The notes: generated from the sequence alone by a model not told the origin. A stretch of DNA of 64,000 nucleotides from GCA_000165345.1 CM000429.1:64001-128000; one strand, 5' to 3'; numbered from the stretch's first letter, positions 1-64,000 are shown. A program made the numbers and translations.

Positions 1-154
1 CCATAAAAAACCCGTATTTATAGCTTTCTAAGCTATTATGATTTTCAAAGAAATGCCAAGATGGTGGGAATTCTATTTCATTAAGGTTTCCAGACGAATT
101 TAGACAATGTGTTTTTAATATTATTAATACAAAAGTCAAAAATAATAAACTCAT
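1..154 (-). CDS. Partial first exon or N-terminus of a secreted protein; the gene runs off the window start. ATG is at 154..152 and the reading frame stays open to position 1.
   Basis: Minus-strand ORF MSLLFLTFVLIILKTHCLNSSGNLNEIEFPPSWHFFENHNSLESYKYGFFM... with a signal-peptide-like hydrophobic N-terminus. It is below the 60-aa cut-off, so absent from the ORF track. I recognise no homology. Confidence 0.3.
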   Translation of the reverse strand, partial: MSLLFLTFVLIILKTHCLNSSGNLNEIEFPPSWHFFENHNSLESYKYGFFM

Positions 155-494
155 TGATTAGCAACTACAATAAATGATTGATTACCAAAAAAAACTATCT
201 AGCTCATATTATTAACTTAAATCGTAAAGTTAAATAAAAATTAAATTTATGCAATTTATTATCACTTTTACCTAAAGTATGCTCTATTTCTCGAGTTCAA
301 TTCTCAACTTTATAATAAGTTGCGTTTTGCATGCAAATTATTAAACTAGACAAAAAATAAGTGTTTCAAAGCAAATTAAATACTGTGTGATGTCAGCATT
401 GCATTTAAAAGTAAAAAATCTCTTTGGTAAATCTTCAATTATTACTTCGCAAAATTATCTGTAATAATTTCCAATGCTAAGATCAAATTAATAT

Positions 495-510
495 TGGCGC
501 CAAAATCTCA
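495..510. promoter_or_regulatory. E2F-like palindromic box TTGGCGCCAAAA, about 60 bp upstream of the ZNF207-like ATG.
   Basis: ttggcgccaaaatctc is a GC island in an AT-rich promoter. The same motif family recurs upstream of most genes in the window. Confidence 0.4.
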
Positions 511-564
511 ATGCATATTTTAATATTCAAGAATAATACTGCTTAAAAAACTTTTTTTTCCATA

Positions 565-1364
565 ATGGGTAGGAAAAAAAGGAAGATAGCTGAAATCAAA
601 CCATTTTGTTACTATTGTAACCGCGAGTTTGGAGATGAAAAGGTTTTGAAACAGCACCAAAAAGTGAGACATTTGAAATGCTTACACTGCAGTAGAAAGC
701 TTTCAACTGTTTCTGGATTAATTGTTCACATGCTACAGGTAAGTTGGAATTTTAAATCTTCAAAAATTTATAGCTAAGATTGATGAATTAATTCATCCCA
801 ATATTTTAGGTCCACAAAGAGACTTTATCTAGAATTCCAAATGCCATTCCTGGACGTGACATTCCGGATATTGTAATTAATGGTATGAAAGGAGTACCTT
901 CTGAATTAATAGAAGAAAGAATAAAGAAACAGAATGTGGAAATAGATATACAAAAAAATCTAAAAAGTTATAATCCTCATGGAAATAAGATGATGGCATT
1001 AATGAACGAGGTTGCGACAAATTTTGTTAAGGAACACAGTAAGTTTAAATTCAGTAATTACTTAGAATTTTAAATCCTCAAAAATTAAACTTCAGATCTA
1101 GGGGATATACGCGTTCCAGGAATGTATGGAGGCCCAGAATTCATCTTTGGAGCAATGCTTCCCTTCCCAAATCAAAAACCAATCCCAGGTGTAATGGTTC
1201 AAAGGGAGAATGAGAATTTGGGGAAAACATCAAAAAATTACGAGCTCATAATGGTCCTAGAAGATTCAGATACTTCTCCGGAGGAATTGTATGCATCAAA
1301 ACTATTTTCTTACAAGATAATTAGAAAGCATGCACCAATTAATATTTCGCTTATTAAAAAGTAA
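565..1364 (+). CDS. ZNF207: ZNF207/BuGZ-like C2H2 zinc-finger protein, 3 exons: 565..738, 810..1038, 1096..1364 (acceptor alternatively at 1101/1102; both are in frame).
   Basis: Exon 1 MGRKKRKIAEIKPFCYYCNREFGDEKVLKQHQKVRHLKCLHCSRKLSTVSGLIVHMLQ then exon 2 VHKETLSRIPNAIPGRDIPDIVINGMKGVPSELIEERIKKQ... match the BuGZ N-terminus ([56 protein letters not shown]). Donors are cag|gtaagt (739) and aca|gtaagt (1039); the first acceptor is ttttag|g (809). Confidence 0.75.
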
Positions 1365-2468
1365 TTAACTAGATTTTTTAAGATGAGATTTTTGGAGTTC
1401 CCATATTTTATCTGTAAATCCTTTATCTAGAAAACTTTGTATTGCTTCTGCAACACTCGGAGAATAATATGTGAGATAGAAAAACAAAAGTTCATGACCC
1501 TGAGCAATCCAAGCTTCATTTAAAAGATTCGAGGTTGCTTTAACCATTAAATCTGAACATTTTTCCGAGGCCATCCCCTTCAATTTATGAGCACCAACGT
1601 TCAGAGATCCATCGTGCAGAACATTTCTTGAATCAAACTCAGTTTGGACATGCCCTGGATAGATGTTAGTAATAACTACGTTGGGGTTGCCAAGGTGAAT
1701 TGCTGGAGAAATATTTTCCTTCTTGTCACCAGAATAGTTATATTCCAAGTATTCATCCCAGTTAGTATAGTTCAATTCTTTTCTCAATGCCTGGAAAAAT
1801 GAAAGACAAGCTCTTTTGCTTGCTCCATATGCACATCTTCCAGGTAATACTACATAGGACTGGATACTAAGTGTATTTATTAAATGCCCTGACTTTTGCG
1901 GAATAAAACATTTAGAAAGAACTTGTTTAGAAATTTTCATGCTACCTAATGAGTTGATCATCATAACCTTTTCATCTGACTCAAAGCTACCTATGATTGC
2001 TCTTTGGCCAATTCCGGCATTATTATATAGAATATCAATTTTTCCTTTCCAATTTCTAGCTTCATCAACCTTTGAGTCAATTGCGTCTAAATCACCAATA
2101 TCGAATTCTAAGACTAAAATATCATTTTCGGGAAACTTAAATTCCTCAACCAAATCATTCTTTAGTTGGTTGAGTCGTTTACTATCCCTACTTGTTAGGA
2201 TTAAAGATAGTGTAATATTACTTTCCTTTGAAAGTTTTGCTAATCTCAAAGCAAGAGCTTTGCCAATTCCAGAAGAGGCTCCTGTAATCCAAACTACTTT
2301 ATCTTTGAAGTATCCAGGAGAAATGTCATCACTTAAACAGCCTAAATTGAAGTCAGAGTATTTAGAAATCAAAGTGACAAACATGCCCCAAACTAACACT
2401 GGCAGTGCAATAAATGCACTAAGAATAAAACCATATACATTCAAAATCGTTCTAAGTGCCCTTCTCAT
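1365..2468 (-). CDS. Short-chain dehydrogenase/reductase (SDR) with an N-terminal membrane anchor.
   Basis: 367 aa. TM helix ILSAFIALPVLVWGMFVTLI, Rossmann motif ITGASSGIGKALA, NNAG motif, and catalytic Y-x3-K (CAYGASKRA). Its stop codon directly abuts the stop of the convergent ZNF207-like gene. Confidence 0.85.
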   Translation of the reverse strand: MRRALRTILNVYGFILSAFIALPVLVWGMFVTLISKYSDFNLGCLSDDISPGYFKDKVVWITGASSGIGKALALRLAKLSKESNITLSLILTSRDSKRLNQLKNDLVEEFKFPENDILVLEFDIGDLDAIDSKVDEARNWKGKIDILYNNAGIGQRAIIGSFESDEKVMMINSLGSMKISKQVLSKCFIPQKSGHLINTLSIQSYVVLPGRCAYGASKRACLSFFQALRKELNYTNWDEYLEYNYSGDKKENISPAIHLGNPNVVITNIYPGHVQTEFDSRNVLHDGSLNVGAHKLKGMASEKCSDLMVKATSNLLNEAWIAQGHELLFFYLTYYSPSVAEAIQSFLDKGFTDKIWELQKSHLKKSS

Positions 2469-2555
2469 TTCAATGTTGAAAATCTAATACAAGAACCAAG
2501 TATCTTAATTAATTTTATCAAAGTATGAATTCATGCACATACAAATAATTATAAT

Positions 2556-2580
2556 CGAAGGCGCGCAAATGTGGCGCCAC
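2556..2580. promoter_or_regulatory. GC-rich E2F-like element (GGCGCGCAAATGTGGCGCCA) in the divergent SDR/USP14 promoter.
   Basis: ggcgcgc followed by tggcgcca within a 160-bp bidirectional intergenic region (2469..2629). Confidence 0.45.
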
Positions 2581-2629
2581 AATAATTTTAATGTGAACAC
2601 AAGTAATAATTAATATTAAGTTAAATGCA

Positions 2630-4096
2630 ATGGAGCAAATAAAAGTAACAGTCAAGTGGAACGTGAAAACCTTTGAAGATGTTGATCTTGTTTTTTCAAG
2701 TCCTCTTTCTGAGTTTAGGGAGAGGTTAAGCAATTTGACAGGGGTACCTGCTTCTAAGCAGAAATTAATGTCCCAAAGAGGTGTATTAAGAGATGGGATG
2801 GATTTAAATAAGCTTGGTTTAAAGCCTGGATCAAAGATAGTTCTTGTGGGTACTGCAGAAGGAGGTGAATTGAAGGCTCCATCAGAGAAAACTATATTTT
2901 TTGAGGACTTAACTTCGGATGAAAGGGCAAAGATCTTGCATGAAAAGGAAATAGTACCTCTTCCAGTAGGCCTAGAGAATCTGGGAAATACGTGCTATTT
3001 AAATTCAATAATTCATATGTTGAGAAGTATCCCTAGTTTTTTACAGATTTTGAGAAATAGCAATTTGAGCTCATCTGAAAGAACAAGTTCAAGTTCAGGA
3101 AATTCAATTAAATTTCTCAATTCGTTTAAACAGTTAATGGACAAGATGGACGGAAGCATTGAAAGAGTGGTTCCAGGAGAGTGTGTTGACTTATTTAGGC
3201 GTCAGTTCCCCCAATACAGTACAACAACTGGAGGAGCTTTTGCGATGTACCAACAACAAGATGCAGAGGAAGTTTTGGGAAGTTTGCTTACATTGTTTAG
3301 AAACGAGCTAGACGGAAAAGATGGAGACGATCAGACAATAGGGGATATATTTCGTTTTAGAATGAAAACTAAATTTAAAAATACTGCATTAGAGACTGAC
3401 GAGGAAGTTAAAATGGAGGAGAATTATAAGCTTATGTGTCATATGGGAACTCAATTGAATCCTGTAGACTTCTTAACTCAAGGTATTAAGCTCTCATTAG
3501 ATGAGAAAGTTGAGAAGAAATCTTCTGAAACAGGTATCGACTCTATTTATCAAAAAACTTCGGAAATAGATTCTTTGCCACCATATTTACTTGTACAGCT
3601 TGTACGATTTGAATGGAAAAAATCTAGTGAGATTGCAAGAACAGAGGCTACTAGAGCAAAAGTATGTAGAAAGATTGAGTTTTCCCAAAATTTAGATCTT
3701 TATGAATTTTGCTCTGAAGATTTAAAAAAAATCCTTAATATTGGAAGAGATATCTCAGAGAAAAAGAAGAGTAAAGCCATAGAGAAGCCTGATCAAGAAG
3801 AACAGAAAATGGAGACAGAGTTATATACAGATTGTCCTACAGGAGTATATGAACTCGAATGCGTAGTTACTCACCAAGGTCGTACTGCCGACAGTGGGCA
3901 TTACGTTGCTTGGAGATATTGTCCAAATGATCGAGAATACATTATTAAATTTGATGACGACAAGGTCTCGAGAATAAAAGCCAAGGATGCAGATCTTTCA
4001 GGTGGTAGATCTGACTACCACATAGCTGTAATGCTTTTATACAAAAAAACAGTAATTAAGGCTTCAGAAGAGGAGATGGCCACATTATTAAGTTAG
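2630..4096 (+). CDS. USP14: Ubiquitin carboxyl-terminal hydrolase of the USP14/Ubp6 type (N-terminal ubiquitin-like domain plus USP catalytic domain); single exon.
   Basis: N-terminal UBL (KVTVKWNVKTFEDVDLVFSSP...GSKIVLVGT), Cys box GLENLGNTCYLNSIIHML, His box YELECVVTHQGRTADSGHYVAWR. 488 aa, similar in size to Ubp6. Confidence 0.9.
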   Translation: MEQIKVTVKWNVKTFEDVDLVFSSPLSEFRERLSNLTGVPASKQKLMSQRGVLRDGMDLNKLGLKPGSKIVLVGTAEGGELKAPSEKTIFFEDLTSDERAKILHEKEIVPLPVGLENLGNTCYLNSIIHMLRSIPSFLQILRNSNLSSSERTSSSSGNSIKFLNSFKQLMDKMDGSIERVVPGECVDLFRRQFPQYSTTTGGAFAMYQQQDAEEVLGSLLTLFRNELDGKDGDDQTIGDIFRFRMKTKFKNTALETDEEVKMEENYKLMCHMGTQLNPVDFLTQGIKLSLDEKVEKKSSETGIDSIYQKTSEIDSLPPYLLVQLVRFEWKKSSEIARTEATRAKVCRKIEFSQNLDLYEFCSEDLKKILNIGRDISEKKKSKAIEKPDQEEQKMETELYTDCPTGVYELECVVTHQGRTADSGHYVAWRYCPNDREYIIKFDDDKVSRIKAKDADLSGGRSDYHIAVMLLYKKTVIKASEEEMATLLS

Positions 4097-4192
4097 CTAA
4101 CAAATAATAGATAATAAGAAAAAAACTTAGAAACTATCATTAAGTACATCGATTTTAGATCATCGTAGAATTCTATAGCTTCATTTCACGAC

Positions 4193-4526
4193 CTACTTGG
4201 AGAAGCTGAGCATTTGTTTCTCGTTGAATAAACGATTCAAACATGCATCACTCTCACCTCTCTGTCTAACAGCTCCAGAAATTGCGAAACTAACAACTTG
4301 ACCAGTAGCAACACCTTCATCGTCAACTAAAGCGACGTCAATCTGAACGGCTCCATGCTCCTTGGATGGAATCAATCTCTTGGTAGCTGAGCACTTTCTT
4401 GGGATATATAAATCAACGATCTTTCCTTCAATGTTCTATTAATGCAAATGAAAAGTTAGATGGTCTACTCCTATAAACGGACGAATCCACTAAGGAAGTC
4501 GTAGTGGAAACTCATAACAATAATAC
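4193..4526 (-). CDS. RPS21: 40S ribosomal protein S21e, 2 exons: 4521..4526 (ATGCAG) and 4193..4435; intron 4436..4520 (85 nt).
   Basis: Spliced product MQ|NIEGKIVDLYIPRKCSATKRLIPSKEHGAVQIDVALVDDEGVATGQVVSFAISGAVRQRGESDACLNRL... matches RPS21e (MQND.GE.VDLYVPRKCSA.NR.I..KDHAS.Q.NVA..D..TGR...TYAICGA.RRMGESDD). A 6-nt first exon ATGCAG|gtaagt and acceptor ttaatag|AAC. The track shows only the 3' part (4193..4375). Confidence 0.75.
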
Positions 4527-4695
4527 TTACCTGCATGATTACAAATTAATAAAAATTATAAAGCTGTATTTCAGAAATTCTAATACACCCTTTTCGAAGT
4601 CCCTTAATTTTCGCTGAATTTATTACTTCTCTGCGAATTCTTCAATATTATTATTTTTCATTATTTACATTGGAGACAGAAAAAAAAATTGTCTC

Positions 4696-4747
4696 GTCGC
4701 GGAGGCGCCCAAAATATGGCGCTTCCAAAAGCCTCAAACCTGGCGCC
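4696..4747. promoter_or_regulatory. Cluster of GGCGCC-type boxes (ggaggcgccc..tggcgc..ctggcgcc) in the RPS21 upstream region.
   Basis: Three GC islands within 52 bp, about 170-220 bp upstream of the RPS21 ATG (minus strand). Confidence 0.4.
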
Positions 4748-4872
4748 TTAATTGGGTTAAATACAAACATGCATTAAAAAAAATAGTGAATTAGAACATA
4801 CTACTAATAAATACTTTGATTAAAGATCTTTAGGCATCTAATGTATTTTTGAATCATCTTGGCTTCATTAAT

Positions 4873-5922
4873 TTACTTGTTTTCAACCAACATGTCATAT
4901 AGTATTGCAATTTCTTTTTTGTAGACTTTGTCATCATTATTCGGATCAGGGGTTTCAAGGATTAATGGAATGTCATTGAATCTTGAGTCGTTCATAATAA
5001 ATTTAAAACATTCCATACCGATGTTACCCTTTCCTAGATTTTCATGTCTATCCAGGCCGGAATTAAACTGCCCTTTTGAATCATTTAGATGCATTGCTTT
5101 TAAATATTTAAGTCCAATTACTGCTTCAAATTCAACCATTACTTTATTAAAACTTTCTGCAGTTCTAACATCATATCCTGCTGCGAAAAGGTGGCAAGTA
5201 TCAAGACAAACTCCAATACGGCTTTTATCCTTAACTCTTTCAATTATTTCAGAAAGCTCTTTAAATCTATAACCTACACATTTTGATTCTGCGCAGTTTT
5301 CTAACACCGTGATTACTGACTTTGTCTGCTCATGGGCTTTATTAATACAATCTGAAATAAATTGAATGGATTCTTCTTTACTGCACTGGCCAACTGTTGA
5401 TCCAGGGTGGAAGTTATAAAGCTTAATTCCTAGTGCATCACACCTTTTGAGCTCATCTTCAAATGCTCCGTACATTTTACTTCTTTTCTCTTCATCCGGA
5501 TTCCCTAGATTTATCAAATATGAACCGTGGGGAATACAAAATTTACAATATTCAATTTTGTTAGTTTCACAATTTTTCTTGAAAAGGTCAATTGTTTGTT
5601 GTTTTAAAGGAGGAGCATTCCATCCACGAGATGGCTTTAGAAACATAGAAAATGCCATCCCCGCAATATTCATTGAATTATTCACTGACTTATCTACTCC
5701 TCCTGATGCACTTACATGAGCTCCCACAAATTTCCGATATTTTTCGGCTAGTTCTTTGTGTCCCTCATATGTATGGCAAACATCATCCCTTACTTTTAAT
5801 TCTGTCTTAATATTCGATGAAAATACTTCTAGTTTTGCCTGTTTCAGATTCCTGCTTTGATTTTTTTCGCCTTTCTCTTCCTTAATTACTTTCTTAAGTG
5901 ATTTCTTTGGAGAATTTGGCAT
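4873..5922 (-). CDS. APN1: AP endonuclease of the endonuclease IV/Apn1 family (base-excision repair); single exon.
   Basis: HVSASGG..NAPP, HGSYLINL, FHPGS, GVCLDTCHLFAAGYD, AMHLNDSK, DRHENLGKG: the full set of Endo IV metal-binding motifs. Lys-rich NLS-like N-terminus. Confidence 0.9.
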   Translation of the reverse strand: MPNSPKKSLKKVIKEEKGEKNQSRNLKQAKLEVFSSNIKTELKVRDDVCHTYEGHKELAEKYRKFVGAHVSASGGVDKSVNNSMNIAGMAFSMFLKPSRGWNAPPLKQQTIDLFKKNCETNKIEYCKFCIPHGSYLINLGNPDEEKRSKMYGAFEDELKRCDALGIKLYNFHPGSTVGQCSKEESIQFISDCINKAHEQTKSVITVLENCAESKCVGYRFKELSEIIERVKDKSRIGVCLDTCHLFAAGYDVRTAESFNKVMVEFEAVIGLKYLKAMHLNDSKGQFNSGLDRHENLGKGNIGMECFKFIMNDSRFNDIPLILETPDPNNDDKVYKKEIAILYDMLVENK

Positions 5923-6177
5923 CTTATCCCAATTATTACACTCTATTGAATAGATCTTTGGGTAATATTAAATTTTGAGAAAAATAGACTTAAAAATTCA
6001 AAGCCTTTTATTCCCTTATAAAAGTTACTAAACGTAAAGTTAACGCGGGAAATATTAATTTATCGCATGCAACATGTAATTCATTAAAGAATTAAGCTAA
6101 TTGAATTGTATAACATTATAACCCCCTAAACTTATTGACTCAAAATTTAGTTATAATGATGAAAACCGCTCCTTTAA

Positions 6178-7926
6178 TTATTTATCGATATTAAAAATAT
6201 CAATAATATCGTTTAAATTTGAGAAATTCTGAGAATTCTTATAATTCCAATATTCATGTGTAAAGTCCCATTCATATTCAACAACATCTTTAGATACAGA
6301 GCTATTTTTGGCATTCAAAACAGATGATGAAAGCCTCTTTCCTTTAGCAAACCATCTTGGCACAGCAGAATTTCCAGTCTTTTCTCTTTTTCTTTGCTTT
6401 TCTTCTAATAGTCCTTTAATGATTTGAGCCCCATCCACGTCTCCAGATTCGTATAATCTCTGATCAGGCCTAAATCTACTGTCAGTTATTGGTATGTTTG
6501 CACCTTTTTCTGGATTGTAATCATCTGATATTTCATTCAATTCAAGAGCCATATATGTTAAGAAAAAATTATGTGAATTATCTCCATTATTAGGATGCGG
6601 GTTACATCTCCAAACAACATTTGATTTGGAATATGGATGAAATGAATCATTTTGAGATTTCGTTGAAGAAATTTGGATTTCTTGGTCTGACTGTCCTTCA
6701 ATGCAGAATAACCTCTGATTATCCTCGTTATAGACTGAGCCTGTTACAATATTTCGTCTTTTACCACGCTTTGAGTTTTCTAAGCTACTATTATATTTAT
6801 TCAATGAATATGAATTATTTGAATCTGAGAAAAATGAGGTCTTTCCTCTATAACCATGATTTTTCGATGTTACATTAACATCTCCTAACCATTCCAACCA
6901 TGTAGAACCAAAAATAATATTATGAATAATGCAATTAGGTCGTTCCCAAGAATATTCCTCCTCTCCATCAGCGGTCCTGATCTTTAAATGAACAGTTCCT
7001 TGTGGAAGAATGGACAGACTGTTTGGTCCAAACGACATAGTTGACCAAACTGTCCCCCAATAGACCCAACTTCCATCATCTGATTCTGCATGATATGCTG
7101 CAACAGGAGGATGATGCATAACTTGCTCTGCAATAAATTTGAACCCTCTATGAGTTAGTTCAAATGTCTCTCCTAATAGGGGATTGAAAGGCTTTGAAAG
7201 TCTCAAAAATGTTGAAGAAATCGCTGAAGATGCAAATACCGTTATATATGCAACTCTTTCATCAACAGATTTGGAATTACTTGCTTTTTTCAGTAAATCA
7301 TGGTATTCTAAATCCTCAGAAAGTCTTTGTATAAAGGATAAAGGCTCATTTAAGCATATAGGCATAGATATCCTTGAAAGATCTTTTCCAAAAACTTGCC
7401 TCATCATTGATAAAAGCGAGAATTTGGCAGATGTTTTTGGAACCGGAAGGTTCCGTCTCCTAGTAATATTACATGTTTCTTCTTTTTCTATATCTTCGTT
7501 TTCAACACAAGTTTTTGTTGTATTTAGCCTTTCAACAGATAATTCATCTTCACTTTCTTTAATACTAACAAAACTTTCCTCACTATTTGTTTTCATTACT
7601 TTATTTTTTTCAATGAGCGAATTACTATTGCTTGATTCTATTATAGAAGATGAACTAATCAGATTATCTACTTCTTCAATTACTGTAGTGGTTTCTGCCT
7701 CGTTACTTACTATATGAACCTCTTCTAATAAATTAGATGAACTTAAAGACTTTGAACGTCTTTCACCTGTATTTGTTTCTATTTCTATATTTTCTAGCAG
7801 GCTAATATGCTTATTTACATCTATCTCTTGAGTTATATCTGTGTTCCTTTCAAGTATCTCTTCTGTTCTAAATCCTTTAGGCTTTCTATGAACATATCTC
7901 GATATTTTCCTTCGGATTCTGTTCAT
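6178..7926 (-). CDS. Oxysterol-binding protein (OSBP/ORP family) lipid-transfer protein. Start moved to the first in-frame ATG (7926); the track start at 7941 is GTG.
   Basis: OSBP fingerprint EQVMHHPPVAAYHAES and surrounding ORD-domain conservation (KPFNPLLGETFEL). Ser/Asn-rich N-terminal extension. Confidence 0.85.
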   Translation of the reverse strand: MNRIRRKISRYVHRKPKGFRTEEILERNTDITQEIDVNKHISLLENIEIETNTGERRSKSLSSSNLLEEVHIVSNEAETTTVIEEVDNLISSSSIIESSNSNSLIEKNKVMKTNSEESFVSIKESEDELSVERLNTTKTCVENEDIEKEETCNITRRRNLPVPKTSAKFSLLSMMRQVFGKDLSRISMPICLNEPLSFIQRLSEDLEYHDLLKKASNSKSVDERVAYITVFASSAISSTFLRLSKPFNPLLGETFELTHRGFKFIAEQVMHHPPVAAYHAESDDGSWVYWGTVWSTMSFGPNSLSILPQGTVHLKIRTADGEEEYSWERPNCIIHNIIFGSTWLEWLGDVNVTSKNHGYRGKTSFFSDSNNSYSLNKYNSSLENSKRGKRRNIVTGSVYNEDNQRLFCIEGQSDQEIQISSTKSQNDSFHPYSKSNVVWRCNPHPNNGDNSHNFFLTYMALELNEISDDYNPEKGANIPITDSRFRPDQRLYESGDVDGAQIIKGLLEEKQRKREKTGNSAVPRWFAKGKRLSSSVLNAKNSSVSKDVVEYEWDFTHEYWNYKNSQNFSNLNDIIDIFNIDK

Positions 7927-9006
7927 ATGATTTACCTCCACACTATTATTCTAATATCTTCTATTTAATAGAAGCCAAACTGATCTTTTTGTTAATTATT
8001 TCACAACAATTCAAAGTTAACTGAAATATTTCATTACTTGGGTAAATACTCCCTCAAAGTTTCACAAACTAATATTAATTTATTTTCTGTTTAATTTCTT
8101 TCAACACAATTAGAAATAATTGATTCCCTTAAGACTAACTATAAGTATGACTTCTTTGTACTTTTCAAAGAATCCTTAGCTACTTAACATGTAAAGAAGG
8201 CTTTTTCTGTGTATTAAAGTCTTGTCGTTTTTTAATCCTTTATTCCTAAAAATCAATTCTTGCATTGACAAAATATTATTGCAACCCTTATTTTTCCCGC
8301 CAATATAAGTCAATGCACATTTACATGTATTATAGACAAGTACAGATAAATAAGAAAAAAAAATTAAATTCATATTATAAATAATAATCAAATTGTATAA
8401 TTGGAAAGAAAAATAGAAAATCTCTGTAGATATTGTATGGAAAAGTTAATTATTCATTTATTATTTTTTTTTCAATCTATTTATGGATGATCTGTAATTT
8501 TATTTTTTAAGATTATATATCTTCAATTAAATATTTACTTTCACAAATTTAGAAATATATAATTTAACTTTGTTTGGACGAAATTAGTTTTTTTTTGCAA
8601 AAAGTATATTAATTAATGAAAAAAATCACAATTTGATTTGCATGCAAACTCTGTCTTAAAATAATCTCATTCAAATAATTAGAAATTCAAATGACTAATT
8701 CTTAGACAATTCGTTTTTAATAAATATAAGAACTGAGTTAGAAATTATGATCGAATGTTACGTATTGAACCTCGAGTTCATCGTAAAAATGTTGAGTAAA
8801 ATGCTAAATTCTCGCACAATCTAGTTTAAGAGAAACAATTGTTATATTAATAGGAATTAGTAATTGAAAGAAATTAGACTGTGAAAATCAAATCGAATAA
8901 GTCAATATTAATGTAAATTATTAGATGATATATATCAATCTAACTTCCAGAGGAAAGGTAGTGTAACACAGATAAAGTAGTTAGCACGCTTCGACCCTCA
9001 AGAAAT

Positions 9007-11469
<2,463 letters not shown>

Positions 11470-11741
11470 TTAATATCTTCAATATATTTATTATGAATTC
11501 TACTTTACCTCTACCTTTTTACTATTGAACCGTTTTAGTAATCGTATATATATACATATATATAAATAAGTATATATTATATTAATGTATATTCATAAAT
11601 GTACTCCTGAATCCAGAATTAATCAGTTTTTATGTTAATTATTCAGATTATCTTTGGAATACTCGCTCTATAATATTCTTTATTTTCTTTTGTCTCCATT
11701 TATTTCCTCTATTCTATTATAAGTGGGGTAATATACCCACA

Positions 11742-11768
11742 TTTTACCGCCTAATTTTTGGCGGTATG
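11742..11768. promoter_or_regulatory. Palindromic TTTTACCGCC...GGCGGTA element in the shared CDC48/Josephin divergent promoter.
   Basis: ttttaccgcctaatttttggcggtatg: an inverted repeat of TACCGCC around an 8-bp spacer, about 300 bp from the CDC48 ATG and 500 bp from the Josephin ATG. Confidence 0.4.
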
Positions 11769-12268
11769 TGTGCATATAATTATTTTAAGTATCTAAGTGG
11801 TTATAAATATTGAAAGTTAATTATTAGTAATTAAAATCAACAAGATATATTTCTTTGATAATAAAGGTGATTGTTAAATTTTCCAAAGTATAATTGAAAG
11901 AGCTGCAATTAAGTTTTTTTTCATATTGCTTTTTCAGACATTTCATGTAATGCATAATTAATCAGGTAGTACGAAATTTAATATTTTATTTTCATCAAAT
12001 AAATATGTATATTTGAAAATATAACATTTATATTTGTTCATAATTAGCGGAAAAGCTTTTCAATTGTGGAAATAGTTGGCTGACTAATTACTATACTTGA
12101 ATCTGAATTCAAGTCTGCTTAACAAGAGTGGGAAATATAAATTATTCCTCGGGAAAGCAATATCTTTATAGGAATGTAATAAATCTAATACCAAAATAAT
12201 TTTAATTTATTAATTGAATATTCAAATATTTATTCTAACTCGAAATAAGTGTTTTTTTTAGTAAAACG

Positions 12269-13462
12269 ATGAGCACAAAAGAGAATGTCATAGTCTATTG
12301 GGAGAAACAAGGAAACGACAGGATGTGTGCTCTACACTGTTTAAACTCAATTCTCCAAGGACCATATTTTGATGAAGCTTTTCTCTCTAAGATTGCTTAT
12401 GAAATAGATGACATGGAAAGACGCTTATTAGAAAAAAGTAACTCAACATTTAAGACAATTTCCGATAATAATTCTCAAAACGCTTCCTACGATGGCTTCT
12501 TCTCAATCATGGTTCTTCAGGAATGTTTACAAAGACATGGGTACTCTTGTATACCAGCAGCAAATCCGAGAGTTCAAGATTATATTTTGTATCCATCGTC
12601 TTGCTGTGGTTATATCATTAACTCATCAGAACACTGGACTTCAATAAGATGCGTCAAAGGAAAGTGGTTTAATTTAGATAGTCTTAAGGCTGCTCCTATT
12701 CACATTGATTATTTCGAGGTTTCAAAGTACTTGCAAGAAATTATGTTCTCTGGAAAGAGTGTTTTTGTTGTACAAAAAATTCAGAATGAAACTGATTCAC
12801 ATTCAATTCCTTTACCTGATCCCGACCCATTCCTTAGACCAATAAAGAACAATGGTAAACAAAGATTTTATCTCACTGCTTCAGAAATTGAGAACCTTGT
12901 TTTGGAGAAACAAAAAGAAGAAAATAGAGTATCTCAAATGGGTGACGAAACCCCAAATAAGAATTTTATGTATTCTAAGAAACCGGTTGAATACTCATGG
13001 CCAACTTCTGGCGGAAATGTGTTGCAGTCTACATTAAATAATGTTGATCAATCTAATGAAATGACATCCGAAGAAAAAGAACTTGAGAAAGTATTAAGGG
13101 AATCTGCAATAGAGTTTGCTAAGAGTATTCCTCTTCCAGATGAACCCCCTGCAGATCATGTCAATTCTATTCAAATTCGTGTCAGGAGCAAGGTTGGATC
13201 ATCTTTTGTCAGAAGGTTTGACAAGACTAATTCCTGTAAGCATCTATTCTCTTGGATCGAATATGAAATGGCACTATTGGGGAATTCAATTCATGGTAGC
13301 CCATATTCTTTCGTTTCTCAATTTCCCTATCTCAAAGTTTCAAAATTTGATGAAAATTCAATTAAAATTTCGAGATCTGATATTAGTGAGATAATTCTTA
13401 ATTCACCAACTTTCAATGACATTGGTATTAATGAGAACACTCTACTACTACTTAATCTTTAA
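12269..13462 (+). CDS. Josephin-domain deubiquitinase (ataxin-3-like) with a UIM-like motif and a C-terminal UBX-like domain.
   Basis: Josephin catalytic region QGNDRMCALHCLNSILQGPYF...DGFFSIMVL...EHWTSIRCVKGKWFNLDSL...SVFVVQK aligns with ataxin-3 (QEGSLCAQHCLNNLLQGEYF...SGFFSIQVI...EHWFTVRKLGKQWFNLNSL...SIFVVKG). UIM-like EEKELEKVLRESAIEFAK. C-terminal IQIRVRSKVGSSFVRRFDKTNSCKHLFSWIE...FPYLKV fits a UBX fold pattern (R..G...RRF....L..FV...FP). Confidence 0.8.
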   Translation: MSTKENVIVYWEKQGNDRMCALHCLNSILQGPYFDEAFLSKIAYEIDDMERRLLEKSNSTFKTISDNNSQNASYDGFFSIMVLQECLQRHGYSCIPAANPRVQDYILYPSSCCGYIINSSEHWTSIRCVKGKWFNLDSLKAAPIHIDYFEVSKYLQEIMFSGKSVFVVQKIQNETDSHSIPLPDPDPFLRPIKNNGKQRFYLTASEIENLVLEKQKEENRVSQMGDETPNKNFMYSKKPVEYSWPTSGGNVLQSTLNNVDQSNEMTSEEKELEKVLRESAIEFAKSIPLPDEPPADHVNSIQIRVRSKVGSSFVRRFDKTNSCKHLFSWIEYEMALLGNSIHGSPYSFVSQFPYLKVSKFDENSIKISRSDISEIILNSPTFNDIGINENTLLLLNL

Positions 13463-13859
13463 TAAAATTACTAATTTACGATATATATTGCTAATTCAAC
13501 GCACATTAGTATCATTACTTTATACTAAATAAGGTTAGTACTCAATTAGATTCCTAAAATATTAGCCTTAAAATAATATGTGTATATATATTTTTACTTT
13601 TTTTCTCTCTTAATTTATACTACCAGCTCAATTTTAGTCTCGAAACTAGAATCTAACAAGGGTGTGATATTGAACTTGATATTAATCATTTTATATTGAG
13701 GATCGCTGCTACCAATCCAGAATCACTAATACTTAATACAAAAAATATTTAAATACGTGTGCATAAAGTTATATACATCTCATTATGTTCGAGAAATATA
13801 CACCCAATTCCTTATTATTCAACTCAATATTAATTTAACAAGTTTTGTGTATAAAGTAC

Positions 13860-13899
13860 ATCAGGCGGGAATTTAGAGATGCTAAAGTGGCGCACACAA
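13860..13899. promoter_or_regulatory. CAGGCGGGAATTT plus TGGCGCAC boxes upstream of the qRRM gene.
   Basis: tcaggcgggaatttagagatgctaaagtggcgcacacaatg, about 220 bp upstream of the ATG at 14115. E2F-consensus-like (TTTSSCGC family). Confidence 0.4.
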
Positions 13900-14114
13900 T
13901 GTTTTTCTGCCATATTTAGGAAGAACCAAAGGGAAAAAATCAAATTTCTGTGATTTCCCACAAAAAATTAATTAGAAACTGGAATTATTCTAATTAGTTT
14001 GGATTATAAGAAACACGATTTATTATGGTCATATTTGGTTCGGCAGATTTTTGATTTTTAACTTATATCGAAAAAAGAGTTATCGTATGGGAATGAGTTT
14101 GAGATTCACTTCGG

Positions 14115-15824
14115 ATGGATAACTTATGGAGCAATCCGAATGTAAATAATAAACACTGTCAGTTATTATTCATTGAATGTGAACTATGGAGGCTTCATCC
14201 TGCTGAAAAATACCAGGTTCCCATTGTAAATGGGAATGTTGGAAGTAATCAGCAATCACTATGTTTTGAACCATCTTTTTTGGATGCTTCATCCCTCTTT
14301 AATATTTCAAATGTTTCTCATTTTGAAGATTCTAAGTATTTAGTTGAAGTTACCTTACTTTCTGTTAATTCTTCAGATGACTTGGAAAATAGTACAGGAT
14401 ATACTGCATTAATTTCAAGCGAATTCTTATCTCCTCAAACTTTATCTTATTCTAGGGATTGTATAGATGTCAAAGGTTTTTCTGAAAGAATTGAAAAGCA
14501 GAGCATTCTTGATATGGAAAGAATATATAGATTAATAAGCTACTTTCTCTCTTGTTGTCAAAACAGAGATTGTAATTGCAATTTGAATAATTTAAATAAT
14601 AAATCATGTATTATTACGTGGGATCCTGTAAAAACAAAATTGCTCCTAAATCTAGACTTATTCAATAATAACCTTGCATCTAGTAATAGTACAATTTCAG
14701 GTAATAATTCATGTCCAAATAATATATGGAATAAATTAAACTCTATAATTGGTTTAGGCGGATTAATTAAGAGTTTTCTTCCAGAATTCTGGCCAGCTTA
14801 TGAGCCCAGCAGTTCTCTGGAGCTCTTCAGCATACTTAAAAATATTGCATTTTCTTTCAATATATCCATTGAAGATCTTTTTGTTTCTCCATTTAATAGC
14901 GATAATAATACATCTATCAGAGACCTTTCATCAATTTGTAAATGTATGGCAAGAATATACCTTATTCTTTTAAAAAAGGGAATTATTCATGTTCATCAAG
15001 AGAGAGTCAATGTTTCTGAATACAAAGATTCTCCTCATTTAGAAAATTCTCTTGTTCGTCCTGTTGTGAGACTAAGAGGTCTTCCTTGGAAAGCTGCCGT
15101 ATTAGATATTATTGCTTTTTTCAACCCAATATGTAGGATATCATCCTACGACATCGCTATTTCATATAATAAAGATGGAAAAATGACGGGGGAGGCCTAT
15201 GTGTTACTTCCTTCTATAAAAGCATATGAGCTTTCACTTACGCTCTTACATGGTAAAAGAATGGGTAAAAGGTGGATTGAAGTCCTTCCTTCATCTACCA
15301 AAGAGTTCTTAATTTGTTTACAAATCACCAGTTTAAAGAAACAAAATCAAAATCCTTCCATTTTTAATGACAATAAAATCATTGATAGATATTATAACCG
15401 TTCAGTTCTTAGACTTAGAGGCCTACCTTGGTCTACTACGGAAATTGAAATCGTACAATTCTTTATTTCTGGTGGAATTTATGGTTTGAACGCTTCTGAC
15501 GTGTTTCTAGGAATCACTGAAAATCAAAGAGCATCTGGCGAAGCCTGGATTATACTTCCTCACAAATGTGATGCATTTGATGCTCAGAGAATACTTAATA
15601 GGAGGGTTATTGGTAAGAGATATATTGAAGTTTTCATTTCGTCCTTTCAGGAGCTTACCACAGCCAGATCCACTTATTCTTTGAAGCAATCTTCTGTGGA
15701 TTTTTTCCATGCTTTAAGTAGTACATCAAGTAATAATAGTACTTGCAGTACCGTTTCTAATAGACAAAGAATCAATGCAAGGGCATTTACATCTCTTGGA
15801 AGCAACCCGTTTCTTAGAAAATGA
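14115..15824 (+). CDS. hnRNP F/H / GRSF1-type RNA-binding protein with quasi-RRM domains.
   Basis: Two qRRMs: VVRLRGLPWKAAVLDIIAFF...GEAYVLL...HGKRMGKRWIEV and VLRLRGLPWSTTEIEIVQFF...GEAWIIL...RVIGKRYIEVF match hnRNP H/F qRRM signatures (V.VRGLPWS....EV..FF...GEAFVE...MGHRYVEVF). The N-terminal 250 aa show no recognised homology. Confidence 0.7.
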   Translation: MDNLWSNPNVNNKHCQLLFIECELWRLHPAEKYQVPIVNGNVGSNQQSLCFEPSFLDASSLFNISNVSHFEDSKYLVEVTLLSVNSSDDLENSTGYTALISSEFLSPQTLSYSRDCIDVKGFSERIEKQSILDMERIYRLISYFLSCCQNRDCNCNLNNLNNKSCIITWDPVKTKLLLNLDLFNNNLASSNSTISGNNSCPNNIWNKLNSIIGLGGLIKSFLPEFWPAYEPSSSLELFSILKNIAFSFNISIEDLFVSPFNSDNNTSIRDLSSICKCMARIYLILLKKGIIHVHQERVNVSEYKDSPHLENSLVRPVVRLRGLPWKAAVLDIIAFFNPICRISSYDIAISYNKDGKMTGEAYVLLPSIKAYELSLTLLHGKRMGKRWIEVLPSSTKEFLICLQITSLKKQNQNPSIFNDNKIIDRYYNRSVLRLRGLPWSTTEIEIVQFFISGGIYGLNASDVFLGITENQRASGEAWIILPHKCDAFDAQRILNRRVIGKRYIEVFISSFQELTTARSTYSLKQSSVDFFHALSSTSSNNSTCSTVSNRQRINARAFTSLGSNPFLRK

Positions 15825-17289
15825 TAATTTATATCAGCTCTAAGATTTTTAATCACGTCTATTATTAAACTGCTAATTGAGCTTCGAAGAATTGATAATA
15901 ATTTGAATTTTCAAGAAAGGAAAGATCATCACAAGTCAGCTAATTAAGAGAAACTATTTTAAATATTTCTCTTTATCTTTCATTAATTTTCTGTCAGCCA
16001 TTGTAGCAGGCAGCAATCTGTTACTAACGACTATTCACTGCTCAATATAATTTGTATGCTTTAACCTTGAGTTTTTGGGATTTCAGGTTTAATAAGGTTG
16101 TTTAATTAGTTTAATGCAACCAGAAAAGTCATAAAGTCATGTATACAAGATTACCAAATATGTATTTTCATATGGGTTTTTTAATTATTGCTAGACTAAT
16201 ATTCAATTTTACATTCAGAATTGTAATTAAAAAAATCTAATCTTTTGGAAAATCTTAAATCCCAGAATCATTATATTCGAAGAAAAAATCACTGTTAAGA
16301 TATGAATTGTAATATGAGCCTATGGTAAATTATTAAAATTTGTTTTCTTTTTTTTTTTTTTAAATATATTGAAAAATTCAATTTCAATATATTTACTTTG
16401 TAATTATAGTACATATACCTATATATACATTTATAAGAAATGAATGTACATTCTTTTCTATGTATTTAATTTGTGTATGTATGAAAAAAATATTCATTAA
16501 CTCCAGATTCAAATTTAGAAGAAATTCACACAGAATCTGTATCATTCAAAAATTAGTAGAAAGTAATAAAGAATATAAGGTCCTAAGATTTAATAATAAA
16601 ATTAAACGTTAAAGGAATTTTTCCGTCTAAATCTGATAAATGTTCATAATATCAAAGCAAATATCAGGTTTTTTTTTCTAAATAATTATATTGAACAAAT
16701 TCAATAATTACCGGTATTGCCACAGGCATGGTGCATGCACTTGAATTTTGGAAATAATGTGGAAAACTACAAGAGTCTTTTTGCTTCAAATATTAATTAA
16801 TTAAAAAAAATACTATTAAAAATTCCGGGAAGATTTTTTTAGAATATTTTTTTTATCAATTAATTATTAGTTTTCTTCGAAAGGCAATAATTAATGCTAA
16901 TAGCTTTTAATTGGTACAATCATTGGAGATTACCTCAATTACCGATATTAGCAATTTGGGTTATTAGAAACCTTTTTCCAATAGATCAGCTTTAAAGTTG
17001 TGAGTGATATTATTTAGAAACAATGAATCACTTTGGCAAGGAAACTATTTGAAAGAAACTAGAGAAAACGATTCCAAATTTATGATTGAGGTTTAGTGTG
17101 AATTAACAAGAAGAATTTGGCGGCAATGTATTTTAGAAATTTCTGAGCAAAGTGGAATCACCTTTTGAAAGATAAAGTTTTTTTTTTTTTTTATATATAT
17201 ATAGAAAAGAATGAATCAATGAAAAATAGAAACTAAAAGTTACGTTAATAATAATAATAATAACAATAATTTTCGTTTTGATATTACTT

Positions 17290-19800
17290 TTAATTAATAT
17301 CATCATCTTCGGAATTAATGTCCCAATACTCGATAATATCATTCTGAATAACATCTGAACAAACTTCATTTGTGCTTGGTTTAGTATTAAGTTCATCAGA
17401 GTTTTCACTTTCTAATTTGCGGCTTTTGTTTCTCTTGTTGTTTTTACTTTCTTGGTTTTCTCTAGTGATTGAGGATCTTTTATTGGGTTTAGTTTGATTA
17501 CTAATAAGAGGTGTTGATTCCTTTATGTCATTCATTTGACTTTTGATTGATTTTTTTAGCTTCTTAAGCTGTCTTGGTCCTAGATTCTTGATATCATTGA
17601 TGGATTTTCCAGCTTTTTGTAATTGTTGGAGAAGTATCTTAAATTCTAAATCTTCTTGTTCATCTTCTAAAGTAAAGTCCTGATAGTTGTTTGAGTTTAC
17701 ATTATCAGAATTATCAAAAGCTTTCATAGACGATAATTTGATCTTTCCCTTAATTAATTCAGTTCTTTGATTTTTGATATGAATAATATAGTTTTCTAGT
17801 TGAAGAAATTCTTCAGAGTTGATTTTAGAATTGAGAGAATTATAAACATAATCACAATACAATTTACTGGAATAAGGAGAAATGAGATTATTATTGTTAT
17901 TATTATTGGTATTATTTTGGTTGTAAACTGACGAAAGGAATTCTTGGTTAGTTAAAATAGTGGTTCTGATGTTTTTAATATATTCAGAATGAGTTTCAGC
18001 CTTTTTAATGATTTCCTTAATTAGTCTGTTAATATTATCATTCCAGTGTCTACTATTATGTTTTTGAAGCTTCTTAAGGTTTGGTATAATTCCAAATAAG
18101 AATTCTGGAAAAGATGGATGTTTAAATAAGCTGGAGATATATAATGTGACAATATGGGCCCAGAATTCAAATAAAGAATCATAAACCTGATGTGATTTTG
18201 AAATTGAGTTTCCAATTTTTATTTCAAATTCTGGCATGAAAGGTTTACTTGAAGTCGTGATCATGGTTTGCGTTTTTAAGTTATTTTGAGATGATTTATT
18301 GAATGTTAGTTTAACTCCTCTTTCAATAGTTGAATGAGCATCAAATAACATTTCTGAAAGTGGGATAAATACTTTGTTAGAAATTGAGATTTCAGTAAGT
18401 ATCTCTAAATTTTGAAGTGTGAATGGGAGGAATGGAATAGAATTTAATTTAAGTTTGGTAATGGAAGTAATAATAGTAACAAGTGGATATTGTAGTGGGT
18501 AAAGCTGTGATATATTAGAAATAGATAATGACCAAATTCTGATAAAGGTTAAAAATTTCCAGCTGAATAAGTTGACAAATACTTCTTCAAAGAGCTTCTT
18601 TTTGCTTGCTGAACCTTTTGATTGAATTTTTGAGTTATTTTTGGAATCGCTAGTTCTAGAAATACGAATATATAAAATCCTAAGCATAGATCCTAGTCTC
18701 CTTATAACATTATAAGCAATTCTATAAACCATATTATGATTGGATTCTTGTAAAAGAAGAACATAGTCGTTTATGATTTGTTTATATGATATGTAATTTT
18801 TCCAAGAAATTCCTCTCATTGCTGATATTCCTATTGTACGATGTAAAATAAGTAGAAACTCTTCGTGCATTTTGATTGGATTACTTACAATATCATTTTT
18901 GTCAAAGAATTCAAAATCAGAACCGTTTTTATTGATATAGTTTTGAGAAATCATTTCAAAACGAGCATTGATTGTCCTTAGTACTTGAAATGCTCCCTGT
19001 TTTAATAAAATATATTTATTCATAGTCCAAATTCTGGACAACAATGTAGAAAATCGGTTTGTTAACAACCTATTTGGCATTATCCAAAGAATTAATAATG
19101 GGTCTGAAAGCTTTTTAAATACATTTTGCATTAATTCTAGATTTGGTTGGATGCTTAAACAATTATTTAAAATTAAATTACTTAAATCTTGCCAGAAAAA
19201 TTTACATATCTTTTCAACTTTGCTCCAATTTGGTAGGGATTCTGGGATAATATCAGAATTTAACTCTTCTTTTTGCATTTTTCCTGAGGAGTGGTACCAA
19301 AACAAATAAGGAATTTTTTCAAGTACATAGATGGTGATTTCAAACATTAATTCGGGATCATCAATTTGAAAAGTTGCACATCTTTCCTTCTTGTGGCTCT
19401 TAATTTCAGGTGTTTTATTTTCAGACTTCTTTTTCTTAGTCTTTTCAATATTTGGTTTAACTGAATCCTCTTCACTAGTTAAAGCATTGATACTCGTTAC
19501 TGACCTAAAACAACTTAGTAACAAACTCAAACTCTTAAAAGATTTTTTAGAGTCCAAACTTTCAACAATTTCTCGAAATTTTATTTTATCTAGTTTTGGA
19601 AGCCCAAACTCGGATTCTCCTAATTCATTGCTTTCCTCTTGTATGACTTCATCCTCCGGTTCATCCTTAAATCCTACAGGATCCAATAAATCCTGTCCAT
19701 GCTCTTCCAAGTATTTGTAAAACTCATAATCAACCTCTTTCAATTGTTTGAGCTCCTCCAGATGTCTGGAGGTGTCCAAATTTATATCCGATTCGCTCAT
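17290..19800 (-). CDS. NOC2: Nucleolar complex protein 2 (NOC2) ribosome-biogenesis factor.
   Basis: N-terminal EVDYEFYKYLEEHGQDLLD matches the NOC2 signature (DPEFYKFLQENDQSLLNF). Long helical-repeat body, KKKK-rich NLS, acidic C-terminus. Confidence 0.8.
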   Translation of the reverse strand: MSESDINLDTSRHLEELKQLKEVDYEFYKYLEEHGQDLLDPVGFKDEPEDEVIQEESNELGESEFGLPKLDKIKFREIVESLDSKKSFKSLSLLLSCFRSVTSINALTSEEDSVKPNIEKTKKKKSENKTPEIKSHKKERCATFQIDDPELMFEITIYVLEKIPYLFWYHSSGKMQKEELNSDIIPESLPNWSKVEKICKFFWQDLSNLILNNCLSIQPNLELMQNVFKKLSDPLLILWIMPNRLLTNRFSTLLSRIWTMNKYILLKQGAFQVLRTINARFEMISQNYINKNGSDFEFFDKNDIVSNPIKMHEEFLLILHRTIGISAMRGISWKNYISYKQIINDYVLLLQESNHNMVYRIAYNVIRRLGSMLRILYIRISRTSDSKNNSKIQSKGSASKKKLFEEVFVNLFSWKFLTFIRIWSLSISNISQLYPLQYPLVTIITSITKLKLNSIPFLPFTLQNLEILTEISISNKVFIPLSEMLFDAHSTIERGVKLTFNKSSQNNLKTQTMITTSSKPFMPEFEIKIGNSISKSHQVYDSLFEFWAHIVTLYISSLFKHPSFPEFLFGIIPNLKKLQKHNSRHWNDNINRLIKEIIKKAETHSEYIKNIRTTILTNQEFLSSVYNQNNTNNNNNNNLISPYSSKLYCDYVYNSLNSKINSEEFLQLENYIIHIKNQRTELIKGKIKLSSMKAFDNSDNVNSNNYQDFTLEDEQEDLEFKILLQQLQKAGKSINDIKNLGPRQLKKLKKSIKSQMNDIKESTPLISNQTKPNKRSSITRENQESKNNKRNKSRKLESENSDELNTKPSTNEVCSDVIQNDIIEYWDINSEDDDIN

Positions 19801-19847
19801 CTCTAATTTTGTTTTAATAAATATTTAATTGTCACTGAATGACGCAT

Positions 19848-19866
19848 ACATGGCGCGCGCGCCATA
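19848..19866. promoter_or_regulatory. Perfect GC palindrome CATGGCGCGCGCGCCATAT, 50 bp upstream of the NOC2 ATG.
   Basis: atggcgcgcgcgccat is a 16-bp perfect palindrome embedded in sequence that is more than 80% AT. Confidence 0.45.
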
Positions 19867-20016
19867 TTAGGGGTTTATACTAAAAACAAATAAAGCGAGA
19901 AACAAGGGTAAGTGAAGATATAAAAACTTAATGTATTAATGATAAAAATGATGGTATGAGAAGCTAACATTATGCCTCAATAGTAATTAAATATATTAAT
20001 AACCAAGCTACTTTAA

Positions 20017-22260
20017 CTAAACTTTCGAGTATGTTTCACTGGTAACTTGTACAGCACAACTATTAATCGCTTTAGTACTTTCTGTGTAGTATTTCTTATA
20101 ATAGATAGAGTATAATATAGATATAATTGTAACAATAGTAACTGAAATAATACAAACTGATAAATATGTCAGATTTTTTCCAAAGTCAGCTGGCTCGCTA
20201 TTAAGGAAGATGATACTTTGCTTGTTTTTAGAGTTCCGTTCTATATTAAGGTATATTTCGGAATAAGGAAGGAATTCATTTTTTCTTAAGTAAAGTTGAT
20301 TACATAAATAATCAGAACTTGATGAATGCACGATTAAAGCGGTATTAGAGTTGGAATTATTATCAGGGAATTTAATGAATCCGCACTGACAAATTCCATT
20401 CGTGTGTTTATTTTTAATGTTTGCAATACAAGTATGAATAATAAAGTTTGGGTTGGAATTTGATTTGGAAGCTATATTAATGGATGAATTCTTGTATTTG
20501 AAATTCACCTTAAATCCACGACTAGATCTTGATTCAACGGAATCGTTAAAAACAAACCCTCTAACAAACTTGAATTCATCTTTTCCATTTTCTTTTTTTT
20601 GCTTACCCAACGATATAAGCAATTGTTGTGTATTGCATTCATTTTCCATGCTGACAGTAGAGTTCAATTCCTTAAAATTAGAAGTTCTGTATCTAAAGCC
20701 GGCAGAATACTCGCCAAATTTGGTTTTTCCAGGATCAAATTTGGAATCTTGTTTACAGTTAGATGAAAGCAACTCCCAAGTAAAGATTGTGTGACATTCA
20801 GAAGTTCCCTTGGAATTATTTTTGTGAGTCTCATCAGTAGTATTGGAACAAATAGATGATAATCCACTGTTGAATAATGAAAATTCAAGTTTTCCATGAT
20901 TAACTTCAGAGTGCATTTGTAAGTGTAAGCTAGCAGAAATACTGAGCTCAATAGTGGACTTTGAGGCCACAGCAAGAATTTGGGGATAATATTTTTTTGC
21001 AATTGGGAAAATTTCACTCTGAGGGGGATAAAATCCAAAATATTCAGAGCCAATTTCTGGAGATAATGAAATTATATTGTGAGCTGCAAGTAAATAGTCA
21101 TCTGCTTCTCCCGAAGCCTCATAATCCATTGTGGGGTTTCTAGCTGCTGATGAGAAACAATAATTGGAAGCATTTTCAAATTCATTTCTTGATTTTGTGA
21201 AAAATGTTGAATCAAATCCTTTTTTGGCAGAATTGACAAAAAATGGGCCCTTCATATGCATTAAGGTTTTAATTATACAAGAAGGAGAAGATATTAAAAT
21301 TTCATACTTAAGTTCATTATATATGGAAGCGATATTCTCGTTTAGATCTTTGTCCTTGCAACAATTCCAAGGTATAGTCCACAAATCACCAAATGTATGC
21401 AGATTAACTGCAGTAACAAAACTTTTTACATTATTTACAAGATCTCTTACAGCTCGTGTTTCGGGTTCAGAAAAAGGATATTCCCCAGAATACTCTTGCG
21501 GGTCACATTTAGAAACAAGAGAGTTTTCAAAATTGAAGTCATAATTACGATTAATATCAACTCCATCTTCATCTGATCTCCCAGAATTACAAGTTTTCCT
21601 TTGATTCTTTCTAATCCCATAATTTCGTGTTCTTTCTATTGCTGCATATCCATCTGGATTTACAAATGGGACATACCAAATATCGATATTAGAGAGTAAA
21701 AAGTTAGAAGCAGGGTCTTGCTTATAAATTGCATCTTCCATGAGTTTAGTGATAAAGTATATTCCAGTTGTTAAGCCTGCAGGCTCTCTTGAATGATGCA
21801 TTGATGTTAGTAAAAATGCAGGTTTTTTACCCTGATTAATATAAAAGTACGAGTCTTCTGAATAAGAGCCATCCATCTTACTAAAAAATCCGACTCTATA
21901 AGCATCAATAGGCCTTCCTTCAAAACTTGTCCCTATTTTATGCTTCCTTATAAAGTTTGTTCCGAATTGTGATGCTAAATTATCCAAAATGATCATTGCT
22001 TCGTTCAATTTTGGGAAACTTCTCAATGAACCCCTATTCAAAGAATACAAAATTCTTCTAAGATCTTGGTTTTCAACACCATAATCCATATCTGGGATTC
22101 CTAATTCTAAATAATCATCAGGGATTGTTGAAATTTGTTCTCTTGAATATTGTAGCTTCCTCTCTGGTCTTTCTACATATCCAAAAACTTTGTAAATAAA
22201 TATCAAAAAAATTATGGTTAAAAAACTAATAATATCTGATGGCTTTCTTTGCTTCTTCAT
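20017..22260 (-). CDS. Membrane-anchored zinc carboxypeptidase (peptidase M14 family).
   Basis: N-terminal signal anchor FLTIIFLIFIYKVFG. M14 zinc-binding and catalytic motifs SMHHSREPAG (HxxE), NPDGYAAIER, DINRNYDF. C-terminal TM LTYLSVCIISVTIVTIISILYSIYY. Confidence 0.8.
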   Translation of the reverse strand: MKKQRKPSDIISFLTIIFLIFIYKVFGYVERPERKLQYSREQISTIPDDYLELGIPDMDYGVENQDLRRILYSLNRGSLRSFPKLNEAMIILDNLASQFGTNFIRKHKIGTSFEGRPIDAYRVGFFSKMDGSYSEDSYFYINQGKKPAFLLTSMHHSREPAGLTTGIYFITKLMEDAIYKQDPASNFLLSNIDIWYVPFVNPDGYAAIERTRNYGIRKNQRKTCNSGRSDEDGVDINRNYDFNFENSLVSKCDPQEYSGEYPFSEPETRAVRDLVNNVKSFVTAVNLHTFGDLWTIPWNCCKDKDLNENIASIYNELKYEILISSPSCIIKTLMHMKGPFFVNSAKKGFDSTFFTKSRNEFENASNYCFSSAARNPTMDYEASGEADDYLLAAHNIISLSPEIGSEYFGFYPPQSEIFPIAKKYYPQILAVASKSTIELSISASLHLQMHSEVNHGKLEFSLFNSGLSSICSNTTDETHKNNSKGTSECHTIFTWELLSSNCKQDSKFDPGKTKFGEYSAGFRYRTSNFKELNSTVSMENECNTQQLLISLGKQKKENGKDEFKFVRGFVFNDSVESRSSRGFKVNFKYKNSSINIASKSNSNPNFIIHTCIANIKNKHTNGICQCGFIKFPDNNSNSNTALIVHSSSSDYLCNQLYLRKNEFLPYSEIYLNIERNSKNKQSIIFLNSEPADFGKNLTYLSVCIISVTIVTIISILYSIYYKKYYTESTKAINSCAVQVTSETYSKV

Positions 22261-22714
22261 TCTGTATTTTTACAAGATAAATATATATTTCTAAATAACA
22301 TTTTCAATTTTTTGCTTCCTTGTCAAAGATATTAAAAATTTGGCCTGCTTATAAATTACTATTGTAGAAAATATACCTGCATTATATGTTCTCTTGTTAA
22401 AATAGTAATCTAGACTTATATTATTTTCAAATTATATTTTTTTCTTGATTCCAATCCCCATTGCCCTTTGTCCGTGTGGAATTTTTATATTTCTTACCGC
22501 TTATTGTTTTCTCTGCCAAATGCGCCTTGGTAATTAATCATTAACTTATAATCATTTTATCCGAAGTTTTTTTAAAGTTAAGAAATGAAATTTTAAACCT
22601 TTTGTAAAATTTAAGTAAATTTACTTTACGCCTAACCAATTCTGAATTAATCTTTATTTAATTTTGCATAATCCTAATTACTATGTGGACACTCCACCTA
22701 ATGCAAACGCATGT

Positions 22715-22760
22715 ATACCGGTACATGTAATGGAATATTTGTGATTTTTCCGTAGTATGC
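22715..22760. promoter_or_regulatory. ATACCGGTACATGTAATGG plus TGCATGCA element between the carboxypeptidase and COQ4 genes.
   Basis: tataccggtacatgtaatgg...tagtatgcatgcacaattgg. Both motif types recur in other intergenic regions. Confidence 0.35.
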
Positions 22761-22877
22761 ATGCACAATTGGAGTGGGAAATTGATAAGAATTACGGAAT
22801 AAAAGAATACATTATTACTTATATTAATTAATACTAATTATCTCTTTTCCCTAAAAGTGTATATTCATATAAAATGT

Positions 22878-23862
22878 TTAGCAAAAAGGCATTGGCTTAA
22901 TACGTGTGTATTTCTGTAACTGTTTTGGGGGTGGAGAAATGTTAAGATAGTTTTGAAAATCAGCTATTGGTCTTGGAAACCAATCTTCTACCATTATTGT
23001 GTAGATATTGTGTCTCATTTTCTTCTCAGCTTTATATATCCAGGGGATAAGCTCTTTGATTACTATTCGTTTCGGATATAATATCTCCTTTTTCGTAATT
23101 TCAAGAGAATTTAGATATTTATCACAGTCTTGATGAATTTGTATCGGCTTGGATGGGTATACGTGTGTTTTATTATGATTTTCGAAAATTTCCTTAGGCC
23201 TAACCTTTAAAATTGGAGTGATAAAAAGTCCCATGAATGCTCCTATTGCTCCAAAAGGAATTCCAGCATGAAGAAACTCAAATAACTTCAATGTAACTTC
23301 AGATTCCACTGTAATGTTCAGCTCAAATGCAGTATGTAGGATATCGTGAATCTAAAAAAAAGAAAGGTAAGTAATTACAATCTGCTATTAAAAATTATCT
23401 ATAATCGTTAAGACTTACCTGTCTGAACCTTGTCAAAACATAAGCTAAATCCTCACTGTTCACATATCTCACAGGATCTCTATTTATTTCAAGGTTATAA
23501 GTTGTCAAAAATTCTCCATACCTTCTTCCGAGTGAATCATCTGGAAAAGCCATTAAATCTTTAATCGAATATTTTGATGAATCTATCAATGGTCTATTCT
23601 TTATTATTCTTCTACCATCTGGCGTGGAGTTCATCAAAATCTGTAATCTTCTCAAAGCTCTATTTGAGGTAAGTTCAGTGATGCATGCAACTGAATTAGA
23701 ATCAGTTGGATTTTTAAGACCTTCTACACAGCTTGTAACTGACAGCAAAACTTTCTCAAATTGCGTTATAGGGATATAATTCTTCCTAAATAGCTCTCTA
23801 AAATCTCCTCCCTTTAAGCTTGAAGCGGTTCTCTTAATTAATAAATTGGTAAACTTGTTCAT
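22878..23862 (-). CDS. COQ4: Ubiquinone biosynthesis protein COQ4, 2 exons: 23419..23862 and 22878..23351; intron 23352..23418 (67 nt).
   Basis: Joined product ...SLGRRYGEFL..NSEDLAYVLTRFRQ|IHDILHTAFELNI...GAIGAFMGLF...LIPW matches COQ4 ([47 protein letters not shown]..LIPW). Donor CAG|gtaagt, acceptor tttttttag|ATT. The track shows the two exons as separate ORFs. Confidence 0.8.
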
Positions 23863-24699
23863 TAATGTTTTATAAGCCTATTAATATTATTAAATCTCTA
23901 AGTTTTATGTTTCAATCAATGACTACTTCAAAAACTATATATAAAGCTAATCATAATTGTTAACTCAATTTATGTATACTCTCCACGATATTTTCTTCTA
24001 AATTACTAATACTTAAGTTTTTATATAATTTATATTTTCCGCATTAATAATGTAATTATTTACCGGGATTATATACAATATTTAAAAAAAATAATCTAAA
24101 TATTAGGAACAAAAAACAAGAATTCAAATAAATTCGAAATAATTTAGCGTTTTATTCGGTTCCAATTTGGAATTCATTCAATATTCAATTATATTACTCG
24201 TATATCTAAGTGGAAATATGAAAAATAAATTTGGACCTTTAATTCATTAGTAGCAATAATGCTTTTAGCCACTTGAAAAATTCAAATTGTTACACGTTGA
24301 AATTATATCGAGAAAAAGGTATAGTCATACTCTGATCTAGAAAAAAATATATTCCTAATAACTCTTCATTTTCTATCAGGTATTATGAATCATTAATTGA
24401 TTAATTCTAATTCTATTTTTATTTATTTATTTTTGTGGTGTGATGTAGAAAGTTTGCATTTTACCGCCTAAATGTGTGTTGTGTGTGGTAAATGGAATCA
24501 ATGAAATTTACACATAATCAAGGATTTTTATTACTACAATAATTAACTTAGCAAAAATCACTTAGTAAGTTCTTCTAAAAAGTTTTGGTTCACCCCTACC
24601 TTTCTAGTTTTGAGCTAATTTGCATATTTAAGTGAAAAATATTAAGAATCAAATAACCTAAATCAAAGTCAAAAAGTGTTCAAATTCTCGATTATAACA

Positions 24700-25512
24700 A
24701 TGTACACAACTAAAAATAACATGAATTCAGGATATGCTGACCCTAGAAGCTTGGTATTGACTTTACAAGAATTATCCACAGATTATCACAAGGAAATTGC
24801 TGAAATGAACAATATTCTGTTTCAAGCAAAAGAAAGGTATCAATTAACTCTTAATGAAAATAATGAAAAGATTCAAAGAGCTCAAGACAAGATGTCTGAT
24901 GAAAATGTCCAAATCCAAAAGGAGTTTGAAGAACTTAGAAAAATGTATGAGAAGAATCTCCCTAGTTTAAATGAAGAAAAAATTATGATCCAATCCCAAT
25001 ATTACAAGGAAAAATCCAAATTTGATTGCGACTTTCAAACTAAAGTCAATGAAGCCACAAACAAACTTTCCGAAATTAATGTCAAACTAATGACAACATC
25101 AAAGGAAGCCGTACAGGAAATTGAAGATTTAAAAGCTCAGCTAGAGCGGGAAATTGCCGAGCTGAACTCTGAATATAGATCCAATCTTAGTAACATTGAT
25201 GTTAGTTACAAGAAAGAACTAAATGCAGTTAATCAACATATTCAAGATCTAACCAACTATGTTAATGAGACTACAATTAAGCTTAATCAAAGGAGAGAAC
25301 AATCATCCAAAGATTATCATCTTTCCGTTGAAAGGCTTACTCAGGATAACAATGCTGCAGGTGAGGAGTATAATGCTACATGCATCTCTATTTCTCAAAA
25401 TATTCGTATGAGAACTCAAAATTATGAGAATTCTGCTTCAGGTATTAGAAATGCAATTGAAGGCGCCATTAATAATCAAAAGCGCCAAGTTGTTCATTCT
25501 CCATTTGCATGA
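24700..25512 (+). CDS. Coiled-coil hypothetical protein. First in-frame ATG is at 24700; the track start at 24676 is GTG.
   Basis: 270-aa ORF with heptad-rich, Glu/Lys/Gln-rich composition and correct coding periodicity. I recognise no homolog. Confidence 0.5.
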   Translation: MYTTKNNMNSGYADPRSLVLTLQELSTDYHKEIAEMNNILFQAKERYQLTLNENNEKIQRAQDKMSDENVQIQKEFEELRKMYEKNLPSLNEEKIMIQSQYYKEKSKFDCDFQTKVNEATNKLSEINVKLMTTSKEAVQEIEDLKAQLEREIAELNSEYRSNLSNIDVSYKKELNAVNQHIQDLTNYVNETTIKLNQRREQSSKDYHLSVERLTQDNNAAGEEYNATCISISQNIRMRTQNYENSASGIRNAIEGAINNQKRQVVHSPFA

Positions 25513-25769
25513 ATTTTTAAAGTATTTTTAAGTAATTAGATTCGTAGAATTTTTAATAGTTTTTAAGCATAAATTTTTTATTATTTAATCCCAATAATTT
25601 CATAAGAACTCCCAATTTTCTTGGAGGACTGGGAGAAGCTGAAAAAAATAACAAACGTTTTATTTCTTTAATAATGTTCACTCCAGTAATTTAATGGTAG
25701 ATTATATGAATGATTATAAATTAATATTTTGAATAAATATGCTTTTTGTGTATATTTAGAATTTCAACT

Positions 25770-27956
25770 ATGTTCTGGTACAATACAAGATTTTATGGAG
25801 TTTTTCTACTGACAATTTTCAATATTTTACTATTATTAAAAGCTAGTGAAAATGGAAAAGTCTGTGAACCTAGAGAAGAAAAGTCCAAAGTTGAGTTAAG
25901 TCGCCAAAATAGTTTTAGCAACCAGGGAAATCAAAAAAATAACCAACTAAATGAAGAATTTAATGTAATTTCAAAAGACAATGATGCATACTTATTACTT
26001 TTTAAAATGATGGACCACGATAAACAGAAAATGCTTTTACTATTCTCTAAAGACAATAATTCAGGAGATTTATTATCAAATAAAAATGAAGATAGTGAAT
26101 CTGGAATAATTATTAAAAAGTACTCTCCAAAAACTTGGTCAAAACTAGATATAAATAAGCTTAAAGAACTTTCAGTATTAGGTAAAAATAAGCAAAACAA
26201 TCAAGGAATTTGGAGGAAAAGACTAGGAAATATTCAAAATAAGAGACTAAGGGAACTTGAATATAAAACACTTAATATTGATAATAATATCTTGAGAATT
26301 GATTATACTAATAGATTATTATTGGAAGGGGCACCCTTTCTTAATTTACTTCCTAATACAGAAAATGATTATGCAATATCCAACGAATTAACTTTATACA
26401 AGGAAAAAAGTCTAATAAAGATGAGTGATGGAGTTCTAGGCCTAAATTTTGACAATGATCTAAATAAACTTCACTCATCCTATCCTAATGACAAAATTAA
26501 AGGTTTAATTAGGTATTTCAAATTCAATAAAGGATCTTATGGAGAAGTTTGGAGAGGATTAGCATTTACTGAATATTTATCAGAACCATTTGGAAATTGT
26601 GGAACCGAAAAACCTGTGAAAAATGATCATTTATATTGGAGAAGAGGAGAATTGCTTAATCATGAATTGAATTCTTTGATTTTAGATGCTCTAGATATGC
26701 TTAAAAAAGACTTTAATAAGGCCAAAATGGCTCCTAGTGTACCAAGAAACTCTTCTAATCAAGAAAAAGATGGGGATGTACTGGATATTGTTATGAAGAA
26801 GATGAGTCACAATCTAGAAGAATCTACGATCATTTATAGTGTTGTAAGAGAAGTGTTTTTTGGGATAATTTTGTATTGCCTTCCAAATGTTTCCAGGTTT
26901 TTACATATTTTTGAGGAAAATATTGAAGATCACGAAACTTTCAAGGATTCAAATGCTAAATCCAATATATGGCTTGTTTATAGATATGAAGGTGTTAGCC
27001 TTGGGAATTTACTTTTTGATATTGATGATAATGGTTCACTTATTCCATCTGAATTTTGGTGGAAAAAAATTAAAGGAAAATCTAAAGAAAAAAATATCTT
27101 TAAGGAAATTCTTTATCAGATTTTTCAAGGTCTAAATAGTGCTCACAGTCTCGGAATAATACATAGAGATATTAAGCCTTCAAATATATTCATTTCTCAA
27201 GTTAAAGATGAGTTTGGACAAGAGTCAATTTACGTTCGAGTTGGAGATTGGGGAAGCGCAATGGTAAGTGGGGACGAGGATATGAGACAAGGGATCTTCT
27301 CTGAAAACAGCTATAAGGACATACAAGAGGCATTATATGGTAAGATTGGTCCAACATCAGGAGATGAAACAGAAGGTTTTCAGCCTCCAGAAGTACAATT
27401 TAAATCTTTTGGATCTGAGAATGAGGAGAACCCCAGAAAATTAAGTTACGACGTTTGGAGTGTAGGGATTGTAATGCTACAAATGATTTGGGGAAATTTG
27501 CAAGTTTTTTCAGTATTAGATGAAGATTCTGAATTCCAACATATTCTTAAAAGAGTAATTTTCCATGTTAAACAACTCATTAATGAAGATAGCAATACCA
27601 ATATAAATCAAGATGAACTGGTTGCTGACTCAGTATATAGACTTAGTTTAATGAGGCTATGCTTATTAGATATTAGTGAAGGGAAATTGGGATATTCAAA
27701 TAAATTGGATAGATTCATTTCAATAATCATTGAAAAAGCTATCCAAAAGTCTATGAAAAATTCACAACAGGATGTCATAGGGATTACAAGAAAATGTAGT
27801 GATGAATACTTTAGCAACTTGATACGTAAATATGACCCATCAGAAGTTGGATTAGATTCTCCAGAAGCTTTAGATTTAATTAAAAAACTACTAAAGCCTA
27901 AATATAAAGAAAGAATAAGTATTAAAGAAGTAGTAACACATCCTTACTTTTCCTAG
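25770..27956 (+). CDS. Protein kinase with an N-terminal signal peptide. The kinase domain is C-terminal and has DWG in place of DFG. ATG at 25770 (track start at 25746 is TTG).
   Basis: Signal peptide MFWYNTRFYGVFLLTIFNILLLLKASEN. Gly-loop GSYGEVWRG, catalytic loop GIIHRDIKPSNIF, activation segment VGDWGSAM, GFQPPE, SYDVWSVGIVMLQMIWG. About 500 aa precede the kinase domain. Confidence 0.8.
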   Translation: MFWYNTRFYGVFLLTIFNILLLLKASENGKVCEPREEKSKVELSRQNSFSNQGNQKNNQLNEEFNVISKDNDAYLLLFKMMDHDKQKMLLLFSKDNNSGDLLSNKNEDSESGIIIKKYSPKTWSKLDINKLKELSVLGKNKQNNQGIWRKRLGNIQNKRLRELEYKTLNIDNNILRIDYTNRLLLEGAPFLNLLPNTENDYAISNELTLYKEKSLIKMSDGVLGLNFDNDLNKLHSSYPNDKIKGLIRYFKFNKGSYGEVWRGLAFTEYLSEPFGNCGTEKPVKNDHLYWRRGELLNHELNSLILDALDMLKKDFNKAKMAPSVPRNSSNQEKDGDVLDIVMKKMSHNLEESTIIYSVVREVFFGIILYCLPNVSRFLHIFEENIEDHETFKDSNAKSNIWLVYRYEGVSLGNLLFDIDDNGSLIPSEFWWKKIKGKSKEKNIFKEILYQIFQGLNSAHSLGIIHRDIKPSNIFISQVKDEFGQESIYVRVGDWGSAMVSGDEDMRQGIFSENSYKDIQEALYGKIGPTSGDETEGFQPPEVQFKSFGSENEENPRKLSYDVWSVGIVMLQMIWGNLQVFSVLDEDSEFQHILKRVIFHVKQLINEDSNTNINQDELVADSVYRLSLMRLCLLDISEGKLGYSNKLDRFISIIIEKAIQKSMKNSQQDVIGITRKCSDEYFSNLIRKYDPSEVGLDSPEALDLIKKLLKPKYKERISIKEVVTHPYFS

Positions 27957-27980
27957 GCATTCTGGTTGCTACTAAGTTGT

Positions 27981-28560
27981 TTATTCAACGCTTTGTCTAA
28001 CAATAGCTCTAACTTTCTTTTTATATTCATTAATGTTGTTTTTAAATTCTAATGCAGCATCAATATTTGCAGGTGAATCCAAATTTGGCTCTCCTAACAT
28101 AGAAATAACAGAAACAAGAATGCTTTCAACTCCAAATATTGGACGCCATCTCTCATCAGGGCTTTCTTGCTCATTATATCTATCATGGCCAGGAGGATGA
28201 AGTATAGATATGCATACATTTCCATCAGGATATACATTAGGATGCCACATTTCTTGTTCAAAACACATTTTTGGAGGGCTATTTGGGAAATCTTCTGGAA
28301 ATGTCAATAATGCATTGAATATACCACCTTCATATAAAGTATCTGGTGGTCCTTCAAAGCATACACGCCATCTTAGAAAGTTTGAATCATCATCTAAACC
28401 CACAGAAAAGCCAGAAGTATCATCTCTAATAAGCTCTGAATATACAAAGAATTATGGTAATTTAATAATTTTTATTAATTACTAATATTTTGAATTAGAA
28501 CGTCATGAATAACTTACCCATAAATTGCTTCTTCAGTAATTCTTGTGCAACATTCCTCAT
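27981..28560 (-). CDS. UBC7: Ubiquitin-conjugating enzyme E2 of the UBE2G/Ubc7 type, 2 exons: 28518..28560 and 27981..28435; intron 28436..28517.
   Basis: Exon 1 MRNVAQELLKKQFM+G (donor ATGG|gtaagt), joined to ELIRDDTSGFSVGLDDDSNFLRWRVCFEGPPDTLYEGGIFNALLTFPEDFPNSPPKMCFEQEMWHPNVYPDGNVCISILHPPGHDRYNEQESPDERWRPI... It has the UBC active site HPNVYPDGNVCISIL and the acidic loop insertion typical of Ubc7/UBE2G. The stop is 24 bp from the kinase stop. Confidence 0.8.
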
Positions 28561-29063
28561 TTTCCCTTCTAAGCCTAAACCCAAACAAACACAATTCCTC
28601 AAGCAAACAGCAGAGCTAACCGATCTTTTTAAATTTTAAATAGGAAGTAATTATCTATTATCACAAACTAGCCTTAATCTTATTAGTTCGCATTCTAATT
28701 AATCCAAAGAGCTCGGAAAGTTCCCGCTAAATAATTAATTATATGAAAAATATGTGAAACATAAGTAATATAACTAATGCGAGCAAAAGATTAAGATCAA
28801 GTAAATAATTGAGTTGAATAAGTTAGAGATATGATTGTTTCCAGAATTTAATATCTTCAATAAGGGTCTAAAATTCATTTTAAGTTTGATTTCATAAAAT
28901 CATAATGTGTGTACGCATGCAAAGTAAAGAAAAAACTAATGAAATCGTAGAAGCTAGTTTTTATAAAATTATAGCTATTATTTTTGTTCGTTAAAATATA
29001 AGGTTCATAAATTACAGAATTCAAACACCGATAATTAAATATTTATTTAGATAACAATTCCAA

Positions 29064-29096
29064 TTGGCGCCAACATTCTTTTGGCGGGAGGCATGC
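29064..29096. promoter_or_regulatory. TTGGCGCCAAC...TTTTGGCGGGAGGCATGC composite element in the divergent UBE2G/PSMB2 promoter.
   Basis: ttggcgccaacattcttttggcgggaggcatgc. TTTTGGCGGGA is a textbook E2F-site form; GGGGAGAGAGGGGG and GAGGGGAGAGG GA-rich tracts follow at 29140-29330. Confidence 0.45.
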
Positions 29097-29431
29097 TAAA
29101 TTAATTGTGGGAGCCAAAATTGGATAGTATTAGTATTATAAAGGGGGGAGAGAGGGGGTGAGTTGATATTGTAAAAAGTTTAGTGCGTGGATTTAAATGT
29201 TTAATAGAAATAATAATATTTGATTGATTTTCATGAAATATACGTAAAATAATTTTTAAAGTAAAAATTATTGGGGGAAAATTAGGAAATAAAGAAATTT
29301 TATTCAGGCTTGTGAAGTTAAAGAGGGGAGAGGCTGTAAAAAAAATAAATTGAATTAAGACCTAAAATAATTTATTAAAAACAAATAGGTTCAATAATAA
29401 TTTTGGGTCTAAGTATAATTGGAAAATAGAA

Positions 29432-30158
29432 ATGGATTCTTTAATTGGAATAAAAGGCCCAGATTTTGTAGCGTTAGCTTCAGACACTGTAGCATTTAGT
29501 AATGTATTTAGATTAAGTTTGAAAGATGATAAGATTATGGAGATTGACGAAAATAAATTGATCGGTAAGTTGTTTAGTTTATTTGTATCTTTAAATAATA
29601 TTTAACATTTTCAAGGTGTTGGAGGAACTTTGGGAGATAGAATGCAATTTGGAGAATATATTAAATGTAATTTGAATTTATACAGACTCAGAAATGGAGT
29701 ACAACTCAGTACTACAGCTACAGCTAACTTCACGAGAAATGAACTTGCAGAATTACTTAGATCAGATCCACACAATGTAAATATTTTGATTGGTGGATAT
29801 ACTAAAGAGGAAGGTGCAAAGCTTTACTGGATGGACGAACTGGCATCTTTAGGAAATGTTAACAATGCTGCTCACGGTTACGGTAAGTTTTAAGATTTCT
29901 CACTTTCTTCCATTTTTTTTCTAATTATTATTCTTTACAAATTTAGGTGGACTCTTGGTGACTGGTATATTGGATAAATACTATAAACCAAATATCACTC
30001 AAGAAGAAGCACTTGATATTTTAGTTAAATGCTCAGAAGAACTTAAGACTAGATTTTTACTATCTCAATATAGTTTGTTTGTCAAGATTGTGGATAGTCA
30101 AGGTGTTAAATTCATTAAGATTGAAAATGGTACTGCAACACCTGTTATGAAGGAGTAA
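29432..30158 (+). CDS. PSMB2: Proteasome subunit beta type-2 (PSMB2/Pre1 ortholog), 3 exons: 29432..29564, 29616..29882, 29947..30158.
   Basis: MDSLIGIKGPDFVALASDTVAFSN...NKLIG|VGGTLGDRMQFGEYIKCNLNLYRLRNGVQLSTTATANFTRNELAELLRS..HNVNILIGGY..AKLYWMDELASL...AAHGYG|GLLVTGILDKYYKPNITQEEALDILVKCSEELKTRFLL aligns with human PSMB2 ([24 protein letters not shown]...[44 protein letters not shown]...[43 protein letters not shown]). Phase-1 introns of 51 and 64 nt. Confidence 0.85.
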
Positions 30159-30198
30159 CTTTAATTTTTCTTGGAATTAAAATTCCATCAAAACCACA

Positions 30199-30232
30199 CA
30201 TGCATGCATACATGCATGCAATAACATAATAA
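30199..30232. promoter_or_regulatory. Tandem TGCATGCA octamers (CATGCATGCATACATGCATGCAAT) in the 143-bp 3'-3' gap between PSMB2 and the p24 gene.
   Basis: Two copies of TGCATGCA sit 4 bp apart, downstream of two convergent stops. This is an unusual position for a motif otherwise seen 5' of genes in this window. Confidence 0.35.
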
Positions 30233-30301
30233 TCCACACACAGTCTAAGGGATTGATTATTATATTCTACATTATTTATTCTAGATAGAAAATGTTTACT
30301 A

Positions 30302-31046
30302 CTATATTAGTTTCCTGGACCTAAAGAATTTCTTTATATATAAAGTCTGTATGACACTGATTACAATTATTGAAGCAATATTGAAAATGGAGAAAGCTGC
30401 GATTCTATTTGATGCATTGCTTGTAGCATGTTGAATACTATTTGCAAGGCTTTTCATTTGCTTTATATTTGCTTGATATTCCTTTAGAGCGACATTTATA
30501 TTAGTCATAGCTATGTCTATTGGCTCAAAATCTGCTTTATTTGCGATTGAACCTGAATCGTATGCTCCTGGACCCCATTTTAGAGCTATTGATACCCAAT
30601 TATCTTCTTGTGAAGTATTAATAAAACAAAACCGATGTATTCCAGTTTTTATTGTAGTAAATGCAGCTTTTGGATTTTTTTCCTCTATTGGAATTTAATT
30701 TAAAAAAAAAAAAATCAAGTCAATTTAAACATTTCTTTTATTAGACCTTGAATATACACTTACTTGACTCAAAAAGAACGTGAGTATCATCAATAATCTG
30801 AATATTTGCTTGTTTTTCTGCTATAACACTCAAAGTAATTAGTGTACTTTTTAACATTGATTCAGCTATTTATATTAAAAAAGGAAAATTCAGTTTTGTT
30901 AACATGAAATTTTTTTTTAAGTGAAAAAACTTACATAAACACTTAATTTCTTGAGGATTTAACTTTAACTTAAAATCCATACATTTTGTGTATTTTAAGT
31001 AGGATATTAAAAGTAAAACTAGAACGTATAATGAACTTTTGTTCAT
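30302..31046 (-). CDS. p24/emp24 (TMED) family cargo receptor, 3 exons: 30935..31046, 30764..30865, 30302..30684.
   Basis: Signal peptide MNKSSLYVLVLLLISYLKYTKC. GOLD-domain-like FKLKLNPQEIKCL|SESMLKSTL...THVLFES|KEKNPKAAFTTIKTGIHRFCFINTSQ.., then a coiled-coil region, a TM helix IFNIASIIVISVIQTLYI and the cytosolic tail KKFFRSRKLI, matching the p24 C-terminus (YLRRFFKAKKLIE). Introns are 69 and 79 nt with gtaagt donors. The track shows only the last exon. Reading frame verified (597 nt). Confidence 0.6.
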
Positions 31047-31432
31047 TCTTAATAACTTTATTCTCATTAATTGAAATAATTTGCCTGCAATGTTGTACAC
31101 TTGAGCAAAAAAAAGTGAATATCTAGAAGTTCTAATCAAACCTTTATAAAAAAATAACAATTTTGGAAAATTATCAAGTTCCAATTTTTCAGCCTATACT
31201 TAATATACTTTTTTAACTCTTAATTTTTTATTTACACGTAACTTTGACATTTAGTTAGGCGGGCTGCATGACTGTGGGGGGATGCAATAATTATTATTTA
31301 ATTACTAAAGTCTGGAAAATAAATAATTCACAAAATAAAGAAAATAAATAAATAAATAAAAAAAATTATATATATATATAAATATTAACTAAGAGTTAGG
31401 TGTTCATAATAAAGTTAATATAAGGTTGAGAT

Positions 31433-32227
31433 ATGGAGTTTATAATTCAGGCAAAGAATGAGGCAAAACAAATCCTCTCTAAGCCACACCAAACAATTTA
31501 TCAGTGCTTAACTTTAGGTAAGTTTTGTTTTTTTTTCCAAAAAAAAGTTTTTTTCTAACTAAAACTGTAACTAATAATATCTATTAAAATAAATAAAAAT
31601 TAATCATTTCAAATAAAAGCCTGTATCGTTCTATCAGCTCTCATGCTTTGGAGAGGCCTTATGGTTGCAACTAATAGTCAAAGTCCAGTAGTTGTAGTTT
31701 TAAGTGGATCAATGGAACCAGGATTCTATAGAGGCGATATTTTGTTTTTATATAATAGAAAGTCAATTACAATAGGTAAGAGTGAAATCTTTATTATTAT
31801 TTTTTTTTCTGGAACTGAAATATTTACTCGGAAATTTTAGGTGATATCGTTGTTTTTTCACTTGAAGGAAGAGATATTCCTATTGTACATAGAGTATTGT
31901 CTTATCATGAAGGGTAAGTTAAGAAATCAATAAAAGCTTACTGAATATATAATTTAATAAAAACTAACTATTAAATTACTATTATTTGCCATTAGACCAA
32001 ACGACGGTGAAATTAGTATTTTGACAAAGGGTGATAATAACGATGTTGATGATAGAGGATTATATAATGAAAATCAATTCTGGCTTAATAATAAACATAT
32101 TATGGGAACAGCTGTTGGGATTATTCCAAAAGTTGGGATGATCACAATTTGGCTTAATGATTATCCTTGGCTTAAGTATGCTCTTGTAGGGATGATGGGA
32201 ATCACAGTCTTACTTGGAAAAGAATAA
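31433..32227 (+). CDS. SEC11: Signal peptidase complex catalytic subunit SEC11, 4 exons: 31433..31517, 31620..31775, 31841..31913, 31996..32227.
   Basis: Joined product [28 protein letters not shown]|[53 protein letters not shown]|[23 protein letters not shown]|[77 protein letters not shown] matches SEC11A nearly end to end ([20 protein letters not shown]...GEIVVF...[12 protein letters not shown]...TKGDNN.VDDRGLY). All donors are GTAAG or GTAAGT. 546 nt total. Confidence 0.85.
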
Positions 32228-32244
32228 GATAATAGATTTTAATT

Positions 32245-34011
32245 TTACTTGCAATAACATGATGAAAGCATATTTGATATATTTGGGCTAATAACAAGAT
32301 AACAATTCTCAAGATTTTCCAAAGATTGAAGTCTTCTTCCTCTAGGAAGATTTGGAATTGGTATAGGAGTTTGATCATAAGTGATAATTTGCATATCATA
32401 AGTTCTTGCAACTCTTTGATCTAATGAAAAGTTTGAGTTAAGAGTTTCACTAGATTCAGATTTTAATAATGTAATTGGAATATTGAATTCTTGAACTTGT
32501 TTAACTTCATCTTGATTTGTAGTAAAAATTCCATCTTCCAAGAGAATTATATTATTCTTAGCATTATCATTATAATCATCAGCTTTATTATTATTGTTAG
32601 GATAGTTTATCTTAGGTTCTGATAATTTCTTACTAAATTGAACATCAGAATAAGTTTTTGAGGGTCTTCTTCCAAGTAAATTTGAGAACCTTTTTGATAT
32701 TCTGGATGATCTCTTCTTTTCTGGTTTTTTAAGATCCATTTCAAATGAAACTTGTTTCTTAGAATTTTTCAAATTTTTTATTGTTTTGTTCAAAGAGTTA
32801 AGATCTTGGTCATAAAGAGAAGGAGAGTTTGAGACAATAGTAGAATTTGAATGTCTTGAAAAGGAAGATTCGGATGATTTAGAGCTTTGAATTTCTAAAT
32901 TATTAAGTAATTTATTAATAGATTTAACTTCATTTCTTTCACTACGTCCTTTACTACCTCTTTTGTTCATAAGATTAATTACACTTTGTGCTAAAATTCT
33001 TAGAGATGATGTTCTATGCCTATTCTTAGTGTTTTTAATAACTTCTTTACCTTTTAATTCATCGTTCAAAAATTGGTCAATATGAATAATTGGTTCATTT
33101 GGAGCAGAAAATATTCTCTTTCTATTTTCTGGAGAATTCTTATTAGAAATTTTCGACTGAATTGTAGAAATTGGTTTATTTTTATCAGGGTCATAATAGT
33201 AATGATTATTGTCATGATCATGATCATTACTAACAGAATTTGTATCTGAAATGATTAAATCAGTAATGTTATTTTCTAAATCATTTTCTAAAACATCTTC
33301 TAAAACATCTTCTGTGCTCTTTTTCTTGCTTAAAAATCTCTCAATATAATCATTTGATGTAATATAATCATTAAAAGAAAGATCCTCAAAGTGATTACTT
33401 GAAGATTTTAAAGGTTCATCATTTTTCTTTAAAGAACTTGTGGATTTAACAAAGTTATTTGATGAATTAGTACCAACTCTTTTGATTTCCCTTGGTTTAA
33501 TATTAACTGGGTTAACAATAACACTATTGCCAGTTTGTCCATTAACGGGTTTAGATTTAAGTTTTTGAATAATTTGATTATTTGACTCATCTAAATAATC
33601 ATTAGAATTCTTAGAATTGGTATTTTGATTTTTAAGAATTAGGTCAGATTCATTATTAGAGTCTAGACTTTGATATATATAATAATCAGGATTCTTTTCA
33701 TTATCATATTCCAGATCCAAATCTTGATAGTTGTTTTTGAAAGATAAATTTTCTCTTAATAAGTCACTTTTTGTTGGAAGTTTTTCAAATTTATTTTCTA
33801 AAGAATATTGGGATTGAGAATCTGAAATAGTATTTAAATCCTCAACATCCAAAGATAAGCTCAAAGCTCTGGATAATTGTCTTCCTTCCCTAATAAATCC
33901 TGGAATTACCAACGATTTCTGAATTAGAATAGGCGGTGGATACACACTAACGTCAGCAATTGAAGAAGATTTATTAGGGTTTCCCTTTCTTTTACCAAAA
34001 CAAGAAGCCAT
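32245..34011 (-). CDS. Hypothetical Ser/Asn/Lys-rich low-complexity protein (588 aa).
   Basis: Long single ORF with coding periodicity and an MASCFGKRKG N-terminus. I recognise no domain. Convergent with SEC11 (stops 17 bp apart). Confidence 0.5.
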   Translation of the reverse strand: MASCFGKRKGNPNKSSSIADVSVYPPPILIQKSLVIPGFIREGRQLSRALSLSLDVEDLNTISDSQSQYSLENKFEKLPTKSDLLRENLSFKNNYQDLDLEYDNEKNPDYYIYQSLDSNNESDLILKNQNTNSKNSNDYLDESNNQIIQKLKSKPVNGQTGNSVIVNPVNIKPREIKRVGTNSSNNFVKSTSSLKKNDEPLKSSSNHFEDLSFNDYITSNDYIERFLSKKKSTEDVLEDVLENDLENNITDLIISDTNSVSNDHDHDNNHYYYDPDKNKPISTIQSKISNKNSPENRKRIFSAPNEPIIHIDQFLNDELKGKEVIKNTKNRHRTSSLRILAQSVINLMNKRGSKGRSERNEVKSINKLLNNLEIQSSKSSESSFSRHSNSTIVSNSPSLYDQDLNSLNKTIKNLKNSKKQVSFEMDLKKPEKKRSSRISKRFSNLLGRRPSKTYSDVQFSKKLSEPKINYPNNNNKADDYNDNAKNNIILLEDGIFTTNQDEVKQVQEFNIPITLLKSESSETLNSNFSLDQRVARTYDMQIITYDQTPIPIPNLPRGRRLQSLENLENCYLVISPNISNMLSSCYCK

Positions 34012-34339
34012 TACTTTTCTCTTTCAATTACTAATCTTTAGCTGTAGTTTAGACAACTCAAAAAAAAAAAAGAAAAAAAGTGTAATATATTAAATATAAA
34101 AAAAGAAATTCATTACTCACACATATATTACAATCTCTACACTTTTTTTCTTATTATTATTGTTATCTTAATATTTTTACATTTTCAATATTTTACAAGT
34201 ACCGGTACTGCAGTGCATACGTCTATGTCTTCCATGCATAAATTTTAGTCGATGAAAAAAGGTGATTATATATATTAGAATGTCAAGAATGAATAAAAAA
34301 TAAATATATAAAAATAATTCAAAAGATTATAGTAAAATT

Positions 34340-43787: not shown

Positions 43788-45128
43788 ATGAATATTTCAT
43801 CATTTAGAATAAAAAGAAGGAAAAAAAGTGAGGATGACGATGATGAGAAAAAAGATAGTTCAAGCTATGAGGAATTACTGGAAGTTATTGCACCAATAAA
43901 CAAATTTAAGAGTAAGCCAGCATTAGGAGTAACTACATTTTCAAGACAAATGTGGTGCGAAAAAAGCTTAGAAATTTGTCTCGAAAATAATATTAAAATT
44001 ACAAGTAAAGCTATTGAAGAAGGTATTAAACACCATGAAGAATTAGAGCTAGAAGATCACCAAGTTCTCAGTGTAATGGTAGAGAATGAATACGAGAAAA
44101 TGGCAATTGAAATTTTAAGTATAGTAAATCTATTGGATGGGTTAATTGAAAGAGGATATATTCGTGAGCTTCCAATAATTGGATTTTACAAAGGAATAAT
44201 GTTAAGGGGAATAATTGATTCATTACAATTAAAACCAAAATTAAATGGAATTGGAGAAACTAATAATGTAAAATATTCATCAAATAACATCAACAAGTTT
44301 ATTATTTTGATATCAGATACAAAAACTAGAAGAAATACAACTCTTCCAAGTAATGTTCAGCAAAAGACTACAGTTCTACAGCTTGGATTGTATAGAAAGA
44401 TATTGGGTGAAATGATTAATTTTGGAAAAATCTGGAAATCTTGCCATCCTAATTTAATTGATTCCAATGCAATTAAAAAATATTTGAATTCTTCTTCAAC
44501 CATAGATTTGTCAAACTGTTGCTCTGGTTGCAGTTTCCTAAATAATATTTTCGAGTTTCATGGATTAGACCCATTAATTTCTTTTTCAATATTTCAAGAA
44601 TTGGAAGATGCAAAAAGAAAGCAATCTTGTAAAGAAAAAAATGATATTTGTGATACAAATCAAGACCAAATTCAAACCGAAACACATTCTGAGACAGAAT
44701 CTGTAGTTGATACTGACGGGAAAAGCGTCCTAAAAGAGTTTGAAAACGCCCTTGAAATTGGTTTTAACATGTTACTTTGCTTCTCAAAACTTCCAGATAT
44801 TCAGTCAGAAATGAAAGTTGAATACGATTGCCAAGGTAAAACTTTCGCTACAAAATGGTATAAGTCTTCAGAACAGACTATTGAGCTTGAACTAGATTAC
44901 TTATTGGGTTGGTGGCTTGGTGCTAGAGAAGCTGAATTTGTTAGAATCTCAGAGGCATGGAAATGTAAGTTTTGTAATGTAATTGAATATTGCCAAGTAT
45001 GTCCTCTTTCAAAAGAAGAAAAAGAGAAATGTATTGAAAAAATACGTCAAGACGAACTAGAGTCATTACTAATTAAAGATTTGGAAGAATCATCTAATGA
45101 GCATATTTTAACATTAAATTGTTCATAA
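43788..45128 (+). CDS. EXO5: Exonuclease V (EXO5/DEM1 family), a PD-(D/E)XK nuclease with C-terminal Fe-S cluster cysteines.
   Basis: N-terminal motif LGVTTFSRQMWCEKSLEICL matches the EXO5 signature (SVTDL.SQ.WCE.Q). Nuclease core around ISDTK. Cys ligands CCSGC...CKFCNVIEYCQVCP near the C-terminus match the 4Fe-4S arrangement of the EXO5/Dna2/AddB nuclease fold. Confidence 0.65.
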   Translation: MNISSFRIKRRKKSEDDDDEKKDSSSYEELLEVIAPINKFKSKPALGVTTFSRQMWCEKSLEICLENNIKITSKAIEEGIKHHEELELEDHQVLSVMVENEYEKMAIEILSIVNLLDGLIERGYIRELPIIGFYKGIMLRGIIDSLQLKPKLNGIGETNNVKYSSNNINKFIILISDTKTRRNTTLPSNVQQKTTVLQLGLYRKILGEMINFGKIWKSCHPNLIDSNAIKKYLNSSSTIDLSNCCSGCSFLNNIFEFHGLDPLISFSIFQELEDAKRKQSCKEKNDICDTNQDQIQTETHSETESVVDTDGKSVLKEFENALEIGFNMLLCFSKLPDIQSEMKVEYDCQGKTFATKWYKSSEQTIELELDYLLGWWLGAREAEFVRISEAWKCKFCNVIEYCQVCPLSKEEKEKCIEKIRQDELESLLIKDLEESSNEHILTLNCS

Positions 45129-45436
45129 CTATTTTAAATTTTATTATATGGTCATTAATCAAAAATATGAGATTCAAGTTAAAATATTTTTTTCATATTT
45201 TCTTATATTCATTTTAAACTTAAATAAAGAAATTACTTTTTTTAACAATTCAAATTTAATTTATTGTTAAATACGTGTGAAGCTTAAATAGTACCATAAT
45301 AACTATTAACAAATAATATTTACCTAACACACACTATAAAAGACCCCAAAAAAAAAAAAATTAATGAACAAATAAATGAAATTACTCATCTAAATAATTT
45401 TTAAAAAATAATAAAATTTCATAATTTTGATATATA

Positions 45437-47221
45437 ATGCCATCAAGCTCAGCTTTATCCACTAAATGCTGTAAAATTATTGATGAATATGAAACTAAGC
45501 TAAACAAAGAGCTTGGAAATGCATGCAGGGAGGGGGCAGTAAGCGCGCCAGAGTTAAAAAAGTACAATAACTTAAGAAAAGGAAGTCTTCTGGGAACAAA
45601 TTTGGTAAATAGTGTTATAGCATCTGAAAGTCCATTTAGAAGAGATTCGAGCTTATTGTGGTTATCATATGATCCATCTAATGAAAGACAAAGTGAGATA
45701 AATAAGATGATTAAAAATGAAGATGGAACAGCAGTTCCAGATATGTGCGATAAATACGTGTTGGTAGATACTTATACAAGTATTTTAGCTTCAAATAGAC
45801 AGCAGGCTTGCTATATTTCACTATTATCTCCTCTTCCTCAGGATACTGTAGTTGGTATAAAATTTGGAGATCACTTGTGTCAAGGAAGAATTAACGATAC
45901 AATGATTGAATATATATCTCCATCTCTTCCTGTTGGACGTCAATATGCAAGACTATATTTAAATAGTGTGAAGATGGGAGTAAAGTTTGGGAATGGGAAT
46001 ACAATGTCAGAAGCAAGAAGTTATTTACCTTTTGATGTAATAGTTCAAGAACCAAAATCGCGAAGATTGAATATTAAAAAGCATAAGACCTCAATACCTG
46101 TTGGAGTTATGGGGCCAGCCCCATTACCAGAAGTTGATATAGAAGATGAAGTTGAGGAGCTATTAATAATGCATAAGCCAAGAGGAAATGCTTCTATAAT
46201 TTCAAGAAGGCATGCTTTAGATAAATATTTCAAAGGCACGCATTCAAAAGTAGTTAATGCTCCAAGACGTGAAACTGGTGACTTAAATAACTTAGACCCA
46301 TCATTCAAGGCTGCAGTTAATAGAGATTTTTTGAGAAGACTCTCAAATATTACTTTAGAACCAGATTGTAGAAGAACTATTAATTTATTAAATGAATTTA
46401 TATCTAAGTTAGACCCAGGTGCAACAAATAATTTAATACCTTTTAATGTTAAATTAGAGTATTGGAACAGAGTTTTATCCGATGGATGCCAAGAGATTAT
46501 TGATAATTATCATAGTTATATTACACAAGAATCATCCAATGAGAAATCTGTTTATATATTTACTAAAACTTCTCCTGATTCACTTGAACCATACAATGTA
46601 TTTATGTTTTCTTGTATTATGGATGAGGAAAATAACAATTGTGTACCATTATTGAGAAGATTCACATGTAGCCCAGAAAATTGTGGAGATGTAAGGCTTT
46701 GGATATGTATTGGAGATTGCTATCTTGCAAAGAACGAAGTTGCAAATAATTATCGAAAGATTGATTTGCCTTGCCCAATTCCTCCAATAATGAAGTCAAA
46801 AAAATCTGCTCATATTTGGAGTAGAGCAAAAAATAAGTCTAATACAAACTCAACATTTTCATCAAGGAAGTTTGGTATTGGTAATTTTGTGTCAACACGA
46901 GGAGTTGGAGGAGGGTTACTAGGAGCTGCTGGTGTTGGTGCAGGCGGTATCGGAGCAGGAATTGGTGCTGATGAAGATTTTAATGCTGAAAACGAAAACT
47001 CTTCTGAAAAAGAAAGGTGCATTCAAATTTCGAATGATGTTTTTTTATTTTTTGAGATGTGGCCTTCAAAACTTCTTCCAAATGCTGGTAATACTACAGA
47101 GTCATATTCATTTATCTTATGTATTAAAAATCATCAATATCACTCAATAACTGGTATTTCAAAGCCAGTACTTAACTTTATTCTTCAAAAATGGCTCACA
47201 AAAGTCCCCATTAACTCTTGA
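45437..47221 (+). CDS. Hypothetical protein (594 aa) with a Gly/Ala-rich tract.
   Basis: Single long ORF with good coding composition. GVGGGLLGAAGVGAGGIGAGIGADEDF tract; no recognised domain. Confidence 0.5.
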   Translation: MPSSSALSTKCCKIIDEYETKLNKELGNACREGAVSAPELKKYNNLRKGSLLGTNLVNSVIASESPFRRDSSLLWLSYDPSNERQSEINKMIKNEDGTAVPDMCDKYVLVDTYTSILASNRQQACYISLLSPLPQDTVVGIKFGDHLCQGRINDTMIEYISPSLPVGRQYARLYLNSVKMGVKFGNGNTMSEARSYLPFDVIVQEPKSRRLNIKKHKTSIPVGVMGPAPLPEVDIEDEVEELLIMHKPRGNASIISRRHALDKYFKGTHSKVVNAPRRETGDLNNLDPSFKAAVNRDFLRRLSNITLEPDCRRTINLLNEFISKLDPGATNNLIPFNVKLEYWNRVLSDGCQEIIDNYHSYITQESSNEKSVYIFTKTSPDSLEPYNVFMFSCIMDEENNNCVPLLRRFTCSPENCGDVRLWICIGDCYLAKNEVANNYRKIDLPCPIPPIMKSKKSAHIWSRAKNKSNTNSTFSSRKFGIGNFVSTRGVGGGLLGAAGVGAGGIGAGIGADEDFNAENENSSEKERCIQISNDVFLFFEMWPSKLLPNAGNTTESYSFILCIKNHQYHSITGISKPVLNFILQKWLTKVPINS

Positions 47222-48050
47222 AATAGATCTTTTTTAAACCTAGTACATTAATCATCTATAATATCTCATCTATTCTTACCTGAATAAACTTATATATTCT
47301 TCGTTTAACTTGAAAATCCCCATTATTCAGGTCAAAGAAAAACTGAATAGATTAAAAACTGAAATTAGAAAAAACTATAGAAAAAAAATAATGCAGACAT
47401 GTCATAAATAATTTATTTAAAATAAACTATAACTAGTATTCTCTCCCTTAATAATGCATGCAAATATTACGTGGCCAAATTAATCTTTAATAATTACATG
47501 TGGAAAGCGTGCATATACTATGCAATACCGGCATTACATGTAAATGATTAAAAACTTTGCCGCGTATACAAATATCAGCTGTCATAAAGATTTAAAAAAA
47601 AAGAAACTGCATACACGATAACTGGAGTATTATTTGTTTTGAATCATTTATATAAATCTTTGTGACTTCTCAAGTGTAATTGTGGAAAGAGATAATAACC
47701 AAGTAAAAATGATCATCAAAAACCTTATTCATTAGTTTACAATGCTTTGAGTAGGAATAAAATATGGATTGTCCGTTCTTCAATCACTTTATATTTGTTA
47801 ATAGGTTCATAAGGCTATAAGAGTAGAAATAGTAATATGTACAATTGTCTCAGATGGATACATAGAAGTTACCATTTCAATTCAAGTAAACACCAAAAAC
47901 AGAAAAAAAAAATGAGAAAGACGAATTCTCTCCATATCACTATAAACTCAAATGAACAATTTTACTAAAATATGTTTATTGCCCAATTATAATTCCCAAC
48001 CTTGAACTTTTTAATAGTCACAAAAAAAAAAGAAATATTTAGTAACTGAT

Positions 48051-48548
48051 TTAAATGTATGATGCACATAATTGGCCAGTTGGCTTTGTAGTACCCATAA
48101 TGATACCAATAATGACACCATAAATGGCCAAAGCTTCACCGAAAACCAAAATCAAAATCATACCAGTAAGAAGTCTTGGTTGTTGAGCAGCAGCTCTAAC
48201 ACCAGCATCACCGACAATACCAATAGCAAGACCGGCAGCTAAACTACTGAGACCAATAACCAAACCAGCGCTCATTTGAGCATAAGCAGTGTAAGCAGAG
48301 TACAAATTTGGTTCTCCCATCTGGAAGAAAATGACCAAAGAACCAATCAAACCATAAATACCCAAAATACCTGCCATAACAGCTGGAATAATTGATCTCA
48401 TAATTAAATCTGGTCTCATTACGGCCATAGATGAAATACCAACACCTGATTTAGCAATTCCATAAGCTGCTCCTAAGTTTGCAAAAATCAAGCATCCTGC
48501 AATTCCCAGAAATCCAAAAAATAAACTGTTTGGGTCACAAGTGATCAT
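48051..48548 (-). CDS. VMA3: V-type H+-ATPase 16-kDa proteolipid subunit c.
   Basis: Four TM helices: GAAYGIAKSGVGI, MRPDLIMRSIIPAVMAGILGIYGLI, and the proton-binding Glu in helix 4 (FGEALAIYGVIIG). 165 aa. Confidence 0.9.
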   Translation of the reverse strand: MITCDPNSLFFGFLGIAGCLIFANLGAAYGIAKSGVGISSMAVMRPDLIMRSIIPAVMAGILGIYGLIGSLVIFFQMGEPNLYSAYTAYAQMSAGLVIGLSSLAAGLAIGIVGDAGVRAAAQQPRLLTGMILILVFGEALAIYGVIIGIIMGTTKPTGQLCASYI

Positions 48549-48717
48549 CTTTTATCTACCAATATACAGCTAATTGCCTTTCAGCGATTATTGTTTAATT
48601 ATATAACAAAGTTCTTGTACTTACGATTCTTAATAGAAAAAAAAATTTCTATATTGAACCAAGCTTGCCTAATATTAGTTAGAATTTGTCTCTTGGGGGT
48701 ACATTATTGGATAAATC

Positions 48718-48742
48718 TTACCGCCACAATTTGGCGGTAATG
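48718..48742. promoter_or_regulatory. Inverted-repeat element TTACCGCCACAATTTGGCGGTAATG in the divergent V-ATPase c / NOP10 promoter; a second TTTGGCGCC...GGCGCC box lies at 49087..49110.
   Basis: A perfect 9-bp inverted repeat (TTACCGCCA / TGGCGGTAA) around a 6-bp spacer, followed by ctttggcgccagacatacggcgcctc, which is adjacent to the NOP10 ATG. Confidence 0.45.
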
Positions 48743-49180
48743 ATTCAATTATTCCTCAAAGTTGCTCAAATTACTTATTAAATATTCCTTAAAATGAACT
48801 AAAATTGTGTCCCAGATTAATTATTTTTTACTGAAAAATCAAATTTATTTTATTCACAAAGGTCGATATTTTTTAATTATTTTTTTGTTTTTAATTTATC
48901 AAAATTCATATTTTATTCTTTGTTTTTTATGCTGATATTTATATATATTTCATCTTCTTAAAGTCTACTCACAATTTTCTCTACAATTTTAAACTAGTCG
49001 TATGATCATAAATCTTCTATTCTTTTGAATCATTTGAATCATTTCGAGAAGTTTTTCGTTCTATATGAAATTCTATTGCTAATAACTTTGGCGCCAGACA
49101 TACGGCGCCTCAATAATAACATTGAAATACGATAAATAACGCTGCATTTTGATTAGGAAGTTACGAATTAATAAATAAAG

Positions 49181-49420
49181 ATGTTTTTGAGGTTTTACAA
49201 GAACGAGAAAGGAGAGAGAGTTTATACATTATCGGTAAGTTTTTGATTTTTTTTTCTATTATGAATGCTTAATGATATTGAAAATTAATAGGCAGTGAAT
49301 AAGGAGGGTGAAATCACATTTTCAGCTCATCCTGCAAGATTTTCTCCTGATGACATTTATTCATCTCAGAGAATTGCATGCAAAAAGAGGTTTGGACTAT
49401 TACCAACTCAGCGTCAATAA
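49181..49420 (+). CDS. NOP10: H/ACA snoRNP protein NOP10, 2 exons: 49181..49234 and 49292..49420; intron 57 nt.
   Basis: [18 protein letters not shown]|[42 protein letters not shown] matches NOP10 ([40 protein letters not shown]...[10 protein letters not shown]). Donor TCG|gtaagt, acceptor ttaatag|GCA. Absent from the ORF track. Confidence 0.75.
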
Positions 49421-49775
49421 AATGGGTGAAGCTTTTGCAAATAGAGAGTTTAGGTTAAAGTGAATACATTCCTATATAATGATCGGGAATATTTCATTGT
49501 TATAACGGTATTCATCGATTCTAACAGGATACTTTATAAACAATACATAGGAATATCACTGGAAAAAAAATAATATTTAATAAATTGAATAATTTCCTAA
49601 TATAGATAAAAATAATTAATCTAATTATTATTATTCTTATTATCATCTATCCATTCTGTCTAATTTTTGTATGAATTCCTTATATTTAAATGAAATCACA
49701 ATATATTGAATAATCAAACTTATTCTTATGTTCTTGAAAGTATATTATACCTTTATAATAATTATAAAAATAATA

Positions 49776-49812
49776 CAATAATAACAATAATAATAATAAT
49801 AATAATAATATT
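49776..49812. repeat. (AAT)n microsatellite in the promoter region of the second proteolipid gene.
   Basis: aataacaataataataataataataataatattgatattaatattaat. The track ORF 49706..49951 (TIITIIIIIIIL...) is just this repeat read in frame and is not a gene. Confidence 0.8.
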
Positions 49813-49878
49813 GATATTAATATTAATAGTGATTATAAACACTAATAGTAATAACAGTAAGATTAGTTATATTAATCA

Positions 49879-50376
49879 TTACTTAATAGGTACACAAAGA
49901 TTATTCGCAGAAGGGCTGGAAATGAGTACCAATGAAACAATAATACCATAAATTGCAAGTGCTTCACCAAAGATAAGTATAAGCATTGAAGCAACAAATA
50001 ACTTAGATTGTTGAGCAGTACCACGAATTCCTGCATCACCTGCAACACCTATAGTAAAACCACTAGCAGCACAACTGAAACCAGAGATTAATCCAGCAGC
50101 AAGATGACAATATCCCTGATATAATGAATAGTCTGTCCTTATTTGAGAACAAATAATGACTCCCACAATTAAACCATAAACTCCTAAAATACCTGCCATA
50201 ACAGCTGGAATAATTGATCTCATTACTAAATCTGGTCTCATTACACCACATGATGCAATTGCTAATCCTGCTTTAGCTGTACCATAAGCTGCTCCAAAGT
50301 TTGATAAAGCTGTAGCCAAAGTTGAACCAAGCATTCCAAATAAAGTTGCTGTTGGTGTACAAAATGGAGGTGCCAT
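49879..50376 (-). CDS. Second V-ATPase proteolipid paralog (c-like, 165 aa), same orientation as the first and 1.3 kb away.
   Basis: GAAYGTAKAGLAIASCGVMRPDLVMRSIIPAVMAGILGVYGLIVGVII and helix-4 FGEALAIYGIIVSL. Four TM helices with the Glu in helix 4, so c or c'-like rather than the longer c'' form. N- and C-termini diverge from the 48051..48548 copy. Confidence 0.85.
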   Translation of the reverse strand: MAPPFCTPTATLFGMLGSTLATALSNFGAAYGTAKAGLAIASCGVMRPDLVMRSIIPAVMAGILGVYGLIVGVIICSQIRTDYSLYQGYCHLAAGLISGFSCAASGFTIGVAGDAGIRGTAQQSKLFVASMLILIFGEALAIYGIIVSLVLISSPSANNLCVPIK

Positions 50377-50984
50377 CTTTATCTAATTTTCTTATCTCTG
50401 TTTTCAATAATATAACAATTGGTAGATATTCTCTATTATTTGTTCAAGATTCCGTAAATTTCCGAATTTTGTCTAATAAACTTTTATTAGTCTAATCTTC
50501 TTTAATCGATCTTCTAATTGGAATCTTTTTCAAATCTTATTACTATTATTATTTTCTTTCAGTTTTTCCTTTCCCTCGTAATTGATATTTTTCTCTTAAT
50601 TATTTAATTCTCAATATTCACCAAACCTACCCATTTTACCGCCATGAGACAATTTCCTTCCCGCCTATTTCTTATTGCTTTATATTAATTTTTTGGTTAA
50701 GAAAATTTCTGTCATCCACTCTCTTTTCAAATTTGAATTAATAAAATGGATTAATATTGTGTTTTTATAGCTTAGTATCAGCTTTATAAGTTTTCAAAAA
50801 AAACAATTGAACGAAAAAGCATAAATATTGTTAATTGCGCATTGAATGTTCACTATTTTTGTTTTTTTTTCTCTTGAACTTTATACATTCTTTTTTCTTG
50901 ATTAACTTATTAATTTTTATATAAATTTTGGGAAAAATTACAATATATGAGTTACAGACAATTTCACGATTGGTTGATATCTGA

Positions 50985-51002
50985 ATAGTTTTTTTTTTTT
51001 TT
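50985..51002. repeat. Poly(T) tract of about 18 nt in an intergenic region; similar homopolymers occur at 16340..16352, 17181..17195, 45347..45360 and 52125..52141.
   Basis: tttttttttttttttttt. These are typical AT-rich intergenic homopolymers. Confidence 0.7.
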
Positions 51003-51404
51003 TGCCTTTTCTTTTTGATTTTTTTTCATTAATTCCTTTATTTCTCACATTTCAAATACTTCTGCGAAATACGGTCATATTGTTTTGCTCTTCATATCGA
51101 TATTTGCATGATTATCTTTTAACATTCATTCTTTTTCCTAATTTAAAATAAATAATTTATGTGGATGCATGCCATTAATATATTCAGTTAAAAACGATGA
51201 CGTAATACATGCAGAAAATGATTAAACAAATTATTGTCATGCAATTTGTATACCGGTCTGCAAACATTACATGCAAATTACACGTAATAAGTAATGTAGT
51301 AAATGTTGAGAAAAGAAAATATATTAAACAAGTAAAACAAAAAAACAAAGTTATCATACAAAATGTATTATATATAAATACATAAATATATATTTTAAAT
51401 CTAA

Positions 51405-52094
51405 CTACCTGGTCATTTCAGCTGCAAGCATTGAATGATTTTCCGTCCATGCTTCTTCTGTCTGAACTTTTTTTAACCTAAAAAAAAAGAATTATGAGTA
51501 ATAAGTATATAAAATTAATATAATTATGGCAACAATTATTAGATAAATTTGGAAAGGAAGAATATCTCCAAATAATTAAGAGAATTCTCATTCATTTGTG
51601 ATGATGATTATTATTATTCCCTTTAAATTCATATAATAGCCATAATTTAATTTAATAATATAAAACTTACATTCTTTTATGGTCCTTACTTTTATTATGA
51701 GACATTAAAGATGGAGAATCAATAAAATATCTTGCACATGTAATACAATAAAACTGGCCTAAAGTTTATTATGATTAATTATATTAAATTTCATTATTTT
51801 GTTTAATCCATTATAACGTACCATTTCCTGGCAAATCTAGATCCACTGGTAAATTTACACCTTTTATATAATCATTTTGAACTAAATATCAAGAAATAAT
51901 GAAAAAATAATAAGGGAAAAAAAAAGGAGGAAAATTGGAAAATAATTTAATAATCTGCTTTACCCCCTTTTTTCTTTCTATTAAAACTTACCAGTCTCAA
52001 AATCCTTCGTTCTTCTTTTAGTCTTCACATACTTTCCTACAGCTCTATTTTTTGCTCTTCCTGCTTTTCTAGATTTTCTTTGACCAAGCCCCAT
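51405..52094 (-). CDS. BUD20: Bud20/ZNF593-type C2H2 zinc-finger ribosome-biogenesis factor, 4 exons: 51992..52094, 51822..51881, 51671..51758, 51405..51477.
   Basis: Assembled 107-aa product MGLGQRKSRKAGRAKNRAVGKYVKTKRRTKDFET|VQNDYIKGVNLPVDLDLPGN|GQFYCITCARYFIDSPSLMSHNKSKDHKR|MLKKVQTEEAWTENHSMLAAEMTR matches Bud20/ZNF593 (KRYKTKRRTRDLDLIYNDL...GQHYCIHCAKYMETAIALKTHLKGKVHKRRVKELRGVPYTQEVSDAAAG). Donors gtaagt, gtacgt, gtaagt; acceptors all YAG; 324 nt total. Absent from the ORF track. Confidence 0.65.
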
Positions 52095-52327
52095 TGAGTT
52101 TTTGAAATAACAACTAGAAATTTAAAAAAAAAAAAAAAAAACTTTTTTCTTATTATTATCTGAAAATTGTCCTCTAAATAATTATTCTAATATTACCAAA
52201 CTCTCTTCACCTTTAATCCTCTTTTATTCTTATCCACTTAATATGGAAATATACCGATAATCATTAAAGATAAGATGAAATCTCTATTTCATCTTTATTT
52301 TATAAATACCATTTTGTAAAGTCTGAC

Positions 52328-52350
52328 ATTGGCGCCAAAGTTTTGGCGCC
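52328..52350. promoter_or_regulatory. TTGGCGCCAAAGTTTTGGCGCCC double E2F-like box in the divergent ZNF593 / giant-gene promoter.
   Basis: gacattggcgccaaagttttggcgcccgtt: two GGCGCC cores 10 bp apart. Confidence 0.45.
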
Positions 52351-52769
52351 CGTTACTGTAATTTAATTTTTTAATAATAAATTGTGTGGAATAAAGAAAA
52401 ATTCATTATTGGTTGATTAATATATGAAGAAAAGGATCCAAAAAGGATTCACCAATTATTAAAAAGTTGTGATTTATATCTATGCTTCTTTTATAAGAGT
52501 TTTATCAATTATTTAAACTTTTTAAGAACTGTTTTTATCATTTAATAAGTAATTTATTATAAAAAGAGTTTGCTGAAGAAATTATTTAAAGCTTCTTATA
52601 TTATAGAGTTGAAAGAAATACCAATAAATAATTATTAATTTGTGGCCTTTTATGATTCTGAAATGCAAGAATATCAATTATATTCAAGTAATTAAAGCAT
52701 TATTTAAAGTCAATGCACTTTTAGTGTAATTGGTTGAATGAATATATATTTGGAAAAGCAATCAGAAAA

Positions 52770-55700
52770 ATGAGTGTTTTACAAATCATTCTTTCAATAA
52801 TATTAATAATATTCTCTCTATTATGTATATTTGTCCATATTTTAAAACAATTTCTTCAAAAAAAAGGCTTTGAAGTTTCTTTTTCTGGATTTTTTTCACT
52901 TGGAAATTTGAAAATAAAGATACTTGAAAAATATCTTAAAAAATATGATAATATTAGTGGATTCGAATTTTTTCTTTCAAAAATTTCAATCAGATTTCAA
53001 TCTTGGAAGCTTAAGTTTATTTTATATGAAAGTAAATGTATTTGTTTTATATTAAATGGAAATCATTTCAAAAACAAACAATTTGATCATCATCTTTCCC
53101 AATATTCTAGATTACAAAATCATTCATCTAGAAAAACTAATATTGGTACTGATGATAATAGTATTGGAATTATTCGTAATTTAATGTTAATTGTTACAGC
53201 ACAAATTATTTCCAGAATTATTTTATTTGAACTTGAAAATATTCAATTCCAATTTTATATGGTTGATTGTAAATGTATTGGTAATCATAGAAATCTTAAA
53301 ATTACTCAAGATGGTAGATGTGAAAAATGTGGTATTCAAATGAAGTATGGTATATATTCCAAACTTGATATTAATAGTTTAAGTATATTTCCAAAAGCTT
53401 ATTTTGGTGGAATCATGGTAAATTTTCTAATAAATAATCCAGTATTATACTTGAATCCTATTGAAAATACAATTTCTGAAAAAAGATGTCATACATTTTA
53501 TTTAAATTCCAATAATAAATATAATTCATCATCCAATCATAAAACAAGTATTTTGAATTATATTCTTAATCAGTTTTACATGAAAAATAATAAAACTATA
53601 TCAAAAAAATGCCATTCAAATCAAAATAATTATCCTCCTTTAATTTATATTGATAATAATTTAAATATTAAACTCAAATTAATGCATTCAATGTCTGGAT
53701 CTGATATTAGAGTTTGTATTCTTCGAAATGTGAATATTGAAATGAATCAACTTTGGATTACATTAATACCAGAAATTATTTGTGAACTGGTTTATATATT
53801 TCATACAATTAAATCCAATTTTAAGAATTTGAATAAAATTTCTTTTAATAAAAATAATCTTCAAGTATTAGATCCCAACATTATTAATCAATCTGATCCA
53901 ATTATTAAGTTATCCCCAAAATACCAATTATTAAGTAATAATGTACTTCCAATATCTCCTATTCCTTTAGCATCACCTTCTTCTCCAAGTATAATATCAT
54001 CATCAAACTCATACTCTCATTCTCCTCTTCCTCCTTCATTTGGTAACTTTGAAAATAAAGTCCCTAGAAATAAGAAAAAGCTTATAATGAATGAGAATTT
54101 AGATAGACAACTTCAAATTACCTTCAAAATTTCTCAACCATCTTTAATATTTTGTGATAATACTCAATCTAGCTCAGGTTTTGAGATATTATTTCATGAA
54201 TTTGAAGCACATCTTATAATTCAATATTTTATTGAATATCTTCAAAGTACACTTAAACTTTATAATCAAGATTATGATTTTGAATCTTCAAATTCAGAAA
54301 TATCTGACTTTAATATTATTGGTAATGAATCCAATCATTTTGATTTAGATACAACAGACTTGAAAAAAAAAACTAGAAGAAGCTTAAAACTTGTTTTTGG
54401 AAGTAAGCTTATCTTTGGGAATTCTATTTTATATTTAAACCCTAAAGAAAGCCATTATTTTTCAAAACAAATTATGCCAAATACCATAAAAGATGGAGAT
54501 TTTACCTTTGATCGAATGTTTGTGATTGAACATTATAAATCAATTGTTGAGATTTCTGACAACAATTTTGTTAAGCTTTATTTGAAGAGTTCCATTCAAA
54601 GAATGTTTGGAATATGGAGGGAAAATGGATTTTACCAGAACCTGACTCTATTTCTCCAATTAATTAAGTTTCAAAAGTACCTTTCCAAGATTAAAAACCA
54701 AGTTAATATTGATAATAGTGGTAATAGTAATAACAATAATAATAATAATAATAATAATAATATTGAAAAACCATTCATAGATCAAGCAACTGAAGAGATT
54801 CCAAAATTGCCTTCAAGAGTTGAATTGGAAGATGACGATATTCTTAAAAGTGATTTTCTTATTAAGAATAACAAATACTTAAAAGAGATTATGACAATTA
54901 AAGATTTTGCAGTTAATTTACTCTTTTACCTTGAAATCAAAGATATTACCATTCAAACCAATGATATTAATTGTTTTAACCATGAACTACACATTCTCAA
55001 AAAGAATGATTGCTCTAACAATCATTGTGAAAATTGTTTTATTGAATCCTTTGGTCCAAAAGAAAGGTATGAATGGAGAACTGATTTTGATTATGAATCA
55101 GATACCAAGTTCAATATGAAAATTAAAAAAGATGATAATGATACTGATCATGATAATCATAATGATGACAAGTTCTTCATTTTGAAAATTAATAATTTGA
55201 AGATCTGTAATACATCAATAAATAGAAGTTTCTCAATGCTCTTTTCTGATTTAGATCTTTACAGTATGAATGAATTTATTGATTTGGAAGATATATCTAC
55301 CAAGTATTTAAATTTACCATCATGCTTGAAACATAACCATGATATTTTAGATTTTCAAAAAACATGTATTTATCGTTATGGTTGTTTTGACCAAAGAATT
55401 CAAGTATTAAACTTTGAAATCTCACCAAAAATTAGAGATAAAAACCATTTAGTCAAATTATGTGAATCAATTATTATATCTCCTTGGGATTATAAAAGAA
55501 TTTCACTCAGATTTAAAGGTATTAATGGAAATCTCCATACTTGTTATATTCCAATATACCTTTATATTTTGGGTTGTTTTAGTATTGATTGTCTTGCTCT
55601 TAAAAAGAATAATTTAAACAAAGTTTATTATGGAATAAATAACCAATTTGAAGAAAATTTTGATTTTTATTGTAACCAAAGATTTAATTATTTTGAAAAA

Positions 55701-64000: not shown

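Follow-up and report, generated by a model that had tools for sequence, protein, structure and literature searches.

The Cryptosporidium genome codes for two paralogous V-ATPase proteolipids of the subunit c type, termed here copy A and copy B, whose genes have the same orientation and flank a spliced NOP10 gene. The duplication is neither recent nor species-specific, being already present in the last common ancestor of living Cryptosporidium. Its divergent product, copy B, is best regarded from its residues and its placement in trees as an analog of fungal subunit c' that arose independently, not as an ortholog of Vma11. B may be a second kind of subunit in the rotor ring that also contains A. 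The observation is real but known: both genes are annotated and the duplication appears in the literature as an independent c/c'-like case (PMC7414715), so that the locus is a documented case rather than a discovery.

Organization of the locus

The window, which is the whole stretch of 64,000 nucleotides that was analysed, belongs to chromosome 1 of C. parvum and is AT-rich (GC about 0.23–0.41). Two intact open reading frames (ORFs) of 165 codons are found on its minus strand. NOP10 lies between them, on the strand opposite to both. The features of the locus are:

48051..48548, minus strand: copy A, predicted conservative V-ATPase Vo proteolipid subunit c, 165 aa (ORF, PF00137, identity to an annotated protein)
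48135..48137, minus strand: Glu138 codon of copy A, putative helix-4 proton-carrying carboxylate (alignment with yeast Vma3 and Vma11)
49181..49234, plus strand: NOP10 exon 1, 18 codons (sequence reading; the spliced product matches PF04135)
49235..49291, plus strand: NOP10 intron, GT..AG, 57 nt
49292..49420, plus strand: NOP10 exon 2, 42 codons and stop (the spliced product matches PF04135)
49879..50376, minus strand: copy B, predicted divergent c-like proteolipid, 165 aa (ORF, PF00137)
49963..49965, minus strand: Glu138 codon of copy B, putative helix-4 proton-carrying carboxylate (alignment with yeast Vma3 and Vma11)

The spliced NOP10 product has 60 aa and carries the Nop10p domain (PF04135) at residues 3–52 (E 6.5e-20). 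Copy A matches, at 100% identity, the protein annotated in C. parvum Iowa II as “vacuolar ATP synthetase subunit” (EAK88511.1 / CPATCC_000379), and copy B is found in records EAK88586.1 / XP_627910.1 / QOY43576.1. The product names of A and B match those of cgd1_520 and cgd1_540, respectively, in a published gene table, and the two copies are assigned to these genes on that basis. The gene between them is cgd1_530, given as Nop10 in Table 8 of PMC12246861.

The sequence-only reading of the window had described two 165-aa four-helix proteolipids on the minus strand, with a common core motif and helix-4 Glu and with different amino and carboxyl termini, and a spliced NOP10 gene between them on the opposite strand. 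The ORFs, the two PF00137 stretches in each copy, the alignment, and the NOP10 intron and domain match bear out this description.

Protein features and class assignment

The fold motifs are intact in both copies. Each protein contains two stretches matching PF00137 ATP-synt_C (E 2.8e-28 and 1e-27). The duplicated hairpin of this family makes the four-helix 16-kDa V-ATPase proteolipid. A and B are 51% identical over 158 aa (E 3e-53; 49–51% across comparisons). The single membrane carboxylate of each is Glu138, which is embedded in the motif FGEALAIYG common to both copies and aligns to the conserved helix-4 Glu of yeast Vma3 and Vma11. Four hydrophobic stretches are found in A, while B has three clear ones and a weaker, less hydrophobic helix 1 that can be aligned to helix 1 of c.

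In a phmmer search of the PDB, V-ATPase c subunits of solved structure match both proteins over their entire length (E 1e-41 to 1e-50). The closest class by sequence is c, ahead of c' and c'', for copy A (2.4e-50, 6.6e-37 and 7.8e-18, respectively) as well as for copy B (1.2e-45, 1.6e-39 and 2.8e-14). Matches to c'' in the PDB are far weaker than those to c (E 1e-13 to 1e-18). A and B are thus both predicted to be V-ATPase 16-kDa proteolipids of the subunit c (Vma3/ATP6V0C) type.

A c'' (Vma16/ATP6V0B) identity was considered for A or B and rejected. The essential Glu of c'' is in the helix equivalent to c helix 2. Neither A nor B has an acidic residue in helix 2, so that the c''-type pattern is absent from B; the length of 165 aa and the weak c'' matches point in the same direction.

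Age and distribution of the gene pair

The order B–NOP10–A is found in C. parvum, C. hominis, C. tyzzeri, C. bovis, C. xiaoi, C. muris, C. andersoni and C. serpentis. It is part of a fuller conserved order composed of a zf-C2H2_jaz gene, B, NOP10 (opposite strand), A, a gene of 531–594 aa and Exo5, which extends to Exo5 in C. serpentis, C. muris, C. andersoni, C. parvum, C. hominis and C. tyzzeri. For C. bovis and C. xiaoi the order was traced as far as a gene truncated by the locus boundary (with a stated product length of 542 aa), Exo5 being beyond the stretch covered. A Nop10p gene coding for 60–64 aa occupies the corresponding position in C. muris, C. andersoni, C. serpentis, C. tyzzeri and C. 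hominis. Orthologs of both A and B, with very few substitutions, are also recorded from C. canis, C. ubiquitum, C. felis, C. ryanae, C. meleagridis and Cryptosporidium chipmunk genotype I, and the two proteins are near-invariant across more than 12 Cryptosporidium species. Because both copies and their arrangement occur in gastric and intestinal species, the duplication predates the split between these two groups of Cryptosporidium. An old local duplication is the most likely reading of its origin.

Selection and divergence of the two copies

Pairwise comparison of three gastric species reveals 10–21 synonymous and no non-synonymous differences in copy A (dN/dS 0.00), and 7–15 synonymous and 0–3 non-synonymous differences in copy B (dN/dS 0.00–0.07). 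When C. parvum is compared with the gastric species, A has a dN/dS of 0.06 (dN 0.10) and B one of 0.12–0.15 (dN 0.19). Purifying selection acts strongly on both copies (dN/dS 0–0.15 overall), and neither is decaying. The protein sequence of B evolves about twice as fast as that of A.

Copy A shows 67–71% identity to coccidian-type c and 64–66% to c of Plasmodium, Vitrella and dinoflagellates. The identity of copy B to proteins outside Cryptosporidium is about 55–61%, with a best value of ~60% among the matches listed. As judged from these values, A is the conservative copy and B the divergent one. Departures were scored against the consensus of 38 other sequences, mostly from alveolates, within an alignment of 46 sequences. 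Those fixed in the genus comprise 13 that are specific to B and 9 specific to A. The B departures are located in helix 1, in cytoplasmic loop 1 (GLAIASCG for GVGISSMG), in helix 3 (GFSCAASGF), and in loop 2 and the start of helix 4 (QQSKLFVAS).

Faster evolution and a less hydrophobic first helix would also fit a B that had left the V-ATPase to become a separate membrane proteolipid, e.g., a pore or a fusion factor. Such a departure is very improbable given that Glu138 with its surrounding motif and the helix-2 core of B are kept in all Cryptosporidium orthologs, under strong selection (dN/dS 0.06–0.15).

At the nucleotide level, the A and B genes of C. parvum and C. tyzzeri have an exact match of 38 nt in common (by codon resampling, P about 0.0005). 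This stretch is highly conserved between species and between copies, the run of identity measuring 14–23 nt in other species.

Relation to fungal Vma11

Trees were built by neighbor joining (NJ; 46 taxa, 164 columns, 500 bootstraps) with yeast Vma3 and Vma11 sequences that had been verified against PDB chains. A rough maximum likelihood (ML) test was carried out with our own code (Gonnet250-derived exchangeabilities, +F, four gamma categories) on 22 taxa, 165 columns and four hand-made topologies. The A clade and the B clade are each recovered in 500/500 NJ bootstraps. Vma3 groups with Vma11 in 462/500, and B with Vma11 in 0/500; forcing B beside Vma11 costs 18 lnL units in the ML test (z 2.25).

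If B were a true ortholog of fungal c', the ancestral c/c' split would have been kept in Cryptosporidium. A small cluster of helix-3 positions at which B is like Vma11 (H91, F100 and S105, in A numbering) agrees with this idea, which is hardly credible in view of the tree results above and of the PDB search, where B scores better on c than on c' (1.2e-45 vs 1.6e-39). Residues of the Vma11 type are not in overall excess in B, with 10 concordant and 11 discordant sites in the comparison with yeast. The helix-1 interface substitutions of fungi (V15F in c' and M22I in c, according to PMC7414715) are reproduced by neither copy. The residue at the V15F site is F in A, as in most alveolate c, and M or L in B; at the M22I site it is L or V in A and T in B. 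An arrangement of the c/c' kind outside fungi, one of the options raised by the sequence-only reading, thus holds as an analogy and fails as an orthology.

Are A and B sister genes?

A clade uniting A and B appears in 1/500 NJ bootstraps. B is placed beside the single gene of Porospora, a gregarine, and A falls among the c sequences of coccidians and haemosporidians. As these single-gene trees do not recover an A+B clade, the date of the duplication is uncertain. The duplication could be older than Cryptosporidium, the B lineage being shared with gregarines (B as ortholog of the single Porospora gene) and A being the other ancient copy, with differential loss elsewhere. In agreement with this scenario, B and the Porospora protein have the same residues in helix 1 (LAT) and loop 1 (AIAS), and ML favours the topology that joins them by 9–10 lnL units. 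The latter difference is, however, not significant (KH z 1.3–1.75; RELL 0.88 vs 0.02–0.09), and B lies on a long branch, so that attraction artefacts are likely. Within 4–8 kb of the Porospora gene there is no second c gene and no NOP10, and an A-like Porospora protein is absent among the best 120 matches for A.

Two rare residues that A and B have in common (IIP[A]VMAG and ALA[I]YG) also speak against the older event. Fewer than 10% of the 38 remaining sequences have them, and they are absent from all of those displayed. Gene conversion, for which the 38-nt match described above was considered, is a possible source of residues common to the two copies. The published reconciliation, made with IQ-TREE on a larger taxon set (210 species), places the duplication in the ancestor of Cryptosporidia (PMC7414715). 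An origin before Cryptosporidium appears to us distinctly unlikely.

Expression and the third proteolipid gene

Oocyst data obtained with the CpArray15K microarray list eleven V-ATPase genes (Zhang et al. 2012, Additional file 2; PMC3542205). A and B are transcribed in the same stage, the oocyst: the normalised signals are 88.25 for A (cgd1_520), 47.34 for B (cgd1_540) and 11.4 for cgd8_4790, with A and B both in the top expression class and responding alike to UV treatment (PMC3542205). The mRNA ratio A:B:cgd8_4790 is about 7.8:4.2:1, and A:B about 2:1, signals from different probes being only roughly comparable. This A:B ratio is a weak indication against the expectation for one B per ring. 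The third proteolipid gene, cgd8_4790, which is annotated elsewhere in the genome, is probably c'' by its product name alone. Short ENA contigs with copy A do not differ from the genome sequence and lack poly(A), so that they say nothing about transcription.

A genus-wide pair under purifying selection with oocyst transcription of both members shows that A and B are neither recent redundant copies nor a functional gene with a decaying one. A lineage-specific duplication with differentiated copies, as had been proposed from the DNA, fits these data.

The main rival to co-assembly in one ring is that A and B are alternative isoforms in separate rings, which would serve different compartments (e.g., the plasma membrane/feeder-organelle region versus endosomal/vacuolar membranes) or different life stages. 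The changes specific to B affect helices 1 and 3 and the two cytoplasmic loops and could alter contacts with other Vo subunits or with sorting factors, and two pools of considerable size would account better for the A:B mRNA ratio of about 2:1 than would a subunit present once in ten. Differentially expressed multi-gene c families are known from ciliates, plants and nematodes. Several lineages with multi-gene c are listed in PMC7414715. The isoform explanation is weakened by the presence of both transcripts at top level in one stage and by their similar behaviour after UV. The other V-ATPase subunits are moreover listed as single genes in the oocyst table, leaving no obvious partner isoform, in a list that lacks subunit a and may be incomplete (PMC3542205). 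We consider separate rings unlikely, though deserving of more weight than the alternatives discussed above.

Proposed role of copy B in the ring

We favour, by a modest degree of belief, the view of B as a further kind of subunit, not interchangeable with A, that would share its ring with A and the probable c'' (cgd8_4790), as an analog of fungal c'. A would be the canonical subunit c and probably fills most ring positions; B would be a second ring subunit with altered contacts to its neighbours or to subunit d; and c'', probably the cgd8_4790 product, would complete the ring. Ancestral contacts between neighbours may have been partly lost in each copy, leading to the maintenance of both (duplication, degeneration and complementation), and B would have been retained once A and B were no longer interchangeable. 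Subfunctionalisation of A and B within one ring is thus our hypothesis, while their co-assembly, like any fixed position or copy number for B, is something that we infer.

Several lines of evidence support a ring with both copies. The genes are intact and each product combines two ATP-synt_C hairpins, full-length alignment to c and Glu138; the B–NOP10–A order is genus-wide, with near-invariant proteins and low dN/dS; and fixed departures distinguish both B (13) and A (9). Both copies are found in the top oocyst class, in the table that also lists cgd8_4790, and a Cryptosporidia-specific duplication of the vma3/vma11 type is inferred in PMC7414715. Counted against co-assembly are the A:B ratio of about 2:1, the missing parallelism with c', the absence of the fungal substitutions, the naming of cgd8_4790 as c'' from its product name only, and the failure to recover an A+B clade.

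The more specific proposal of a rotor made of three proteolipids (A, B and c''), in which B would take defined positions and would have arisen independently of fungal c', is put forward only tentatively and is rather doubtful. The A:B mRNA ratio of about 2:1 is such that B might be present in several copies per ring. The V-ATPase proteolipid ring belongs to a class of drug targets, and a parasite-specific divergent ring subunit could matter in this respect if it is essential.

Comparison with known systems

Relative to subunit c (yeast Vma3, human ATP6V0C), A and B have the same 165-aa length class, four helices derived from two ATP-synt_C repeats and one helix-4 Glu. Copy A is close to coccidian c (67–71% identity). 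Copy B differs by its lower identity to c outside Cryptosporidium (about 55–61% among the matches listed) and by its 13 genus-fixed departures from the alveolate consensus. With c'' (Vma16/ATP6V0B) the two copies share the proteolipid superfamily; c'' chains are longer (180–213 aa in the PDB, vs 165 aa) and have an extra amino-terminal helix. Solved rings have the composition c8 c'1 c''1 in yeast and c9 c''1 in mammals. A ring with several copies of B would match neither.

Recurrent sequence evolution in the vma11/vma3 pair has been analysed by von der Dunk & Snel (BMC Evol Biol 2020; PMC7414715). At least eight independent duplications of c mimic the fungal one, in Platyhelminthes, Chromadorea, Blastocystis, Phaeophyceae, Cryptosporidia (Cryptosporidium parvum Iowa), Spirotrichea, Oligohymenophorea and Diplomonadida (PMC7414715). 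The view that a second c-type subunit is confined to fungi, from which the sequence-only reading started, is outdated in light of this list, and the interpretation that it reached is essentially the published one. The authors found recurrent changes near subunit interfaces after such vma3/vma11-like duplications and suggested that degenerated interaction interfaces led to a more complex V-ATPase in these lineages, as in fungi (PMC7414715). The locus described here is their Cryptosporidia case. Added to it are the tandem arrangement with NOP10 between the copies, conserved in gastric species, the dN/dS values and the oocyst expression; the difference is that monophyly of A and B was not recovered by NJ and ML in the present work.

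Fungal c' (Vma11; Finnigan et al. 2012, cited via PMC7414715) is likewise a second four-helix c-type paralog beside c and c'' (the latter being cgd8_4790, by product name, in Cryptosporidium). The extent of divergence is similar (49–51% identity between A and B, 55% between Vma3 and Vma11) and a few helix-3 states are common to B and Vma11. B differs from fungal c' in its independent origin, in having neither the fungal interface substitutions nor overall parallelism to yeast c', and in an A:B mRNA ratio (about 2:1) that gives no hint of a single B in each ring. The fungal c/c' pair is a textbook case of a machine that gained a part through duplication and complementary loss of contacts. A three-proteolipid rotor in Cryptosporidium, if true, would be a natural and independent replicate of this fungal “neutral ratchet to complexity” in a genetically tractable parasite, and such a repeat would show whether the fungal c/c' outcome is predictable.

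Sequence identity and annotation of the proteolipid pair

The coding sequences of copy A, the conservative V-ATPase subunit c (cgd1_520), and copy B, its divergent c-like paralog (cgd1_540), share an exact match of 38 nucleotides that spans the codons of MRSIIPAVMAGIL.

48364..48401, the matching segment in copy A
50186..50223, the matching segment in copy B

The 38-nt exact run is present in both Cryptosporidium parvum and C. tyzzeri; the longest run between the two copies is 14–23 nt in C. bovis, C. xiaoi, C. muris, C. andersoni, C. serpentis and assembly GCA_001593445.1. A run of this length has a probability of ~0.0005 when synonymous codons are resampled. The match may record gene conversion over a short tract, or the codons of this segment may simply be conserved everywhere.

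Copy B is labelled “possible signal peptide” or “signal peptide-containing” in public records. Its amino terminus corresponds in the alignment to transmembrane helix 1 of subunit c, so the label is probably a misreading of this helix. Directly downstream of the copy B stop codon, the intergenic region that separates the gene from NOP10 carries a microsatellite.

49755..49854, imperfect (ATA)n microsatellite of ~33 units

The NOP10 gene found between the two copies has models of 60–64 aa in the other species, as compared to 79 and 84 aa in C. xiaoi and C. bovis, respectively. The longer models probably result from exons being called differently.

L020 4398..4859, NOP10 model in the C. xiaoi locus, 79 aa
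L021 4398..4877, NOP10 model in the C. bovis locus, 84 aa

The searches with copies A and B also matched a 276-aa protein from the dinoflagellate Polarella glacialis (P0002), whose score is unusually high against both queries because subunit c is repeated within it: ~1.7 copies are arranged head-to-tail in one gene model. This model is probably a tandem gene array fused into a single prediction.

Other genes of the window

A stretch of 11 kb in the window holds three ubiquitin and segregase genes. One of them codes for a protein fused to UBX, a module that binds p97.

2630..4096 (+), UCH deubiquitinase with an amino-terminal ubiquitin domain
9007..11451 (-), CDC48/p97
12269..13462 (+), Josephin deubiquitinase–UBX fusion

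Two long ORFs are found further along the window. The longer one shows no Pfam family at E<=1e-5, and every Cryptosporidium locus fetched has a very large ortholog (~2650–3000 aa) at the same position. The other, also without a Pfam match, lies where the GC content of the window peaks (0.41) and carries two repeats, an 81-bp unit present in 3.8 copies and the hexamer TTCTGA in 12 copies.

52734..61757 (+), single ORF of 3007 aa
37219..40017 (+), ORF of 932 aa
37791..38094 and 38634..38706, repeats inside the 932-aa ORF

The TTCTGA array begins at position 1416 of the 932-aa ORF, a value near that in the name of the MLVA typing marker cgd1_470_1429 of C. parvum, and this ORF is probably cgd1_470.
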